Origin: an uncultured Oscillospiraceae bacterium
Lineage (GTDB): Bacteria > Bacillota > Clostridia > Oscillospirales > QAMX01
Assembly: GCA_964448855.1 (NCBI GenBank)
Contig: CAYUXI010000013.1
Location: 674-64,673 of the forward strand
Direction of reading: 5' to 3'
DNA length: 64,000 nt
This document shows, piece by piece, positions 1-64,000 of the stretch. Both the position numbers and the translations under genes were made by a program. How positions within the stretch are numbered: the stretch's first letter is position 1; each line of letters begins with the position of its first letter. The notes under the pieces were generated by a model that saw nothing but the letters and a program-made list of their open reading frames with translations, did not search any database and was not told where the DNA came from.

Positions 1-86
1 TGGGTGGCTACGGGGTGAAAGGGAGGCTTGGGTGGCTCGTCCAATGCTGACATTGCGGGGTGCGGCTGCTTTTTTTGCGTTTCCGG

Positions 87-115
87 TTGACTATTTCACA
101 TTTTCGCGGTAAAAT
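87..115 (+). promoter_or_regulatory. SigA-type promoter of the tagA-tmk operon
   Basis: TTGACT (87-92), 17-nt spacer, TAAAAT (110-115); RBS AAAGGAGG at 142-149. Confidence 0.7.
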
Positions 116-156
116 ATAGGATAGGTTGGTATAGACAGCTGAAAGGAGGCGCCGAT

Positions 157-912
157 TTGACTGATTTTGAGCAACGGGTAGACGTTTTGGGCGTTGGATT
201 GAATAACATTACCATGGACGGTGCCATTCACGCGGTGGAGGCTCTGGTGGAAGCGGATTCGCCCGCCTATATTGTCACGCCGAATCCGGAGATTATCAGC
301 TTTTGCCAACGCGATCCGGAGATCATGGCCGCCGTCAACGGCGCTTCTCTCGTGATTCCGGACGGTATCGGCGTCATTTACGCATTGAAAATGCTTCGCC
401 GCCCCATCGGCGGCCGTGTGCCGGGGGTAGAGCTCGGCGAAAACATTCTGCCGCTCGCCATTGAGCGCGGCTATCGGCTTTTCATATTTGGCGGGAAGCC
501 CGGCGTTGCCGAAAAGGCCGCCGAACGCCTTTCGGAAAAATATCCGGGGCTTCAGATCTGCGGCACAGCAGACGGCTATTTTTCGGACGATGACGAGGTG
601 TCTGCCCGCATTTCGGCGGCTGCGCCGGATCTGCTCTTTGTCTGTCTGGGTGCGCCGCGGCAGGAGCTGTGGATGGCTGCTCACGCCGGTCGTGTGCAGG
701 CGCGGCTGATGATCGGGCTCGGCGGCTCTGTGGACATCTACGCCGGGACGGTGAACCGTGCGCCGAAGTTCTGGCGCAAGCTGAACCTCGAATGGTTTTA
801 CCGGCTGATCTGCCAGCCGAAGCGCATCAGCCGTTTGGCTCGGAGTCTCCCCTCGTTTCTGCCGGCGGTCTGGCATCAGCGCCGCGCAGAAAACAAGCAG
901 AAGCGCGTTTGA
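157..912 (+). CDS. tagA: WecB/TagA/CpsF family glycosyltransferase
   Basis: TTG start after AAAGGAGG; motifs IVTPNPE, PDGIG, RVPGVEL, LGAPRQE, GLGGSVD, LEWFYRL. Confidence 0.9.
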   Translation: MTDFEQRVDVLGVGLNNITMDGAIHAVEALVEADSPAYIVTPNPEIISFCQRDPEIMAAVNGASLVIPDGIGVIYALKMLRRPIGGRVPGVELGENILPLAIERGYRLFIFGGKPGVAEKAAERLSEKYPGLQICGTADGYFSDDDEVSARISAAAPDLLFVCLGAPRQELWMAAHAGRVQARLMIGLGGSVDIYAGTVNRAPKFWRKLNLEWFYRLICQPKRISRLARSLPSFLPAVWHQRRAENKQKRV

Positions 913-938
913 AAAATGGATTGGAAATCAGGGATTGT

Positions 939-1610
939 ATGCATACACACGGTAAATTGTTCGTTTTGGAGGGCATTGACGGTTCCGGCAAAACCACCCA
1001 GTATGACCGGCTGCTGGCCCGTGCAGCTGCCGTCGGCCAGCCGATGACCGGCACCACCTTTCCGAATTATCAAAGCCCCTCCGGGAAGCTCGTTTCCCAA
1101 TATCTGAGCGGTGCGTTCGGCACGCGGCCGGACGATGTCAACGCCTATGCGGCGGCATCCATTTTTGCGGTGGATCGCTATGCCTCCTTCAAAACGGATC
1201 GGTGGGGCGAGGTCTGGCGTTCCGGCGGCACCGTTCTGTCCGCCCGCTACACCACGTCGAACGCCATCCATCAGGCGTCCAAGCTGCCCGCAGCCGAATG
1301 GCCATCCTTTTTCCGCTGGCTGGAGCAGTATGAGTTCGGCGATCTGGCGCTGCCCAAGCCGGACGACGTCTTCTTTCTGGAGATTCCGGTTGAGCTTTCG
1401 CTCCGTCTGGTCGCCGCCCGTGCCGAAGCGACTGGCGTTGCACGGGACATTCACGAGCAGGATGCAGCCTATCTGCTGCGCTGTGCCGAGGCGGCTGAGG
1501 CTGCCGCCACCTTCTTCGGCTGGACGCGGATTCCGGTCGCCGAAAACGGGCAGATGCGCCCTGTGGACGACATTCACGCGACACTTTCTCAGCTTCTTGA
1601 TCTTTCGTAG
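939..1610 (+). CDS. tmk: Thymidylate kinase
   Basis: LFVLEGIDGSGKTTQ P-loop, FPNY, DRY and PKPD motifs; start moved to ATG 939 (the track ORF begins upstream inside tagA). Confidence 0.85.
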   Translation: MHTHGKLFVLEGIDGSGKTTQYDRLLARAAAVGQPMTGTTFPNYQSPSGKLVSQYLSGAFGTRPDDVNAYAAASIFAVDRYASFKTDRWGEVWRSGGTVLSARYTTSNAIHQASKLPAAEWPSFFRWLEQYEFGDLALPKPDDVFFLEIPVELSLRLVAARAEATGVARDIHEQDAAYLLRCAEAAEAAATFFGWTRIPVAENGQMRPVDDIHATLSQLLDLS

Positions 1611-1644
1611 CAACCGATCCGGTTGCTGCCAGTGAGGTTTTTTT

Positions 1645-2547
1645 GTGCAGTTTCGAACACTTGAATTACAGGATCGTGCCATTGTCCAGCCGCTGATTGA
1701 TCAGGCGGGCTGTCTGGCCAGCGAGTCTTCGTTTGCCACCATGTTCATCTGGCAGGACATGACCCATGATCTTTTCTGCATCCGCGACGGGGTTCTCTTC
1801 CGCCGTGGAACGGGAACGCACCGCCTGCGCTATGCATTCCCCATCGGTGCCGATGACCCCTCCGCTGCGCTGGCGGCCATCCGTGCCGATGCGGCCGAGG
1901 CCGGTGGCCTGCCGGAATTCGACTGGCTGACGGCGGAGCAGCGCGAGCAGGTCGCCTCGATTTTTTCGGATCTCCCCTATTCCTTTTCCGAGCAGCCGGA
2001 GCTGGCCGATTATCTCTACAACACCGACGATCTGGCCAGTCTGCGCGGCAAAAAATACCACGCCAAGCGCAATTTTGTCAACCGTTTTTCCGCTGAATAC
2101 GCGGGGCGGTTCCGGCTCTGCCCGATCACGTCCGACTGTCTGGACGAGATCTGGGACTTCAACCGCAAATGGTGTACGCTGGAGGGCTATCTGCCGGGGC
2201 ACGGTGGTGTCGCATCCGAGTCCTGCGCCATTCACCGGGCGCTGGCCAGCTTTGAAGCGCTGGAGATGTCCGGGCAGGTGCTCTATGTGGACAACGCGAT
2301 GGTCGCCTACAGTCTGGCCTCTCCGATCTCACGCCGTGCGGCGGACGTCCATGCGGAAAAAGCGCTGGACGATTTCGTCGGTGCCTATGCCGTTATCAAC
2401 CAGGCCACCGCGCAGCAGCTGCAGGCGCAGCAGTATCCCTTCATCAACCGCGAAGAGGATCTCGGTCTGGATGGGCTCCGTCAGGCGAAGGCGTCCTACC
2501 ATCCGGCTATGCAGTTGATGATCTGGAAGGCACGGTTGAACGCATGA
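1645..2547 (+). CDS. DUF2156 (aminoacyl-phosphatidylglycerol synthase C-terminal-like) protein
   Basis: DYLY..DLASLRGKKYHAKRNFVNRF, HAEKA, INREEDLGLDGLRQAKASYHP motifs. Confidence 0.8.
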   Translation: MQFRTLELQDRAIVQPLIDQAGCLASESSFATMFIWQDMTHDLFCIRDGVLFRRGTGTHRLRYAFPIGADDPSAALAAIRADAAEAGGLPEFDWLTAEQREQVASIFSDLPYSFSEQPELADYLYNTDDLASLRGKKYHAKRNFVNRFSAEYAGRFRLCPITSDCLDEIWDFNRKWCTLEGYLPGHGGVASESCAIHRALASFEALEMSGQVLYVDNAMVAYSLASPISRRAADVHAEKALDDFVGAYAVINQATAQQLQAQQYPFINREEDLGLDGLRQAKASYHPAMQLMIWKARLNA

Positions 2548-3344
2548 CGGTGCGGCGCGCTGAAGCCTCCGATGTGGCGGCCATGACGGCGCTGTATGCG
2601 CAGTGCTTTTCCGACAGTGCTGCGTTTCGTGCAGGCGTCTTTACGCAGGTTCTGCCGCTCGGCGATGCACTGCTTTCCGAGGATGCGGCTGGCAAGCCCG
2701 CAGCCATGGTGCTGCTGCCGCAGTTTTCGCTCAGCAGCGGGCAAACCGTCGGATATCTGTATGCGCTCTGCACCCGGCCGGACTGCCGTGGGCAGGGGCA
2801 TATGACTGCGCTTTTGAACGCCGCACACCGCGTCTGCGCGGCGCGGGGCGACATCTGGACGATGTTGATTCCGGCGACGGGGTCTCTGGCACAGACCTAC
2901 GCACGGTTTGGATACGCGCCGGTCGGCTTCCTTCGGGAATGCACCGTGTCGGCTCCGCCCGCTTCGACGGTCTGTCCGCCGCTGCGGCGCGCCGTGGAAG
3001 CGGATGCTCCGCAGATCGACCGGCTGTGGCGGATGTCCGGCTCGCAGATGCGCCTGACGCGCCCCATGAGCCTGTACCGCTCGCTCGATCGGCTGTACGG
3101 CGCATCGGGCGGCGGCTTTTACCTCTGCGGCGGGGGCTATGTCTTCCTCGATGCGGAGGGGCCGTTGACCATTCGCGAAGCGGTCGCTTCGGACGGCGAT
3201 GTCGCTGCTTTGCTGCGTGCGGTGCCGAGCCATTTCGGGCTGGTGCAGGTGCGCTGTCGTCTGCCGTCCGACCATGGCGCTCCCTATGTCTATGCCCGCG
3301 GGGCGTCCTTCGTTTCCGGGGCACTGAACCTGCTCTTTGACTGA
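2544..3344 (+). CDS. GNAT family N-acetyltransferase
   Basis: YLYALCTRPDCRGQGHM acetyl-CoA motif, YARFGY; 4-bp overlap with the upstream gene. Confidence 0.8.
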   Translation: MTVRRAEASDVAAMTALYAQCFSDSAAFRAGVFTQVLPLGDALLSEDAAGKPAAMVLLPQFSLSSGQTVGYLYALCTRPDCRGQGHMTALLNAAHRVCAARGDIWTMLIPATGSLAQTYARFGYAPVGFLRECTVSAPPASTVCPPLRRAVEADAPQIDRLWRMSGSQMRLTRPMSLYRSLDRLYGASGGGFYLCGGGYVFLDAEGPLTIREAVASDGDVAALLRAVPSHFGLVQVRCRLPSDHGAPYVYARGASFVSGALNLLFD

Positions 3345-3394
3345 GTGCGGGATTCCGATATTTCTGTTTGATTTTTTTGAAAGGCGGACATTCT

Positions 3395-3952
3395 ATGATG
3401 ACGGATTCATCTGTGTATATTTTATTTGCCGACGGCTTTGAAGAAATCGAGGCCATCACTCCGGCGGACATTCTCCGCCGCATGGAGCTGGACGTTGTGC
3501 TGGTCGGCGTGACGGGGAAACAGGTGCGCGGGGCGCACGGCATGGAGCTGAGCATGGATCGCACGCTGAATCAGCTCCGCACACAGACACCGGCGGCCGT
3601 TCTGCTCCCCGGCGGGATGCCCGGTGCGCGCAATCTGGACAGCAACCGGCTGGTCGGCGACATGGTTCGCCGCGTGGCGGATGCGGGCGGCGTCATCGGC
3701 GCCATCTGCGCCGCACCCATGGTGATCGGGCGGCTTGGCCTTCTGCAGGGCAAGCGTGCCACCTGCTTCCCGGGGTTTGAGGAGCATCTCCTCGGCGCTG
3801 AGAAGCAGGCCGACCGCGTTGTGACGGACGGTCGGATTGTCACCGCAGCCGGTGCGGGTGTGGCGGCCGAGTTCGCCTTTGCAGTCGGCTCGCTGCTGAA
3901 GGATCCCGTGACCGCCGCGTTTGTTCGCCGTTCCATGCAGTTTGCCGACTAA
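3395..3952 (+). CDS. DJ-1/PfpI (YajL-like) protein
   Basis: DGFEEIEAI, LPGGMPGA, AICAAP, TCFPGFE; RBS GAAAGGCGG. Confidence 0.9.
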   Translation: MMTDSSVYILFADGFEEIEAITPADILRRMELDVVLVGVTGKQVRGAHGMELSMDRTLNQLRTQTPAAVLLPGGMPGARNLDSNRLVGDMVRRVADAGGVIGAICAAPMVIGRLGLLQGKRATCFPGFEEHLLGAEKQADRVVTDGRIVTAAGAGVAAEFAFAVGSLLKDPVTAAFVRRSMQFAD

Positions 3953-4010
3953 AGCGGAGCCGCCCGCTCGAAGTCCGGGCGGGCGGCGTTCCGATGGGTT
4001 TCGGCAAAAT

Positions 4011-4109
4011 TTAGCCGTTGCAGCAGGAAGAAAACAGAAGCAGAATGACTGCGATGATGAGAATGATCCACCAGCAGCTGTTCTCGTCAAAGATATTGTT
4101 GCAGCACAT
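4011..4109 (-). CDS. 32-aa Cys-flanked hydrophobic small protein (MCCNNIFDENSCWWIILIIAVILLLFSSCCNG), putative sporulation membrane protein
   Basis: Manual translation (below the ORF-track cutoff); RBS AGAAAGGT upstream; one transmembrane stretch; SigK-like promoter upstream. Confidence 0.7.
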   Translation of the reverse strand: MCCNNIFDENSCWWIILIIAVILLLFSSCCNG

Positions 4110-4184
4110 AATTCTGACCAACCTTTCTGAAAATATCAGCTATGGAAAAGCTGTTTTTCGGGGCGATTGCTGCCCTTTCGAGAT

Positions 4185-4213
4185 CATATTATGCTGCCGT
4201 GCGGCAATGTGTT
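4185..4213 (-). promoter_or_regulatory. SigK-like promoter for the small ORF 4011-4109
   Basis: Minus strand AACA-N16-CATAATATG matches the B. subtilis SigK consensus mACm-N16-CATAnnnT. Confidence 0.45.
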
Positions 4214-4265
4214 CCGTGCGGTTCGGCCAGGGCTCCCTCTGTCAGGAGCCGGAAAGGCATTTGCC

Positions 4266-5630
4266 ATGATGGACAATCAACCTTACGATTTTGACAATCT
4301 GCCGGGTGGTGAGGAATATACGCCGCCCGTCTCCAACAATGAGCTTCTGAACCGTCTGCTGTCGGAGGATTCATCACCCGCTCCGGAATCGAAGCAGCCC
4401 TCTCAGTCGTCCGAAGAGCTACCGCCCGTGGAACTACCGTCCGAAGAGCTACCGCCCGTGGAGCAACCGCTCATGGTTCAGTCGCCCAGCAAGCAGCCAG
4501 CTGCAGAGCTGCCGACTGAGCCGGATCCGCCGGACGAGGAACCGGACGATCGGCCGGAGGAAAAGCCGCGCAGCAGCATCGGCTGTCTCTCCAGCTTCAC
4601 CTACTGCATCCTGATTTTCGGCGTCTCCATTCTGCTCACGGCGCTGCTGATTCTGGCCGCCAACGATATGTTCGCGCTCGTCAAGTCCGATCAGGAAATC
4701 ACCATTGCCATCACGGACGACGATTCTCTCCGCGACATCGCCGATACGCTCTCTGACAACGGCATCATCCGCTATCCCTCCCTGTTCTGGACGTTTGCCA
4801 AAATGACCGATATGGATGACCGGATTCAGTCCGGCACCTACACGCTCAGCCCCTCCATGGACTACCGTTCCATTCTGTCCGCCATCCGCTACCGGCCAAA
4901 CACCCGGCAGGTCGTCACCGTGACCATTCCGGAGGGCATGACGCAGGACGATATTTTCGAATTGCTGGAGGAAAATGGCGTCTGCGAAGCGTATCTGCTC
5001 CGCGCCTATGCCAAATACTATGATTTTTCCTACAGCTTTCTAAAGGATCTCCCCTATTCCGACAAGCGGCTGGAGGGATATCTGTTCCCGGATACCTATG
5101 ATTTCTACATCGACGACTCGCCGGTGCGTGTGCTAAAAAAATTCCTCTCGAACTTCAGCCGGAAATGGGACGTTGATCTGAAGTCCCGCGCTGAAAATAT
5201 CAACATGAGCATCCGCGATATCACGATCATTGCATCGATGATTGAGCGCGAAGCGAAGTATGACGAGGAACGGCCTGTGATCGCCTCCGTCATACACAAC
5301 CGTCTGCGCAGCAGCCGGTTCCCCCATCTGCAGATTGACGCCACGGTGCAGTATGCCCTGCCGGAATGGAAGGAGCATCTGACCGAGGAGGACCTCAAAA
5401 TTGACAGCCCCTACAACACGTATCTCTGCGAAGGGCTGCCGATCGGGCCGATCTGCAACCCCGGTCTGGCCGCCATCCGTGCAGTGCTGTATCCGGAGGA
5501 TACGAACTACTACTACTATGTCGCACGGAAAAACGGCTGGCATTACTTTGCCTCCACCTATGACCAGCATCAGGAAAATATTCGCCGGGCGTCTGAAGAA
5601 GATCTTTTGACGCCGGGGGATGCCTCTTAA
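4266..5630 (+). CDS. mltG: Endolytic transglycosylase MltG (YceG family) with an acidic Pro-rich N-terminus
   Basis: VTIPEG, LEGYLFPDTY, IASMIEREA, LQIDATVQY, SPYNTY, GLPIGPICNPG; single TM segment. Confidence 0.92.
   Translation: MMDNQPYDFDNLPGGEEYTPPVSNNELLNRLLSEDSSPAPESKQPSQSSEELPPVELPSEELPPVEQPLMVQSPSKQPAAELPTEPDPPDEEPDDRPEEKPRSSIGCLSSFTYCILIFGVSILLTALLILAANDMFALVKSDQEITIAITDDDSLRDIADTLSDNGIIRYPSLFWTFAKMTDMDDRIQSGTYTLSPSMDYRSILSAIRYRPNTRQVVTVTIPEGMTQDDIFELLEENGVCEAYLLRAYAKYYDFSYSFLKDLPYSDKRLEGYLFPDTYDFYIDDSPVRVLKKFLSNFSRKWDVDLKSRAENINMSIRDITIIASMIEREAKYDEERPVIASVIHNRLRSSRFPHLQIDATVQYALPEWKEHLTEEDLKIDSPYNTYLCEGLPIGPICNPGLAAIRAVLYPEDTNYYYYVARKNGWHYFASTYDQHQENIRRASEEDLLTPGDAS
4408..4462 (+). 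repeat. Two identical 25-bp units with 30-bp period (SEELPPVE x2) in the mltG N-terminus
   Basis: CGTCCGAAGAGCTACCGCCCGTGGA at 4408-4432 and 4438-4462. Confidence 0.9.
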
Positions 5631-5653
5631 ATTACGGAAAGGATTGTTTCATT

Positions 5654-7387
5654 ATGGAGTATCATCTGAAATGTTCGGACGCGTTTCGTGCGTCCTGTTC
5701 CGAGTCCTGCCCCGAGCCGGGCATTGTTTTGCTGCATCTGACTGCGGATGCCGTGGTGTCGCCCGCCAAGCTGGAGCTGACCGTTTACTGGGAGATGCCA
5801 AATGCCGGCATTGCTCTGACATGGACGCCCGGCAACTATCGGGATAAGATCGTCGGGCCGAACTGGCGGCGGCTGAACGATTCGTGTGGGATGTCCGGTG
5901 CGCCGATCTATGTGAGCGTCGGCGACCACGATCAGAACTGTCTGACCATCGCCTGCTCGGACGCTAAAAATCGTGTCGGGATGCGCACCGGTGTGATTGA
6001 GGAGAACGGCTGCATGGACTGCCGCGTCCGCATCAACGTGGACAGCGCCATTTCGCACTACGAGGCGGATATCCGTCTGGATCACCGCGACCTGCCGTTT
6101 TACAAGTCGATTCAGGATGTCCAGCGCTGGTGGACGACCTATGACGGCTATACGCCCGCACCCGTCCCGTCGGATGCGCGGGAGCCGCTCTACTCCGCCT
6201 GGTACAGCTACCATCAGGCCATCGACGTGCCCGCCATTGTGCGCGAATGTGAATACTTCGCCAAGCTGGGGGCACGTGTGTTGATCGTCGATGACGGCTG
6301 GCAGACCGATGACGGGAACCGCGGCTATGACTACTGCGGCGACTGGCAGACCGCCGCTTCCAAGGTGCCCGATATGCGCGCCTTTGTCGATGCGGTTCAC
6401 GCGCAGGGGATGAAGTTTGTCCTCTGGTATTCCGTTCCGTTCGTCGGCGAATACACCGCCGCCTATGAGCGGTTCAAGGACAAGCTGCTCGGCACACGCG
6501 GGCACAACAATACATCCAAGACGCACGTGTTTGATCCGCGCTATCCGGAGGTTCGCGCTTATCTGATTGACCTGTACCGGAAGGCCGTGCTGGATTGGGA
6601 TCTGGACGGCTTCAAGTTTGACTTTGTGGACGCCTTCTATCAGTCGGATGAAACGGCGGAGGGCATGGATTATGTCTCGGTCTACGACGCGGTGGATCGT
6701 TTGATGAAGGACGTCATTGCCGAGCTGCGCACCATCAAGCCGGACATTCTGATCGAGTTCCGGCAGTCCTACATCGGCCCGCTGATGCGCACCTTCGGCA
6801 ATATGTTCCGCGTGGGCGATTGCCCCTGCGACGCGCAATCCAACCGCCTTTCCTCCCTCGCGCTGCGGATGCTCTGCGGCAACACCGCCATTCACTCCGA
6901 CATGGTCATGTGGCATCCGGAGGTCTGTGCGGAGCAGGCGGCCTATCAGCTGACCAGCGTGCTCTTTGCCGTGCCGCAGATTTCCGTCCGGCAGGATCAG
7001 CTTTCGCCGGAGCAGGCGGAAATGGTCGCCGCGTATCTCGCGCTGTGGCGGAAATACCGGGATGTGCTGCTCGACGGGGAAATGTTCTACCATGGCTATG
7101 CCAACGATTTCCCGTATGTCTCCTCGCGCAAGGGCCATACGCAGGTCGGTGCCGTCTACGGCGGCATGATCGCCTATTTCCCGGAGGTGACCGACGAGAT
7201 CGTCCTCGTCAACGCCTCGCCGGACAGCCGCATTCTGCTGGATGCGCCCTGTGCCGGAACGTATCGCTACACCATCGCGGATTGCTGCGGCAAACCGGCC
7301 GGCAGCGGCACCGTCGTGCTCAACGGTGCCTTCCCGGTGATTGATCACGTCCCGGTCAACGGCGTGGTCACGCTGACTCGCGCATAA
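5654..7387 (+). CDS. Glycoside hydrolase family 36 (alpha-galactosidase-like)
   Basis: PLYSAWY, IVDDGWQ, DGFKFDF nucleophile motif, FRVGDCP. Confidence 0.85.
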   Translation: MEYHLKCSDAFRASCSESCPEPGIVLLHLTADAVVSPAKLELTVYWEMPNAGIALTWTPGNYRDKIVGPNWRRLNDSCGMSGAPIYVSVGDHDQNCLTIACSDAKNRVGMRTGVIEENGCMDCRVRINVDSAISHYEADIRLDHRDLPFYKSIQDVQRWWTTYDGYTPAPVPSDAREPLYSAWYSYHQAIDVPAIVRECEYFAKLGARVLIVDDGWQTDDGNRGYDYCGDWQTAASKVPDMRAFVDAVHAQGMKFVLWYSVPFVGEYTAAYERFKDKLLGTRGHNNTSKTHVFDPRYPEVRAYLIDLYRKAVLDWDLDGFKFDFVDAFYQSDETAEGMDYVSVYDAVDRLMKDVIAELRTIKPDILIEFRQSYIGPLMRTFGNMFRVGDCPCDAQSNRLSSLALRMLCGNTAIHSDMVMWHPEVCAEQAAYQLTSVLFAVPQISVRQDQLSPEQAEMVAAYLALWRKYRDVLLDGEMFYHGYANDFPYVSSRKGHTQVGAVYGGMIAYFPEVTDEIVLVNASPDSRILLDAPCAGTYRYTIADCCGKPAGSGTVVLNGAFPVIDHVPVNGVVTLTRA

Positions 7388-7398
7388 AGCATTTCAAA

Positions 7399-7435
7399 AA
7401 CCGCCCCGGGCTGTTTGACACAGCTCGGGGCGGTT
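7399..7435. terminator. Hairpin between the convergent GH36 and hypothetical genes
   Basis: AACCGCCCCGGGCTG-tttgaca-CAGCTCGGGGCGGTT. Confidence 0.75.
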
Positions 7436-7496
7436 GCATTGTCTGTTTCAGGTACGGCGCGCGGGTGGGGTGCAGAAAAATCGCGGGTGGAGTGCG

Positions 7497-8243
7497 TCAG
7501 GCATAGCGGTACAGGTTTTCCCGGCCGCTCCGGCCAACGCACGAAACGGCCTGCATGGAGACGAGCAGGTTCAGCGCCTGCTGGGCATCGCGTCGGCGGA
7601 TATGCGCCGCAGCGGCCAGAACGGCGCTGGTAAACGGTTCCTCCATCCCCTGCGGCAGCAGGGCTGCATAGTCGGCGGGTGTGCGCAGGGCGATGACGGA
7701 GCGCAGCGCGGTGGGGATTTTTTCATAGCGCGTTGCGTGGCGTTTTCGCGTTTCGCCGGTTCCATCCAGCAATCGGTATTCGTCCAGCGTCAAGCAGACG
7801 AGATCGACCGTCAGCCCCGGCATTTGCAGCCGGGATTTGAGCGCACAGAGCTCCGACAGCGCCTCCAGCGGCTTGCCGTGGAGGCGGGAGCGCCTCGTTT
7901 CCACAACCTCCCCGCTCGTCGGCTCCAGCCAGAGGATGCGCGCATCGGTCACCACCGGGCAGACGATTCGAACATCCGTCACCGGCAAAAAGGCGTCCAG
8001 CTTCCGCGCCAGCCGGTGCAGCTGTGCCGTCTGGATTTCCACGGCGCACGTTTCCGTCAAGGCATCCGTCACGTAGCCCTGCAGCTTGCGTTCGTGGCGC
8101 GTCTCGTCCGGCTCATAGAAGTATTTCAGCGTGAGGTGCAGCGTTTTTTCGCCGAGAGAGCCAATCCCGTTTTCGCCGCGCTGCGCCTCGGCGGCGCGGA
8201 GGCAGGCTTCCGCAAACGATTGCTGCTGTTCCGTCTCAGTCAA
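7497..8243 (-). CDS. Conserved hypothetical protein, possible PD-(D/E)xK nuclease-like fold
   Basis: TTG start after GGAAGGAG; GIGSLGEKTLH and YVTD...VEIQT motifs; extended -10 TGGTATAAT upstream. Confidence 0.6.
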   Translation of the reverse strand: MTETEQQQSFAEACLRAAEAQRGENGIGSLGEKTLHLTLKYFYEPDETRHERKLQGYVTDALTETCAVEIQTAQLHRLARKLDAFLPVTDVRIVCPVVTDARILWLEPTSGEVVETRRSRLHGKPLEALSELCALKSRLQMPGLTVDLVCLTLDEYRLLDGTGETRKRHATRYEKIPTALRSVIALRTPADYAALLPQGMEEPFTSAVLAAAAHIRRRDAQQALNLLVSMQAVSCVGRSGRENLYRYA

Positions 8244-8336
8244 GGGTCATGGCTCCTTCCCGTTTTTTTGGATATCCGCCCTTGATTATACCACATTTTG
8301 CCGCATTTGAAAAGGGATTCCGTGCGTTTTTCCGGT

Positions 8337-10661
8337 TTATGTGACCGGCAGCTCGTGATCGGTATAATGCAGCACGATCACGGTGCGATCGTCGCCGTTG
8401 TCGTCCGTTTTCGCCATCCGCAGCAGCAGCTCGGACAGCTCCCGCGGATTGTCGCAGTGCAGCTTTTTCAGGCAGCTGCAAAATTCCTCCGGCGGTTGAC
8501 CCGCCAGGACACCGTCGCTGGTCAGGACGATCAGGTCGCCCGGCGTGAGTGCTGTCCGCGTCACACTGATTTCCTCCATCGACGGCTTGCCGCCCAGAAT
8601 GCGGACGTGGTAGGTGCTCCCGCATTTGCGCCGGAGGAAGGTCGGTGCGGCGCGATATTTGATCGTGTGGAGCTCGCCGGTTTTCGGGTGCACCACAGCA
8701 ATGTCCATTGTTGCAAAATTGTCGCCGTCTGAGCGAATCTGCACGGAGGAGCGGATGATATCGACAGCCTGTCCCGGCTCGATGCCCGCTCTGAGAAAGC
8801 TCTCCAGCAGCTTCACCGTTCGCACGGCCTCCTCCCGCGCTTCCGTCCCGCTGCCCATGCCGTCGCAGAGCACCACGTACATACTGCCGTCCTTCCCGGT
8901 GAAATACGTCCCACAGTCGCCGCTGATGCGTTCTCCGCGCTTTTTCTCGGCGGTTGCACCGATTTGGCAGGAGCACTCCGGGCGTTCGGAAAAGGTCATG
9001 CAGGAGAGGTGCCGTCCTTCCAGCTGCTCCGGCATCGCCATCCGCACGCCGCTGATGCGGCTGATGGCATCTGCCAGCTCTTCGCCGCGGCCGTTCAGCG
9101 TCCGTAGATTCGTCCCGCACAGCTCGACGTGCAGGCGATCCTCGCCGTCCCGGTAGGCAATCACCTCGGCCACTGCGCCGTATTCCGCCGTCAGGCGCTT
9201 CAGCTCCGCTTCCAACTTCGCCTCAAACTGCGGTTCATTTGACAGCTCCACCGCCTCCGCATCCAGCAGCGCCGACAGTTGGCCGTACTGCCGGGAGAGG
9301 AGCGCACGGTTGTCGCGGTACTCCCCTTTTCGGATGTGCCGCTCCCGTCCGGCGCGAATGGCGAGCGTCAGGCAGGCGCAGACATCGTCCAGCCGCGGGC
9401 AGCGCGTGCGGACGCTTTCACAGAAATCCGTCGGCTCCGCACGGCCACGACCCATCATGGCACGAAAGCCCGACGCCATTTCCCGGATGCAGCCTGTCCG
9501 GTTGTCGCAGCGGCCGCAGGAGGCCTCCAAGCCCTCCGCCAGCCAATCCGTTTCCTGCGCGTTCTCGCACGTCTGGGCGGGCTCCATGGTCTTCGCCAGA
9601 TCATCATAGGCACCCGCCAGACTTTGCAGCCTGGCCTGCATATGGCGGCGGATGTGGGCATCCGCGCCGCTGTGGTCGGTTGACATTTTACTGATCGGGC
9701 AGTGGAGCCACGCATCCGGCAGGAGTGCGAAGGCGGCTGCGCCGACGGCCGCTTCGATCACAGCACCGATCGACTGCGCTTCCGTCGGAAGGAGCAGAAT
9801 GGCCGCGCCGTGGACGACGACGACTGTCAGCGCTGCTGCCATGCGACCGCCGCGGATGCTCCATCCGGCAGTGAGGCCGCCGAGCGCATACAACGCCGTG
9901 CAGAGCGGAACACCGGAGCCGGTCAAATCCATGGTCAGGCCGATGGCCAGCCCCGCAACGGTTCCGCCGTAGGCTCCGGCTGCATACGCGGCGGTGAGCA
10001 CCAGTGCGACGGCGGCCATGCAGCCGATGCGAAGCGACAGGCTGCCGATGGAAAAGCCCGGCAGCGCTGCGCCGCAGAGGGCCAGCAGAACGAGCTGCGC
10101 GAGGAACTCTTTTTCCGCATCGAGCGCACCGGGCACGCGGCGGTTGGAGCCGTGGAGCGCCGTAGCGAACACGAGTGCTGCGGCCATGGAGAGCATCAGC
10201 TCTGCGAGATCGAGCAGCAGAGCCAGCGCACCGCCGCCCGAGGTCAGGTGCCAGACCATCCCCGTCAGGCCAATCGCCAGTCCGGTCGAGAGCATGGCAA
10301 AAAGCGGTGTACGCGTTCGGAACACCTGTCGCAGCGTCAGCTTGAGCATCATGGCGATCAGCGCGGCGGCCAGGTAGCGGATGCTGTCGATGCGGTTCCA
10401 GGCGGCGCAGGTGCCGATCAGAACGCCCGCCGCTGTCGCCAGCAGCCGTTTGTTTTTCTGCTGTGCCTGCAAAAACGACACGCCGAACGGTGCGCGGCTG
10501 CCGTAGATGATGGTCTGTGCCAGCAGGAAGCCGCCGGCCGCAGCCAGGCAGAGCGCCAGCACCTCCCGCTGTCCGGGCATCCGCTGTCCGGGCATCCGCT
10601 GTCCGGGCATCCGCTGTTCGCGTCCTTCTGTCGTGTTCGGGTCAAATTCCAAGAGTTTCAT
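8337..10661 (-). CDS. spoIIE: Stage II sporulation protein E (membrane PP2C phosphatase)
   Basis: About 10 N-terminal TM segments; C-terminal PP2C motifs ISGD, VLCDGMGSG, FATMD, TSDGV, GDDRTV; RBS AGGAAGGA before ATG 10661. Confidence 0.85.
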   Translation of the reverse strand: MKLLEFDPNTTEGREQRMPGQRMPGQRMPGQREVLALCLAAAGGFLLAQTIIYGSRAPFGVSFLQAQQKNKRLLATAAGVLIGTCAAWNRIDSIRYLAAALIAMMLKLTLRQVFRTRTPLFAMLSTGLAIGLTGMVWHLTSGGGALALLLDLAELMLSMAAALVFATALHGSNRRVPGALDAEKEFLAQLVLLALCGAALPGFSIGSLSLRIGCMAAVALVLTAAYAAGAYGGTVAGLAIGLTMDLTGSGVPLCTALYALGGLTAGWSIRGGRMAAALTVVVVHGAAILLLPTEAQSIGAVIEAAVGAAAFALLPDAWLHCPISKMSTDHSGADAHIRRHMQARLQSLAGAYDDLAKTMEPAQTCENAQETDWLAEGLEASCGRCDNRTGCIREMASGFRAMMGRGRAEPTDFCESVRTRCPRLDDVCACLTLAIRAGRERHIRKGEYRDNRALLSRQYGQLSALLDAEAVELSNEPQFEAKLEAELKRLTAEYGAVAEVIAYRDGEDRLHVELCGTNLRTLNGRGEELADAISRISGVRMAMPEQLEGRHLSCMTFSERPECSCQIGATAEKKRGERISGDCGTYFTGKDGSMYVVLCDGMGSGTEAREEAVRTVKLLESFLRAGIEPGQAVDIIRSSVQIRSDGDNFATMDIAVVHPKTGELHTIKYRAAPTFLRRKCGSTYHVRILGGKPSMEEISVTRTALTPGDLIVLTSDGVLAGQPPEEFCSCLKKLHCDNPRELSELLLRMAKTDDNGDDRTVIVLHYTDHELPVT
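10566..10617. repeat. 15-bp tandem repeat x3.5 (QRMPG repeats in the SpoIIE N-tail)
   Basis: CCGCTGTCCGGGCAT at 10566, 10581 and 10596, partial copy at 10611. Confidence 0.95.
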
Positions 10662-10717
10662 AGGGTGGTCTGTCCTTCCTGACAATGCTTTTGTATCGGG
10701 CGATGGCCCGCCTGTAT

Positions 10718-10752
10718 ATCATACCGTCCGGGTGGGGGTATTTTTTGTCGCA
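10718..10752 (-). promoter_or_regulatory. Putative Spo0A-activated SigA promoter of spoIIE
   Basis: -10 TATGAT (10718-10723) lies 22 nt from a 0A-box-like TGTCGCA (10746-10752, 6/7 match to TGNCGAA) at the -35 position, as in B. subtilis spoIIE/spoIIG promoters. Confidence 0.45.
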
Positions 10753-10871
10753 TTGGACAGACCGATTCTTTTTTCGCCGTCGGTTCTTTTTCGAAAATCC
10801 GACACATTCCAGCATTTGAAAACGCCGCATTCCATCTCGTTCGATCGAATGCGGCGTTTTTATGCATCTGT

Positions 10872-11345
10872 TTACTTATGATATTTGCGGTGGTTCAGAA
10901 TGGCAAAGGCGCGATAGAGCTGCTCCAGCGCCATGACACGCGCCAGGTGGTGCGGAAACGTCATTTTGGACATGGACAGCAGCCAGCCTGCTCGCTGCTT
11001 CAGGCGCGGACTGAGGCCGTTGGAGCCGCCGATCACGAGGCACAGGCGGCTGTCACCGCCGCTCGCCAGCGTGTCGATGCGGGCGGCGAAGGCTTCGCTC
11101 GCCAGCTGAGCGCCCTCCGGCGTCAGGACAATCAGGAATGCGCCCTTTGGAATCGCCCGCTCGATGGCATCGCATTCCGCTTCCAGCGCAGGGGCGATTT
11201 CCGAATCGTTGTCCACCGGGCGCTCCGGCAGCTCCAGCACCGTGACGGCTGCGAAGGGGCGCAGGCGCTTCAGGTATTCCTCGCAGGCGGCCTGATAGTG
11301 CTTTTCCTTCAGCTTGCCGACACAGATCAGTGTAACAGAGATCAT
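10872..11345 (-). CDS. rlmH: 23S rRNA (pseudouridine1915-N3)-methyltransferase RlmH
   Basis: ICVGKLKEK, VIGGSNGL, SKMTFPHHLARVMALEQLYRAF, KYHK. Confidence 0.96.
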   Translation of the reverse strand: MISVTLICVGKLKEKHYQAACEEYLKRLRPFAAVTVLELPERPVDNDSEIAPALEAECDAIERAIPKGAFLIVLTPEGAQLASEAFAARIDTLASGGDSRLCLVIGGSNGLSPRLKQRAGWLLSMSKMTFPHHLARVMALEQLYRAFAILNHRKYHK

Positions 11346-12214
11346 CAGTCGTGTTCCTCCGGTGCATCGGGCGGCGTATCCTCCGGGGATGTCCGGTTTC
11401 GATCATCCGCCGAGCGGACATATTCCGCATAGACGACCTGGGTCATCCGCATATACGGCATCAGGTAGAGCAGCGGCAAAAACATGAACAGTGCGCACAT
11501 CAGGTACCATCCGGCGAAGCTGACGATGCAGAGCACCCATTCCCACACATGGCCGCGCATGGCGCGCCACGAGCGCAGTGCGGCGGCAAACGGCCCCGCC
11601 TCCGGGTGGTCGAGAAAATAGTACGGTGTCAGCAGCAGGTGGATGGTGAAAAACGCGTAGACCAGCATACAGCCCAGTGAAACGGCGACGACGCGGCCAT
11701 CGACGAGCGACCAGTTGACCATCGGCGATGCAAAAGCGGTCAGCTGCTCCGACAGATCGGCCATCACAGCGTCCGCCGTATCGAGCAGCCAGCTGGCCGG
11801 GATGCTGTACAGCGCGAGGGAGATCAGGCCGGTCACGACGGTGTAGACGTAGTATTCCAGCACGCGCTTCAGCCGTTCGCCGTCGGAATACCAGAGGAAG
11901 ACATCCATCACGCGTGGCTCCTGGCGGCGAAACGCCTTCAGCAGGAATTCGGCAATGCCCAGCGTCAGCGGCACCAGCAGGAAGCTGGTCAGGACGGTCA
12001 GCAGCGCGGAGGAAAGATCAAAGCGATAGACCCAGATTTGCACCATGCAGGTCAGCCCGAATCTTTGCGTCAGGCCGGAAATCACCGTGGAGAGTGCGAA
12101 ACCGGTCACCGTTTCCAAGGCGAGTAGGAAAACGATTTTGAACAGATACGGCGCCATGGCCGGTTTGGCCAGACCTTTTGCCGTTCGAATGACCTGTGAG
12201 CGTGGCAGTTTCAT
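11345..12214 (-). CDS. DUF975 family membrane protein
   Basis: Multiple TM segments; ALLRSWRAMRGH-like motif (AAALRSWRAMRGH), SFAGWY, YLMPY. Confidence 0.7.
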   Translation of the reverse strand: MKLPRSQVIRTAKGLAKPAMAPYLFKIVFLLALETVTGFALSTVISGLTQRFGLTCMVQIWVYRFDLSSALLTVLTSFLLVPLTLGIAEFLLKAFRRQEPRVMDVFLWYSDGERLKRVLEYYVYTVVTGLISLALYSIPASWLLDTADAVMADLSEQLTAFASPMVNWSLVDGRVVAVSLGCMLVYAFFTIHLLLTPYYFLDHPEAGPFAAALRSWRAMRGHVWEWVLCIVSFAGWYLMCALFMFLPLLYLMPYMRMTQVVYAEYVRSADDRNRTSPEDTPPDAPEEHD

Positions 12215-12334
12215 AGGGCGACTGATTTCATCCTTTCTTTGCGGGCTGCACGTTGTCATCAGACAGAGCCCGTGAACAAACACGCCCGTCCGACATGGTA
12301 CGCACGTCGGACGGGGTGGATGGATCGTTCCGGA

Positions 12335-14011
12335 TCAGATGCCCGGAGCGTTGGGATCATCGGTATCGACCGGCTCTGTCGGCTGCGGAGCCGTAGTCGT
12401 CTCCGGCGGATTGGTGGCCGGTGGTTCGGTCACCGGCGGCTCCGTGACAGGCGGTTCCGTTTCGCTGACAGCCGGGCCGACATAGGTCAGGCCGTTGTAC
12501 GGGCTGTATTTGCTGGTGTTGACCTTGACCTCCTGCTGGAGGACGCCATCGACGTAGATCTGCTTATACAGCTCCACCTTGTAGCCCGGCATACCGCTGC
12601 GCACTTTTTTCTGCGTGCCCGGTGCGAGGGTCGAATCCTCGACATATTTCATCGTCTGTTCGTAGGTTTCCAGAACGACGGACTTGAACTTGATTGTCCG
12701 GTTGGCTGCCCGCGACTCCTTCCCGTAGATGGAGACGGTCAGGGTGCCGTTGCTGGCTTTGGCCGAAATCCGGATAGGCTCATCGGTGTTGTTGCGGAAG
12801 ACGTAGTCCAGAGAGCCGTAATAGAGGGTGGCGTCCATGCCGAGATCGACGTAGGAGACCTTGTAGGCGTGGACATAGCGGGAAATCTGATCCATTTCAG
12901 CGTACAGTGAGGCGACATAGAGCGTCGAGCTCACCTGGCAGATGCCGCCGCCGAGGCCCTCCTGCATCCCGCCGTTCTGGAAGACGGTCGCCGGTTTATA
13001 GCCCTTTTCCTTGGTTCGTTCGCCGACGACGCGGTTGAAGGAGAAGGTCTGTCCCGGCAGGACAACGGATTCATGGATGGCGGCAGTGGCCAGGCCGACG
13101 TTGACCGTGCGGTTGGCTTCTGCGGGGTTATAATAGGTGATGCACTGTCCAAGCAGGTCTTTGAAATACTGGTTCGGGAGCGTTTCCGCCGTGACAGCCG
13201 GTTGAATTTCCTGCTTGAGGAATGTCTTTTCCGTCCAGGTACCATCGGTCAGCTCCTGACGAATCTGGTCGATATCGATGTCGTAGCCGATGACTTCCTT
13301 GACGATGATGGTATTGTTGTCGGCGTCCACGTCATAATAGGCGTCGGCGGGGGCGCAGTAGATCATGGTATACAGTTCGTCGAGGTTTGGCATTTCCGGC
13401 GCTTTCGAGATCGTCTTCAGCTCCAGCTCACCGGTCTGATGGTCAACCAGCGCATTGACGACCTTCTGGAAGGCTTCCTCTTTATCAACAGAGGTGTGCT
13501 CCGCGCCGCGGTGGAAGGTCACGCCGTTTTCCGTCAGCTCGTACTCGGTATCGGAGCCGGTATCGATGTTGGCGACCAGCTCGTCAATCCGTTTGATGAT
13601 GTATTCCTCGTCCACGCCGGCGACGTCGCCCTTGATCGCCTGAATGGACTGATACTGGGCGATCAGCGACAGATCATAGCCCTTGCTTTTCATGTAGGCG
13701 GTCAGTGCGTCATAATCGACCGGGGCGTTTGCTTCATTGAGGCTGATTTTCACGGATGCACCGGCGGCTTTCACCGTCAGCGCCTGATCCTTCCGCGAAT
13801 CCGTGATATAGCCCTTGACGAGCATTTCCACTTCGCTGCCGGCAATCGGCGTGGAGGACATGGAGGGATTTCCCGTGACGTCGGGCGGATCCTGAAACGT
13901 ATCCTTCAGCTCACCGACCAGCCAGATTCCCAGCAGAATCAGCAGGACGGCAGAAATGGCCAGCAGAACGATCAGCGTAATTTTTGGCATTGTCGTTTTC
14001 TTTTTGCTCAT
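12335..14011 (-). CDS. VanW family protein (N-terminal TM, VanW, G5 domain, Pro/Thr-rich tail)
   Basis: [46 protein letters not shown]; TEPPV repeats. Confidence 0.85.
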   Translation of the reverse strand: MSKKKTTMPKITLIVLLAISAVLLILLGIWLVGELKDTFQDPPDVTGNPSMSSTPIAGSEVEMLVKGYITDSRKDQALTVKAAGASVKISLNEANAPVDYDALTAYMKSKGYDLSLIAQYQSIQAIKGDVAGVDEEYIIKRIDELVANIDTGSDTEYELTENGVTFHRGAEHTSVDKEEAFQKVVNALVDHQTGELELKTISKAPEMPNLDELYTMIYCAPADAYYDVDADNNTIIVKEVIGYDIDIDQIRQELTDGTWTEKTFLKQEIQPAVTAETLPNQYFKDLLGQCITYYNPAEANRTVNVGLATAAIHESVVLPGQTFSFNRVVGERTKEKGYKPATVFQNGGMQEGLGGGICQVSSTLYVASLYAEMDQISRYVHAYKVSYVDLGMDATLYYGSLDYVFRNNTDEPIRISAKASNGTLTVSIYGKESRAANRTIKFKSVVLETYEQTMKYVEDSTLAPGTQKKVRSGMPGYKVELYKQIYVDGVLQQEVKVNTSKYSPYNGLTYVGPAVSETEPPVTEPPVTEPPATNPPETTTAPQPTEPVDTDDPNAPGI

Positions 14012-14115
14012 ATGTTTTCTCCATCTGTCTACAGAAATGGGGTTCTCAGGCATCCATATTTCCGGGCGGCGAATGGCGCAGCGCCATAGGAGCCCTTTCC
14101 GGATGATACTCCTTT

Positions 14116-14144
14116 ATTATAGCAGTCTGCGGGCGGAAAATCAA
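14116..14144 (-). promoter_or_regulatory. SigA promoter of the VanW gene
   Basis: TTGATT-17-TATAAT with extended TG on the minus strand. Confidence 0.65.
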
Positions 14145-14238
14145 TGACAGTCCGCTTACAAACTGGATAATTTTTGGAAACAGCTGCAATTTCCGAACGG
14201 CAAGCCGTGTCACGGCGGTTCTCCGCCCGGACGGGAAA

Positions 14239-14267
14239 CCGCCCGGACAACAAAGCTGTCCGGGCGG
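14239..14267 (-). terminator. Terminator hairpin downstream of the sugar isomerase gene
   Basis: CCGCCCGGACA...TGTCCGGGCGG followed by TTT on the minus strand. Confidence 0.6.
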
Positions 14268-14348
14268 CGTTTGGATTCCGGTTTCGGTTTTGGCGGCGAT
14301 CCGGTCAACGTGCGGTTGGAGAGGCGTTTTGACCGGGCGGTGAGGTGT

Positions 14349-15200
14349 TCAGCAGTCCGGTGTTTCGTCCATCAGAGCCGCGATTCTCCGGCCTCTTTCC
14401 AGTGCCTGACGCAGATAGGCGTCCTGATCGAGTGCGGCATACCGGTCATGGGTGTTCCGACCCGGCTTTGCCTGGCTGCACAGCTCCATCATCAGGATGC
14501 CCTGATAGTGGGCGCGTTTCAGGCGTTTGCAGATACCGGCCCAGTCCGCCGTTCCGTCGAACGGCATCAGGTGGGCATCGTCCAGGAACGTCAGGACGGA
14601 CGGATCCGTCATGCCGAGGTTGTCGTTCAGGTGGGTGCAGATGAGCTTATCGCCGTAGCGCGCCGGGACGTCCTCGGCGTGATTGTAGCAGAGCTCATGG
14701 CCGGTATCCCAGCAGAAGCCGACGGCGGGCGAATCGGCGAAGGCGTCGATGAGCGCCTGCAGGTAGTTGATGTGCTCGACGTTTTCGAAGGCCAGGCGCA
14801 CCGGCGTCTCCTCTGCGGCCTTGATGATGCGTTCAAACCGTTTCAGACCCAGAGCGGACGGCGGCGTATTGCGATCCATGCCGATGATCGGGTGCATGAC
14901 CGCGATCGGGACATCGTTCTCCGCGCAGTCGTGGATGCAGCGAATCAGGACGGAGGCGAATTCGTCGCCGGCGTCCCCTTCATCCCACAGGGCGCTGCAC
15001 GGGCCAAACGGCGCGTGGATGGATTGATAGATCAGGCCAAGGGAGCGGATGCGCGCTGCCAGTGCGGCGACATCGGTTGTTTCATTCCAGTTCGTGAAGC
15101 AGGCATCAAAGCCCGCCCGTGCAATCGCGTCGATGGATTCTTCCGGTGTCTGAACATGGTATGCACCGGCATTGATTCCGATTTTCCAGGTTTCGCTCAT
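14349..15200 (-). CDS. Sugar phosphate isomerase/epimerase (AP endonuclease 2 TIM barrel)
   Basis: HAPF, LAFENV, CWDTGHE, THLNDN, HLMPFDG, MELC. Confidence 0.85.
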   Translation of the reverse strand: MSETWKIGINAGAYHVQTPEESIDAIARAGFDACFTNWNETTDVAALAARIRSLGLIYQSIHAPFGPCSALWDEGDAGDEFASVLIRCIHDCAENDVPIAVMHPIIGMDRNTPPSALGLKRFERIIKAAEETPVRLAFENVEHINYLQALIDAFADSPAVGFCWDTGHELCYNHAEDVPARYGDKLICTHLNDNLGMTDPSVLTFLDDAHLMPFDGTADWAGICKRLKRAHYQGILMMELCSQAKPGRNTHDRYAALDQDAYLRQALERGRRIAALMDETPDC

Positions 15201-15237
15201 AAAAGAATCATCTCCTTTGATTTCATTGATTTGTGAT

Positions 15238-16677
15238 TTAATACTGTCTGCCCCAGACCACCAGATGCTTGGCCGGTTTCCCGCAGCAGACGCAGACGTC
15301 GCCGATGGGCTCGCCGTCAAACGGGATGCAGCGGCTCTTGACGCCGCCGGTTTCATCCTTCAGCTGGTTTTCGCAGGCTTCGTCGCCGCACCACATTCCG
15401 CGGATGAAGCCCGGATGGTTTTTGGCAAGATCCAGGAATTCATCGTGGTTGTGCGCATCGTGCGTTTTCTGGTGCAGATTGTCGAGTGCGCGCTGATACA
15501 GGCCGTCATGCACCGCTTTCAGCGCGTCAGCCACGGCTGTCTCCAGTTCATCCAGCGATACGGCGATTTTTTCGCGGTTGTCGCGGCGAACCAGAACGCA
15601 GGCGTTGTTTTCAATGTCACGCGGGCCGATTTCCAGACGCAGCGGGATGCCCTTCATCTCGCACTGGCTGAACTTCCAGCCGGCGGAGTTGTCGCTGACA
15701 TCGACTGAGACGCGGAACGAACGGCTCAGGCGGGCGCGGAGCTCCTCCGCCTTTTCCAGAACGCCCGGCTTATGCGAGGCGATCGGCAGAATCATGACCT
15801 GAATCGGTGCGATGCCCGGCGGCAGAATCAATCCGCTGTCGTCGCCGTGGGTCATAATGACGGCGCCGATCATCCGGGTGGAGACGCCCCAGGACGTCTG
15901 ATGCGGATATTGCAGCTGGTTGTTCCGATCGGAATAGGTGATCTCAAAGGCGCGGGCGAAGCCGTCACCGAAATAGTGCGAGGTACCGCCCTGCAGTGCG
16001 ACGCCGTTGTGCATCATGGGCTCGATCGTGTAGGTTTCGACGGCACCGGCAAACTTCTCCTTGTCGGTTTTCCGGCCGGTAATTGCCGGAATGGCCAGCG
16101 TTTCGCGGTAGAAATCCTCATAGCACTTCAGCATCCGGAGCGTTTCTGCACGGGCTTCCTCTTCGGTTTCGTGCATGGTATGGCCTTCCTGCCACAGAAA
16201 TTCCGAGGTGCGGAGGAAGGGGCGCGTCGTCTTCTCCCAGCGCACAACGCTGCACCACTGGTTATACAGCTTCGGCAGGTCGCGGTAGGAGTGAATGATA
16301 TTCTTATAGTGTTCGCAGAACAGCGTTTCCGACGTCGGACGGACGCAGAGGCGTTCCGCCAGCTCCTGCTGGCCGCCGTGCGTGACCCACGCCACCTCCG
16401 GTGCAAAGCCCTCGACATGGTCTTTTTCCTTTTGCAGCAGGCTCTCCGGGATGAACATCGGCATATAGAGGTTCTCGTGTCCCATCTCCTTGAAGCGTCT
16501 GTCGAGATCATGCTGCATATTCTCCCAGATTGCGTAGCCATACGGGCGAATGACCATGCAGCCCTTGACGCCCGAATAGTCAGCCAGCTCGGCTTTTTTG
16601 ACGACGTCTGTGTACCATTGCGCAAAATCGACGTCCATCGACGTGATCTGCTCCACCATCTTTTTTTCCTGTGACAT
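15238..16677 (-). CDS. proS: Proline--tRNA ligase (archaeal/eukaryotic type)
   Basis: [55 protein letters not shown]. Confidence 0.97.
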
Positions 16678-16724
16678 AAAGATGTCCTTTCGTTCTGTGT
16701 ATTTCTGTATCCGTTGTTTCCGTC

Positions 16725-18392
16725 CTACGGGGCGGGGTTCACTTCGACAATCTGGGTCTGGCTCTTGTAGTAGCTCTTGTTGGCCAGGCGGCGCTCCAGC
16801 AGCGTGTCGCCGTTGTAGATGAGCTGATACGTTTCGCACTGATACCCGTCCTTGCCGCGCTGTGTCTGCCGCTGCGTTCCATAGGCCAGGTTTTCATTGT
16901 AAACATATTCCGTCGAATACGGGTAGGTATGCGTGGTCACGGTTTCCACCTCGACGCGGCGGCTGGGATCCGTCTTCGTGCCGTACAGACAGACCGTCAG
17001 GGTGCCGTCCTTCATCACGGCGCTGACGCGAACCGGATAGGCAGTATTGTTGACAAACCGGTAATCCAGATAGCCCCACTGCACCGTTGCGTCCTGACCC
17101 AGCGGCACATAGTCCACCGTGTATGCATGGACGGCGCGTTCGGTCACCTCCAGATCGGCGCGCAGTGTCGCCAGATAGATGGTTGAGGACACCTGGCAGA
17201 TGCCGCCGCCGGTTCCGTCCACCATTTCGCCGCCGGCAAAGACGATGGCCGGTTTGAAGCCCCGCGCCTCCGTGCGTTCGCCGACAATCTTATTGAAGGA
17301 GAATTCCTCGCCCGGCAGCAGAATGATCTCGTTGACCTTTTCCGTTGCCAGCTTCAGGTTGGTGGTGCGGTTGGCTTCGGCGCTGTTATACGGGGAGACC
17401 GCCTGTCCGAGCACATCGCGGAAGAGCAGCTCGCCGAGCATCTGCTTGGTCATCTGCGGGGTGGTGTAGATAAACGGGTAGGTTTTCTCCGTCCACGCCT
17501 CTTCGCTCTGCATATCCTCATTGATCTGATAGATATCGACGTCTTTCCCGATGATCTCCTCGACAATCTGATAGCCGCGGGAGCCGGATTTTTCAACGTA
17601 GGCGTCCTGTGCCGCGACGCAGAAGGTTTCCCTGAGGATGTTCCAGTCCGGGATTTCTGCCTTCGTGACCTTCGGCTCGACGACATACTCGCCATACGTG
17701 CCGGTTTCCAGCATACCGTGGACGGCATCGCCCAGCGCCGGGCGGTTGACCTCGACGCCGTCATTGCCGCGGGTAATCGTCAGGCCGGTGTCATCCAGCA
17801 GATAGCTGTACGCCTTGTAGGTCTGCGCCACGGAGGCCACGAGCGCATCAAGCGCCTGATTGACCGCGTCCCGGTCATAGCCGTTCAGGCCGGAGACGGA
17901 GAGCTTATGCTGCGTTTCGGATTTGATCAGCGCGTAGCGGCGGAAGACCGAACGGTCCCGCCCGTATGCATACGCCTGATGGGCAATCGACTGCGCGTCA
18001 ATCCCGGTCATGATGTCGCGGGCCTGAATGGTGACGCTCTGATCCAGACAGCGAACTGTCAGGCTGCGGCTGGAAAAATAGTTTTCGCTGTACTCATTCA
18101 GGGCGTTGACGGCTTCATCCCCCGTCATGCCGCCGAGCTGCACGCCGAGCGCCGTGACGCCGGGATAAATCCGGTCATAGCGGCTCACGCGGCTACAGAC
18201 CAGCGTCAGGCAGACGATGCCGGTCAGGAGCAGCAGCGAAAAGACGCTGATGCAGACCCAGAAAAAGGCCGGGCTGAGCCCCAGAATCTTTTTCCTGCCC
18301 TTGGCCTGCAGGTTGATTTCCGTTGTACGGAACTGTTTTTCGTCCCCCGGGTCATCCGGGAGCTGATCCAGAATTTTCTTCCAGTTATTCAA
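16725..18392 (-). CDS. Second VanW family protein (TM, peptidoglycan-binding region, VanW, G5)
   Basis: [44 protein letters not shown]; TTG start after AAAGGAGAG. Confidence 0.85.
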
Positions 18393-18530
18393 AATCGTCT
18401 CTCCTTTCGGAAGATCGCATGATGCTGCGCGATTCCATGGTGTATGATATCATAAAATGCACACAGGCGGCAACAACAGTGCGGTTACGATTTGGGAACG
18501 GTTCGGATACGAACGCGACCGCCGGAGTGA

Positions 18531-19928
18531 TCAGAAGCCGAAATAGGCCTTGGCGTTGTCATGCGAAATGCCTGCGACAATCCGGTTCAAGAGCGCCGGG
18601 TCGTTCGGGAATTCCCCGTCATCGACCCATGTGCCGATCAGGTTGCAGAGGATGCGGCGGAAGTATTCATGGCGCGGATAGGACAGGAAGCTACGGGAGT
18701 CAGTCAGCATACCGACAAAGGTGGACAGCAGGTTCAGGCTGGCCGTTTCGCGGAGCTGCTTCTCCATCCCGTCCTTATGGTCAATGAACCACCAGGCGGA
18801 GCCGAACTGCGTTTTGCCCCGGACACCTGTCCCTGTGAAGCAGCCGCAGAGTGCGAGCATGGCATAGAAATCCTTCGGGTTCAGCGTGTACAGAATGGTG
18901 CGCGGCAGCTCGGATTCCCGGTCAATCCGATCCAGCATACGCGACAGGCTGGAGGCGACTTCGAAGTCGGACATGGTGTCGAAGCCGGTATCCTTGCCGA
19001 TGCGGTTGAACATCTTCGTGCTGTTGTTCCGCATGGCGCCGCAGTGCAGCTGCATCGTCCAGTCCTTTTTGGCAAAATAACCGGCCAGGCAGAAGAGGAT
19101 GTAGGATTTGTATCCGTCCGCTTCCTCGGTGGTCAGAGTGCCGCCGTTCATCTTCTTGGCAAACACGCGCTGCGCTTCCGCGCCGTCCGCCTGTGTGGCC
19201 GGGAGGCGGCCAAAGTCATGGTCAGAGAGGCGGCAGCCGTGCTCAGCAAAATAGTCCACGCGGCGATACAGCGCCTTCAGCACGTCCTCCACGTTCTGAA
19301 TCGCGACGCCGGACACATCGGCCAGCTTGGCAATGTAGTCAGCAAAATCGTCCTTTTCGATCAGGACGGCGCGATCCGGCCGGAAGGTCGGGCGGACAGA
19401 GCAGCCCGATACCGGGTTGTTGGCGATGGCCTGATGCCATTCCAGCGAATCGATCGGGTCGTCCGTCGTGCAGATGACCTCGACGTTGGAGGAGGTGATG
19501 AAGCTGCGGGCAGACGTCTCCGGCTTGGCCAGGACGGCGTTCATCTGGTCATACAGCTCTCTCGCGTTGTCCGCAGTCAGCGCCTCGTCAATCCCGAAGA
19601 AGTGGTGCATTTCCAGGTGCGTCCAGTGGTAGAGCGGGTTGCCAACGGCGCATTCCAGCGTTTTGGCATAGGCCAAAAACTTGTCGAAATCGTCGGCATC
19701 GCCCGTGATATAGGCTTCATCCACACCGGCCAGGCGCATCAGACGCCATTTGTAATGGTCGCCGCCGAGCCACGCTTCCGTGATGGTCTGATAGCGGCGG
19801 TCGCCTGCGATTTCAGCCGGGCTGAGGTGGCAGTGATAGTCAATGATCGGGAGGGGCTCCGCGACGGAATGGAACAGGTTCTGTGCGGTTTTCCCCTTCA
19901 GGAGGAAATTTTCATGCATGAATTTCAT
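18531..19928 (-). CDS. uxaC: Glucuronate isomerase
   Basis: PIIDYHCHLSP, GDHYKWRLMR, CTTDDP, GSAWWFIDH, DSRSFLSYPRHEYFRRILC. Confidence 0.96.
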   Translation of the reverse strand: MKFMHENFLLKGKTAQNLFHSVAEPLPIIDYHCHLSPAEIAGDRRYQTITEAWLGGDHYKWRLMRLAGVDEAYITGDADDFDKFLAYAKTLECAVGNPLYHWTHLEMHHFFGIDEALTADNARELYDQMNAVLAKPETSARSFITSSNVEVICTTDDPIDSLEWHQAIANNPVSGCSVRPTFRPDRAVLIEKDDFADYIAKLADVSGVAIQNVEDVLKALYRRVDYFAEHGCRLSDHDFGRLPATQADGAEAQRVFAKKMNGGTLTTEEADGYKSYILFCLAGYFAKKDWTMQLHCGAMRNNSTKMFNRIGKDTGFDTMSDFEVASSLSRMLDRIDRESELPRTILYTLNPKDFYAMLALCGCFTGTGVRGKTQFGSAWWFIDHKDGMEKQLRETASLNLLSTFVGMLTDSRSFLSYPRHEYFRRILCNLIGTWVDDGEFPNDPALLNRIVAGISHDNAKAYFGF

Positions 19929-19938
19929 GTGGATGACC

Positions 19939-21318
19939 TCATTTCTCTTGTGTAGTGGTTGAACCGGCCAGCTGTGCCGCAACGCGGTTGACGTTGCCTG
20001 CGCCGCAGGTCAGGATCAGGTCGCCCGGCTGTGCCATTGCGGCCAGGCAGGCCGCCGCATCGTCCAGGGCGGGGATATATTGTGCGCCGGGAATCTCCGC
20101 CGTCAGGTCGGCAGAGGAAATCCCGAAGGTATTCTGTTCGCGTGCGGAATAAATATCCGTACAGACAACGACATCAGCCAGCCGCAGCACCTCGCAGAAG
20201 CGGTCCTTCAGTGCGACGGTTCTGGAATACGTATGCGGCTGGAACAGGCAGATAACCCGTTGGTAGCCAAGCGTTTTAGCGGTTTTCAGCGTGGTTTCCA
20301 GTTCATCCGGGTGGTGGGCGTAATCATCCACCACGACGGCGCCGTTGCAGGTGCCGATGCGCTGGAAGCGGCGCAGCACGCCGGTATAGCTCCGGAGGCC
20401 GCGTGCAATGACATCCGGGGCAAAGCCGTAGCCGCGGAGCACAGCGGCGACCGCCAGCGAATTGTCCAGGTTGTGCTGCCCAGGGACAGCCAGCTCGATG
20501 TCGCAGAGCGGCGTCCCGTTTTCGGTCAGGGTATAGGCCGCGCAGCCTTGCTGCATCCGAACAGCTTCCGCCCGGTATTGTCCGTCGCCGCCGAACGTCA
20601 GGATGCGGCGATTCAGACCGGCGACGGCGCGCATGGCGTTTTCATTCGCCGCGTTCACGACGACCAGCCCGTGCTCCGGTGTGTGCTCCGCGAACACGCG
20701 AAATGCGCCGATGATCTCTTCGATTCCGGAATAATAGTCGAGGTGATCAGGCTCGACATTCAAAATCACAGCCGTTTCCGGATACAGCTCGTGGAAGGAG
20801 CGGCGGTATTCGCACGACTCCGCGACGAACCAGGGGCTGTGACCCAGTGTATAGGTGCCGTGGATTTCCGGCAGCGGTGCGCCCAGAAACGCAGTCGGCG
20901 ACTGGTCATCCTGCAGCAGGACATGGGTCAGCATACCGGAGACCGTCGATTTCCCGTGTGTGCCCGAAACGCCGATCGAATGCGGGTATTCGCGCATGAT
21001 CTGTCCCAGCACCTGCGGGCGCTCGATGATGGGAATGCCGGCTGCCCGCGCATAAACGATATCCGGTGAGGTGTCGGCAATGGCGGCGTTGCGGACGATG
21101 ACCGCTGCGCCTTCGACATATTCCGGCCGGTGTCCGATGGCGACCGGGATGCCATGCTCGCGCAGCATGGCGGTATTCTCGGATTCGTCGCGGTCGCTGC
21201 CGGTGATGTGCGCACCGCGCCGGGCAAGCTCCAGCGCAAGGGAGGACATCATGACACCGCCGATTCCGATGAAGTGAATCCGTGCATGGTTTGCAACGGC
21301 CTGTTCAAGCTGTTCCAT
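19939..21318 (-). CDS. murC: UDP-N-acetylmuramate--L-alanine ligase
   Basis: IHFIGIGG, GTHGKSTV, ESCEY, EPDHLDYY, DDYAHHPDE, FQPHTYSRT. Confidence 0.95.
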   Translation of the reverse strand: MEQLEQAVANHARIHFIGIGGVMMSSLALELARRGAHITGSDRDESENTAMLREHGIPVAIGHRPEYVEGAAVIVRNAAIADTSPDIVYARAAGIPIIERPQVLGQIMREYPHSIGVSGTHGKSTVSGMLTHVLLQDDQSPTAFLGAPLPEIHGTYTLGHSPWFVAESCEYRRSFHELYPETAVILNVEPDHLDYYSGIEEIIGAFRVFAEHTPEHGLVVVNAANENAMRAVAGLNRRILTFGGDGQYRAEAVRMQQGCAAYTLTENGTPLCDIELAVPGQHNLDNSLAVAAVLRGYGFAPDVIARGLRSYTGVLRRFQRIGTCNGAVVVDDYAHHPDELETTLKTAKTLGYQRVICLFQPHTYSRTVALKDRFCEVLRLADVVVCTDIYSAREQNTFGISSADLTAEIPGAQYIPALDDAAACLAAMAQPGDLILTCGAGNVNRVAAQLAGSTTTQEK

Positions 21319-21353
21319 TCTGAAACAATCGCCTCCGATTTCAGGATTTGGCA

Positions 21354-22382
21354 CTACATCCGCTGAATCTGCCGTTTGCGGGCGATGTTCAGCGTTCCGT
21401 CCTGCATGGCAGTCAGGTTGTCGAGCGCTTTGCCGGTTCCGTAGGCCACGCACGACACCGCATCCTCTGCAATGTGTGTTTCAATCCCGGTATGGGATGC
21501 AATCAGCCGGTCAAAGCCGTAGACAAGGCTGCCACCGCCGGTCATGGTGATGCCGTTGGTGGAGATGTCGGAGACCAGCTCCGGCGGTGTCCGTTCCAGC
21601 ACGGAGTGTACCGCTTCGATGATATTCACGGTGACTTCTTCGAATGCTTCCATGATCTCCGAGGAGCTGACCATGAAGACCTTTGGCAGGCCGGACATCA
21701 GGCAGCGCCCCTTGACGTCCATCGTCAGGTCCTCCGGGCGCGGATAGACGCAGCCGATGTTGATTTTCAGCTCCTCCGCTGTGCGTTCGCCGATCATGAC
21801 ATTGTGCTTGCGCTTGATGTATTTGATGATGGCTTCGTCGAACTTGTCGCCGGCGATTTTGATCGAGCAGGATTCCACGATGCCGCCTAAGGACATAACA
21901 GCGATATCCGTTGTGCCGCCGCCGATATCGACGACCATGTTGCCGTTGGGCTTGGTGATGTCGATGCCTGCGCCGATGGCTGCGGCGACCGGCTCCTCAA
22001 TCAGGTAGACCTGTCGGCCACCGGCCTGCAGGCCTGCGTCAAAGACGGCGCGTTCCTCCACCTCCGTGATGCCGCTCGGCACGCAGATCACGATGCGTGG
22101 TTTGAACAGGCGAAAGCCGCAGACCTTTTTGATGAATTCGCGAATCATGCGCTGGGTGATTTCATAATCCGAAATCACGCCGTCTCGCAGCGGACGGATG
22201 GCAACGATGTTGCCGGGGGTGCGACCCAGCATCCGCTGAGCCTCCGTGCCGATGGCCAGCATCCGGCCGGTCTCCTTATTCAGCGCAACCACACTCGGTT
22301 CGCGCAGAACAATCCCTTTTCCTTTGACATAAACAAGGATCGTCGCGGTTCCGAGATCGATCCCGATGTCGCTTGTAAACAT
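21354..22382 (-). CDS. mreB: Rod shape-determining actin-like protein (MreB/Mbl)
   Basis: IGIDLGTA, EPSVVA, RPLRDGVISD, EEPVAAAIGAG, DIGGGTTD, TGGGSL. Confidence 0.93.
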   Translation of the reverse strand: MFTSDIGIDLGTATILVYVKGKGIVLREPSVVALNKETGRMLAIGTEAQRMLGRTPGNIVAIRPLRDGVISDYEITQRMIREFIKKVCGFRLFKPRIVICVPSGITEVEERAVFDAGLQAGGRQVYLIEEPVAAAIGAGIDITKPNGNMVVDIGGGTTDIAVMSLGGIVESCSIKIAGDKFDEAIIKYIKRKHNVMIGERTAEELKINIGCVYPRPEDLTMDVKGRCLMSGLPKVFMVSSSEIMEAFEEVTVNIIEAVHSVLERTPPELVSDISTNGITMTGGGSLVYGFDRLIASHTGIETHIAEDAVSCVAYGTGKALDNLTAMQDGTLNIARKRQIQRM

Positions 22383-22466
22383 ATCTGTCATCACAGTCTT
22401 TCTGAACGATTCTTCTGATGATATCAATCTATTCTATATTATATAACATTCGTGCGTTCATTTCAA

Positions 22467-23183
22467 CTACTTTTCTGTTTTTTGCTTCGTTCGGGCAATT
22501 GTCACGCAGACAACCTCCTCCGGCAGCAGGTAGGATACCGTTTTGGCGGCCTCTGCGAGGGTGGCACCGGTGGTCAGAATGTCGTCTGCCAGCAGGATGC
22601 GTTTGCCGATGGCCAGCGGTGCGCTGTTGGCAACCGGCATGAACACGCCGATGACGTTTGCGCGGCGCTGCTTCTCGTCCAGTGCGGACTGTGGCGGGGT
22701 ATCGGTCGTCTTTTCGATCAGCTGTGCAAAGGGCAGCTCCAGCCGTTCGGCCAGCGCTTCTGCAAACAGTCGCGCCTGATCATAGCCGCGCTGTCGCAGT
22801 CGTGCAGCCGAGACCGGGACATAGGTGACGAGCTCCGGCATGGTCAGGCTGCCGTCGCGGACGGCGCGCCGAACCGCCTCCGCCGCATAGGCGGCAAACA
22901 CCGGTGCATAGGAGCGGACGCTTTGAAACTTGTATCGCAGCACGGCATCCCGCAATGCGCCCTCATAGTAAAACGGTGCCACGATGAACGAGGCGAACGA
23001 AATCTGGCGTGTTTGCGCCGTCTGGCATTCCGCGCCGTTTGCCGTCGTTTTCGGCAATTGGTCTTCGCAGACGGAACAGACCGCGTTCTCCGCGCCGTCC
23101 ACGATGCGGCGGCAGATCGGGCAGCGCGAGGGATACAGGACAGACACCAGTCCCTGTCCGATTCGGCGCAGCCGCTTCAGCAT
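22467..23183 (-). CDS. comF: ComF family amidophosphoribosyltransferase-like protein
   Basis: CPIC...CSVC zinc ribbon, RQRGYDQA, ILLADDILTTGATL. Confidence 0.9.
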   Translation of the reverse strand: MLKRLRRIGQGLVSVLYPSRCPICRRIVDGAENAVCSVCEDQLPKTTANGAECQTAQTRQISFASFIVAPFYYEGALRDAVLRYKFQSVRSYAPVFAAYAAEAVRRAVRDGSLTMPELVTYVPVSAARLRQRGYDQARLFAEALAERLELPFAQLIEKTTDTPPQSALDEKQRRANVIGVFMPVANSAPLAIGKRILLADDILTTGATLAEAAKTVSYLLPEEVVCVTIARTKQKTEK

Positions 23184-25435
23184 GGCTCTTCGCCCGCCTG
23201 ATAGGCCGTCAGCCGCACCAGAAAGCCGCTGTAGCGCTTCAGGCGCCGCCGATTTTCCACCATGGCCGCCACCGATTCCGGGTTGCCGACGATGATCAGC
23301 AGCTCCTTGGCGCGGGTCATGGCCGTATAAAACAGGTTGCGGTTGACCAGTCGGGAGCGAACGAGCGACGCGACAAAGATGACGGCGCGGAATTCGCTGC
23401 CCTGCGCCTTGTGGACGGTGATGGCATAAGCGTGTTCCAGATCGTTGAGCATATCAAATGCGTAGTCGCAGGCTTTGTCATCGAATTCGACCGTGACCGT
23501 CTGCGCGGACGGATTGATCTGGCGAATGACGCCGATATCGCCGTTGAACACACCGCGCCCCTCTTCCGTTGCGGGCATTCCCGGCTGGCGCTTCCATTCG
23601 AGGTCGTAGTTGTTGCGGATTTGCATGACGCGATCGCCGACGCGGAACGTCGTCCGGCCATTGGCGCGCTCCGCCTTGCCCTCCGCAGCCGGGTTGATCA
23701 GGTCGCGCAGCACCTCATTCAGGCGAATCACGCCCTCCGCATATTGGCGGGACGGCGACAGCACCTGGATGTCCTCCGGCGGAATGCCCATATTTTGGGG
23801 CAGGCGGCGCGTGCAGAGATCGGCGACCGTGGCAACCACCTCGTCGCCCGTCCGGCGGTTCAGGAAAAAGAAATCCTTTTTGTTGTTGGAGAGCTTCGGC
23901 TGTTCGCCGCGGTTGACGGCGTGGGCATTCATGATGATGTCGCTTTCCTGCGCCTGGCGGAAGACCTCATCGAGGTGAATCGAGCGCGCCAGGCCGCTCC
24001 GGATGACATCCGACAGCACGGTGCCGGGGCCGACGGAGGGCAGCTGATCCGGGTCGCCGACCAGAATCAGGCGGCAGCTGTTTTTCACGGCGCGGAGCAG
24101 CGATGCAAACAGCGGCAGATCGACCATGGAGACCTCGTCTAAGATCACAGTATCCGCGTCGAGCGGGTTGTTTTCGTTGCGGGCAAAGCGCAGGCCGTTG
24201 TCCGCGTAGGTCACTTCCAGCAGCCGGTGAATCGTTTTCGCTTCGCGGCCACACAGCTCGCTGAGCCGTTTGGCTGCGCGGCCAGTCGGTGCGGCCAGCA
24301 GCGTTTTGGCGTTCATGCGGTCGAGCAGGCCGAGCATCCCGCGCACGGCGGTCGTTTTCCCGGTACCCGGTCCACCGGTCAGCACCATGACCGGTTCGGC
24401 CACCGATGCGGCCACCGCTTCGCGCTGCTTGGCAGAAAAGTCAAAGCCGAAGCTCTGCTCCAGCTCCGCAATGGCCTTGTCTACGCCGCGTGGCGGTTCA
24501 TAGTGGCGCGACGCCAGAAAGACCAGTCGCCGCGCCGTGGCGTCCTCCGCTTCGTACATTTCACGGAGATAGCACATCGTCACGCCGTTGATCGGGCAGA
24601 GGACGATGGTTTCGGCGGCGCGCATCAGCTCCATGGCTTCGGAGACCAGCTCCGGATCCAGCGACAGAAACTGCGCCGTTACATCCGTCAGGCGGTCGAG
24701 CGGCAGGCAGACGTGGCCTTCATTTTCGTTATAGGACAGTTCAAATGCAATCCCCGCCTGGATGCGTTCGAGCGATTCCGGGCCAAAGCCGAAGCTCTGC
24801 GCCATCTGATCGACCTGTCGAAAATCGACGCAGTACGGGTTCAGCACGAGCTGGTAGGGGTTTTCCGTGACAAAGTCGCGGCTTTTATGGCCGTAGCGCT
24901 TGTAGACGGCCATGGCCACCGACAGATCGATGCCGTATTCGGCAAAAAAGGTCATCAGCTCGCAGACGGCAATCTTCGTCCGCAGCTCAGCCGAAATCGC
25001 CTCGGCCGTTCTCTGGGTGATGCCGCGGATGGAGAGGAGCTCTTCGGGGTGATTCTCGAGGATTTCAAAGGTTTCGATGCCGAATTTGGAGACGATTTTC
25101 CGGGCAGTGACCGGGCCGATGCCCTTGATCGCGCCGGAGGCCAGATAGCGCAGAATCGCGCCCGTCTCTGCCGGGAGCATCCGGTCAATGTGCGTACACT
25201 TCAGCTGGCTGCCGTAGATGGCATGGGTCGTGTAGACGCCCTCGGCATAGATGCTTTCGCCCTCTCCGGGGTATGGAATCGTGCCGACAGCCGTCACAAC
25301 GCCGCCCTCTGCCAGCTCCACCTCAATCACCGAGTAGCCGTTTTCTTCATTTGTATAGACCACAGACACAATGTCTCCGCTGATGGTCACGGTTTCTCCG
25401 GCATCGGCCGGAACGGCATGGTATGCTTCCGTCAA
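23177..25435 (-). CDS. recD2: ATP-dependent RecD2-like DNA helicase
   Basis: HhH motif IKGIGPVTA, LTGGPGTGKTT, APTGRAAKRL, DEVSMVD, GDPDQLPSV, AYAITVHKAQGSEF. Confidence 0.93.
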   Translation of the reverse strand: MTEAYHAVPADAGETVTISGDIVSVVYTNEENGYSVIEVELAEGGVVTAVGTIPYPGEGESIYAEGVYTTHAIYGSQLKCTHIDRMLPAETGAILRYLASGAIKGIGPVTARKIVSKFGIETFEILENHPEELLSIRGITQRTAEAISAELRTKIAVCELMTFFAEYGIDLSVAMAVYKRYGHKSRDFVTENPYQLVLNPYCVDFRQVDQMAQSFGFGPESLERIQAGIAFELSYNENEGHVCLPLDRLTDVTAQFLSLDPELVSEAMELMRAAETIVLCPINGVTMCYLREMYEAEDATARRLVFLASRHYEPPRGVDKAIAELEQSFGFDFSAKQREAVAASVAEPVMVLTGGPGTGKTTAVRGMLGLLDRMNAKTLLAAPTGRAAKRLSELCGREAKTIHRLLEVTYADNGLRFARNENNPLDADTVILDEVSMVDLPLFASLLRAVKNSCRLILVGDPDQLPSVGPGTVLSDVIRSGLARSIHLDEVFRQAQESDIIMNAHAVNRGEQPKLSNNKKDFFFLNRRTGDEVVATVADLCTRRLPQNMGIPPEDIQVLSPSRQYAEGVIRLNEVLRDLINPAAEGKAERANGRTTFRVGDRVMQIRNNYDLEWKRQPGMPATEEGRGVFNGDIGVIRQINPSAQTVTVEFDDKACDYAFDMLNDLEHAYAITVHKAQGSEFRAVIFVASLVRSRLVNRNLFYTAMTRAKELLIIVGNPESVAAMVENRRRLKRYSGFLVRLTAYQAGEEPC

Positions 25436-25616
25436 AGGCGTCCCCTCCTGTCTCCCTTTATTCTACAACACTCCCGGCAAAAAAGCAAGTATCTTTCGCC
25501 GTGTGCGCAATGGATTGCGCTCCTGTTTTTCCGATTCGGCTCATTTTTTCCGCAAAAAGCACCCCACTGCTCAGGGGTCGGATGGAGCCTGGGCAATGGG
25601 GTGTCCGTTGAACGGT

Positions 25617-25898
25617 TCAGCATTCGTAGTCGGCGGCAAGGCGCGTGGCAATCAGGTGGTGAAAGTGCGTCTTCGCTTCCAGATGGAGCGGGTGGACGGT
25701 ATAATTTTGCAGCGCCTCACGGCTTTCGAATTCGGAATACAGCGCATAATCCGCGCCCTGGTAGGCCTGACGGATTTCCAGGTGCAGCAGACCCGGAATC
25801 TGCCCCACGAGGGGCTCCAGTGCGGCGCGGACAGTGGCCACGGCCGCCGCTTTGTCAGCGGTTTCCCGGAGGGTATAGAGAACGATATGCTTGACCAT
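25617..25898 (-). CDS. Dabb (stress-responsive A/B barrel) protein
   Basis: MVKHIVLY, IPGL, EFESREALQNYTVHPLH, ADYE. Confidence 0.85.
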   Translation of the reverse strand: MVKHIVLYTLRETADKAAAVATVRAALEPLVGQIPGLLHLEIRQAYQGADYALYSEFESREALQNYTVHPLHLEAKTHFHHLIATRLAADYEC

Positions 25899-25929
25899 GC
25901 AGGACAGCTCCTTTTGGCGGTTGAGATGG

Positions 25930-26430
25930 TTATTCCGAGCGCAGCGGTCGGGCGCGGCGGAAGCGCTTTTCACAGGCGCGCTTTTTCCGCTCCATGCGGC
26001 TCGTTTTGTACGCAAGCGGCTCGACCAGCACGGTATGGATCCCGGCGAGATTGCCGCCGACAATGTCCGTAAAAATCTGGTCACCGACAGCGACGGCCTC
26101 CCGGCGGCGAATCCGCAGCTTCCGGAGCGCGCGCAGATAGCCGATCGGCAGCGGCTTCATCGCCATGGAAACGCATTCGACGTTCAGCGCCTGGCAGAAG
26201 GGCAAAACCCGATGCGTTTTCCCGTTGGTGAGGATGCAGATTTGCAGCCCGCTCTCCCGGAGCTGTTGAATCCACCGGGCAATGGGTTCGCTGGGTTCCG
26301 TCTTATAATAGGGTGCGAGGGTATCATCGAGATCGCAGAGCACGGCCTTGACGCCGCGGCTCCGAAGCCATTCGGGTGTCAGGTCGCGGATGCTGTTCAT
26401 CTGCGTCACCGGGTAGAATATGCGGGTCAT
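25930..26430 (-). CDS. YqeG family HAD IIIA phosphatase
   Basis: DLDDTL, TNG, MKPLP, VGDQIFTDIVGGN. Confidence 0.88.
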   Translation of the reverse strand: MTRIFYPVTQMNSIRDLTPEWLRSRGVKAVLCDLDDTLAPYYKTEPSEPIARWIQQLRESGLQICILTNGKTHRVLPFCQALNVECVSMAMKPLPIGYLRALRKLRIRRREAVAVGDQIFTDIVGGNLAGIHTVLVEPLAYKTSRMERKKRACEKRFRRARPLRSE

Positions 26431-26599
26431 AGCAGCCTCCGATGCAGTCTGTCCTTCGGCAGCACTGCGTATCGCATCATGATGCCGGTTTCTGTGCATA
26501 TTATAGCATTGATGGCGGCGGAATTCCAGCAGATATTGTGTCAGAACCGTAAATTCTTTGGCCGAACCGTCTTGACTGGGCAGAGAGGGTGGATGTTTC

Positions 26600-27238
26600 A
26601 TGTCAGAAATTCCCGTTTTTCAGGTGTTGGGGGCTGCCGAAAGCGGTTCGGACAGCCGATACCGGCAGATGCGGCTCGGCTGGCGCTCATCGCCGGACGG
26701 CCTGCTGATTCCGAGCAAAGCGCTCCCCTGTCAGGTGCTGCACCTCTCCGGCGTTCTGCCGCCGGTTCCGGATGCTTTGGTGCAGCTGCTCCATGCAGAG
26801 TGTCGGCGGGTGGGTGCTGACGGCGTTTTTCTGGACATCCCGCCGGAGTCGGCGTCGCTGGCCGATACCGCTGCACGTCTTGCTCGCCTCGGCTGCACCG
26901 TCTACGGGCGGTCGGCGGCTGGCGGGATGATCCCGACGTACCCGGAGGCGGAGCGGCCGGAATCAGTCGGGCGGTTCGCCGTTTCCCTGACCCGCCGCGC
27001 CACGCTGACCACGCTCGGAAGCGACAGCGCCGTCCGTCAGACGCTTTCGCCGTCGGAGCTGCAGGCACTTCTGCGCCGTTATGCGCCGCAGGTCGCCTTT
27101 TCGCGTGAGCTGGCTGCCAATTACTGCACGCTGGCAGCCGATCAGAGGACACAGTTTCTGCTGTTTGATACCGATGAGACGATGCAGTTTCGTCTTCTGC
27201 GGCTGGCCGAATCCGGCGCGGTCGCCTGCTTTCTGTGA
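26600..27238 (+). CDS. Hypothetical protein, C-terminus resembles a degenerate GH18 spore-protein end
   Basis: ATG after GAGGGTGG; FSRELAANYCT...FLLFDTDETMQFRL; no catalytic DxDxE. Confidence 0.5.
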   Translation: MSEIPVFQVLGAAESGSDSRYRQMRLGWRSSPDGLLIPSKALPCQVLHLSGVLPPVPDALVQLLHAECRRVGADGVFLDIPPESASLADTAARLARLGCTVYGRSAAGGMIPTYPEAERPESVGRFAVSLTRRATLTTLGSDSAVRQTLSPSELQALLRRYAPQVAFSRELAANYCTLAADQRTQFLLFDTDETMQFRLLRLAESGAVACFL

Positions 27239-27398
27239 GGCGGGTGTCCGTCTGCGTATTTTTTCTGTCCGATGAAAAAAACCTGTCGTCAAGCGTGTTG
27301 TTTTGTGTTATAATGGTAACGGGTGATGCGGCAGCGCCGCACATATCCGGTGGCCGTGTCCCCGATCTGCATTCTGAATTCAGAAAGGATGAATTGCC

Positions 27399-28373
27399 AT
27401 GAACCAAGTGAAAGTCGCTTTCTGCGGCTGCGGAGGAATCTGCAAATTCCATCTGAGCCATCTCGTTCTCTTTGACGATGTCGAATTTGTCGGATTTTTT
27501 GACATTCGTCCGGAGCGCGCAGAAGAAAAACGGCAGATGGCCGGCGCAGGGACGGTCTATTCCAGCCTCTGCGAAATGCTCGACAGCGCGCAGCCGGACA
27601 TCCTCTACATCTGTGTTCCCCCGGATCAGCACGGCGAAATCGAATTTGAAGCCATTCGCCGCGGCATCAACTTCCTGGTTGAAAAACCAATGGCGTTGAA
27701 TATGACCCTTGCGCATTCCATCCGCGATGCAGCCGAAGCGGCCGGAATCATCACCGCCGTCGGCTTCCAGGATCGTTATCTCGACATCATCGCCCGGACG
27801 AAGGACTTCCTGACCGAGCACCAGGTCGCCTTTGTGGACGGTGCATGGGTCGGCGGCATTCCGGGTGCTTACTGGTGGCCGAAGTATGAGACGTCCGGTG
27901 GGCAGATTGTCGAACAGAATATCCACCATTTCGACATGGTGCGCAACCTGTTCGGCGAGCCGATCTCTGTTTACTGCACGGCGCGGCGCGGTCTGGTGGA
28001 GCGTGAGGGCTACGACCTGCACGACTGCTCCATCGCCACCATCACCTTTGAATCCGGTGTCCTTGCATCCATCTTCACCGGCTGCTACACAAACGGCCAC
28101 CCGGGCTATCACAACGGCCTGCACATTCACTGCGTGGACGGCGAAGTCGATTATCAGCTGCGCAACAACGTCACCTTCAAGACGCAGAATGCCACGCTGA
28201 ATTATCTGCGCGTGGAGGATGCGGGCATTACAGAGGATCGCACCGTCATCGACGCCATCAAGGCGCATGATCAGTCGCTCATCCGCTCCCCCTATCGCGA
28301 TGCCTGCAAGACACTGGCACTGACGCTGGCCTGCAACGAATCCATTCGAACCGGTCAGGTCATCCAACTCTAA
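27399..28373 (+). CDS. Gfo/Idh/MocA oxidoreductase
   Basis: GCGGI Rossmann motif, VEKPMA, VGFQDRY, GGQIVEQNIHHFD. Confidence 0.92.
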   Translation: MNQVKVAFCGCGGICKFHLSHLVLFDDVEFVGFFDIRPERAEEKRQMAGAGTVYSSLCEMLDSAQPDILYICVPPDQHGEIEFEAIRRGINFLVEKPMALNMTLAHSIRDAAEAAGIITAVGFQDRYLDIIARTKDFLTEHQVAFVDGAWVGGIPGAYWWPKYETSGGQIVEQNIHHFDMVRNLFGEPISVYCTARRGLVEREGYDLHDCSIATITFESGVLASIFTGCYTNGHPGYHNGLHIHCVDGEVDYQLRNNVTFKTQNATLNYLRVEDAGITEDRTVIDAIKAHDQSLIRSPYRDACKTLALTLACNESIRTGQVIQL

Positions 28374-28400
28374 TCCGTCTCTACGAAAGGAATTTTACCG

Positions 28401-29189
28401 ATGTTTACTCTTTCTGCCAATGCGGGCTGGTTTGAGGGCGACTCCTACCAGCGCTATTTCGAAGCCGCAAAGCGCGGCTTTACGGCCATTGAAGAGCTTC
28501 GCTGGCTGCACCTGGATCTCGATCGCGTGCGTGCCGTCATTGACGAGAGCGGCGTTGCACAGTCTGCGCTGCTGTTCCAGTCCCACGACGAGGACAAGGC
28601 TGCGCTGATCGCCAACCAGCACGGGATTGTCTGGGAGGATGCCGCAGACGCCTTTGCCTCCTCGATCGAGGAGACGCTGGTCGCCGCGCTGAAGATGAAT
28701 GTCAAGAACATCGTTGTCACCACCGGCAACGAGCGTTCGGACGTCTCGCGGTATGTCCAGCACACCAACGTCGTCACGGCGCTGCGCCGCGGCGCCGACA
28801 TTGTCCGCGGCTCGGGCGTTCAGCTCGTTTTGGAGCCATTGAATGTTCTGGTGAATCACAAGGGCTATTACCTGGTCACGACGGCGGAATCCGTCGAGAT
28901 CATTGACGAGGTCGGTTCGCCGGATGTCCGTCTGCTGTACGATGTCTATCACCAGCAGATCAGCGAGGGCAACGTCATCGACACCATCCGCAACAACATT
29001 TCGAAGATCGGGCATATCCACACCGGCGACGTCCCCGGCCGTCAGGAGCCGGGCACCGGCGAGCTGAACTACAAGAACATCTTCAAGGCCATTGCCGAAA
29101 CGGGCTATGACGGCTTTGTGACGTTTGAGTGCGGCCGCAGTGTCGATGTGGACACGGTCTGCCGGAATATGCTCGCCCTGCTGCCGTAA
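28401..29189 (+). CDS. Hydroxypyruvate isomerase-like TIM barrel
   Basis: LEPLN, YDVYHQQISEGN, HTGDVPGRQEPGTGELNY. Confidence 0.9.
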   Translation: MFTLSANAGWFEGDSYQRYFEAAKRGFTAIEELRWLHLDLDRVRAVIDESGVAQSALLFQSHDEDKAALIANQHGIVWEDAADAFASSIEETLVAALKMNVKNIVVTTGNERSDVSRYVQHTNVVTALRRGADIVRGSGVQLVLEPLNVLVNHKGYYLVTTAESVEIIDEVGSPDVRLLYDVYHQQISEGNVIDTIRNNISKIGHIHTGDVPGRQEPGTGELNYKNIFKAIAETGYDGFVTFECGRSVDVDTVCRNMLALLP

Positions 29190-29219
29190 GCAGTCACAGG
29201 GGAAAGGAGCGTTTTGCAT

Positions 29220-30086
29220 ATGGCTGAAGCAAAGCAGCTGACCCGGCCGGACTGGCAGGCACCGCGCATCGACCTGTCCGGGCGGCGGCTGGTCTGGCAC
29301 GATGAATTTGACGGCGACACGCTGGACAGTTCCAAATGGAAGTGCATCGCCTGGCCGGAAACGGCGAAATGCGACGTCACCTGCAACGTCTACGCGGCGG
29401 ATATGGTTTCCGTACACGACGGCTGCGTCTGGCTTCGCTGTGAATTCCGAAAGGACGGCCCCTATGGGCCGGGCTTCTACTCCGGCTGGATCAGCACAGA
29501 GGACAGTCTCTGCACAACCTATGGCTACTACGAAATCCGCTGTCGGGTGCCGAAGGCCGAGGGAATGCACGCGGCCTTCTGGACGTATGCCAACGAGAAG
29601 CCCTATGCCGGCTGCGGCCGGGACGGGACGGAAATTGACATTTTCGAAACCGCCCGCTATCGCGTGGACGGCACGGATGCGGAGGCCAACAGCGCCTACG
29701 CCATCACCATTCACACCGGCGACGAGGCCGGGAAGCTGATGTCGTATGGCTGTCCGGACGTTGTCACGCTGGAGCCGGCGGGGCATCACCTATACGACGG
29801 CTTCCACACGTTCGGGCTGGAATGGACGCCGACGGCCTATCATTTCTATTATGACGGGCTGGAGGTTCAGTGCATTGATTTTTCCAGCGGTCCGGTTGGG
29901 CGCTTTGTCGGCACCTGCTCGCGTCCGGAGTTCATCTACCTCTCCACGCACGTCGGCAGCCGCATCGCCTCGGACGGGCATATCATCGCGGATTGGAACG
30001 GCAATGCGTTTCGGAATCCGGCCGGAACCTTCCCGGCGGATTTCGTCATCGACTATCTGCGCTATTATGCGCCGAAGGATGCGTAA
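29220..30086 (+). CDS. Glycoside hydrolase family 16, no signal peptide
   Basis: LVWHDEFDG, YGYYEIR, AFW, catalytic EIDIFE, FHTFGLEW, IDYLRYY. Confidence 0.88.
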   Translation: MAEAKQLTRPDWQAPRIDLSGRRLVWHDEFDGDTLDSSKWKCIAWPETAKCDVTCNVYAADMVSVHDGCVWLRCEFRKDGPYGPGFYSGWISTEDSLCTTYGYYEIRCRVPKAEGMHAAFWTYANEKPYAGCGRDGTEIDIFETARYRVDGTDAEANSAYAITIHTGDEAGKLMSYGCPDVVTLEPAGHHLYDGFHTFGLEWTPTAYHFYYDGLEVQCIDFSSGPVGRFVGTCSRPEFIYLSTHVGSRIASDGHIIADWNGNAFRNPAGTFPADFVIDYLRYYAPKDA

Positions 30087-30131
30087 TGCTTTCTCCTCCG
30101 CTCAAAAAATCTGGTTCAGGACGGTTCATGC

Positions 30132-31133
30132 ATGAGCAAAATCAAGTATCTCTTTCAGCGGGTCTGTCGGATTGACTACGGGCGGTTGTTCCGCACCATC
30201 CGGCAGACGGCAGACGTTTCAGGGCGAAGCCGCATCGGGATCGCCTTTGATATGCTGCGCTGCGCCATTCGCTATACGGCTGCGCCGGCCGATTACGCGT
30301 TGTTTGAGTTCTGGGCGCTGACGCCTGCACAGCGGAAGACGTATGTCACCCGCGGCGTCAACGACCGGCTCGTCAAAAAATACAACGATCGGTCGCTCTG
30401 GCACATTTTTGACAACAAGGCGGAATTCAACACCCGCTATGCGGCCTACGTCGGGCGCGACTGGATGCAGCTTGCACCCGACGGGTTTGAAGCGTTTGAC
30501 GCGTTCTGTTCCCGCCATTCCTGCATCTTTTACAAGCCGCTCAGCCTCTCCTGTGGGTGGGGCATTGAGAAAATCGACGTGGCCTCCGTTCCGGATCGCC
30601 ACGCGCTCTTTGATCGGCTGGTGCAGAAGGAAGGCGGCGGTCTGATCGAGGAGCAGATTGTGCAGCACCCGGAGATGAACCGGATGTTCCCCGGCTCCGT
30701 CAACACGATTCGCCTCGTCACCATCAACGATGGCCACGACGTCACCGTTGTCTTTTCGTTCCTGCGCGTGGGCAACGGCAAATTTGTGGACAACCTGAAC
30801 AGCGGCGGGATGGCAGCACCCATCGACCCGGCCACCGGCATTGTGACGCACCCCGCAGCTGACAAGGACTACAAGGCCTACGACTGTCATCCGGCCACCG
30901 GAACGCCGTTTGTCGGCTTCCAGATTCCCCGGTTTGCCGAGGCCGTTGCGCTCGTCAAGGAGGCGGCCACGCTGGAGCCGCGCATGGGCTACATCGGGTG
31001 GGACATTGCCGTCACGCCGGACGGGCTCTGTCTGGTGGAGGCCAACAGCTTCCCAGGTCATGACATCCTCCAGCTGCCGCCGCACGTTCCGGACAAGATT
31101 GGTCTTATGAGCCGGATTGAGCGGTTTCTCTAA
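30132..31133 (+). CDS. Sugar-transfer-associated ATP-grasp protein
   Basis: FDNKAEF, KPLSLSCGWG, SVNTIR, VDNLNSGG, GWDIAVT, VEAN. Confidence 0.8.
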   Translation: MSKIKYLFQRVCRIDYGRLFRTIRQTADVSGRSRIGIAFDMLRCAIRYTAAPADYALFEFWALTPAQRKTYVTRGVNDRLVKKYNDRSLWHIFDNKAEFNTRYAAYVGRDWMQLAPDGFEAFDAFCSRHSCIFYKPLSLSCGWGIEKIDVASVPDRHALFDRLVQKEGGGLIEEQIVQHPEMNRMFPGSVNTIRLVTINDGHDVTVVFSFLRVGNGKFVDNLNSGGMAAPIDPATGIVTHPAADKDYKAYDCHPATGTPFVGFQIPRFAEAVALVKEAATLEPRMGYIGWDIAVTPDGLCLVEANSFPGHDILQLPPHVPDKIGLMSRIERFL

Positions 31134-31143
31134 CAATTTCCAT

Positions 31144-31193
31144 AAAAAAGGATCCGGTCTGACGGTTCGTACCGCCAGACCGGAATTTTTTTG
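31144..31193. terminator. Bidirectional terminator between the ATP-grasp gene and gatD
   Basis: A-tract, TCCGGTCTG...CAGACCGGA stem, T-tract. Confidence 0.75.
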
Positions 31194-31206
31194 ATGCAAT
31201 GGATTT

Positions 31207-31944
31207 TCAGCTGTTTGCGCGTTTCAGAAGCTCCGACACCGTGATTTCATAGGCGCGGTCGCTGTGCTCCGTTTCGCCGGAGATGGAGACGGCCTGGCCG
31301 GTTTTCCGCTCGATGAGCCATGCGGCCAGCCAGCGCTTCAGCCACGGGTTGCGCGCCAGCACCGGGCCGATGGCGTAGGTCGCCAGGACGTTGCCGGTTC
31401 GGATGCCTTCGTCCGGCGCTTCCGCGCCGTTGTCCGTCAGGATGCCGCCGGGGCCGAACCGCGCATGGAAGAGCGGCGCTGCGACGTGCTGCAGATATCC
31501 GCTCTTATTGATGAAGCCGGCCAGCAGCTGCTCCGACATCGGCGATTCATAGAGGACGTCGCCGAGCTGACGGCCGTCTGTCCGGACTGCGTCGCAGTCG
31601 GTCAGACCCAGGCACGGCAGCGCTTCGCCCGACGGCAGCTGCAGCGTCCGCGCCGTCAGGTCCGCGGCAGAGCCGGTGAAGAGCATGGGCACCCCGTCTG
31701 CGGCGGCGCTTTGGAGCTCGGATGCATACGGCAGCAGTGCGCGCCGCGCCAGCTCCAGCTTGCGCTCCGTGCCGGCGCCGGCATACACAAAATCCACATG
31801 GTTCAGGTGGAGGGGCTCCCCCAGCGCGACAGCTTCCACATCGACCGCATGGCCTGCGGCCTGCAGCGTCCGCTGCAGCACGAGCAGGTTGGCGGCTTCG
31901 CCGTACAGGTTCAGGAGTTCCGGATACAGGTGGACAATCTTCAT
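31207..31944 (-). CDS. gatD: GatD/CobQ-like glutamine amidotransferase
   Basis: HLYPELLNLYGE, GFINKSG, GPVLARNP; coupled to the MurT-like gene. Confidence 0.75.
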   Translation of the reverse strand: MKIVHLYPELLNLYGEAANLLVLQRTLQAAGHAVDVEAVALGEPLHLNHVDFVYAGAGTERKLELARRALLPYASELQSAAADGVPMLFTGSAADLTARTLQLPSGEALPCLGLTDCDAVRTDGRQLGDVLYESPMSEQLLAGFINKSGYLQHVAAPLFHARFGPGGILTDNGAEAPDEGIRTGNVLATYAIGPVLARNPWLKRWLAAWLIERKTGQAVSISGETEHSDRAYEITVSELLKRANS

Positions 31945-33278
31945 CAGAGGTTCTCCTTTCTTTCGACGGCGTCCGACGGCAGGCGCGACAGGAATTTGTC
32001 GCGGTCGGAGAAGCAGGTGATGACGTACAGATCCTGCTGCTCTGCGAACACGGCGGACAGCTCGTCCAGCGTCGGCAGCAGATGGATTTTTTCGGGCGGG
32101 ATGTCGGTATAGTCGAGTCGGGTGGCCAGGTCATACCGATAGGTTCCGGCGAGGTAGATGTTCCGGATGGACGGATGGTTCAGTCGTTCAAAGGTGATAT
32201 CCCAGAGCCAGGACGTCTCGCCGGTGAAATATTTGCGGCTGATGGCGTCAACGATCAGCAGCACATCGCCGCCACTCCGGACGGCCAGGTCAATCGACTG
32301 GTCGTAGGAGGTGGAATTTTCATGCTTGGAGGTCAGCAGTGCAATTTTCCGGCCATTCTGCATCCAGCTGCGGGTGCGGCCGTTTTTGAAGATGTAATCG
32401 CTGATCGTCTCAGCAATCAGCGCCGGCTGGACGCCCAGCTCAGCCGCAACGGCATACGCCGCCAGCATATTGTACAGCTGGTACAGCACGCGCAGATTCG
32501 TATGCAGTGCGGTTTCGCCGTTGACCGTCAGGGTGCCACTGTCGAGATCGGCCGATGTAATGGCATAGTCACAGTCCTGCCGGTGATAGCCGCAGGCATC
32601 GCAGCGGTAGAGGCCGAAGCCCGGCCGGTGGCTGTCGGTAAAGGTCAGCGGTGCGCCGCATTTGGGGCAATAGACCGCATCCTGATACCGGGCGGGCTGC
32701 TCCGGCAGACCGGCGGACGCATCGATGCCGAACCATTTGACATCGGCGACCTCCTCGGCCAGCAGGGATACCAGCGGGTCATCGGCGTTCAGAATCAGCT
32801 TCATGTTCGGGTGGACGGCTTCGCGGATGCGCTGCCAGATGAATTCCGGGTGGCCGTTTCGCGTCATCTGGTCGCGGTAGAGGTTCAGCACAGCAAAATG
32901 CGTGGGCTGCATATAGCGGAAGGTGTGCCGCGCATACTGTTCATCCGACTCCATGACGATCACGTCGCTTTTCACGCGGCCTGTCCAGGTGGCGTTCCGG
33001 ATGAGCATCGTCGCGATGCCCTCGATCTGGTTGGAGCCTTCGCGGTTCCAGCAGACGTGCATCCCGGCGCGTTCCAGAATGCGGACGATCATTTCAACGG
33101 TTGAGGTTTTGCCGTTGGAGCCGGTCACTGCGACGACATACGGTGGGAGCTGAATGCGGGCAATGATGTCGGGGCAGATTTTCAGCGCGAGCTGACCGGG
33201 CTTGGACGAGCCCTTTTTCACGATGCGTCCGGCCAGCACCGCCAGCTTACAGACCATGATGGCAAGGAATTTTCTCAT
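31944..33278 (-). CDS. murT: MurT-like Mur ligase (lipid II amidation)
   Basis: VTGSNGKTST, NREGSN, ESDE, NLYRDQMTRNG, CPKC...CDAC zinc motif, SWLWD. Confidence 0.85.
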   Translation of the reverse strand: MRKFLAIMVCKLAVLAGRIVKKGSSKPGQLALKICPDIIARIQLPPYVVAVTGSNGKTSTVEMIVRILERAGMHVCWNREGSNQIEGIATMLIRNATWTGRVKSDVIVMESDEQYARHTFRYMQPTHFAVLNLYRDQMTRNGHPEFIWQRIREAVHPNMKLILNADDPLVSLLAEEVADVKWFGIDASAGLPEQPARYQDAVYCPKCGAPLTFTDSHRPGFGLYRCDACGYHRQDCDYAITSADLDSGTLTVNGETALHTNLRVLYQLYNMLAAYAVAAELGVQPALIAETISDYIFKNGRTRSWMQNGRKIALLTSKHENSTSYDQSIDLAVRSGGDVLLIVDAISRKYFTGETSWLWDITFERLNHPSIRNIYLAGTYRYDLATRLDYTDIPPEKIHLLPTLDELSAVFAEQQDLYVITCFSDRDKFLSRLPSDAVERKENL

Positions 33279-34183
33279 ACGCTCTCCTCCGTATCGAGTT
33301 CCGGAATCGGAACCTGTTTCGCTTCGTCAATATCTGCCGCAATCTGCCGCACCAGAGCGTCCGCATTCGCAAAGCGCTGCTCCGGGCGCAGGAATGCATA
33401 CAGGGCAAGGACAGCCGCCTCGCCGTAGGTCGGTTCTCCGGAATAGGAAAACAGGTGCGTTTCGCAGTCATAGATGCCGTCCTGATAGAACGTCGGCCGT
33501 GTGCCGAAATTGGTGATGGAGCGGTATGTCCGGCCGCGCAGGTGGACAGACGATGCATACACACCGGCACGTGGGCGGAGCAGCTCCTCCGGCAGTGTGA
33601 GGTTCATGGTGGCAAAGCCCAGCTGCTGTCCGCGGCCATCGCCCGGAACCGTCTGTCCGGTCAGCAGGTACGGGTGCCCCAGCAGTCGATTGGCTTCCGC
33701 CAGCCGCCCCGCTTCCATGCAGCCGCGGATGCGCGTGGAGCTGATGACGCCGCCGGCTTCGCAGACGGCCTCCACCGTATCGACCGGGAGCAGCTGGCGC
33801 AAGCGCTCCGGGTTGCCGATGCCGCCGCAGCCGAAGCGGAAGCTGCTGCCGCAGACGGCATGGGTCACTTTCAGGCGGCCCATCAGCGTTTCCGCGGCGA
33901 ACGCATCCCACGGCGTCGCCTGCATGGACGCGTCAAAGGGCAATTCGATCAGCTCAACGCCGGGAAAGAGCCGGTTCAGCAGCAGCGCCTTGGACTGTCG
34001 ATCGGACAGCAATCGCACTTCCTCCTGCCGGACGGCGTTTTTGGGGCGGCGGTCAAATGTGATGACGCACGGCGTTTGGCCGGTTTTCATCGCAAGCTCT
34101 GCCGCGCGGCGGATCACCGCCTGGTGGCCGCGGTGCAGCCCGTCAAAAAAGCCGAGCGCCGCGACACGTCCCTGTTCTGGCAT
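33275..34183 (-). CDS. ribF: Bifunctional riboflavin kinase/FAD synthetase
   Basis: LGFFDGLHRGHQ, FRFG, ISSTRIR, GFATMN, TNFGTRPTF, ETHLF. Confidence 0.95.
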   Translation of the reverse strand: MPEQGRVAALGFFDGLHRGHQAVIRRAAELAMKTGQTPCVITFDRRPKNAVRQEEVRLLSDRQSKALLLNRLFPGVELIELPFDASMQATPWDAFAAETLMGRLKVTHAVCGSSFRFGCGGIGNPERLRQLLPVDTVEAVCEAGGVISSTRIRGCMEAGRLAEANRLLGHPYLLTGQTVPGDGRGQQLGFATMNLTLPEELLRPRAGVYASSVHLRGRTYRSITNFGTRPTFYQDGIYDCETHLFSYSGEPTYGEAAVLALYAFLRPEQRFANADALVRQIAADIDEAKQVPIPELDTEESV

Positions 34184-34200
34184 GATATTCCTCCCCGCCG

Positions 34201-35130
34201 TCAGTCGTTTGATTCGTTTTGTCCGAAAAATCGTTTTTCAATGAGAACCTGGCCGTTTTCCACCGAGCCGACGGCCAGAAATTCCCCGGATTCGCCATAA
34301 AAGCGCCGAGCTGCCGTCTGCGGCTTTCCATCGTCTGCCACGCATTCCGCCGGAATGTCGAGGCCGGTTTTCAGGTAGCGCTCCCCCAATGCGTTCAGGA
34401 CGGCGCGAGGGCGGTCAGCGAACACGTCATCGATCGGCCGCACAAAGCGGTAATCCCCGGCAGCCACGTGCGCTTCCAGCTGTTCGAGTGTCAGCGCATC
34501 ATGGACAGAGAAGCGGCCAACCGCCGTCCGGCGCAGCGAGGCCATGGTGCCGTACACGTTCAGCGCCCGGCCGATATCACGGCAGAGCGAGCGGATATAC
34601 GTCCCCTTGGAGCAGGCGACGCGGAGGGTGAAGCGTTGGCTTTCTTCATCGGCGCGGAGAAGCTCCAGCGAATGAATGACGATCTGTCTCGGCGTCGGCT
34701 CCACTTCCTTCCCGGCGCGGGCGAGCTCATACATTTTCCGGCCGCCGATTTTGATAGCGGAGTAGATGGGCGGAATCTGCTCCAGCGGGCCGGTAAAATG
34801 CGGGAGTATAGCGGCCACCTCCGCCGCTGTGCAGTGCGACGGTGAAGCGGCGGTCACGGTACCCGTGACGTCCCCGGTGTCCGTTTCCTCGCCCAGCTGC
34901 AGCTCAGCGAGATATTCCTTGTCGCAGCCGGTCACATAGGCGCAGACCTTCGTTGCGCGGCCGAAGCAGATCAGGTTCAGGCCGGTCGCAATCGGGTCGA
35001 GTGTCCCCGTATGACCGGCGGATTTGACGCCGTAGATGCGTTTGAAGCGGGAGACGAGTGCCTGTGACGACAGCCCCTGCGGCTTATCGGCCAGGAACAT
35101 ACCGCTGACTGGTTTTTCCTGTTGTTCCAT
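34201..35130 (-). CDS. truB: tRNA pseudouridine(55) synthase
   Basis: DKPQG, GHTGTLDPIATG, QIPPIYSAIK, CSKGTYIRSL. Confidence 0.96.
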   Translation of the reverse strand: MEQQEKPVSGMFLADKPQGLSSQALVSRFKRIYGVKSAGHTGTLDPIATGLNLICFGRATKVCAYVTGCDKEYLAELQLGEETDTGDVTGTVTAASPSHCTAAEVAAILPHFTGPLEQIPPIYSAIKIGGRKMYELARAGKEVEPTPRQIVIHSLELLRADEESQRFTLRVACSKGTYIRSLCRDIGRALNVYGTMASLRRTAVGRFSVHDALTLEQLEAHVAAGDYRFVRPIDDVFADRPRAVLNALGERYLKTGLDIPAECVADDGKPQTAARRFYGESGEFLAVGSVENGQVLIEKRFFGQNESND

Positions 35131-35150
35131 AGACGAAAGACCCGTTCCTC

Positions 35151-36122
35151 TCATGCGTTGCAGTCTGGCAGACCGTCGGCAATTTTCCGGCAGACCGCCT
35201 CCACCGCGTCCTTTGGCGACACCGGCAGGCTGCATCCGGCGGCACCGACATGGCCGCCGCCGCCAAACGCGGCGCAGACAGCCGACGCATCCACCGCGCC
35301 GTTCGTCCGGACAGAGATTTTCGTCGTGCCGTCCGGCTGTTCATAGGCGGAGACACCGGCCAGGACGCCCTCGATTTTTCTGGGGAGGGAGGAGAGGTCA
35401 TCCAGATCGTCCTCCGTTGCGCCCGTTTCACGGCGCATCTGCTGTGTGACTGTGATGGCGGCAATGCGGTCATTGGCGAAAAACTGCATTTCCTCGTAGA
35501 TCATCCGCTCGATTTCGATGCGCGCACGGCGTTTTTTCTCAAAAAATTCGTGGTTCAGCGCAGCGAGCTCAATCCCTTCCCGGAGGCAGGCTGCCGCGAT
35601 TTCATGCGTTTGCGCCGTGGTATTGGCAAACAAAAAGCAGCCGGTATCCGTGGCCAGAGCGATGTACAGCAGGGTGGCCAGCTCCCGATCCATCGGGAGC
35701 TGCATGGCCTGAATCAGGCCGAAAATGAGTTCGCCCGTGGCGGCCGCAGTCGGATCGTCGATTTTGGCGACACGCGCCGTCATGGCATTGGCCATATGGT
35801 GGTCAATGATGTAATCGATGCGATCGGCGTATTCCCGTGCCGGGGCGCTCAGCTGGGATTCGGACGCGACATCGACCGTCACGACGGCATAGGCCTGATC
35901 GTCCTCCGGCAAACCGGCATACGGCGTCAGATAGCTTTTCAGGCGATCCGTGATTTCCGGATTCCAGCAAATCATGGCACGTTTGCCGAGGCGGCGCAGC
36001 GCCAGGCAGAGCGCCGCAGCGGAGCAGACCGTATCGCCGTCCGGTCTGCGGTGTGTCAGAATCAGAAATTGATCATCGGCTTTCATCTGCTGTGCCATGC
36101 TGCACAGGTTCGCCTTATCCAT
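35151..36122 (-). CDS. nrnA: DHH family phosphoesterase (NrnA-like)
   Basis: HRRPDGD, IDHH, ATDTGCF, GGGGHVGAAG. Confidence 0.9.
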   Translation of the reverse strand: MDKANLCSMAQQMKADDQFLILTHRRPDGDTVCSAAALCLALRRLGKRAMICWNPEITDRLKSYLTPYAGLPEDDQAYAVVTVDVASESQLSAPAREYADRIDYIIDHHMANAMTARVAKIDDPTAAATGELIFGLIQAMQLPMDRELATLLYIALATDTGCFLFANTTAQTHEIAAACLREGIELAALNHEFFEKKRRARIEIERMIYEEMQFFANDRIAAITVTQQMRRETGATEDDLDDLSSLPRKIEGVLAGVSAYEQPDGTTKISVRTNGAVDASAVCAAFGGGGHVGAAGCSLPVSPKDAVEAVCRKIADGLPDCNA

Positions 36123-36156
36123 ATCGTTTTGTGTCCCCTTTTGATGTTTTTGCAGG

Positions 36157-36522
36157 TTATTCTTCCGCGTGCTGCGTCTCCGATGCGGTCAGCTCCTGCA
36201 TCAGCTCCAGCGTATGCTGGCCGCGCAGCATCCCCTTATCGGCGACGAACGTCAGCTCCGGCGTATTGCGGAGCTGCATGGCCGATGCAAGCGCCCGGCG
36301 GATATACCCGGCGGAGGAACGGAAGCCCTTCAGCGTTTCGTTCAGATGCGATTCATCGCCGAGTGCGCTGATATAGACGCGGGCATATTTGGAATCATTG
36401 GAGACCTCCACCCGCGTCACGCTGACAATCCCGCTGATGCGCGGATCCTTCAGGGTCGGAATGATTTCGCTGATTTTTGTTTTGATTTCATCGCCCACGC
36501 GGACGGATCGGTAATTGGCCAT
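36157..36522 (-). CDS. rbfA: Ribosome-binding factor A
   Basis: KDPRI, SVTRVEVSND, AGYIR, LRNTPELTF. Confidence 0.95.
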   Translation of the reverse strand: MANYRSVRVGDEIKTKISEIIPTLKDPRISGIVSVTRVEVSNDSKYARVYISALGDESHLNETLKGFRSSAGYIRRALASAMQLRNTPELTFVADKGMLRGQHTLELMQELTASETQHAEE

Positions 36523-36619
36523 TTTCAGACTCCTCTCTCTAAAAACACGGAAATCCCGGCAAAAGCCGGGATTTCTGCAAGCGGAGCGTCCGGCTGCGCG
36601 TTGTATGCGCAATCCGCGC

Positions 36620-38956
36620 TTAAATCTGAACCATCAGGAAGTTTTCGATGATGTCGCCCTCTTTGATGTCGCCAAAGCGTTCCAGGCTGATTCCGCATTC
36701 AAAGCCGGTCGCCACTTCGCGGGCGTCGTCCTTAAAGCGCTTCAGGCTGGAGATTTCGCCCTCGTGGATGACCACGCCGTCGCGGACGAGGCGAACCTTG
36801 GCCGAGCGCTGCACCTTGCCGTCCTTGACCATGCAGCCGGCAATCGTTCCGGCGCCGGTGACCTTGAAGACCTGGCGAACCTCTGCCGTACCCAGAATTT
36901 CCTCGCGGAATTTCGGGGCGAGCATCCCCTTGATGGCCGCTTTGACCTCGTCAATGCATTCGTAAATGACGCGGTACATCCGCATATCGATGCCCTTCTG
37001 TTCCGCCGACATCCGGGTATTGATATCCGGGCGGACGTTGAAGCCGATGACGATTGCGCTGGAGGCGTAGGCCAGCATGATATCGTTTTCGTTGATCGCG
37101 CCGACACCGGTATGAATGATGCGGACGCGGACTTCCTCGTTGGACAGCTCCTCCAGAGAGGCTTTCAGCGCTTCAGCGGAGCCCTGAACATCGGCTTTGA
37201 GGATGATGTTCAGATCCTTGACGCTGCCGTCCTGGATGTTGGCAAACAGATCCTGCAGCGACATTTTCTGTGCAGCCGATGCGCTGGCATCGCGTTCCTT
37301 CTGTTTGCGCTCCTCGACCAGCTCACGCGCCATGCGTTCATCGCCGGCCACGCGGAAATGGTCACCCGCGCCGGGTGCCTCATCGAGACCGATGATTTCG
37401 ACCGGCATGGACGGACCGGCGGCATTGATTTTCTGGCCCTTGTCATTGGTCATGGCGCGGACACGGCCAACAGACGTCCCGGCAATGACCAGGTCGCCGA
37501 CGTGGAGTGTCCCGTTCTGAACCAGCAGGGTGGCCACAGCGCCGCGGTTCTTATCCAGGCGCGCCTCAATGACGGCACCGGATGCCTCGCGGTTCGGGTT
37601 GGCCTTCAGCTCCTGCATATCGGAAACCAGCAGCACCATTTCCAGCAGCTCCGGCAGGCCGGTTCCGTTGGTGGCGGAGACTTTGCAGATGACCGTATCG
37701 CCACCCCATTCCTCCGGGAGCAGGTCATGCTCCGTCAGCTGGCGCAGGACGCGATCCGGGTCGGCGCTCGGTTTATCCATTTTGTTGACCGCGACAATGA
37801 TCGGCACATTGGCCGCTTTGGCGTGGTTAATCGCTTCGATGGTCTGCGGCATCACGCCGTCATCCGCTGCGACGACGAGAATGGCGACGTCTGTGACGGA
37901 TGCGCCGCGGGCGCGCATGGAGGTAAAGGCGGCGTGTCCCGGTGTGTCCAGGAAGGTGATCACGCGGCCATTGGCTTTGATCTGATAGGCGCCGATGTGC
38001 TGTGTAATGCCGCCCGCTTCGCCCGAAACGACGTGCGTTTTGCGGATGGCGTCCAGCAGTGACGTTTTGCCGTGGTCAACGTGACCCATGACGACAACGA
38101 CCGGGTCGCGCGGCACCAGCTCGGATGCATCATCGACGTGATCGACGTCTGCAAAGAGGCGTTCCTCGATGGTGCGGTGGATTTCATGCTCGATCTTTGC
38201 GCCGAACTCCATCGCAACCAGGCTGGCGGTATCGAAGTCAATGACGTCCGAAACGGCGGCCATGACGCCCAGCTTCACCAGCTGCTTCACAACCTCTGCA
38301 CCCGTCTTCTTCAGGCGGGAGGCCAGCTCACCGACGGAAATTTCATCGGGGATGGAGACCTTGATCGGCTGCTTTTTGCGAACCTCCTGCTGCAGGCGGC
38401 GCATTTTTTCCTGTTCCTCCAGCCGGCGCTTCTGGCTGAAGTTGGACGGCTTTTTATCCGCCGCCTTCTTGATTTTCTGCTTGCCGGAGCCGGCATTTGC
38501 GGCTTTTTCCGGCACCATATCATCGACGTGTTCATCGTATTTGGACATATCGACGTTGGAGTTCCGCGTATCGACGTAGCGGCGTTCCGGCTTTTTCGGC
38601 TTCGCCGGTTCCTTCGGCGCTTCGGCCGTCTTCGGCTGTTCACCGGTCGGCTGTGCAGCTTCTGCCGGTTTCGCGGATTCCTTCTCGGCCTCTGCCTGAG
38701 CCGGTACGGATGTTTCGACTGCCGCCGGCGCATCCTGTTCAGCAATCCGCGTTTTGCTCAGTGCTTCTTCAATATCACTGACCTCGTTCATTTTCGTGAT
38801 CTCGTTAAAAATCAGATTCAGTTCACTGTCTTCGAGCACCTTTGCCGGACTTTTCGGGACTTCTCCATGATCCGACAGAATCTGCATGACCACCTTATTG
38901 CGAACGTCAAAATCCTTTGCGACATCGCTGATCCGTGTTTTATTTATGTTGCTCAA
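36620..38956 (-). CDS. infB: Translation initiation factor IF-2
   Basis: [46 protein letters not shown]. Confidence 0.98.
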
Positions 38957-39264
38957 ACAGGGTCACCTCCAAATTTCATCTGCTCCGAAAGCTGTGCATA
39001 AATTGCATCGCTGATGGTAACATTGGGCCGCGTCTCGCTGGACAGAGCACGTTCCAGCGCTCGGGTTTTCCGGGCTTTCGCCAGGCAGGCCTCATTGCGG
39101 CAAAGATATGCGCCTCTTCCGTTTTTCTTGCCCCGGAAGTCGAGACTGATGCCGTTTTCGTCGCCGTCCGGCGGAAGCACCACCCGGATCAGCTCGCGCT
39201 TTTCTTTCATCACGCGGCATCCGACACACATTCTCATCGGGATTTTCTTCTGCGGCATACCCAT
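38953..39264 (-). CDS. ylxR: YlxR (RnpM) family RNA-binding protein
   Basis: [23 protein letters not shown]. Confidence 0.92.
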
Positions 39265-39310
39265 ATCCACCTCCGGTTCTATTCGATTCCGTTTTGAAAA
39301 CGGCTGCGGC

Positions 39311-40384
39311 TTATTCCGCCTCGTTTTCCACGGATTGGGACTTGATATCGATTCGATAGCCGGTCAGCTTGGCGGCCAAACGAGCATTCTGCCCTTCTCG
39401 GCCGATGGCCAACGACAGCTGTTCATCGGCGACAACCACCTTGCAGCTCTTATCCTCCGGCGTGACATCCACGCTGATGACGGTGGCCGGAGCCAGTGCC
39501 GCCGCGATAAACTGCGCCGGGTCGTCCGAATATTTGACGATATCGATTTTTTCGCCGCGCAGCTCGTTGACGATTCCGGCAACTCTCGTCCCCTTCGGGC
39601 CGACACAGGCACCAACCGGGTCAACGTTCGGGTCGTTGGCTTTGACGGCGATTTTGGAGCGCAGGCCGGCTTCGCGGGCGACGGAGACGATTTCGACGAT
39701 GCCGTCGTAGATTTCCGGCACTTCCATCTCAAAGAGGCGTTTGACCAGCCCCGGATGAGAGCGGGAAATTTGCAGCTGCGGGCCCTTCAGGGTGCGCTGG
39801 ACACCGACCAGATAAACCTTCATGCGGTCGCCCTCGCGAATCGGTTCATTCTTGATCTGTTCAGCCGGCGGCAGGACAAAGGTCTGCTCCTCCGAGCTGC
39901 CCGGCAGTGTCAGAATCATATTGCCCGTGCGGAGGTCGATCTTGATCACCTGTGCCGTCAGAATTTCCTGTTCCTTGGAGGAATATTCGCGGTACAGCGC
40001 GCCGCGCTCCGACTCACGGATGCCCTGAATGATGACCTGCTTGGCGGTTTGCGCGGCGATTCGGCCAAACTGCTTCGTGTCCACTTCAACCGGAACCACC
40101 TGGCCGATGGTCGGGGCGCCGGACACATGGCGGCGCGCATCCTCCGGGCTGATCTCGGTGAGCGGATCTGTCACCGGGTCGGCGATCGTTTTGTGCGCGT
40201 ACATCCGCATGGACATGGTTTTTGGATCCATCGCGAACGAAACCTCACCATTCGGCGAATATTCGCGGTGATAGGCGGCTGTCAGCGCCTGCTGAATTTT
40301 TTCGATCATATAATCTTTGGGGATATTTTTTTCTTTTTCCAGTGCTTCCAGCGCCAGAAACAGGTTATCTCCGGATTTATCCAT
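39311..40384 (-). CDS. nusA: Transcription termination factor NusA
   Basis: FGRIAAQTAKQVIIQ, SRSHPGLVKRLFEMEVPEI, REAGLRSKIAV, QLSLAIGREGQNARLAAKLTG. Confidence 0.97.
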   Translation of the reverse strand: MDKSGDNLFLALEALEKEKNIPKDYMIEKIQQALTAAYHREYSPNGEVSFAMDPKTMSMRMYAHKTIADPVTDPLTEISPEDARRHVSGAPTIGQVVPVEVDTKQFGRIAAQTAKQVIIQGIRESERGALYREYSSKEQEILTAQVIKIDLRTGNMILTLPGSSEEQTFVLPPAEQIKNEPIREGDRMKVYLVGVQRTLKGPQLQISRSHPGLVKRLFEMEVPEIYDGIVEIVSVAREAGLRSKIAVKANDPNVDPVGACVGPKGTRVAGIVNELRGEKIDIVKYSDDPAQFIAAALAPATVISVDVTPEDKSCKVVVADEQLSLAIGREGQNARLAAKLTGYRIDIKSQSVENEAE

Positions 40385-40431
40385 GAATTTGAAGCCCCTC
40401 TCTCCCGGCCTATGCAGCCGACGAATTTGTA

Positions 40432-40911
40432 TTAAAAGTCAAAATGGATGCGGCATTGTGCCATATCGGCACGCTTCAGCCGTTTTTCTTCGCCGTTTTC
40501 TTCCAGAATCAGTTCACTGTCTGTGCGGCCAAGCAGCTTGGCTGTCAGGCTTTTGCGGCCGGAGTCATCCGGATGATACAGCTTCAGATCGACCATGCTG
40601 CCGGCGAACCGGTCAAAATCGCTGTCGCGGTACAGCTCGCGGTTGATGCCCGGTGAGCTGACCTCCAGGCAGTAGCTCTGTTCGATCGGGTCGGCTTCAT
40701 CCAGCCAGGTATCCAGTGCGCGGTTGACCGATTCGCACATATTGATATCGACGCCGCCGGGCGGATCCGTATCCAGCAGAACGCGGAGCACCCATTCGCC
40801 CGCCTCGCGGAGAAACTTCACATCCCATATCTGGCAGCCGACCTCTTCCGCGAACGGCGTCGCTGCCTGCGTCACGAGTTGTACGATCTCCTTTGCGTTC
40901 ATCGTTTTCAA
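40432..40911 (-). CDS. rimP: Ribosome maturation factor RimP
   Basis: CESVNRALD, YCLEVSSPGINREL. Confidence 0.92.
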   Translation of the reverse strand: MKTMNAKEIVQLVTQAATPFAEEVGCQIWDVKFLREAGEWVLRVLLDTDPPGGVDINMCESVNRALDTWLDEADPIEQSYCLEVSSPGINRELYRDSDFDRFAGSMVDLKLYHPDDSGRKSLTAKLLGRTDSELILEENGEEKRLKRADMAQCRIHFDF

Positions 40912-40940
40912 ACCATCCTGTTCCGTAAAATTCTCTCATT

Positions 40941-40967
40941 CAACAAGAAAGAGCGGGAAACCCGCTC
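40941..40967 (-). terminator. Leader hairpin with U-tract upstream of rimP (attenuator-like)
   Basis: Minus strand GAGCGGG-TTT-CCCGCTC-TTTCTT between the promoter and rimP. Confidence 0.55.
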
Positions 40968-41052
40968 CATCCAGACAAATCGAACAGGCCGCCTGTCAAA
41001 GCAGCAAACCGTCGAACCTCCGGGCGACGCCCATGCGTGCCCTCACGCGTTT

Positions 41053-41081
41053 ATTATATCACACAAGTCCTGTTTATGCAA
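41053..41081 (-). promoter_or_regulatory. SigA promoter of the rimP-nusA-infB operon
   Basis: TTGCAT-17-TATAAT. Confidence 0.75.
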
Positions 41082-41179
41082 GCCTTTTTCGAGATTTTTT
41101 ACCGAAAAAATGGGCGGAACACGCATTTCCGGCATCGTCAGCCGTCCGTTTGGCCGATTTGCCCGCACAGCCGCCGCAC

Positions 41180-42718
41180 TCAGCGATTGTCCTCCGGCTG
41201 CACCAGATGCCACCCGGCCTCGTCCCGCACAAGTGTCAGGCTGCCGGAGCGCAGGATTCCCGGCGCATACGACAAGCACCATGCATCCGCCTCGGCATAG
41301 GGCGTGTAGACAATCCGGTAGGTTTCGCTCGTTTCGGTGCTGGTCTGCTCGTTTCGGCTCACGCTCCAGCTTTTCATCCGAACCGTCGGATACGCATGGA
41401 GGCCGTCCGGCAGCAGCACGCCAAGGGTATGCCAGTCGTTCCGGGCGACGGCGGTGGCAAACGCCTGCGCCAGCTGCTGCGCCGTGGCCGTTTGCAGCGC
41501 ATCCGCCGACAGCTGTGTCCCCGGCTGCAGCAGGTACTGTTCGACCGGGCAGACCTTCAGCGCGACGGGTGAAACAGAGACGGTCTGCGTCTGTCCGCTC
41601 ATCAGGTTGACGTAGGTGCAGGTGTCCGAATCATGGAAAAAGACGACGGCATTGCCCGCGCCATCCGTGCGGTAGTCCATCAGAGAGCCCAGCAGCAGCG
41701 CCTGATCCTCATCCTCCGGGTATTTGACGATGGCAAGCTGATCTTCCCCGTTGTCGCCGTTGCGGCGCACCAGCGCACGGGAGCCGCCGGTCGTCATCAC
41801 CACACCGCTCCGATATTCGGCGGAGTGGCCGATCAGGTTGCCGAAAAACAGCTTTTCGCCGCCTGCTTCGGTCGAACCGAACAGCAAGCCCTCCGTCAGG
41901 ACGGCATAGAGCCGGTCTCCGGCCATTTCGATGCGATCGAGCAATTCACCGTTGGCTATCCATGAATAGGTAGAGTCGCTGGCGCGGTCGTGAAAATAGA
42001 GGGTGCCGTGCGACACGTGGAGCTCCGTCAGGTAGCCGTTGCCCGTGCGGCCGACCGTATAGATGACGGTTCGTTCGCCCGTGCCGATGGTTTGCCGGAT
42101 GATTCGCTCGACGCCGAAGTCGCTGGCGATGTAGTAGAGGGCGTCATTCAGAAAGACTGCCGTCTGCCGCGTCGGCGACAGGGCGCAGCCGTTGAGCAGT
42201 GTGGTGGACCAGACGCCGTTCAGCGGGTCATAGCTATACAGCAGTGTCTCCCCGGAAACACTCTCCGGGTCGCCTAGGAAATAGAGCACGCCGTTTTTCA
42301 TGGCACCGCTGCCGAAGGGCATCCGGTAATAGGTGGTCAGCTCTGTTCCGTCCATGTTGACGGCGCAGAGCTCACCCGTATCCCGATTGCGGAAAAACAC
42401 CCGGTTTTCCAGAATCAGAAACTCCCGATCGGCCGGGAGGTCACAGATCGCCGTGGATTGCCCGGTAGTCAAGTCCAGGCTGGTCAGGCGGTTGTCCAGC
42501 GGAGAAACGAGGACAATCGTGCTGCCGCGTCGCCAGAGCTGCGTAGACAGCACGGTTTTCTCCTGGCGGATGGTGTCCAGCGGATCCTGAAACGTTGGCG
42601 GTGCGCTCGTCTGTTCGGGGGCTTTTGTATCCGAGCCGGACGCACCGACGGCGCGACAGGCCGACAGCGACAGCAGCAGAGCGATAACAGACAGCAGCAG
42701 GACGCAGCTTTTTTTCAC
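41180..42718 (-). CDS. Lipoprotein of unknown function (beta-rich, propeller-like)
   Basis: GTG start after GGAGG; MKKSCVLLLSVIALLLSLSAC lipobox; repeated beta-strand pattern. Confidence 0.65.
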   Translation of the reverse strand: MKKSCVLLLSVIALLLSLSACRAVGASGSDTKAPEQTSAPPTFQDPLDTIRQEKTVLSTQLWRRGSTIVLVSPLDNRLTSLDLTTGQSTAICDLPADREFLILENRVFFRNRDTGELCAVNMDGTELTTYYRMPFGSGAMKNGVLYFLGDPESVSGETLLYSYDPLNGVWSTTLLNGCALSPTRQTAVFLNDALYYIASDFGVERIIRQTIGTGERTVIYTVGRTGNGYLTELHVSHGTLYFHDRASDSTYSWIANGELLDRIEMAGDRLYAVLTEGLLFGSTEAGGEKLFFGNLIGHSAEYRSGVVMTTGGSRALVRRNGDNGEDQLAIVKYPEDEDQALLLGSLMDYRTDGAGNAVVFFHDSDTCTYVNLMSGQTQTVSVSPVALKVCPVEQYLLQPGTQLSADALQTATAQQLAQAFATAVARNDWHTLGVLLPDGLHAYPTVRMKSWSVSRNEQTSTETSETYRIVYTPYAEADAWCLSYAPGILRSGSLTLVRDEAGWHLVQPEDNR

Positions 42719-42761
42719 GGGCAATCCCTCCGATCGGTTCAGTTGGGTGGTTTTTGGAACG

Positions 42762-43490
42762 TTACAGCACCAGATCGGCCAGACAGGGGCAATGATCCGA
42801 TGCCACAAGCTGCGGAATCTCCGCCGATACGGCGTGGAATTCCGGGGATGCAAAAATATAATCGATTTTGATGGTTGGCCGCTCCGACGGGAAGCTCCGG
42901 GTCTGCTCCGGCAGGAGGCTGCCGGTATCTTGAAACACCTCTGACAGCGGCTGTAGAATCGGATGCTCCGGCGGCAGGTTCAGGTCGCCCAGCATCAGCA
43001 TGGGCGCTTTGCGGCGCTCCGCCAGCTCCAGAACGGCTGCCACGGCATTCCGCTGTTCCGGCGGCGTCAGGCCAAAGTGCGTGATCAGCACATCGAAGCG
43101 CTCCGGCGCGTCGAATTCCGCGTGCAGGATGCAGCGCGGCTCACAGCCCGCCTCCGACAGCGGCAGCGGGATAGAAATGGTTTTTGCGCTGCGGATGGGC
43201 AGGCGGGAGAGGATGGCGTTGCCATACGGCCCGTTGCCCTGATCGTCGATGGCCTTGGCGAAATAGACATGGTCATAGCCCAGCGCGTCGGCGAGCAGGA
43301 GGGCCTGTTCCCGGTAGGCCGGGGAGACGCCGCGGTCGCGTACCTCATTCAGGCCGACGATATCCGGATGGTATGCGCGAATCACGTCCGCAATCTGCGG
43401 CAGGTTCAGCTGCTCCGGTTCACCCAGCACGGCGCGGTGATGATCCGCGCCGTGCTGGATGTTATACGTCATGACACGCAAATTCATCAC
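42762..43490 (-). CDS. Endonuclease/exonuclease/phosphatase family protein
   Basis: MTYNIQHG, GLNEV, YGNAILSR, LGDLN, IDYIF, SDH. Confidence 0.9.
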   Translation of the reverse strand: MMNLRVMTYNIQHGADHHRAVLGEPEQLNLPQIADVIRAYHPDIVGLNEVRDRGVSPAYREQALLLADALGYDHVYFAKAIDDQGNGPYGNAILSRLPIRSAKTISIPLPLSEAGCEPRCILHAEFDAPERFDVLITHFGLTPPEQRNAVAAVLELAERRKAPMLMLGDLNLPPEHPILQPLSEVFQDTGSLLPEQTRSFPSERPTIKIDYIFASPEFHAVSAEIPQLVASDHCPCLADLVL

Positions 43491-44692
43491 CGTGCTGTCT
43501 CCTGTTTGTCCGACCGGTACAGGCAGCGGCCGTCGCGGTAGACGCGCTGCATCCGGATGTCATTGTCGAACACGGTGAGATCGGCCTTGAAGTCCGGTGC
43601 CACGCGGCCGCGATCGTTCAGGCCCATGATGCGTGCCGGTGTTGCCGTCGCCATGCGGACAGCGTCCTCGATCGTTGCACCGGCGACATCGCGCATCACG
43701 CGAACCAGCCGATCCGTTGTGGCGACGCTCCCGGCGAACGCCGTGCGATCCATCAGCTTGGCGACGCCGTCCTCGATAATGACCGGGACGCCCGTCTCGC
43801 GGTCGCCCAGCATGGAGGTGCCGCTCGTCTGTCCGGCGGCGCGCATCGAGTCGGTAATCAGGGCGATATGTGCCGGCCCCTTGGTCTGATAGATGAGCTT
43901 CAGCAGCGTCTGCGGCAGGTGGACGCCGTCGGCAATGATTTCCACGTCCAGGTCATCCGTGATGAAGGCCGTTTCCACGGGGCCTGCATGGCGGAAGGCA
44001 TGAATCCGCTGCACGCCGGCCATGGCCGAATACAGGTGGGTGCAGAGGGAGAAGCCGTTTTCAAACGCCTCGATGACCTGTTCATAGACCGCCATCGTGT
44101 GTCCCATGGACGGCAGAATGCCCGATGCGCGGAGGCGGCGACCCATTTTCAGTGCGCCCGGCAGCTCCGGCGCGATGCTCCAGCGGACGATATCGTCCGA
44201 ATGCGACAGGATGTCCTCGACCTCCTGCAGGTCGGGATTGCGCACATAGCGCGGATCCATTGCGCCCTTCTGCGCGATGTTGAAATAGGGGCCTTCCAGA
44301 TGGAGGCCGCACAGCGCGGCGCCGTCATTTTTCATCGTTTTGGCCTTGCGGTACGCATCAAACACCGGGAACAGCGATTCATTGGTGGAGCTGACGGTGG
44401 AGGGGAAAATGGAGGTGGTGCCGTGCTCCAGATGCGCTCTGGCCGCGCCGAGGATGCCCTCTGCCTCCCCGTCCATAAAGTCGAAGCCGCCGCCGCCGTG
44501 CGTATGGAGGTCAATGAAGCCCGGCGCGATGTAGCTGTCCTCGACGTCGATTCGTTCGTCGCACGCCACATCGCCCGTTGCGCCGGTGCCGACCGCCAGA
44601 ATCCGGCCGTCCGCATCGTCAAACAGGACATAGCCGTCCTTCAGGACTCTCCACGGTGTGATGACATTTCCATGATATAAAAGCGTTTTCAC
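43487..44692 (-). CDS. nagA: N-acetylglucosamine-6-phosphate deacetylase
   Basis: PGFIDLHTHG, HLEGPY, SMGHT, THLYSAM, IIADGVH, LITDSM, ATPAR. Confidence 0.92.
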   Translation of the reverse strand: MKTLLYHGNVITPWRVLKDGYVLFDDADGRILAVGTGATGDVACDERIDVEDSYIAPGFIDLHTHGGGGFDFMDGEAEGILGAARAHLEHGTTSIFPSTVSSTNESLFPVFDAYRKAKTMKNDGAALCGLHLEGPYFNIAQKGAMDPRYVRNPDLQEVEDILSHSDDIVRWSIAPELPGALKMGRRLRASGILPSMGHTMAVYEQVIEAFENGFSLCTHLYSAMAGVQRIHAFRHAGPVETAFITDDLDVEIIADGVHLPQTLLKLIYQTKGPAHIALITDSMRAAGQTSGTSMLGDRETGVPVIIEDGVAKLMDRTAFAGSVATTDRLVRVMRDVAGATIEDAVRMATATPARIMGLNDRGRVAPDFKADLTVFDNDIRMQRVYRDGRCLYRSDKQETAR

Positions 44693-44762
44693 GAAGATTT
44701 TCTCCTTTTTTTGGCACAAGTCCCCTGCCGCCGAAGCGCTGCTCCGGCGGCAGGGGCTGTGA

Positions 44763-46331
44763 TTATTTCAGCATACTGGCTTCCCAGCAATCCGGCGCTT
44801 TGAGGCCGAACAGCGCAGCGACGGTCGGTGCGACATTCGCCAGACCGAATTCGCCGTCTGCCAGTTCAACGGTACGCTCCTTGTCGTAGACGATGAACGG
44901 AACCGGGTTCAGCGAGTGCGCGGTGCGCACCTGCAGCTTGCCTTTCTTATTCTTTTCGGCCATTTCATCGGCATTGCCGTGGTCAGCCGTCACGATCAGG
45001 GTGACATTTTCCTCGTCACAGACGGCCTTCAGCCGTGCAAGCATCAGATCCAGCGCGGAGACGGCGACGATGGCCGCGTCCATGCTGCCGGTGTGGCCGA
45101 CCATATCGCCGTTCGGGAAGTTGCAGCGGAGGAAGCCGTACTTCTTCGAGCGGATGGCGTCGATCAGATCATCCGTGATTTTGGCGCATTTCATCCACGG
45201 CCGCTGGTCAAACGGGACGAGGTCGGAGGGGATTTCGTGGAAGGTTTCGAGCTGTTCATCGAACTTGCCGCTCTTGTTGCCGTTCCAGAAATAGGTCACA
45301 TGGCCGTATTTCTGCGTTTCGCTGACGGCGTACTGGGCGATGTTGTTTTCGATCAGGAGCTCGGAGAGCGTATGGCGGATTTCCGGCGGATTGACGAGGA
45401 AGCGCTTCGGCAGCTTCAGGTCGCCGTCATACTGCAGCATCCCGGCATAGACGACCTGCGGACGGCGTTCGCGGTCAAAGAACGTGAACTGGTCGTCGTC
45501 AAACGCCATGCTGATTTCAATGGCGCGGTCGCCGCGGAAGTTGAAGAAGATCACGCTGTCGTTGTCTTCGATGGTGCCGACCGGCTGGCCGTTGTCGCCG
45601 ATGACGAACGGCGGCAGATCCTGGTCAATCGCACCGGTCTCTTCGCGCAGCGTCTCAATGGCGGCCTTGGCCGTCGCGAACTGGCGACCCTTGCCGAGGA
45701 CGTGTGTATCCCAGCCGAGCTTGACCATATTCCAGTTGGCCTGATAGCGGTCCATGGTGATGACCATGCGGCCGCCGCCGGATGCGATTTTCGCGTCAAA
45801 CGCGCTGTCGTTCAGCTCAGCCAGCTTTTCCTCCAGCGCATCGACATACGTCAGCGCGGAGGTGGCGGGGACATCGCGGCCATCCAGCAGGATGTGGACG
45901 CGGCAGCGGCGGACGCCGTCGGCCTTGGCGCGTTCCAGCATGGCAAACAGGTGGCTGATGTTGGAGTGGACATTGCCGTCCGACAGCAGGCCCAAAAAGT
46001 GCAGTGTGGAGCCGTTCTGCACGCAGTTGCCGCTCGCCTCTTTCCAGGCGTCGGAGTCGTAGATTTTGCCGCTTTCGATGGATTCATTGACCAGCTTGGC
46101 GCCCTGCGAATAAATCTGGCCGCAGCCGAGGGCGTTGTGGCCGACCTCGCTGTTGCCCATATCGTCATCGGTCGGCAGACCGACGGCGGTGCCGTGTGCC
46201 TTCAGGCGAACCGTCGGGCATTCAGCCAGCAGCTGATCAAGCGTCGGCGTGTGTGCCGCCGTGACGGCATCGCCGATGCCGGTTTTCGAAAATCCTACGC
46301 CGTCCATGACGACAAGAAGAATGGGTTTCAT
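44763..46331 (-). CDS. gpmI: 2,3-bisphosphoglycerate-independent phosphoglycerate mutase
   Basis: VVMDGVG, MGNSEVGH, LDGRDVP, NFRGDR, ETQKYGHVTYF, DMVGHTG, TADHGNA. Confidence 0.97.
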   Translation of the reverse strand: MKPILLVVMDGVGFSKTGIGDAVTAAHTPTLDQLLAECPTVRLKAHGTAVGLPTDDDMGNSEVGHNALGCGQIYSQGAKLVNESIESGKIYDSDAWKEASGNCVQNGSTLHFLGLLSDGNVHSNISHLFAMLERAKADGVRRCRVHILLDGRDVPATSALTYVDALEEKLAELNDSAFDAKIASGGGRMVITMDRYQANWNMVKLGWDTHVLGKGRQFATAKAAIETLREETGAIDQDLPPFVIGDNGQPVGTIEDNDSVIFFNFRGDRAIEISMAFDDDQFTFFDRERRPQVVYAGMLQYDGDLKLPKRFLVNPPEIRHTLSELLIENNIAQYAVSETQKYGHVTYFWNGNKSGKFDEQLETFHEIPSDLVPFDQRPWMKCAKITDDLIDAIRSKKYGFLRCNFPNGDMVGHTGSMDAAIVAVSALDLMLARLKAVCDEENVTLIVTADHGNADEMAEKNKKGKLQVRTAHSLNPVPFIVYDKERTVELADGEFGLANVAPTVAALFGLKAPDCWEASMLK

Positions 46332-46369
46332 ATTGTTTCCAGCTTTCTTTTCAGATTTGATATCCTGTT

Positions 46370-47236
46370 TTATTTGCAGTCAATCCAGCGCTTCAGGTTG
46401 GCAATGCCGCATTCGATCGCCTGCAGTGTTTTTTCCATGCCTTCAAATTCAACGGTGACATAGCCGTCATATCCGGCGGTTTTCAGGATGCGGAGATCCT
46501 GGCGCACCGGGACGACGCCGTGACCGATGACCGTGCCGCGCAGGTAATTCCCGGCGCGGGAGCAGAACCAGCCGTCTCCGGGGTTGTCCTCCATGCCGGA
46601 TTTGCGGAGGAAGTCCTTGGCGTGGACATGGACGGTGAACGGAGCCACCTTGCCGACGGCAATGGCGCTGTCCTCATCGGCGCAGAGGAAGTTGCCCATA
46701 TCGCAGAGCGCACCGTAATTTGTATGGTTGACAGCCGTGACCAGTGCGACAATCCGGTCGGCGTCCTGTGCGAACAGGCCGTGGTTCTCGCTGCAGGTGC
46801 GGATGCCGCGTTCGGCGGCATATTCCGTGACGCGGCGGCAGCTCTCCGCCAGGCGCGGCAGGACGGCGGGGAAGGTGCGGATGCCCTGATACCACGCCGG
46901 GAAGCCGTATGCGACGTCGTGCCGCATGACGGGGACGCCCAGGATTTCGGCCAGATCGACCTCACGGCACGCCTGTTCCACGGCATCGTCCGGGTTTTCG
47001 TCCTTCAGGAAATTCGCGCCGACGGCATACGCCACGATCGGCAGGCCGATTTTTTCGCTGTATGCGCGCAGCTCACGGGCGCGCTCTTCCTTCGTCATGC
47101 CCTCCGGCACGTCAAAGCCGGCGAACTCAAAGCCGTCTGCGCCGTGCTGCTTTGCGTGATCCATGGCGTCAAAGATGGTGAAATCCGCGTTGATCGCCTG
47201 GCTGTAGCTGTAGGAAGTGACCGATACTTTCATCAT
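46370..47236 (-). CDS. Sugar phosphate isomerase/epimerase
   Basis: SENHG, CDMGNF, HVHAKDF, VEFEG. Confidence 0.85.
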   Translation of the reverse strand: MMKVSVTSYSYSQAINADFTIFDAMDHAKQHGADGFEFAGFDVPEGMTKEERARELRAYSEKIGLPIVAYAVGANFLKDENPDDAVEQACREVDLAEILGVPVMRHDVAYGFPAWYQGIRTFPAVLPRLAESCRRVTEYAAERGIRTCSENHGLFAQDADRIVALVTAVNHTNYGALCDMGNFLCADEDSAIAVGKVAPFTVHVHAKDFLRKSGMEDNPGDGWFCSRAGNYLRGTVIGHGVVPVRQDLRILKTAGYDGYVTVEFEGMEKTLQAIECGIANLKRWIDCK

Positions 47237-47276
47237 AATCTCTCCTCGATTCAATCGGATACGGGGCAGGCCCGCA

Positions 47277-48407
47277 TCAGTTTAGAAAATCCTTCAGGCG
47301 TTTGGAACGGCTCGGATGGCGGAGCTTGCGGAGCGCCTTCGCCTCAATCTGGCGGATGCGTTCCCGCGTGACATTGAACTCCTTGCCCACCTCTTCCAGC
47401 GTGCGGGAACGGCCGTCCTCCAGGCCGAAGCGCAGCTTCAGCACCATTTCCTCGCGCGGAGTCAGCGTTTTCAGAACGCCCATCAGCTGTTCCTTCAGCA
47501 GCAGGAAGCTCGCCGCCTCCGCCGGTTCCGGCACATCGTCATCCGGGATGAAGTCGCCCAGGTGGCTATCTTCCTCTTCGCCGATCGGCGTTTCCAGAGA
47601 GACAGGATCCTGCGCAATCTTCATGATTTCGCGGACTTTGTCGATGTTCATGTTCATTTCTTCGGCAATTTCTTCCGGCTGCGGGTCATGTCCGAGCTCC
47701 TGCAGCAGCTGGCGGGAGACGCGGGTGACCTTGTTGATGGTTTCGACCATATGTACCGGGATGCGGATGGTTCTGGCCTGATCGGCAATGGCGCGGGTAA
47801 TGGCCTGACGAATCCACCAGGTGGCATAGGTTGAAAATTTATAGCCCTTTGTATAGTCAAACTTTTCGACGGCCTTGATCAGGCCGAGGTTGCCCTCCTG
47901 AATCAGATCCAGAAAGTGCATATTGCGACCCATGTAGCGCTTTGCAATGCTGACGACCAGTCGGAGGTTCGCCTCCACCAGCCGCTGCTTGGCGGCGACG
48001 TCGCCCGCGGCCATCCGGTGCGCCAGCTCCGTCTCCTCATCGCTGGACAGCAGATCGACCTTGCCGATTTCCTTCAGGTACATCCGGACGTGGTCGTCCA
48101 CGGCCAGATTTTCCATCAGGGATGCGTCGCTCAAATCCTCCGGCGGGATTTCCTCCAGGCTGTCCAAATCCATATCCTCGTCAGAAATCAGGTCGTCATC
48201 CGCCTGATTGACGTAATCCACCTGGATTTCAATACCCATATTTTCGAGGCCGTCAATGAATTTATCGATCTGCTCGCCGTCCAGGTTCAAATCCTCCAGC
48301 GTTTCGGAAACCTCCTTGTAGTTCAGCTTCCCGCGTTTTTTCCCCTGTTCGATAATATCGTGCAGAACGTTCATTTTTCCTTCGTTTTCCACTGCGTTAT
48401 CCTCCAT
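47277..48407 (-). CDS. rpoD: RNA polymerase primary sigma factor SigA
   Basis: [71 protein letters not shown]. Confidence 0.98.
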
Positions 48408-50157
48408 CCCGCTGTTTGTTCTTCATCTTTACCATGCGTTCCAGCATATCCTGCTGATCTCCGCCGTCCGCCATAAGGCGGCGGCGCGACAGCGCTGCGC
48501 ACAAATCCTCCAGCTCCCGCTCCGGGTTGATATGCGGTCGTTTGGCCGCAAGAATCCGGCTCAGCAGGCGAACCGTACTGTCGTCGGCCTCGCCGCTGAT
48601 GCGGTTGAGGTGGAATGACGCATCCGTCTGGATTTTCTGCACCAGCATTTCAAAAATCCGCGCCAGCTCCGCCGATGTAAAATCCTCCGGCTGAAGCCGG
48701 GCAGCGGCGCGTTCGGCCAGCGCCGGGCGCTCCGCGATCAGCGCAATCAGGTCTTCCTCGGCACGAGCCGAGGCCGGATTTTCATAGTGGACGCCCATCT
48801 CCCGTGGCGGCTGAATGCGCTGCTCCATGCTGACGTCGGCCGCGTGCTGCTTTTTCTGTTCGGCGCGGACACGCTTTTTGCGAATCGCCGCAATTTCGGC
48901 CAGCACGGCATCCCGACTGACGCCGGCCGCCTCCGCCACGCGCCCGGCATAGACCTCCGTTTCAATTTTGGAGCCCAGCTCCGCCAGCAGCTGTGCCGCG
49001 CTGCGGATATAGCGGATGCGCTCCTCGTCATTTTGCAGATCGACGCCCGCCTTCAAGGCGGCCAAGCGGTAATCCATCTGCTCCTCGCTGCGCTCCAGCA
49101 CCCGTGCAAACGCTTCCGCGCCGTTGGTGCGGATGAATTCATCCGGGTCTTTTCCGCCCGGAACGCGCAGAATCCGGACGGTTTTCTCCGTCACCTGTGA
49201 CAGAACCTTCACCGCCCGCTCCGTCGCTGCCGTTCCGGCGGCATCCGTGTCATAGGCGATGATGATCTGATCGGCGGCCTTGGCCAGCATCCGCGCCTGC
49301 TCCTCCGTCAATGCGGTACCCAGCGAAGCGACGGCAAAGCCAAAGCCGGCCTGATGCAGCGAAACGACGTCCATATAGCCCTCCACCAGCAGAATCCGGT
49401 GGTCGCCGGATTTTTTGGCCAGCTGGTAGGCATACAGGTTATTTTTCTTGGAGAAAACGGGCGTATTCCCCGTATTCAGATATTTTTGTCCCTTGACATC
49501 GGCAGCCAGCACGCGGCCGCCGAAGCCCACCACGTTCCCGCGGACGTCAATGATCGGGAACATGAGCCGGTGTCGGAACGTATCATAAATGCTGCGTTCG
49601 CCCTTTTTGGCCAGGCCGGCCTCCACCAGCTCATAGTCGGCGAAGCCCTGACCCTTTAGGTACCGCGTCAGCGCATCCCAGGAGTCGGGGGCATAGCCGA
49701 TGCCAAACCGGCGAATCGTCGCCGCAGTCAGGCCGCGGCGGCGCACATAGGCCAGCGCCTCCTCCGAGGTTTTGTCCGCCAGCCGGTCATGGAAAAACCG
49801 GGCAGCGAGGCGGTTCGCCTCCAGTGTGCGTTTGCGGAGGTCGGCCATTCGGTCATTTTCGCCCTGCGGCATTTCCATATGGTACATTTCGGCCAGGAAC
49901 GCCACGGCCTCCGGGAATTCGAGCCGTTCGACCTCCATGATGAACTGAATGACGCCGCCGCCCTTTCCGCAACCGAAGCAATAGTACAGCCCCTTGTCAT
50001 CATCCACCGTAAAGGAAGCGGTTTTCTCCCCATGGAACGGGCAGAGTCCCCAGAGGCGACCGCCGCGATTGGTCAGCTGTGTATAGCGGGAAACGACCTG
50101 TGCCAGATCGGCACGCGCCGTCAGCTCATCCAGAAATTCCGGGGGAATTCGCGCCAT
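48397..50157 (-). CDS. dnaG: DNA primase
   Basis: [11 protein letters not shown]...CFGC zinc finger, [41 protein letters not shown]. Confidence 0.97.
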
Positions 50158-50200
50158 ATCCATCGCCTCCTTTTCCGAGATCGGGCACTGCTGCGGCGGT

Positions 50201-50944
50201 TTACAGAATGGCCTCCGTGCCGTCCAGCGCGATGACAACCGGGATATCCAGCTTCTTCGCCAGCGCCTGAATCAGCGGGACGCCGCTGCGGCCATATTGG
50301 ATGCCGTAATGATTGAAGATGATTTTTTCCGTGCCGGAATCCTTGAGAATCGGCTCATACAGCGCCGCATCGAAATGCGCCGTTTCGCAGACGACGATCT
50401 GCGGGCGCTCTGCCAGCAGCGGCAGCGGGAAATCGACGTCCGGGCTGCGGAGATCCCCGGTAAACAGGATTTTCTTGCCGGTTGCCACTTCCTCGAGCAG
50501 GAACGAATAGGAAAAATCGCAGTGCTGTGTCCGGCAGGCCGTCACGCGGAGAACCCCGTCCTCAAAAATGACACCGGGCTGAATCACGCGGAAATCCATC
50601 GGGCGCATGGCCATCTGCAGTGTGGAGAACCAGCCGTTCAGCGCCTGAATGCCCCGTTCGTGCGGGAAAAAGATGGCTGCATCGACCGTCCGGAAATACC
50701 AGTTGGCCAGGTCGACAAAGCTGAGCAGGCCGTCGATGTGGTCGCCGTGGAGATGCGTCAGGAAGATGCCCTTGACGGAATCCGGTGCCATGTCGCGTGT
50801 GATCAGTTCGTCAATCGCCTGCATCCCCATATCGACAAAATAGCGGTTCGCCCCGCATTCGACGAGTGCGCAGGAGCAGTGCCGGTGCTTTTCCGGCACG
50901 CCGTGGCTTGTCCCTAAAAAAATCAGTCTCATGATCTGTTTCAC
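50201..50944 (-). CDS. Metallo-beta-lactamase fold hydrolase (RNase Z-like)
   Basis: FLGTSHGVP, FVDMG, THLHGDH, FTGD. Confidence 0.85.
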   Translation of the reverse strand: MKQIMRLIFLGTSHGVPEKHRHCSCALVECGANRYFVDMGMQAIDELITRDMAPDSVKGIFLTHLHGDHIDGLLSFVDLANWYFRTVDAAIFFPHERGIQALNGWFSTLQMAMRPMDFRVIQPGVIFEDGVLRVTACRTQHCDFSYSFLLEEVATGKKILFTGDLRSPDVDFPLPLLAERPQIVVCETAHFDAALYEPILKDSGTEKIIFNHYGIQYGRSGVPLIQALAKKLDIPVVIALDGTEAIL

Positions 50945-50975
50945 GCTTCCTTTCTGTTTGGAGCTGTGTTGTTTT

Positions 50976-52049
50976 TCAGAAAATATGCCAGTTTTTTGGG
51001 ATATAGATCTCTTTGAAAATTTCGACGGCGTAGCGGTCCGTCATGCTGGACAGATAGTCGCACAAAACACGCGGGATGCTCTCCCGCGCCAGCATGGCCA
51101 GGTACATGGGCGGCAGCTCCTCGAGCCGCCGTTCAAAATACCGGTACAGCTCTTCGAGAATCAGCCGAGCCTTGGATTCCTCGCTTTTGGCCGTCGGGTT
51201 TTGGTAGACATGGGCAAACAGGAAATCGCGCAGCCCGTCTGTCGCTGCGCCGACGCCGGGCGACATGGCAATGACAAAGCCCTGCGCCGTCAGCCCGCTG
51301 TTTTGGATGGCGTCAACGACCATCGTATTGATTCGGTCGTGCGTCGTGCGGCCGAGAATGTCGCCAAACGCAGACGGGATATCGGATTCGTGCAGGACAC
51401 CGGCGCGGACGGCATCGTCGATGTCGTGGTTGATGTACGCGACGCGATCCGACATGGCGACGATGCGCCCTTCAAAGGTGTCGGCGCGTTTGGGGCCGGT
51501 ATGGCAGAGAATCCCATCGCGAACCTCTGCGGTCAGATTCAGACCCCGGCCGTTGTTTTCCAGCACATCCACAACGCGGAGGCTGTTTTCATTGTGCTTG
51601 AAGGAAATGCCGGCGATTTCCGCCAATGCACGTTCGCCCGCATGGCCAAACGGGGTGTGCCCCAGATCGTGTCCCAGGGCGATGGCCTCTGTCAGGTCTT
51701 CGTTCAGGCAAAGAGCACGCGCAATGGTGCGGGCAATCTGCGACACTTCGAGCGTATGCGTCAGGCGGGTTCGGTAATGGTCGCCGTCCGGCGACAGGAA
51801 CACCTGCGTTTTATGCTTGAGGCGGCGAAACGACTTCGCGTGCAGGATTCTGTCCCGGTCGCGCTGGAAGCAGGTGCGGACAGGGCATGGCGGCTCCTCC
51901 CGGAGACGCCCGGCAGAGTCCCCTGCAAATGCAGCCGACGCGCAGAGCGATTCCCGCTCCCGCCGTTCATTTTGCAGACGAATGCGATGTATTTCAGCAG
52001 TTTGCGCGTCCATGGGATCACCGTCCATCCGTTGTCCGTTTCGGTTCAT
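50976..52049 (-). CDS. dgt: Deoxyguanosinetriphosphate triphosphohydrolase (HD domain)
   Basis: FQRDRDRILHAKSFRRLKHKTQVF, RTRLTHTLEV, GHDLGHTPFGHAGE, YLSSMTDRYA. Confidence 0.93.
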   Translation of the reverse strand: MNRNGQRMDGDPMDAQTAEIHRIRLQNERRERESLCASAAFAGDSAGRLREEPPCPVRTCFQRDRDRILHAKSFRRLKHKTQVFLSPDGDHYRTRLTHTLEVSQIARTIARALCLNEDLTEAIALGHDLGHTPFGHAGERALAEIAGISFKHNENSLRVVDVLENNGRGLNLTAEVRDGILCHTGPKRADTFEGRIVAMSDRVAYINHDIDDAVRAGVLHESDIPSAFGDILGRTTHDRINTMVVDAIQNSGLTAQGFVIAMSPGVGAATDGLRDFLFAHVYQNPTAKSEESKARLILEELYRYFERRLEELPPMYLAMLARESIPRVLCDYLSSMTDRYAVEIFKEIYIPKNWHIF

Positions 52050-52191
52050 GCCGCCCTTGTCAAAAGCGCTCTATTCATAGAATCCGCATTTCGTGCGGAA
52101 ACCCCTCTTTTTGCGAGAGCGATTTCATCATTTTCGGCTCATCGCCCGATTGAACGGGCGATTTTTCCGGTTTCTTTGTAGAATTTGTCGC

Positions 52192-53127
52192 TTATTGCAG
52201 ACCCATTGCCGCGTTCAGGCGTTCTGACAGCTCATGCGCGGCGTTGTAGCCCATGCGTTTGTTGCGGTCGTTCATGGCGGCGACCTCAATGATGATGGCC
52301 AGGTTGCGCCCCGGGCGCACCGGAACCGTCAGGGACGGCACGTCGATGCCCAAAATGTTCGTATATTCCGTATCCTCGCCCAGGCGGTCATAGATTTTGC
52401 CCTCTTTCCAGGGCTCCAGATGAATCACCAGATCCACCTTTTCCGTCATTTTGACGGCAGCCATACCAAACAGGCGCTTGACGTCAATGATGCCGATGCC
52501 GCGCAGCTCGACGAAGTGGCGAATGATTTCCGGCGCGCTGCCCACCAGCGTTTTCGACGAGACGCGTTTGATCTCGACGGCATCGTCGGCGATCAGGCGG
52601 TGGCCGCGCTTCACAAGCTCGATGGCCGTTTCGCTCTTGCCGACACCGCTGTCGCCCATGAGCAGAATGCCCTCGCCGTACACCTCAATCAGCACGCCGT
52701 GCCGGGTGATGCGCGGAGCCAGGTGGATTTTCAGCGCAGCGATCAGCGCGCTCAACGTGGTGGAAGAGTCTTCCTTTGTCCGCAGAATCGTCACGCCGTA
52801 CTCCTTCGCCAGCTCCAGACATTCGGGATACGGCTCAATGTTGCGCGTGATGATCAGCGCGGGAATGTTCATTTTGAAGAGCTTTTCCAGAGAGGAACGG
52901 CGGCGTTCCGGCGTAAACCGGCTCAGGAAGGTCGTTTCGACCTTGCCGATCATCTGGAGACGTTCATTGTCGAAGAAATCATAAAAACCGGCCAGCTGAA
53001 GCCCACAGCGATTGACGTCGTCCGAATAGACCAGAATATCCCGATAGCCCTCCGGTGCCGTTTCAACTGTAAAGGCCAGCTCATCAATCAGCGTTCCGAG
53101 TGCCACACTGTATCGGACACTATCCAT
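52192..53127 (-). CDS. hprK: HPr(Ser) kinase/phosphorylase
   Basis: RCGLQLAGF, HGVLIEVYGEGILLMGDSGVGKSETAIEL, ADD, ELRGIGII, PVRPGRNLAIIIEVAA. Confidence 0.97.
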   Translation of the reverse strand: MDSVRYSVALGTLIDELAFTVETAPEGYRDILVYSDDVNRCGLQLAGFYDFFDNERLQMIGKVETTFLSRFTPERRRSSLEKLFKMNIPALIITRNIEPYPECLELAKEYGVTILRTKEDSSTTLSALIAALKIHLAPRITRHGVLIEVYGEGILLMGDSGVGKSETAIELVKRGHRLIADDAVEIKRVSSKTLVGSAPEIIRHFVELRGIGIIDVKRLFGMAAVKMTEKVDLVIHLEPWKEGKIYDRLGEDTEYTNILGIDVPSLTVPVRPGRNLAIIIEVAAMNDRNKRMGYNAAHELSERLNAAMGLQ

Positions 53128-53207
53128 TTTGGAACATCTCCTCTCTGTTGTGAACCGGTGCATTTCCGTCGCGAAAAGCTCCCGGTTCCAATTCTCATCC
53201 ATTCTTT

Positions 53208-53237
53208 ATTATACCATATCTGTGCCCTTTCCTGCAA
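53208..53237 (-). promoter_or_regulatory. SigA promoter of hprK
   Basis: TTGCAG-18-TATAAT with extended TG. Confidence 0.6.
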
Positions 53238-53282
53238 GTCTGTGCCGTTCGGAACGGGGCGATTTCTTCTCCACTACACGCA

Positions 53283-53311
53283 TTGACGTGCGAATCGATC
53301 TATGGTATACT
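53283..53311 (+). promoter_or_regulatory. SigA promoter of the nucleotidyltransferase gene, divergent from hprK
   Basis: TTGACG-17-TATACT with extended TG at 53303-53304. Confidence 0.7.
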
Positions 53312-53413
53312 GAATTAGGAGTTCCTCGACCCGTGCATGAGCCGCGTGATGTCTCCATGACGTATGATTGTCCTGTCAGCCAGCCGTTTTTGATGAGAGG
53401 AGTGTGTCCTTCC

Positions 53414-55102
53414 ATGCCATCTATGACCGATCGATTGATGCAGTTTCTTCAGCTGCACGCATCTGCCAAATCCCCTGCAGCGTTGGATGTCGTCGCTTTC
53501 CTGTCCGCACACCGTGTTCCCCTGCCGAGCGCCGCAGCGCCTGAAGATCTGGGTCAGAAAATTCAGCTGATTACGCAGCAGTATGTCCAGACAAAGCTGC
53601 TCAATGCCATGCAGGAGTTGCTTTTGTGTTTCCAATCGCACAGCATCGACATCCTGTTTCTGAAAGGTCCGCTGCTGGGATTGGAGCTGTATGGTGAAAC
53701 CGGAATCCGTCCAACGTCCGATCTCGATCTGTTTGTTCCGGATGCTCAGGTTGCCGATGCGCTGGAGGCATTGACGCAGCTCGGTTATACCCGAACAAAC
53801 GGCACGCCCTACTCCGGGAAGGATCGTGTTTATGACCTGAACCGTGGCGATATGCGTCTGAAAATGATGGGGCGACATCTGACTGCCGTTCGATCTTCCA
53901 AAAACTGGACGATCACGCTGGAATTGCACGCCACGCTGTTTCGGCACTATGATACCGTTTCACCAACCTCTTTGGCATCACAGGCAGACCTGATTGTTTC
54001 TGACAGCCGCACCCTATCCTGTCAGGGGGTTGACTATCCCGTTCCGGGCGTTTTGGATTCGTTCCTGATGCTCTGCACGCACTTTGCACGGCATACGGTG
54101 GAAGCAGTGACCGCATTCTGTGCCAAAAAGCAGCAGCCGCGTTTTCCGCTGCATCAGCTGCATGATCTCGCACTCTTTTTTGAGCACTGGTCGGATGTGC
54201 TGTCAGCTTCCGACCTTTTGGCGCGTGCCATAGCGTTCGGCAGTCAGGCCGATCTGGCATTTGCCTGCCGCTATCTGCAGGAGGTTTACGGAATCGACCT
54301 TTGGCAATCCATTGCCCCTGATCTTTTGGGTGAAGCCGATGATGATTTTGAAAACGATATCGTATGGAGCATTTTGCGGCAGCTTTCCGCCACAGAGCTG
54401 CTGTTTTGCGCACCATCAGACAATCTTGCCCGTTTGAAAAGCGTTGCTCCTGCTCGCCGCTGTTATGAGCTCCAGACCGGGCGCGAGCTTTCTGCCGTTC
54501 TGGCCGACTGCGAGGTTCGGGAGGTCTTTGATGATCCGTCCCGGCCACCTTTGCGGGAGCCTTATTCCTTTCGTTGGGGTGCTGCGCGTTCAGATGATCA
54601 GCTCATGTTTTGCGTGGAAATTCCAACAGAGCGTGTTGTTTTTCTGGAAGGATGCCAGAAAAACTTTCGTCGCAACTGTACCCGCTCCGACTGTCCGAGA
54701 GACTGTGCTGCGCAGCACGGCGCCAACACGCTGATTCGTTTGCTGCTGCCCGGAACCTGCTGTTCAGTCGAGGCCGGAAGCTGCATGAATCGCTATGAAA
54801 TCAGCGTGATCCAGACAGCAGAAGGTCTCCGGATAACCGCAGACCGCAATGGGCATCCATTTGCTCTATCCGGTGCGGCTGTTGCAGAGAAAGATGGCTG
54901 CTGGCAATTTCGGTTTCAGTTGCCGATACCTGATCCCGGCGATTCCAACGCGCTGCCTTTTATGATTTCCCGTGAAATTCTGCTTCCATTTGCTCACCGT
55001 CCGGATCAGGCCATCGCCTTCAGCGTGCGCTGGCTGAACAGTGTGGCGGTTTCACATCAGACCTGTCTGAGCTGCGGGCTGCTGCTGGCATCCCGCCGGT
55101 GA
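53414..55102 (+). CDS. Nucleotidyltransferase family protein (NTP_transf_5-like) with a C-terminal extension
   Basis: FLKGPLLGLELYGETGIRPTSDLDLFV signature, LELH, LCTHFARH, LHDLAL; RBS GAGAGGAG. Confidence 0.8.
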   Translation: MPSMTDRLMQFLQLHASAKSPAALDVVAFLSAHRVPLPSAAAPEDLGQKIQLITQQYVQTKLLNAMQELLLCFQSHSIDILFLKGPLLGLELYGETGIRPTSDLDLFVPDAQVADALEALTQLGYTRTNGTPYSGKDRVYDLNRGDMRLKMMGRHLTAVRSSKNWTITLELHATLFRHYDTVSPTSLASQADLIVSDSRTLSCQGVDYPVPGVLDSFLMLCTHFARHTVEAVTAFCAKKQQPRFPLHQLHDLALFFEHWSDVLSASDLLARAIAFGSQADLAFACRYLQEVYGIDLWQSIAPDLLGEADDDFENDIVWSILRQLSATELLFCAPSDNLARLKSVAPARRCYELQTGRELSAVLADCEVREVFDDPSRPPLREPYSFRWGAARSDDQLMFCVEIPTERVVFLEGCQKNFRRNCTRSDCPRDCAAQHGANTLIRLLLPGTCCSVEAGSCMNRYEISVIQTAEGLRITADRNGHPFALSGAAVAEKDGCWQFRFQLPIPDPGDSNALPFMISREILLPFAHRPDQAIAFSVRWLNSVAVSHQTCLSCGLLLASRR

Positions 55103-55203
55103 AGCTTTCGTCGTTTGCTGCAGCCGCCAATTCGCAAAGCCGAATCGGCTGATTATCGAACCTGTACTCGACACATTTGCCAGACCGGGACATCGCATAT
55201 GAA

Positions 55204-55402
55204 TTGAAGGATTTTTACAATTTTGGTGTTGGTATGGTGGTGTATTTGTGAAAGCGCAGACTGAACCTGTTTCAGGTGATGTCTGCGCTTTTTTCGTTTT
55301 TTTGTAAAGAAACGGCCATACCATTGCACCGACAAGGAATCAATAAGGAGAAGGTCGGATCATGGGAACTGAATGGAAAAAGAGTCGGTATGCATTCTTT
55401 AT
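55204..55402 (+). repeat. Copy 1 of the duplicated rSAM leader plus first 13 codons
   Basis: 55204-55296 matches 55547-55638 (2 substitutions, 1 T indel); 55338-55402 is identical to 55687-55751 (65 bp). Confidence 0.95.
55251..55294 (+). terminator. Intrinsic terminator-like hairpin in leader copy 1
   Basis: AAAGCGCAGAC...GTCTGCGCTTT followed by a T-tract. Confidence 0.7.
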
Positions 55403-55433
55403 GTTTTCTATGTTTCTTTCACTAAGCTCTTGA
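55362..55433 (+). pseudogene. Truncated 5' stub of the rSAM gene (MGTEWKKSRYAFF + 10 unrelated residues)
   Basis: Identical RBS and first 13 codons to the 55711 CDS, then TGA at 55431-55433. Confidence 0.75.
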
Positions 55434-55458
55434 CAGTCGAATGAAAATCTGATATAAT
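55430..55458 (+). promoter_or_regulatory. Perfect-consensus SigA promoter upstream of the rSAM operon
   Basis: TTGACA (55430-55435), 17 nt, TATAAT (55453-55458). Confidence 0.9.
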
Positions 55459-55546
55459 TTAGATAATTAAAGAATTCAATGATTTCATCAGTAAGCAACC
55501 AGATGAGCCCGCACTCAGTTTAGCATGCAAAGAAACCGCATGGTAT

Positions 55547-55751
55547 TTGAAGGATTTTTACAGTTTTGGTGTTGGTATGGTGGTGTATTTGTGAAAGCGC
55601 AGACTGAGCCTGTTTCAGGTGATGTCTGCGCTTTTTCGGGCTTTGCCAAGAAAAATCAAAACCGGTCATACCATTTATCAGCAAGTAATCAATAAGGAGA
55701 AGGTCGGATCATGGGAACTGAATGGAAAAAGAGTCGGTATGCATTCTTTAT
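55547..55751 (+). repeat. Copy 2 of the duplicated leader (the one attached to the intact rSAM gene)
   Basis: See copy 1; contains hairpin 55594-55634, RBS AAGGAG and ATG 55711. Confidence 0.95.
55594..55636 (+). terminator. Terminator-like hairpin inside the rSAM 5' leader (attenuator candidate)
   Basis: 11-bp stem plus T5 between the promoter and the start codon. Confidence 0.65.
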
Positions 55752-57033
55752 TGAGCAGGAAAATGGCGAAATGATCATTTATCATTCGGCAACAGGTTTT
55801 ATCTTACAATGTACAGAACCGGAATACATTGAAAAGGCAGTAAAGATCGCCAATCAATCCGTTTTTGAAATGGATGAAGAAAATGACCTGATGTGTTTGC
55901 TACGAGACAAAGGCGTTCTTTTGGCAAACGATTTTGACGAAGATGCTCAAGTTCGGCAATTGTACGATCGGGTCGTTATGCACAGGAATCAACTTTCTCT
56001 GACATTAATTGTAACGAGGCAGTGTAATTTCCGTTGCGTTTACTGCGGTCAGAAACACGAGAGCAACAAGCGTATGTCTCGTGAAGTCTATGATAGAATC
56101 ATATCGTTGATCGAAAAAACATGCCATGATAAAAAGATAGACAGTGTCTCTGTTTCTTTTTTTGGCGGAGAACCGCTTTTGGAATGTGAAAGAATTCTAT
56201 ATTTTTTGGATAAATTACAGGAATTTTCAAAAAAGACCGGGATTCCCTATTATGCAGGAATGACCACAAATGCATATTTGCTGACGAAAAATAATTTTGA
56301 GCGTTTGGCACAGCTGAATTGTTTGGATTATCAAATAACACTGGATGGTATGGATGAGACTCATGACCAAAAAAGATATCTCATAGGAAAAAGGAAAACA
56401 TGGAAAACCATCGTAGATAATCTGCTCTATATCAAGTCAACAGATTATCCTTTTAAAATCATTTTGAGGACAAATTTCGATACAGAAGTTTTGCAATCAG
56501 TAGATTCTTATTTGAATTTCGTATCGGAAAATTTGAATGATGATCGTATCCTGATGTATCATGAAACCATTAAAGACCACGGGAATCCCGAACAAAACGA
56601 ATACATGTCGCAATCTGAAGCAATTTTCAGCAATGTCGAAATTTCCCGTCTTTTGAAAGAGAAGAATTTGAAATCGTCACTTGTTTTTTCTTCAACAACC
56701 CCTGCCTGTTCGATGTGTCGAGCAGGAATTCCTGATTATTATGTAATCGATTACGATGGAAGTATCAAAAGATGTACTCACCGATTGGATACCGAACCAA
56801 ACTACCTAGGAAATCTGTCAGATGATGGTTCCATGATCATTGACCATTCTCTGGATGCAAAATGGATTTATCGGGACTATTTGTCTGATGATAAATGTAA
56901 AGAGTGCAAATTACTTCCTCTGTGTTTTGGAAAACGTTGTCCTGTTGCGCGGGTAGACCCCCAATTGGCGTTCGACTGTAACAAAGATTTACGTGCTTTG
57001 GAATTGGAGGAAATCCTACGCGTTCATTTGTAA
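55711..57033 (+). CDS. Radical SAM/SPASM peptide maturase
   Basis: CNFRCVYC (CxxxCxxC), FFGGEPLL, TTNAYLL, QITLDG; SPASM Cys ACSMC, KRC, CKECKLLPLCFGKRCP, FDC; ~85-aa N-terminal extension (RRE-like). Confidence 0.92.
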   Translation: MGTEWKKSRYAFFIEQENGEMIIYHSATGFILQCTEPEYIEKAVKIANQSVFEMDEENDLMCLLRDKGVLLANDFDEDAQVRQLYDRVVMHRNQLSLTLIVTRQCNFRCVYCGQKHESNKRMSREVYDRIISLIEKTCHDKKIDSVSVSFFGGEPLLECERILYFLDKLQEFSKKTGIPYYAGMTTNAYLLTKNNFERLAQLNCLDYQITLDGMDETHDQKRYLIGKRKTWKTIVDNLLYIKSTDYPFKIILRTNFDTEVLQSVDSYLNFVSENLNDDRILMYHETIKDHGNPEQNEYMSQSEAIFSNVEISRLLKEKNLKSSLVFSSTTPACSMCRAGIPDYYVIDYDGSIKRCTHRLDTEPNYLGNLSDDGSMIIDHSLDAKWIYRDYLSDDKCKECKLLPLCFGKRCPVARVDPQLAFDCNKDLRALELEEILRVHL

Positions 57034-57074
57034 AGAGACAGGATAAACTATTCAGGAAGAAAGGAGGATCAAGT

Positions 57075-57212
57075 ATGCATGTGATTCAAGATGCAGCGAC
57101 CCCCGCAGTGATTGCACGCAGAGCGCAAAGCAATGGTTGTGATTGCAATTGTGATTGTCATGGTGGTTCCGGTAGCTCCGGGGGAACCAATTGCAATTGT
57201 CATTGCAGCTAA
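57075..57212 (+). CDS. Cys-rich RiPP precursor 1, 45 aa: MHVIQDAATPAVIARRAQSNGCDCNCDCHGGSGSSGGTNCNCHCS
   Basis: Manual translation, not in the ORF track; strong RBS GAAAGGAGG 6 nt upstream; 7 Cys; paralogous to precursor 2. Confidence 0.88.
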   Translation: MHVIQDAATPAVIARRAQSNGCDCNCDCHGGSGSSGGTNCNCHCS

Positions 57213-57246
57213 TCGTCCCAATCTGCACAACAATTTTATTGAAAGG

Positions 57247-57390
57247 ATGAGAAAATACCATATCTTAAAAGACATTACGATTCCTGCGTCCATTGCACGC
57301 AACAACCAGGAAAATGGTTGTGATTGCGATTGTAATGAAGGTTGCAATGGCGGTTCTGCCGGTAGAAATTGCCACTGTCTTTGCAGCTAA
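57247..57390 (+). CDS. Cys-rich RiPP precursor 2, 47 aa: MRKYHILKDITIPASIARNNQENGCDCDCNEGCNGGSAGRNCHCLCS
   Basis: 3' half of track ORF 57112-57390; aligns with precursor 1 in leader and core; start uncertain because GAAAGG abuts the ATG. Confidence 0.82.
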   Translation: MRKYHILKDITIPASIARNNQENGCDCDCNEGCNGGSAGRNCHCLCS

Positions 57391-57397
57391 GCCGTCT

Positions 57398-57437
57398 GTC
57401 ACGGCAGGCAGATTTTTTGAAATCTGCCTGCCGTGAC
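57398..57437 (+). other. 18-bp perfect stem-loop between the precursors and the ABC gene
   Basis: GTCACGGCAGGCAGATTT-tttg-AAATCTGCCTGCCGTGAC; no strong U-tract follows. Confidence 0.85.
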
Positions 57438-57483
57438 TCCAAATCTTTCCAATCATCCAACACACAGAAAAGAGGATTCTGTT

Positions 57484-59298
57484 ATGAAAACCTTGAAAAG
57501 GGTACTTGGCTGCCAGTCTTTTATGCTAAAGCGAATGTATCGGGACAGCAAGCGGCTTTTTTATGTGACACTGATTCAGTCGATTCTGACCGGTATGTAT
57601 CCAACCATCGAGCTGGTTATCAGTAGGAACCTGATTGATGCCCTGGTACGGCTTTCCCTGCGGAATGCCATGATCAGTATTGCACTCCTGATCGGCAGCT
57701 CTCTGCTCTATTACGTTCTGAAAAAGCTGCTGAGCTTGATTGCTGCCAATTCATATCAGCTGATTCGACGCCAGATGCGGTTTGATCTTTTTGAAAAGAC
57801 CTGTTCTCTCGATCTGGCCGTGGCAGATTTGCCGGAAAACAGAACCCTGTATGAAGAAGCGCATGGTGCCAATCAGAACAACCGATGTATGCGTGTTCTG
57901 GATTCCTTTTTCAGCATTTTCACCGCCTGTATCACGTTGATTTCTTCCTATATCGTGATGATCGCGGTCGATCCATGGATTATGATTGTCATTGTCGCAG
58001 TGGTGATTCTGCAATCATTTATCACCATTCGCTCGCAGAAGCTGGCTTATGAGACCTGGCGGGAAGATGCCCGAACCAACAAGGAGGCGTCCTATGTTCT
58101 GGGGTTGCTGTTTGACCGCAACTGTGCCTTTGAAATGCGGCTGCACAATCTGTCACAATGGGTCATTCGGAAATACAACAAGGTGCAGACCAAATCCGAT
58201 CAGCTCTGGCTTGAAAATAACAAAAAGCAGCAGAGAAACGATGTTTTGAATTTTGCCGTACAGCTGGTGCAGAAAGCAATTCTTTACGTTTACCTGGCGC
58301 TGCAGATGCTTTACGCCAATATGACCATTGCGAATTTCACGCTGTGCTTCAATTCTCTGAACCAGATTTCCAACAATCTGGTCGCCCTGATCCGCACATT
58401 TATTGATATTTTTGAGGATTCCAAGTATATTTACAGCTATAAGAAATATCTGGCGTTGGAAAACACAATTGCCGTCCATCGGCCGGATGAAAAGCCGGTC
58501 GCCAGAAATGAAGCCCGCAACAACGAAATTGTCTTTGATCACGTCAGCTTCCGTTATCCGGAAGCACCGGCAGACGTTCTGCACGATATCAACCTGCATC
58601 TGGAGCCGCAGAAGTTTTATGTCATCGTCGGTGCGAACGGCGCCGGGAAAACGACGCTGATCAATCTGCTGATGCGTTTGTATGATCCGTCGAGCGGTTC
58701 GATTCGTTTGGGGCCAACCGATATTCGCGACTATGATTTTCAAAGCTATCGGGACTGTTTCGGTGCGGTTTTCCAGAATTTCAAGGTTTTTGATTATTCG
58801 TTCTTTGAAAACATCACGCTGTCCGAAGAGGAAAACGAGGAGATCGATGCAGAGGTTCAGCAGGTCATTCAGAAGGCCGGATTGGCCAACAAGGTGTCGC
58901 AGCTTGCCAAAGGGATGCACACCTGTGTCGGTAAAGCGTTTGACCAGGATGGCATCAAGTTATCCGGCGGCGAATACCAGAAGGTTGCTCTGGCCAGAGC
59001 GCTGTACAGAGACAGTCAGATTCTGATTCTGGACGAGCCATCCAGCGCGTTGGATGCATTGGCAGAGGATGATTTGATTCAGACCTTCCAGCGAGCCAGC
59101 ACCAACCAGACGGTTTTCTATATATCGCACCGTCTCTCCGTGGCACGCTTTGCATATCGCGTGATTTTTATCGGCGATCATACGATTTTGGGCTACGGCA
59201 GCCACGACGAGCTGATGCAGACCTGTCCGCAGTATGCAGAGATGTATACGGCACAGGCCAAATATTACACGGAAACAGAAACTGCCCCTTCGCACTGA
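57484..59298 (+). CDS. ABC exporter (fused TMD + NBD), no C39 peptidase domain
   Basis: TM helices followed by VGANGAGKTTL, LSGGEYQKVALARA, LILDEPSSALD, ISHRLS. Confidence 0.93.
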   Translation: MKTLKRVLGCQSFMLKRMYRDSKRLFYVTLIQSILTGMYPTIELVISRNLIDALVRLSLRNAMISIALLIGSSLLYYVLKKLLSLIAANSYQLIRRQMRFDLFEKTCSLDLAVADLPENRTLYEEAHGANQNNRCMRVLDSFFSIFTACITLISSYIVMIAVDPWIMIVIVAVVILQSFITIRSQKLAYETWREDARTNKEASYVLGLLFDRNCAFEMRLHNLSQWVIRKYNKVQTKSDQLWLENNKKQQRNDVLNFAVQLVQKAILYVYLALQMLYANMTIANFTLCFNSLNQISNNLVALIRTFIDIFEDSKYIYSYKKYLALENTIAVHRPDEKPVARNEARNNEIVFDHVSFRYPEAPADVLHDINLHLEPQKFYVIVGANGAGKTTLINLLMRLYDPSSGSIRLGPTDIRDYDFQSYRDCFGAVFQNFKVFDYSFFENITLSEEENEEIDAEVQQVIQKAGLANKVSQLAKGMHTCVGKAFDQDGIKLSGGEYQKVALARALYRDSQILILDEPSSALDALAEDDLIQTFQRASTNQTVFYISHRLSVARFAYRVIFIGDHTILGYGSHDELMQTCPQYAEMYTAQAKYYTETETAPSH

Positions 59299-59313
59299 GA
59301 GGAGCTGATTATC

Positions 59314-60192
59314 GTGCCTGTATATTGTATATACGGTTTGTCCGTGGAATCCAATCTCGACTTGTCTGATGTAGATGCAGGTCATCCGGGGATCTGTGAT
59401 ATGCGGCTCCATGTGTCCTTTGCAGAAATGCCACCGGTTCAGCCCATACGGATTCTGGAATCTGAGCAATGGTTGACCATTGAGCTCTTCCCCTTCGCGG
59501 TTTATCGGTTGAGCAGGCATTCCAATGATGTTTTTTGTCAGGCTGCGGATTATGAGTCCTTTTACTCAACATTTTTCAATCTGCCGTTTTCGGTCTTTCT
59601 TGTACAACGCGGCGATCTGCTTTTGCATGCCTCATCACTGGTTCACAGTCAGACAGGTGAGTTGCTCGCTTTTGCCGGACAGAAAGGTGTCGGAAAAAGT
59701 ACGCTGGTACAACTTCTGTGTGGGGAAACGTATCAGATTTATGCAGATGATACCCTACGAATTCCGATGGATACCTCAATGGGATTTCGAGGAAATTCGC
59801 TTTTGAAAATAACACCGGAGACATCTGCCCTCATTCAGGGCAGGCTGCAACTGACGGGACATCAAAATGCAGTCGGAAAAAATTATGCAGCTATTCCAAC
59901 AGACTCCCGGCAACGTCAGATTCGGGCAATTGTTCAATTGGCACGAACTTCGGATGCGTCTTTTTCCATCCGACCGGTGAACACCCCGTTACAGCGTACA
60001 CAAATCATCTGCAGGCACCTGACAGGTATCCCATTCTGGACAGCTTCTATGATTCAAAAGGTCATGCAGCTTGTCAAAAGCGTTGAAATACCTGTTTATT
60101 CCATGCGAATCCCCGATTCTCTGCATTGGTTGGAGCAGCAAACGCCGGACATACGCTCTGCGCTTGAACAGGTAACGAACGAAATTCCCTGA
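59314..60192 (+). CDS. HPr-kinase-like protein of the lasso-cluster (PadeK/PsmK-like) type
   Basis: N-terminal YCIYGLSVESNL, LLHASSL, GQKGVGKSTL Walker A, YADD; GTG start after GAGGAG. Confidence 0.75.
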   Translation: MPVYCIYGLSVESNLDLSDVDAGHPGICDMRLHVSFAEMPPVQPIRILESEQWLTIELFPFAVYRLSRHSNDVFCQAADYESFYSTFFNLPFSVFLVQRGDLLLHASSLVHSQTGELLAFAGQKGVGKSTLVQLLCGETYQIYADDTLRIPMDTSMGFRGNSLLKITPETSALIQGRLQLTGHQNAVGKNYAAIPTDSRQRQIRAIVQLARTSDASFSIRPVNTPLQRTQIICRHLTGIPFWTASMIQKVMQLVKSVEIPVYSMRIPDSLHWLEQQTPDIRSALEQVTNEIP

Positions 60193-60201
60193 CATCCATT
60201 C

Positions 60202-60237
60202 AAAAAGCGTCTGCACGCATTTTGTGCAGACGCTTTT
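60202..60237. terminator. Bidirectional terminator closing the RiPP operon
   Basis: AAAAGCGTCTGCAC-gcatttt-GTGCAGACGCTTTT. Confidence 0.85.
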
Positions 60238-60321
60238 GCGTGTCGTCATGAGGAAAAACGCCTTTTGTCGGATAACAGGTCATTTTCTCTGTGATTCAAG
60301 GAGATCTGTAACTTCACATTT
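60202..60321 (-). ncRNA. Candidate ~120-nt small RNA
   Basis: Lies between a minus-strand TTGACA-17-TATAAA promoter and the bidirectional terminator; no convincing ORF. Confidence 0.4.
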
Positions 60322-60327
60322 CAGAGC

Positions 60328-60356
60328 TTTATAATACCGCAGTATTTGTTTGTCAA
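60328..60356 (-). promoter_or_regulatory. Near-consensus SigA promoter facing the RiPP operon terminator
   Basis: TTGACA (60356-60351), 17 nt, TATAAA (60333-60328). Confidence 0.7.
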
Positions 60357-60473
60357 CGGTTTCCTGAAAAGACACTGAAAAGATGCAACTGCAAAGGGAG
60401 CCATTGGTCGTTGAAAAGCAAGCCAACAAGAAGAGATGTACAGACATGATCGGCTGTATGGCGTGCGTGAAGC

Positions 60474-60514
60474 CAAGAAAGAATCCGCAGGTCGTTGAAA
60501 CAGCCTGCGGATTC
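60474..60514 (-). terminator. clpB terminator
   Basis: GAATCCGCAGG...CCTGCGGATTC followed by TTTCTT on the minus strand. Confidence 0.75.
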
Positions 60515-60563
60515 CGGTCGGTCATTGTGATTAGAAAGTGTGTAGATGCTTGCTCAGCCGCGT

Positions 60564-63215
60564 TCAGCGCACTTCGTCGGGTGAATAGACTTCACCGGTC
60601 AGCACCGGGTGGCAGGTCAGACGGCCATCGGCTGCGTCGAGCACGAGGGTGGAGCCGGCATCCAGATTGCCTGCCAGAATTTCGCGGGCAATGAGCGTTT
60701 CCGCCATGCTTTGCAGGCAGCGTTTCAGCGGCCGTGCGCCGTAAACCGGGTCGTAGCCCTGATCGATGATGAGCGCCTTGGCCGCATCGGTCACTTCCAG
60801 CTGCAGTCCGCCCGCGGCGCGGTCGGCCATACGCGTTTGCAGACCGGCCAGCAGCAGATCGACGATGGCGTTCAGGTTTTCCTTGGTCAGCGGTTTGAAG
60901 AAGACGATCTCGTCCAGGCGGTTCAGGAATTCCGGTCGGAACGCTGTCCGGAGCTCAGCCTGCACACTGGCGCGTGCAGCTTCGCTGACGGAGCCGTCCG
61001 GCAGGATGCCGTCCAGCAGATACTGGCTGCCGAGGTTGGAGGTCAGGATGATGATCGTGTTTTTGAAATCGACGGTGCGACCCTGGCTGTCGGTGATGCG
61101 GCCATCGTCCAGAATTTGCAGCAGGATATTGAACACATCCGGGTGCGCCTTCTCCACCTCATCGAACAGGATGACGCTGTACGGGTGGCGGCGGACGGCT
61201 TCGGTGAGCTGGCCGCCCTCGTCATAGCCGACATATCCCGGAGGCGCACCAATCAGGCGGGACACGCTGAACTTCTCCATGTACTCCGTCATGTCAATCC
61301 GCACCAGACTGCGCTCGTCATCGAACAAGCTCTCGGCCAGCGTTTTGGCCAGCTCCGTTTTGCCGACACCGGTCGGCCCTAAGAAGAGGAAGCTGCCGAT
61401 CGGGCGGTTGGGGTCTGCGATACCGGCACGGCTGCGCTGAATGGCTTCGCTGACCAATCGCACCGCCTCATCCTGTCCGACGACGCGCCGGTGCAGGATA
61501 TCCTCCAGCCGCAGCAGCTTTTCCCGTTCGCCCTCGACGAGCCGGGATACGGGGATGCCCGTCCAGCGCCCAACGACCTCGGCTATCTCCTCATCGGTCA
61601 CGGTGGAACGGACGAGTCGGTTCTGGTTCTGCCGTTCTGCCATCTGTTCGGCCTCCGCCAGCTGTTTTTTCAGCGTCGGCAGCTCGGAATATTGCAGGCG
61701 CGCCGCCTTTTCATATTCGCCGTGCAGCTGAGCCTGTTCCATTTCGCCGGTTTTCTTCTCGATCTCCGTTTTGATTTGCTTAACGGTTTCCGCCGCTTCC
61801 TTCTCCGATGTCCAGCGCGCCTTCATTTCGCGGAGCTGATCCTGCTTTTCCGCAAGCTCCGCCGTCAGCTTGGCCAGACGGTCTTTGGAGAGCTGATCCT
61901 CCTCTTTTTTCAGCGACATTTCCTCGATTTCCATCTGCATGATCTCGCGGCGCAGATCGTCCAGCTCGCTCGGCATGGAGTCAATCTCCGTGCGAATCAT
62001 GGCACACGCCTCATCGACCAGGTCAATCGCCTTATCCGGCAGGAAGCGGTCGGTGATATACCGGTTGGACAGCGTGGCCGCCGCCACCAGTGCGTTGTCG
62101 TGGATGCGGACGCCGTGGAAGATTTCATACCGCTCCTTCAGTCCGCGCAGGATGGAAATCGTATCCTCCACGGTCGGCTCCTCGACGATGACCGGCTGGA
62201 ATCTCCGTTCCAGCGCGGCGTCCTTTTCGATGTATTTGCGGTACTCGTCCAGTGTGGTCGCACCGATGCAGTGCAGCTCGCCACGCGCCAGCATCGGCTT
62301 CAGCAGGTTGCCCGCGTCCATGGAGCCCTCTGTTTTCCCGGCACCGACAATCGTGTGCAGTTCATCGATGAAGAGCAGGATGCGGCCGTCCGCCTTTTTG
62401 ACCTCATTCAGGACGGCTTTCAGGCGCTCCTCAAATTCGCCGCGGTATTTTGCACCGGCCACCAGTGCGCCCATATCCAGCGAAAAAATCGTCTTTTCCT
62501 TCAGGCCGTCCGGCACGTCGCCCCGCACGATTCGCTGCGCCAGTCCCTCAGCGATGGCGGTTTTCCCGACGCCCGGTTCACCGATCAGGACGGGGTTGTT
62601 TTTGCTTTTGCGGGACAGGATGCGGATCACGCTCCGGATTTCGGCGTCCCGGCCGATGACCGGATCCAGCTTCTGCGCCCGTGCGCGTTCGACCAGGTCT
62701 GTGCCGTATTTGTTCAGCACGTCATACGTATCCTCCGGATGGTCGCTTGTCACCGGTGCGCTTTTCACGCGGGACAGCTCCTGCAGGAAGCGTTCCTGCG
62801 TCACGCCGTGCCGTTGGAAAATCCCCTGTACCGTCCGGCCGCCCTCGGCAATCAGACCCAGCATCAGGTGTTCAACGGAGAGGTATTCGTCCTTCAGCTG
62901 TTCCGCCATTTTTTCGGCATAGCGGAGCACAGCCGACACCTCGTTCGACGGATACAGGTCGCCGCCCGTCCCCGTCACCTTCGGCAGCCGTTCCATTTCG
63001 GCATTCAGCTCGCCCAGCATGGCGCCGACCAGATCGGTGTTGCCGCTCTGCCGGCCCATCCGTTCCAGAAGCGTCCCGATCAGGCCGCCCTCCTGCGACA
63101 GCAGCGCATACGCCAGGTGCTCCGGTGCGAGCGTCTGATTCTGTTTGTCCCGCGCCAGATTTTGTGCGCGGTTGATCACATCTATCGTCTTTTGTGTCAT
63201 TTTTTCTGCATTCAT
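60564..63215 (-). CDS. clpB: ATP-dependent chaperone ClpB
   Basis: Two AAA+ modules ([17 protein letters not shown]), coiled-coil M-domain, [18 protein letters not shown]. Confidence 0.97.
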
Positions 63216-63263
63216 AAAAAGGATCCTCCCTTTCCGTTTGTTTCATCCATGATTCCGGATGTT

Positions 63264-63926
63264 TTAGAGTATCAGTGAGCGGGTCTTCCAATCGTCCGCA
63301 TACAGCTCCGCGAGCGTCTGTGCATCCGCGCCGCCAACACACGCCTTCAGCATCCGATCCACCAGCCGGACATAATCGGTCATGGCGCCGGACAGCTCCT
63401 CCGCATGGAGCGGGTACGCCGTGGTCAGTCCGTTTTTTCGCACCGGATACATGAGAGGGCGCAGGAACCGCCCGTTGTCGAGGACGCAGGTATTTGTCTG
63501 CGGCAGCAGCTGCTCCTCAATTCGGCAGAAGCAGCGGAAAAACCGGTTCAGCAGCTCGAGCAGACCCTCCGACTGCGTGCGAAAGATCACCGTCAGTGTG
63601 CCGATCATCTCGCCCGGATGGAATTCGTTGGCCAGCTCGACCTCATATCGGAGTGTCGGCCGGTATTTATACGCCAGGCTGGAGCGCACCGCAACGCGCT
63701 GTGCGCTCGGTGCAGCCATCGGAACCAGCTCTCCGGTCGCCGACAGCAGCCGTTCCATATCCGAAAAAATATCGCGCAGCTGCTGCTCCGGGGTGCGCAT
63801 TTCCACCCGTTCCGCCAGAATCATGTTGACGAGGTTGGAGCGGTTCGTCCCCATTCGGTGCGCCAGTGCATCGACCTCGCGCATGATATCGTCCGACAGC
63901 ATCAGGCTGTATAATGTTTTTTTCAT
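63264..63926 (-). CDS. Ribbon-helix-helix domain protein upstream of clpB
   Basis: N-terminal YSLMLSDDIMREVDALAHRMGTNRSNLVNMILAE has an RHH pattern; C-terminal domain unknown. Confidence 0.7.
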   Translation of the reverse strand: MKKTLYSLMLSDDIMREVDALAHRMGTNRSNLVNMILAERVEMRTPEQQLRDIFSDMERLLSATGELVPMAAPSAQRVAVRSSLAYKYRPTLRYEVELANEFHPGEMIGTLTVIFRTQSEGLLELLNRFFRCFCRIEEQLLPQTNTCVLDNGRFLRPLMYPVRKNGLTTAYPLHAEELSGAMTDYVRLVDRMLKACVGGADAQTLAELYADDWKTRSLIL

Positions 63927-64000
63927 GGAGCGCATCCTCCCTTTCCGTCTGCCGTTGCAGGATATCTGCCCGGCGCTTTTATTGTAGCACGTTTCATGTA

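What the first reader, a model, noticed from the sequence alone, without database searches (positions are those of the whole stretch)
57075..57390. Two paralogous precursor peptides with a CxCxC...CxCxCS core; the first is missed by the ORF track
P1 MHVIQDAATPAVIARRAQSNG-CDCNCDCHGGSGSSGGTNCNCHCS and P2 MRKYHILKDITIPASIARNNQENG-CDCDCNEGCNGGSAGRNCHCLCS share a leader motif H(V/I)(I/L)xDxxxPAxIARxxQxNG. Each has exactly 7 Cys in two alternating-Cys blocks joined by a Gly/Ser linker. Residues between the Cys are mostly Asp/Asn/His; Asp is a known ranthipeptide beta-carbon acceptor (freyrasin). The spacing differs from the SCIFF pattern. P1 has an ideal RBS while P2's GAAAGG directly abuts its ATG, which suggests unequal expression. 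An alternative reading is a metallothionein-like metal-binding product.
Basis: partly seen in the sequence, partly recalled or inferred. Interest (0 to 1): 0.88.

Follow-up and report, generated by a model that had tools for sequence, protein, structure and literature searches.

The report
Cys-rich peptide precursors beside radical-SAM maturase
Two small tandem genes encode real, conserved cysteine-rich precursor peptides of an uncurated and rare family that always sits next to a radical-SAM maturase and an exporter, and whose invariant final serine travels with a kinase-like and a nucleotidyltransferase gene, which points to a peptide natural product with an unusual tail modification.

Summary
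P1 (57075-57212, 45 aa) and P2 (57247-57390, 47 aa) are 55% identical. They are the only CxCxC...CxCxC stretches in the six-frame translation of the window; 200 shuffles gave none.

They lie in a low-GC island that reads NTP_transf_5, rSAM/SPASM, P1, P2, ABC exporter, HPrK-like P-loop protein. Every peptide homologue I could place sits directly beside a homologue of this rSAM (39-94% identity), including homologues found by a peptide-only search. No Pfam or NCBIfam model covers the peptides. Only six peptide clusters turned up among 1.84 billion representative proteins.

The rSAM model matches CteB over its full length, including an N-terminal leader-binding domain and a full SPASM domain.

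The best reading is that these are RiPP precursors cross-linked through their cysteines and then exported. Whether the links go to Asp/Asn beta-carbons or to Gly/Ser alpha-carbons cannot be decided here.

A new point: wherever the HPrK-like and NTP_transf_5 genes are present, the peptides end in Ser. In relatives that lack those genes, they do not. This parallels the C-terminal Ser phosphorylation and glycosylation of the lasso peptides paeninodin and pseudomycoidin.

P2 is the weaker paralogue, with a poor or non-canonical start and pN/pS of 0.56. A metal-binding product is not excluded.

The parts
53129..55102 (+). NTP_transf_5 (uncharacterised nucleotidyltransferase) protein with a long C-terminal extension. 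The likely true start is the ATG at 53414, because the 5' part of the ORF overlaps hprK on the other strand.
   Evidence: PF14907 hit, E 1.2e-29, residues 138-388. Start candidates. The gene is conserved in related clusters L001, L002-L005, L081, L210-L214.
55189..55402 (+). Upstream copy of a 343-349-bp tandem duplication. It contains a terminator-like hairpin plus T-run (55251-55300), the rSAM ribosome-binding site and the first 13 rSAM codons.
   Evidence: Direct repeats D1/D2 at 92-99% identity; sequence read. The close relative L214 carries a single copy.
55430..55458 (+). Consensus sigma-70-type promoter: TTGACA, 17 nt, TATAAT, with an extended -10 TG. It is the candidate operon promoter.
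   Evidence: 12 of 12 match. A near-identical element, TTGACA-17-TATAAC, lies upstream of the L214 leader.
55594..55634 (+). Hairpin in the 5' leader between the promoter and the rSAM start. It is the second copy of the repeat and a possible attenuator.
   Evidence: No Rfam family matches.
55711..57033 (+). Radical SAM/SPASM peptide maturase, 440 aa. It has C105-x3-C109-x2-C112, a fused N-terminal RRE-like domain, and 7-8 SPASM cysteines (C333/C336, C355, C396, C399, C405, C410, C423).
   Evidence: PF04055 hit. The best NCBIfam models are CefB, TIGR04463, geopeptide, Clo7bot, FlmE/OhkG and PapB, all far below their cutoffs. AF2 model pLDDT 92. Foldseek top hits are CteB 5WHY/5WGG at TM 0.7 over about 450 columns, then TigE, anSME and ChlB.
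57060..57067 (+). Shine-Dalgarno sequence AAAGGAGG for P1, 7 nt before the ATG.
   Evidence: It is identical in L001 and L215, and an equivalent AAAGGAGG stands before every homologue.
57075..57212 (+). P1 precursor peptide, 45 aa. Leader is residues 1-21 (MHVIQDAATPAVIARRAQSNG) and core is residues 22-45 (CDCNCDCHGGSGSSGGTNCNCHCS).
   Evidence: Homologues. pN/pS is 0.26-0.35 against L215 and L001.
57247..57390 (+). P2 precursor peptide, 47 aa if the ATG at 57247 is used. The conserved part begins at H5 (HILKD...). The core is CDCDCNEGCNGGSAGRNCHCLCS.
   Evidence: Orthologues in L001, L215, P0128 and P0129 keep the frame across 6-nt and 12-nt in-frame indels and keep the outer Cys. pN/pS is 0.56.
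57398..57437 (+). Perfect 18-bp hairpin just after the P2 stop, with no T-run. It is probably a partial terminator or mRNA stabiliser that raises precursor transcript levels relative to downstream genes.
   Evidence: -34.2 kcal/mol, z = -8.7, 0 of 200 shuffles fold as well. Conserved in L001, L214 and L215.
57484..59298 (+). ABC exporter with fused permease and ATPase, 604 aa, and no C39 peptidase domain.
   Evidence: PF00005 hit plus MsbA and bacteriocin-exporter-like NCBIfam hits. It is syntenic in all related clusters.
59314..60192 (+). HPrK-related (ScmC-like) P-loop protein, 292 aa. It has the P-loop GQKGVGKS and invariant D145-D146, 17 residues after the P-loop Lys, the same spacing as in the genuine HPrK encoded in this window.
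   Evidence: NCBIfam HprK_rel_B E 1.7e-5, ScmC 0.004, HprK_rel_A 0.03. BLASTP against the window's HPrK gives E 3e-4 over the P-loop and ADD region. hhalign gives E 4.5e-4, probability 33%. PF07475 is weak in 3 of 12 members. AF2 pLDDT is 64, and the top PDB hits are PEP carboxykinases at E 4e-8. A Tistrella homologue is annotated Hpr(Ser) kinase.

Best explanation
P1 and P2 are ribosomally made precursor peptides (RiPP precursors) of one biosynthetic operon.

Shown: the genes are real and conserved, they are always adjacent to this rSAM family, and the cassette is conserved.

Inferred mechanism:
1. The roughly 21-residue leader (M-x-[IV]-[IVL]-x-D ... IAR..Q.NG) is bound by the RRE-like N-terminal domain of the rSAM/SPASM enzyme.
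2. The enzyme uses 5'-deoxyadenosyl radical chemistry and its two auxiliary Fe-S clusters to join the Cys thiols of the two CxCxC strands to carbon atoms of acceptor residues. Acceptors could be C-beta of the interleaved Asp/Asn, as in PapB and NxxcB, or C-alpha of the Gly/Ser loop, as in StsB. The result would be a compact, hairpin-like, multiply thioether-bridged core of about 24 residues.
3. The invariant C-terminal Ser is then phosphorylated by the HPrK-like protein and further decorated by the NTP_transf_5 protein. This is by analogy with PadeK/PsmK and PsmN of the lasso peptides paeninodin and pseudomycoidin.
4. The ABC transporter exports the product. The leader protease is unknown, since the cluster encodes neither a C39 domain nor any other protease.

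P1 is the main substrate. P2 is a lineage-specific tandem duplicate with weaker translation signals.

Rough sub-confidences: RiPP precursors of this rSAM 0.9; Cys-derived thioether cross-links 0.55; C-terminal Ser phosphorylation or decoration 0.45.
For: Reality and conservation:
- The double CxCxC block occurs only at P1 and P2 in the window, and 0 times in 200 shuffles.
- P1 has an ideal SD.
- pN/pS is 0.26-0.35 for P1 and 0.56 for P2, against 0.13 for the rSAM.

Linkage to the rSAM:
- rSAM-first retrieval found a CxCxC peptide next to the enzyme in L001-L005, L081-L089 and L210-L213.
- Peptide-first retrieval by HMM over 1.84 billion proteins gave 6 peptides. The two I could place, P0131 and P0132, sit between an rSAM homologue (61% and 48% identity) and the ABC gene.

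Enzyme:
- It has the CxxxCxxC motif and a full SPASM Cys set.
- The AF2 model has pLDDT 92 and its best structural match is the thioether synthase CteB, including the N-terminal domain. The profile search hits CteB at E 2.4e-22.
- Three of the six 'catalytic proximity' positions are identical or conservative to CteB (F151, T185, T210). Only one of six is conservative to the sactisynthase StsB.

Chemistry precedents:
- PapB links Cys to Asp (abstract listed).
- StsA, with CxCxCx4GxGxG, forms three nested Cys-Gly sactionines.

Tail modification:
- In 12 clusters that carry the HPrK-like gene, 14 of 15 peptides end in Ser even though their cores differ widely (CNCRCS, GACS, NPGCS, CIATS, GYTS, NCGS, SSCS).
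- In about 12 relatives without the HPrK-like and NTP5 genes, peptides end in A, N, C or E.
- PsmK (HprK family) phosphorylates a C-terminal Ser, and PsmN (an uncharacterised NTase) adds hexose to the phosphate (PMC6993621).
- The DD motif that was mutated in PsmK has an invariant counterpart here, D145-D146.

Operon logic: a consensus promoter, a strong hairpin after the precursors and an exporter.
Against: - No modification has been observed, so all chemistry is by analogy.
- The rSAM scores far below the curated cutoff of every characterised family: PapB 112 bits against 340, CefB 181 against 600. Its reaction could therefore be different.
- The HPrK relationship is weak at sequence level (hhalign probability 33%). 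The structural model is of only moderate quality (pLDDT 64), and its top hits are PEPCK rather than HPrK itself.
- The link between terminal Ser and the kinase-like gene is essentially one clade against its sister, so it is not a set of independent events.
- One counter-example exists. P1 of L001 (= P0001) has lost its stop codon and ends ...CSQPSKSNKVVD.
- I could not verify from sequence that PsmN belongs to PF14907.
- No leader peptidase is encoded.
- P2 lacks a properly spaced SD here and lacks any ATG/GTG/TTG start in L001 and L215.
Confidence: 0.6

Rival explanations
1. The product is a metal-binding peptide. The exported core keeps most of its thiols free, or only partly cross-linked, and chelates Cu(I), Zn or Cd through Cys, His and Asp. 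It would act as a metallothionein-like metallophore or detoxifier. The rSAM would provide only limited stabilising links or a different modification.
For: The core holds 7 Cys plus His, Asp and Asn in 24 residues, with two facing CxCxC strands. From memory and not tested here, fungal Cu-metallothioneins have a similar size, 7 Cys and a Gly/Ser/Asn-rich CxC pattern. ZIP-family metal permease genes lie next to the homologous clusters in L210 (two copies) and L211.
Against: No metallothionein family hit appears in Pfam or NCBIfam. ZIP genes are absent from the window and from all other loci, and L210 and L211 may share ancestry. A leader peptide, an RRE-bearing rSAM and an exporter make up the classic RiPP logic, in which the Cys are normally consumed. 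Distant family members have GCGCGC cores without His or Asp.
Confidence: 0.15
2. Only P1 is functional. P2 is a decaying tandem duplicate that is poorly translated or not translated.
For: GAAAGG abuts the P2 ATG. In L001 and L215 the P2 orthologue has AAAGGAGG but only ATT or ATA as possible starts. P2 pN/pS is 0.56 against 0.26-0.35 for P1. P2 shows repeat-slippage indels and a Ser-to-Cys change in the linker. rSAM relatives at 60-66% identity carry a single peptide.
Against: The reading frame and all six outer Cys, the NG junction, the PA.IAR leader motif and the terminal Ser are kept in four independent versions (window, P0128, L001, L215/P0129), despite many substitutions and in-frame indels. 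pN/pS is still below 1. ATT and ATA starts, or coupling to P1 termination 35 nt upstream, are possible.
Confidence: 0.3
3. The rSAM performs non-thioether chemistry on the peptide, such as epimerisation, C-C or C-O cross-links, or oxidation of Cys or Ser. The Cys would then form disulfides after export, giving a disulfide-rich bacteriocin.
For: All matches to characterised families are far below cutoff. Structural neighbours include enzymes that do not form thioethers: TigE (cyclopropyl synthase), anSME and ChlB. SPASM enzymes are functionally diverse (PMC10288494).
Against: The only invariant side chains of the core across the whole family are the Cys. The best sequence and structure match is a thioether synthase. 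The nearest NCBIfam families all act on Cys-rich peptides.
Confidence: 0.12
4. The ORFs are chance products of low-complexity DNA and are not genes.
For: They are short and repetitive (TGYRAY repeats), and gene callers often miss them or call them in the wrong frame (in L081 a different frame was called).
Against: 0 of 200 shuffles reproduce the pattern. The peptides are conserved down to 39-48% rSAM identity, keep a strong SD and a fixed position, and have pN/pS below 1.
Confidence: 0.02

Closest known systems
Ranthipeptides made by QhpD/CteB/PapB-type rSAM-SPASM enzymes (thermocellin/CteB, freyrasin/PapB, NxxcB)
   Same: The maturase architecture is the same: a fused N-terminal RRE, an rSAM barrel and a full SPASM domain. 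The best structural hit is CteB (TM 0.7) and the profile E-value is 2.4e-22. The core is C-terminal and Cys-rich, and Asp and Asn, the known beta-carbon acceptors, are interleaved with the Cys. An exporter lies in the operon.
   Different: The enzyme scores far below the PapB and ScfB family cutoffs (112 of 340 bits and 55 of 425 bits). The Cys spacing is CxCxC rather than Cx3D or SCIFF. Family members with Gly-only spacers cannot form non-alpha links at those positions. The HPrK-like and NTP_transf_5 tailoring genes are not part of known ranthipeptide clusters.
StsA/StsB and BlaA/BlaB hairpin sactipeptides (PMC10288494)
   Same: A CxCxC donor block is followed by a Gly-rich acceptor segment. 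In StsA, alternate residues pair across a hairpin to give three nested thioethers.
   Different: StsB is MftC-like and needs a separate RRE protein (StsC). Here the rSAM is CteB-like with a fused RRE. Only 1 of 6 catalytic-proximity positions is similar to StsB. These peptides carry a second CxCxC block and a terminal Ser that StsA lacks.
Uncharacterised Cys-rich peptide maturase families in NCBIfam: CefB (Cys-every-fifth), TIGR04463, geopeptide, Clo7bot, CcpM
   Same: These are the nearest sequence relatives of the rSAM (E 1e-53 to 1e-26), and all are paired with short Cys-rich peptides and transporters.
   Different: Scores are 3-4 times below each family's cutoff. The precursor peptides match none of the curated peptide models. 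The chemistry of these neighbour families is itself not established, to my knowledge.
C-terminal Ser phosphorylation and glycosylation of the lasso peptides paeninodin (PadeK) and pseudomycoidin (PsmK, PsmN)
   Same: An HPrK-family P-loop protein and an uncharacterised nucleotidyltransferase are encoded together with a precursor whose last residue is an invariant Ser. The DD metal-binding motif is conserved.
   Different: No lasso cyclase or B1/B2 genes are present. The scaffold enzyme is an rSAM instead. Homology of the 292-aa protein to HPrK-type kinases is only weakly supported by sequence. The activity is untested.
Metallothioneins
   Same: Small size, about 30% Cys, CxC motifs and a Gly/Ser/Asn-rich composition.
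   Different: These peptides have a leader, a dedicated rSAM maturase and an exporter. They give no family hit. Metallothioneins are cytosolic and unmodified.

Membership tests
rSAM/SPASM-dependent RiPP (generic) | A short precursor gene lies adjacent to an rSAM enzyme with CxxxCxxC and a SPASM auxiliary-cluster Cys motif. | tested here: met
   The adjacency is conserved in all homologous loci.
rSAM/SPASM-dependent RiPP (generic) | A leader-recognition (RRE) domain is present on or next to the maturase. | tested here: met
   The AF2 model shows an N-terminal beta-strand and helix domain (residues 1-90). The Foldseek alignment to CteB spans about 450 columns and includes its N-terminal domain. 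No separate PqqD-like gene was found.
Ranthipeptide | The maturase belongs to a characterised ranthisynthase family (PapB, ScfB/CteB or QhpD). | tested here: not met
   PapB 112.5 bits against a 340-bit cutoff, SCIFF maturase 54.9 against 425, QhpD 61.3 against 453. The enzyme is homologous to these families but lies outside all of them.
Ranthipeptide | Thioether from Cys S to a non-alpha carbon of the acceptor residue. | not testable with these tools
   This needs MS/MS, NMR or isotope labelling of the modified peptide.
Sactipeptide | Thioether from Cys S to the alpha-carbon of the acceptor residue. | not testable with these tools
   Gly-only spacers in distant members make C-alpha linkage the only option at those positions, but nothing was measured.
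SCIFF (TIGR03973 peptide with TIGR03974 maturase) | The peptide matches the SCIFF model and is paired with ScfB. | tested here: not met
   P1 and P2 match no NCBIfam family at E up to 1, and the ScfB model scores far below its cutoff.
StsA-type hairpin sactipeptide | CxCxCx4GxGxG core, an MftC-like rSAM and a discrete RRE protein. | tested here: not met
   The core has CxCxC plus a Gly/Ser loop, but with different spacing and a second Cys block. MftC is not among the top 25 NCBIfam hits. The RRE is fused. Catalytic-proximity positions match StsB at 0 of 6 identical and 1 of 6 similar.
HPrK-family peptide kinase with NTase tailoring pair (as in paeninodin and pseudomycoidin) | HPrK-type P-loop and DD catalytic motif in the kinase-like protein. 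| tested here: inconclusive
   The P-loop and DD motif have the same spacing as in the window's genuine HPrK. Scores are weak (HprK_rel_B E 1.7e-5; hhalign probability 33%). The fold search gives the PEPCK class from a model with pLDDT 64.
HPrK-family peptide kinase with NTase tailoring pair (as in paeninodin and pseudomycoidin) | The substrate peptide ends in Ser. | tested here: met
   14 of 15 peptides in HPrK-like-positive clusters end in Ser. None does in the clusters that lack the gene. The exception is the stop-loss P1 of L001.
HPrK-family peptide kinase with NTase tailoring pair (as in paeninodin and pseudomycoidin) | Phosphate, with or without hexose, on the terminal Ser of the product. 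| not testable with these tools
   This needs MS of the product with and without the two genes.
Metallothionein | Match to a metallothionein family, with no leader or maturase. | tested here: not met
   There are no Pfam or NCBIfam hits, and a leader and maturase are present.

The most novel reading that the evidence does not exclude
This may be a new RiPP class: a hairpin peptide stapled by up to seven radical-SAM thioethers between two facing CxCxC strands, with an O-phospho(glycosyl)serine at its C-terminus. That would be the first use of the HPrK-like kinase and NTP_transf_5 tailoring pair outside lasso peptides. The product might act as an exported metal-binding or antimicrobial molecule in gut Oscillospiraceae.
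Probability: 0.3. Interest if true: 0.8.

Novelty: new variant of a known kind. Interest (0 to 1): 0.62.

Why it matters
rSAM/SPASM enzymes that act on Cys-rich peptides form a large clade that is mostly uncharacterised, and linkage chemistry and ring topology cannot be predicted from sequence. This family offers a compact, symmetrical substrate of 3+3 or 4+3 alternating Cys.

The family also has natural variants whose spacers are Asp/Asn, Gly or hydrophobic residues. That makes it a good system for asking what determines alpha- versus beta-carbon attack and ring pairing.

If the invariant terminal Ser is phosphorylated or glycosylated, the HPrK-like and nucleotidyltransferase module would be shown to be a portable RiPP tailoring unit rather than a peculiarity of lasso peptides.

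The producers are gut Oscillospiraceae, so the product could matter for competition or metal handling in the gut. The peptides are routinely missed or mis-called by gene finders, which explains why the family is not curated.

Tried and rejected
- The word-indexed protein search with the P1+P2 profile found only one homologue, P0001. Small ORFs are rarely called.
- The search for related loci with a peptide alignment on metagenome contigs found 174 pattern matches but none confirmed. The tblastn low-complexity filter may be to blame.
All were chance matches in unrelated frames. This is uninformative about distribution.
- Literature searches for CefB, Clo7bot, geopeptide and OhkG returned only unrelated acronyms. 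'GCGCGC' with radical SAM gave nothing relevant. The supplements of PMC10288494 are not held. PF14907 gave nothing useful. No paper combines HprK, radical SAM and precursor peptide.
- Rfam found no riboswitch or leader family upstream of the rSAM or around the peptides.
- A sequence-only PDB search with the HPrK-like protein picked up only generic P-loops.
- SCIFF membership was rejected.
- A ZIP-transporter association was tested and found in only 2 loci.
- L214 was considered as a case of 'peptide without rSAM'. It was rejected because it is a deletion that fuses rSAM codon ~60 to the remnant of a peptide core, so it is a dead cluster.
Full report
OBSERVATION. P1 is 57075-57212 (45 aa). It is preceded by AAAGGAGG at 57060-57067 and a 7-nt spacer. 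P2 is 57247-57390 (47 aa), and GAAAGG directly abuts its ATG. The two are 55% identical. They share a leader (H-[VI]-[IL]-x-D-x3-PA-x-IAR-x2-Q-x-NG), a core that begins CDC.C, and an end C.C.CS. P1 has 4+3 alternating Cys. P2 also has seven Cys, but as 3+1+3: the extra one sits in the linker, where orthologues have Ser. The pattern CxCxC-(5-20)-CxCxC occurs only at these two places in the six-frame translation of the 64-kb window, and never occurred in 200 local-composition shuffles.

SURROUNDINGS. The peptides lie in a five-gene cassette on the + strand. Its parts are:
- an NTP_transf_5 protein (PF14907; 53129/53414-55102);
- an rSAM/SPASM enzyme (55711-57033);
- P1 and P2;
- a perfect 18-bp hairpin (57398-57437; -34.2 kcal/mol, z = -8.7);
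- an ABC exporter without a peptidase domain (57484-59298);
- a 292-aa P-loop protein (59314-60192).

The cassette is a low-GC island (35-51% against about 60% in the flanks). It sits between a genuine hprK gene and clpB. A 12/12 consensus promoter with an extended -10 lies at 55430-55458. Between that promoter and the rSAM start there is a terminator-like hairpin.

RELATIVES. The rSAM has hundreds of homologues. I fetched genome and metagenome loci around them and scanned for small Cys-rich ORFs. A peptide of the same design lies immediately beside the enzyme in every case where the contig allows a look.
- At 94% rSAM identity (L001, L215) both P1 and P2 are present.
- At 60-66% (L081-L089) there is a single peptide, MSII.D..NPE.IARELQRNG-CDCNC[DN]CHGG..GSSGGSNCNCRCS.
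- At 39-48% (L002-L005, L210-L213, L218) the cores diverge strongly but still begin C[DN]CxC and end in Ser.
- At about 37% (Tissierella, Tepidibacter, Lachnospiraceae; L006-L017) the leaders are M-x-I-I-R-D and the cores are GCGCGC-type.

A peptide-only HMM search of 1.84 billion representative proteins found just six peptides, all ending CS. The two I could place genomically (P0131, P0132) sit between an rSAM homologue and the ABC gene.

The one locus without an rSAM, L214, lies at the same chromosomal site. There a deletion has fused rSAM codon ~60 to the tail of a peptide core, so the cluster is dead and is not a free-standing peptide gene.

No Pfam or NCBIfam model matches any of these peptides.

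ARE THEY UNDER SELECTION? Against L001, pN/pS values are:
- P1: 0.35 (0.26 against L215);
- P2: 0.56;
- rSAM: 0.13;
- ABC exporter: 0.12.

P2 keeps its frame across 6-nt and 12-nt indels and keeps the six outer Cys, the NG junction, the leader motif and the terminal Ser in four versions. Its translation signals are odd, however. Here the ancestral AAAGGAGG has become AAAGGATG, which creates an ATG with no spacer. In L001 and L215 the SD is intact, but only ATT or ATA follow it. So P2 is probably expressed, though less than P1.

THE ENZYME. It carries C105-x3-C109-x2-C112 and a complete SPASM cysteine set. Its closest curated families are CefB, TIGR04463, geopeptide, Clo7bot, FlmE/OhkG and PapB. 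All of these are maturases of Cys-rich peptides, but every score is several-fold below the family cutoff. An AlphaFold model (pLDDT 92) matches the thioether synthase CteB over about 450 columns (TM 0.7), N-terminal leader-binding domain included. TigE, anSME and ChlB follow. A family profile hits CteB at E 2.4e-22.

I mapped the six 'catalytic site proximity' positions defined for CteB in PMC10288494 (F112, F152, T186, S210, H363, Q364) onto the HMMER alignment. The window enzyme has G113, F151, T185, T210, T356 and H357. That is two identical and one conservative against CteB, but only one conservative against the hairpin sactisynthase StsB (Y, T, I, S, K, L). This leans weakly towards the CteB/ranthisynthase side.

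WHICH CHEMISTRY? The only core side chains conserved across the whole family are the cysteines, so Cys-based cross-linking is the economical reading. Two precedents pull in different directions. PapB links Cys to Asp, which fits the interleaved Asp/Asn here. StsB converts CxCxCx4GxGxG into three nested Cys-Gly sactionines, which fits the Gly/Ser loop and the GCGCGC relatives, where only alpha-carbons are available. I cannot decide between them, and the family may well be mixed. In the minimal members (L002, P0131) the core is 3+3 Cys separated by 9-11 residues, which suggests a hairpin.

A NEW OBSERVATION: THE TAIL. The 292-aa protein has a P-loop and an invariant Asp-Asp pair 17 residues after the P-loop lysine. 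That spacing is exactly the one seen in the bona fide HPrK encoded 6 kb upstream. It gives weak hits to HprK-related kinase B, ScmC and Hpr_kinase_C, and a relative is marked PF27840 ScmC. A moderate-quality model falls in the PEP-carboxykinase fold class. From established structural knowledge, that is the class to which the HPrK catalytic domain belongs.

An HMM of this protein finds it in every cluster of the 39-94% rSAM clade with enough contig, and in none of L006-L027. NTP_transf_5 accompanies it. In the clusters that have it, 14 of 15 peptides end in Ser, although the rest of the core is highly variable. In those without it, peptides end in Ala, Asn, Cys or Glu.

This is the gene pair that modifies the C-terminal Ser of lasso peptides. 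PsmK/PadeK (HprK family) phosphorylates that Ser, and PsmN (an 'uncharacterised nucleotidyltransferase') adds hexose to the phosphate. PsmK is inactivated by mutating a DD motif (PMC6993621; PMC7533575). I therefore propose phosphorylation, and possibly further decoration, of Ser45 of P1 and Ser47 of P2.

Caveats on the tail proposal:
- The Ser/kinase correlation is one clade against its sister, not a set of independent events.
- The kinase homology is weak.
- L001's P1 has lost its stop codon and carries ten extra residues.
- I could not obtain PsmK or PsmN sequences for direct comparison.
- I found no paper that links HprK-type genes with rSAM RiPPs. This is absence from the searchable library, not proof of novelty.

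ALTERNATIVES. A metallothionein-like or metallophore product is not excluded. The composition fits, and ZIP permease genes adjoin two homologous clusters, but they are absent here and elsewhere, and there is no family hit. The rSAM could also carry out other chemistry, given how far it lies from characterised families. Chance ORFs are effectively excluded.

COMPARISON AND NOVELTY. The system works like an rSAM/SPASM thioether RiPP pathway. It is not a member of SCIFF, the PapB family or the StsB type, because defining features were tested and not met. It is best described as a new variant: an uncurated, rare precursor family with a CxCxC...CxCxC-Ser design, paired with a CteB-like but unassigned maturase and, unusually, an HPrK-like plus NTP_transf_5 tailoring pair. 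The producers are uncultured gut Oscillospiraceae and relatives.

VERDICT. The finding is real and was interpreted correctly in outline. The ranthipeptide assignment is premature. The most interesting lead is the C-terminal serine module. Interest 0.62.

Noticed in passing
window 55189-55402 and 55532-55751: A tandem duplication with 343-349 bp spacing and 92-99% identity. It copies a terminator-like hairpin, the rSAM ribosome-binding site and the first 13 rSAM codons. The upstream copy encodes a 21-aa stub (MGTEWKKSRYAFFMFSMFLSL). A perfect consensus promoter (55430-55458) lies between the copies. The close relative L214 has only one copy.
   Followed up: partly
L214 5812-6102 (same chromosomal site as the window): A natural deletion derivative. 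rSAM codon ~60 is fused to the remnant of a peptide core (...DCNCKCLGNAGGSKCNCHCS in another frame). NTP_transf_5, the ABC gene and the HPrK-like gene remain intact. The cluster is decaying in that strain.
   Followed up: yes
L001 7364-7693; L215 1355-1690: In L001 the P1 stop codon TAA has become CAA, adding QPSKSNKVVD. The same extension is seen in the independently assembled P0001. In both L001 and L215, P2 follows in the same frame after a single TGA, has a strong AAAGGAGG and has no ATG, GTG or TTG start, only ATT or ATA.
   Followed up: partly
window 52192-53202 (-) and 59314-60192 (+): The genuine HPr kinase/phosphorylase gene lies immediately next to the island that carries the HPrK-like paralogue. 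The same juxtaposition is seen in L214. It may be coincidence, or it may reflect the insertion site.
   Followed up: no
window about 55000-60500: The cassette is a low-GC island (rSAM 35-41%, other genes 44-51%) in a genome of about 60% GC, between hprK and clpB. This is consistent with horizontal acquisition.
   Followed up: partly
L210 3341-4132 and 5393-6178; L211 12189-12977: ZIP-family metal permease genes (57-70% identical to one another) lie next to two homologous clusters. They were found in none of about 100 other loci, nor in the window.
   Followed up: yes
L081 11132-12964; L210 12163-13847: Some related clusters add a PP-binding carrier protein and an unannotated protein of about 480-520 aa after NTP_transf_5. 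L081 also has a second ABC exporter, a second NTP_transf_5 and a glyoxalase-fold gene. These may be further tailoring steps that the window lacks.
   Followed up: no
L211 8310-9036: The HPrK-like gene appears split into two overlapping ORFs, through a frameshift or an assembly error. The precursor, a triple-repeat core ending GYTS, lies upstream rather than downstream of the rSAM.
   Followed up: no
L217 (Tistrella mobilis plasmid pTM1, NC_017957.2 about 608.8-614.3 kb): The only plasmid hit to the HPrK-like protein is a gene annotated 'Hpr(Ser) kinase/phosphatase'. It is flanked by two sulfotransferases, a nucleotidyltransferase family protein and a glycosyltransferase. This is another instance of the kinase-like and NTase pairing in a probable peptide-tailoring context.
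   Followed up: no
L081 7419-7541: The public gene call in the peptide region is in the wrong frame. The real peptide ORF is 7361-7501. This illustrates why the family is under-represented in protein databases.
   Followed up: yes

Follow-up and report, generated by a model that had tools for sequence, protein, structure and literature searches.

An HPrK-like kinase and an NTP_transf_5 nucleotidyltransferase accompany Ser-ending, Cys-rich precursors in a radical SAM peptide cassette of uncultured Clostridia

Results

A co-directional cassette combining five functions

The DNA analysed here, referred to below as the window, is a stretch of 64,000 nucleotides from an uncultured Oscillospiraceae bacterium (contig CAYUXI010000013.1 of assembly GCA_964448855.1). 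Its region from 53.4 to 60.2 kb is occupied by one co-directional RiPP cassette on the plus strand, which combines five functions: a radical SAM (rSAM)/SPASM maturase, one or two Cys-rich precursors, an exporter of the ABC type, a kinase resembling HPrK and a nucleotidyltransferase of the NTP_transf_5 family. The genes and features, including the two genes that bound the cluster, are:

52192-53202, minus strand: canonical housekeeping HprK (TIGR00679, 366 bits), upstream cluster boundary
53414-55102, plus strand: NTP_transf_5 nucleotidyltransferase-like protein (PF14907, 1.2e-29)
55711-57033, plus strand: rSAM/SPASM peptide maturase, 440 aa (Pfam Radical_SAM and Fer4_12; cluster motif CNFRCVYC)
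57075-57212, plus strand: precursor P1, 45 aa, Cys-rich (read from the sequence, good ribosome-binding site; ends Cys-Ser-stop)
57247-57390, plus strand: precursor P2, about 47 aa, start uncertain (read from the sequence; ends Cys-Ser-stop)
57398-57437, plus strand: perfect 18-bp inverted repeat (hairpin) directly 3' of P2, kept in the closest relative, L005
57484-59298, plus strand: ABC exporter with fused permease and ATPase (ABC_tran, 4.9e-30; NCBIfam MsbA/NHLM-type exporters)
59314-60192, plus strand: HPrK/PEPCK-like P-loop kinase of an uncurated subfamily, 292 aa (profile, alignment, AF2 and Foldseek)
60564-63215, minus strand: large AAA+ chaperone gene (from its translation), downstream cluster boundary

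The downstream chaperone looks like ClpB by its translation, and a gene for an HD-domain protein also flanks the cluster, beside the housekeeping HprK. The latter was considered as a partner of the cassette and rejected, as it is a full-length canonical HprK that adjoins the cassette in this lineage only. The longest reading frame of the nucleotidyltransferase starts at 53129; a promoter-like site lies at 53283-53311, and the likely start is an ATG within 53357-53414. The longest frame of the exporter runs from a GTG at 57433, the likely start being the ATG at 57484, and the protein carries no C39 peptidase domain; an exporter gene is also called in the related locus L004. Lying between the precursor genes and the exporter, the inverted repeat probably attenuates or terminates transcription at that point. 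The window holds no evident leader peptidase. The kinase, the last gene of the cluster, starts with GTG preceded by GAGGAG 8 nt upstream.

Pfam and NCBIfam scans of the cluster proteins detected none of the lasso peptide genes, i.e. neither the Asn-synthetase-like cyclase C, nor the transglutaminase-like B/B2 protein, nor the PqqD-like RRE B1. The sequence-only reading had placed the product on a non-lasso scaffold, and this was borne out: the cassette consists of the NTP_transf_5 protein, the rSAM/SPASM enzyme, two precursors, the ABC exporter and the kinase, without a cyclase, B protein or PqqD.

Maturase and precursors

The maturase has a CxxxCxxC radical SAM core (CNFRCVYC) and a C-terminal SPASM region, and the Cys-rich precursors lie immediately downstream of it. 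Its NCBIfam matches, to CefB, TIGR04463, geopeptide, Clo7bot and PapB, span the full length yet stay below threshold (E 1e-32 to 5e-53), and it falls in none of the named equivalogs CefB, TIGR04463, PapB or SCIFF (180.6 bits against a cut-off of 600 for CefB, 112.5 against 340 for PapB). Its homologues number 599 at E<=1e-20.

P1 has the sequence MHVIQDAATPAVIARRAQSNGCDCNCDCHGGSGSSGGTNCNCHCS, with the Cys-rich core GCDCNCDCHGGSGSSGGTNCNCHCS, and its ribosome-binding context, AAAGGAGG, was rated good. P2 has the sequence MRKYHILKDITIPASIARNNQENGCDCDCNEGCNGGSAGRNCHCLCS, with the core GCDCDCNEGCNGGSAGRNCHCLCS. The two genes end ...CAT TGC AGC TAA and ...CTT TGC AGC TAA, respectively; the Cys-Ser-stop ending that had been ascribed to both can thus be read directly from the DNA. 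The last 24 nt of P1 and P2 are 88% identical and, judged by their sequences, the two are recent paralogues. Because of this, their common Cys-Ser-stop ending says little within the window itself. Orthologues of P1 are present in L005, L016 and L019. The P2 orthologue of L005 is without a canonical start codon and, in the same kinase-positive genome, the stop codon of the P1 copy has changed from TAA to CAA, resulting in a 10-aa extension that buries the Ser.

The kinase belongs to an uncurated HPrK/PEPCK-like subfamily

All the motifs that had been attributed to the 292-aa protein, namely a YxxYGLxVxS start, LHAS, a Walker A and an Asp-Asp pair, were found in its sequence, as Y4-x-x-Y7-G-L-x-V-x-S, L-H105-A-S, G-Q-K-G-V-G-K128-S-T and D145-D146. 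An exhaustive profile search, run against 1.84 billion representatives, returned 1151 relatives at E<=1e-3, of which 43 reached E<=1e-30; a word-index protein search, which found only 6 clusters, had badly understated the size of the family. In an alignment of 128 sequences, no columns are invariant other than H105, G127, K128, D145 and D146, and H105, K128, D145 and D146 are the candidate catalytic residues. The subfamily has signature motifs of its own: FFSTLFNIPFS, LLHACS, G-KGVGKSTL, FSDDTLRI and NIVGI-YF.

Curated models do not reach this protein. In Pfam and NCBIfam scans, PF07475 (Hpr_kinase_C) gave no match and the thresholds of TIGR04352 and TIGR04355 were not attained; the best NCBIfam match, to HprK_rel_B (TIGR04355), scored 24.1 bits against a cut-off of 200 and stood amid generic P-loop matches, among them ABC and GTPase ones. 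Searches of PDB sequences, with the single protein and with a profile, likewise returned mostly generic P-loop proteins together with one Hpr(Ser) kinase (3tqf, E 2e-4). The relatives, however, are informative: among the 128, 56 match HprK_rel_A and 55 HprK_rel_B (best E 2.7e-11), about 45% matching one or the other, and smaller numbers match the models for genuine HprK, ScmC and PEPCK. When the profile of the 128 relatives was aligned by hhalign with the window's own HprK, the two matched over 81 columns with 90.6% probability, with the His, the Walker A and the Asp-Asp pair in register.

The AF2 model computed from the 128-sequence alignment reached a pLDDT of 96.2 and a pTM of 0.92, and superseded an earlier model from 6 sequences (pLDDT 64). 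The best 50 Foldseek matches of this model in the PDB are all PEP carboxykinases, with E-values down to 4e-9 and TM-scores of 0.5-0.6. The C-terminal catalytic domain of HPrK has the PEPCK fold. An identification of the protein as an ABC ATPase, which some matches would suggest, was dropped because those matches are local, spanning about 25-60 residues round the Walker A, while the fold of the whole protein is PEPCK-like. On sequence and predicted structure, we place the kinase, whose catalytic set is intact, in the HPrK/PEPCK-like superfamily, where it forms a subfamily of its own that no model in Pfam or NCBIfam captures. The earlier description of an HPrK-like kinase therefore stands as regards fold, catalytic tetrad and profile kinship but does not extend to membership of the curated HprK-related families (24 bits against 200).

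The nucleotidyltransferase is inherited with the kinase

In every readable locus the nucleotidyltransferase adjoins the kinase or shares its cassette. An alignment showed that K84, R99, D103-x-D105 and H155 are invariant in all nine cassette nucleotidyltransferases, and this K...R...D-x-D...H pattern is consistent with an active enzyme of the nucleotidyltransferase fold. The protein extends at its C-terminus by about 270 aa to which no function is assigned, an extension that is absent from the short versions (about 300 aa) in L016.

Related cassettes differ in order and state of preservation

Related loci were drawn from GTDB genomes, from metagenomes (with a 28-sequence kinase alignment) and from exact-protein look-ups. 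Every intact kinase homologue with enough contig around it, bar that of the 2.9-kb contig L013, lies alongside a homologous rSAM gene, a small Cys-rich reading frame, a homologous ABC exporter and an NTP_transf_5 gene; on L013, a kinase of the family lies beside a peptide ending NRFG. No lasso genes were found in any of the related kinase cassettes. Some relatives also encode an extra protein of 320-350 aa to which no family is assigned. The hosts are uncultured Clostridia, annotated as Oscillospiraceae, Eubacteriales or Clostridiales, and L005, the closest relative of the window, is a metagenome-assembled genome of the Oscillospiraceae in which the same genes flank the cassette. Across lineages the proteins are well diverged, with rSAMs 37-48% identical to that of the window and kinases about 30% identical. 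Three gene orders occur among the cassettes (N, nucleotidyltransferase; R, rSAM; A, precursor; T, transporter; K, kinase):

N-R-A-T-K: window, L005
K-N-R-A-T: L001, L010
R-A-T-K-N: L006, L007, L011, L015, L016, L023, L029, L030

Several copies are decayed. L004 has lost most of its rSAM gene and its precursors, and L009 most of its nucleotidyltransferase, its rSAM and its precursor; in L008 the N-terminus of the kinase is fused to a precursor tail, in L014 the N-terminus of the nucleotidyltransferase is fused to a truncated rSAM, and in L022 the kinase is frameshifted. Some copies adjoin IS elements, a serine recombinase or Rad52/PcfM-type genes. Taken with the nearby mobile elements, the many cases of decay suggest an accessory trait that is turning over and that may be a bacteriocin or a signal. 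In a plasmid collection, the nucleotidyltransferase query gave no match and the kinase query gave a single weak one, in Tistrella, beside sulfotransferases and a nucleotidyltransferase and with no rSAM.

Terminal Ser accompanies the kinase and the nucleotidyltransferase

The C-termini of the precursors in cassettes with a kinase gene are:

window P1: ...NCNCHCS
window P2: ...NCHCLCS
L005 P2: ...KCNCRCS
L016: ...NCNCRCS
L019: ...NCNCRCS (contig interrupted by an IS directly behind the precursor; no kinase on it)
L001: ...CNCGCGTS
L006, L007: ...PTINPGCS
L029: ...PTFNPGCS
L030: ...PTVNPGCS
L023: ...INVGACS
L011: ...CDNCVETS
L015: ...GCRCVTAGS
L010, L014: ...GAGTQCCNS
L022: ...CNCGCGYTS (kinase frameshifted)

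All 15 distinct intact precursors, from about eight diverged lineages, end in Ser (the count includes the one cassette with a frameshifted kinase and the one on the IS-cut contig), and it is only at this level, across lineages, that the terminal-Ser signal goes beyond chance. When one representative of each of eight lineages was compared, the Ser at position -1 was invariant while positions -2 to -8 all varied; over the rest of the cores, the share of Ser is 6.6%. Cys is common just before the terminal Ser, but Thr, Gly and Asn occur there as well.

As controls, we used four related loci with an rSAM and an ABC gene but without a kinase or NTP_transf_5 gene, as checked with profiles. They encode seven peptides:

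L024 (Tepidibacter thalassicus): ...GCGCGCE
L025: ...CGYGCKL (uncertain gene call)
L028: three peptides, ending S, C and G
L026/L027: peptides ending ...SLNP (P, P)

One of these seven peptides ends in Ser, the seven including the uncertain call. It had been set beforehand as a check on the sequence-only reading that terminal Ser be conserved only in the company of the kinase, and this is the pattern obtained, with 15 of 15 precursors from kinase-gene cassettes against 1 of 7 kinase-less peptides. Kinase and NTP_transf_5 are jointly present or jointly absent wherever the context is readable, the nucleotidyltransferase occurring in 100% of the kinase loci that can be read and in no kinase-less one. 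In a rough neighbour-joining tree of the rSAMs, the kinase-positive enzymes fall largely in one clade, so that part of the Ser conservation could be due to shared ancestry. L010, which is kinase-positive and whose peptide ends NS, groups instead with the kinase-less loci that have GCGC-type cores and yet ends in Ser, indicating that terminal Ser tracks the kinase/nucleotidyltransferase pair.

Discussion

Comparison with known systems

By published descriptions, the kinase resembles PadeK, ThcoK, SyanK and PsmK of lasso peptide clusters in being a small, stand-alone HPrK-like P-loop protein encoded in a RiPP cluster and in conserving His-Lys-Asp-Asp. In the lasso kinases, this common motif is essential by mutagenesis (PMC9266682), and a D158A/D159A mutant of PsmK is inactive (PMC6993621). 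The likeness extends to the cognate precursors, which have little in common save an invariant C-terminal Ser, and to the frequent pairing with an uncharacterised nucleotidyltransferase (PMC9266682, PMC6993621). The cluster described here differs, however, in having no cyclase, B1/B2 or PqqD, its partners being an rSAM/SPASM maturase and Cys-rich cores, and its kinase stands in a separate subfamily, with its own motifs, that reaches no curated HprK-related model.

The nucleotidyltransferase of the pseudomycoidin cluster, PsmN, is described as an uncharacterised NTP transferase that is inactive as a D134A/D136A mutant; it is required for the addition of 162 and 324 Da on the phosphorylated Ser, and the product resists phosphatase (PMC6993621). 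Compared by description, PsmN and the window's enzyme are both encoded with an HPrK-like kinase and both have an Asp-x-Asp (D134/D136 in PsmN, D103/D105 here), whereas the latter has the extra C-terminal region of about 270 aa.

On the side of the maturase, the nearest systems are those of CefB ("Cys-every-fifth"), TIGR04463, Clo7bot, geopeptide and the PapB/freyrasin ranthipeptides, with which the cassette shares full-length maturase similarity, short precursors with Cys repeats and an ABC exporter. Its core motif, G-C-[DN]-C-x-C, differs from C-x3-D and Cys-every-fifth, and its scores are far below the cut-offs. To our knowledge, none of these five systems has been described with a kinase/nucleotidyltransferase pair, and in the literature searched no such pair was found in a Cys-rich rSAM/SPASM RiPP system. 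Curators also link ScmC (TIGR04249/PF27840), likewise an HPrK-like P-loop protein, to radical SAM/SPASM peptide cassettes, but the window's kinase matches it very weakly (E 0.004) and only 6 of the 128 relatives match it.

A proposed pathway and its alternatives

From these comparisons, we propose as somewhat likelier than an even bet that an rSAM-crosslinked peptide receives a phosphate from the kinase on its terminal Ser, that the nucleotidyltransferase decorates this phosphate and that the ABC transporter exports the product. The maturase would crosslink the C-x-C-rich core with its conserved G-C-[DN]-C-x-C region, probably through thioethers by analogy with its nearest named relatives. The kinase, by homology and co-variation, would use its His-Lys-Asp-Asp site to phosphorylate the side-chain hydroxyl of the last residue, Ser, with ATP or GTP as the donor. 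The nucleotidyltransferase would then modify the phospho-Ser, either by addition of a hexose, as has been linked to PsmN, or by nucleotidylation, this being the least certain step. Export would fall to the ABC transporter.

The phosphate need not be retained for the kinase to act on this residue: it could serve as a leaving group, its elimination giving a C-terminal dehydroalanine that would hydrolyse to a C-terminal amide or react with a Cys close by, with a mature product devoid of phosphate. Phosphorylation followed by elimination is an established route in class III and IV lanthipeptides (background in PMC8341899), and it would suit cores that are rich in Cys nucleophiles and in which the residue before the Ser is often Cys. 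That residue, however, is not conserved, domain scans detected no lyase domain in any cassette protein, the lasso HPrK-like kinases, which are the closest precedent, leave a stable mono- or polyphosphate (PMC9266682, PMC6993621), and a strictly co-inherited nucleotidyltransferase better fits the decoration of a phosphate that stays in place. We therefore judge elimination to be highly improbable. We also think it unlikely that the NTP_transf_5 protein nucleotidylates the Ser hydroxyl directly, for example by AMPylation, with the HPrK-like protein having another job, be it phosphorylation of another residue or of a small-molecule donor, or a part in export or immunity as phosphorylase or ATPase. 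Genuine HprK is bifunctional, acting as kinase and as phosphorylase, and this dual role counts in favour of such another job; in addition, a nucleotidyltransferase fold with an invariant DxD would be competent for direct nucleotidyl transfer. PsmN itself may glycosylate directly or nucleotidylate beforehand (PMC6993621, PMC9266682). Against this, the PsmN-dependent mass of pseudomycoidin appears only on a peptide that is already phosphorylated (PMC6993621), and the tetrad of the kinase is invariant. The co-variation is of less help: because kinase and nucleotidyltransferase co-vary with terminal Ser alike, the data cannot separate one from the other, but neither do they give any reason to drop the kinase step.

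Terminal Ser might instead be kept for recognition by the rSAM or the exporter, or by phylogenetic inertia within one clade, the link to the kinase being coincidental. The predominance of one clade among the kinase-positive rSAMs speaks for this, as does the kinase-less peptide of L028 that also ends in Ser, in a control set that is small. Against it, Ser is the sole invariant among the last eight positions across lineages with rSAMs 37-48% identical to that of the window and kinases about 30% identical, related rSAM and ABC proteins handle peptides ending in E, C, G or P, and L010 groups with kinase-less loci and ends in Ser all the same. Coincidence thus appears to us very unlikely.

A probable tailoring pair on a new scaffold

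Returning to phosphorylation of the terminal Ser and decoration of the phosphate, the Cys-rich peptides of this cassette always have Ser as their last residue and are always found beside a kinase and a nucleotidyltransferase that resemble the ones modifying the terminal Ser of certain lasso peptides, and the tail chemistry thus probably works on a second, unrelated peptide scaffold as well. More broadly, we give about equal odds for and against the HPrK-like kinase and NTP_transf_5 forming a portable module for C-terminal Ser tailoring, taken up by at least two unrelated RiPP scaffolds, lasso peptides and the rSAM-crosslinked, CxC-rich peptides of these gut Clostridia, in which case the cassette would define a new RiPP subclass. 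If so, the mature product would carry a C-terminal phospho-, polyphospho-, phosphoglycosyl- or phosphonucleotidyl-serine, and terminal Ser would provide a sequence-only marker for finding such products. The tailoring pair is a known one and the host scaffold is new, while the chemistry is what we infer from sequence.

Phosphorylation is rare among natural-product peptides, and no rSAM RiPP with an HPrK-like kinase was found in the literature searched. The examples of phosphorylated RiPPs named in a paper of November 2025 are limited to microcin C, two lasso peptides, phospeptin, salivaricin 10 and the cyanobactins of that study, which assigns HPrK-type kinases to the lasso peptides alone (PMC12639078). 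Should the cassette work as proposed, C-terminal Ser phosphorylation and PsmN-type addition would reach the radical-SAM peptides of human and animal gut Clostridia, and a simpler, non-lasso substrate would become available for resolving how NTP_transf_5 acts. It would also yield a rule for genome mining: a kinase of this family, a nucleotidyltransferase and a peptide ending in Ser. Considered under the Ser rule, a ScmC/PqqD cluster that lies beside L023 was set aside, as its peptides end in residues other than Ser and its ScmC-type protein is without the Asp-Asp pair.

Exceptions to the terminal Ser and decay of the cassette

In the cassettes that carry the kinase gene, intact precursors end in Ser, the proposed target of the kinase. 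In the window's closest relative, an Oscillospiraceae MAG (L005), the stop codon of the P1 orthologue (L005 7739-7906) is changed from TAA to CAA, and the Ser is not terminal because read-through adds 10 residues, QPSKSNKVVD. The second precursor copy of this genome, P2, is intact. Separately, on a short contig that leaves the rest of the locus outside it (L013 604-2496), a 289-aa relative of the kinase is encoded ~0.9 kb upstream of a multi-Cys peptide with a non-Ser C-terminus, ...CQPGNRFG; we take this peptide to be similar to the SCIFF type.

Independent decay of the cassette was observed in five related loci:

L004 7688-7978: deletion running from the rSAM gene to the precursor
L008 9887-10357: fusion of kinase and precursor
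L009: loss of rSAM, precursor and most of the nucleotidyltransferase
L014 8939-10054: fusion of nucleotidyltransferase and rSAM, with a CxxxCxxC motif lacking its first Cys
L022 9310-10036: kinase with a frameshift

Together, these five independently decayed cassettes suggest that the trait is often lost.

Start of P2 and region upstream of the rSAM gene

The start of P2 in the window is uncertain (57240-57265), the ATG at 57247 sitting within a Shine-Dalgarno-like AAAGGA. In the L005 orthologue of P2 (L005 7900-7945), ATG, GTG and TTG are all absent downstream of AAGGAGG, so that, judged from the sequence, initiation may be non-canonical or expression of P2 poor. Upstream of the rSAM gene and reaching into its start, the window contains a tandem duplication of ~345 bp (55189-55402 and 55532-55751; copies 92-99% identical), the duplicated segment covering the ribosome-binding site of that gene and its first ~40 nt. 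Between the copies, at 55430-55458, lies a promoter-like site with a perfect TTGACA-17-TATAAT and an extended -10 TG.

A larger cassette and other settings of HPrK-type genes

Outside the window's own species, the nearest rSAM (66% identity) belongs to a larger cassette, L016 3798-15331 (also L017 and L018). The L016 cassette contains two NTP_transf_5 genes, both short (~300 aa), and a glyoxalase-like gene; it also encodes a pair of ABC exporters, a PP-binding carrier protein and a protein of 485 aa that looks FkbH-like by sequence motif. These extra genes hint at additional tailoring.

A canonical housekeeping HPr kinase/phosphorylase (window 52192-53202, minus strand) adjoins the cluster with the divergent HPrK-like kinase. 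This arrangement occurs in one lineage only (the window, L004 and L005), and the adjacency looks coincidental. The kinase has a single plasmid match, an HprK-like gene on Tistrella mobilis pTM1 (L032, 603939-618253); neither an rSAM nor a lasso cyclase was found within 7 kb of it, and its neighbours are genes for two sulfotransferases and a glycosyltransferase, plus one of the nucleotidyltransferase family.

Beside the cassette of another related locus, L023, lies a distinct cluster (L023 4869-7762, minus strand) whose products include a member of the ScmC family (PF27840), a PqqD protein and a pair of small peptides. The C-terminal motif GWSDWWTPE[FY] is common to a peptide of 38 aa and a secreted protein of 353 aa at this locus.
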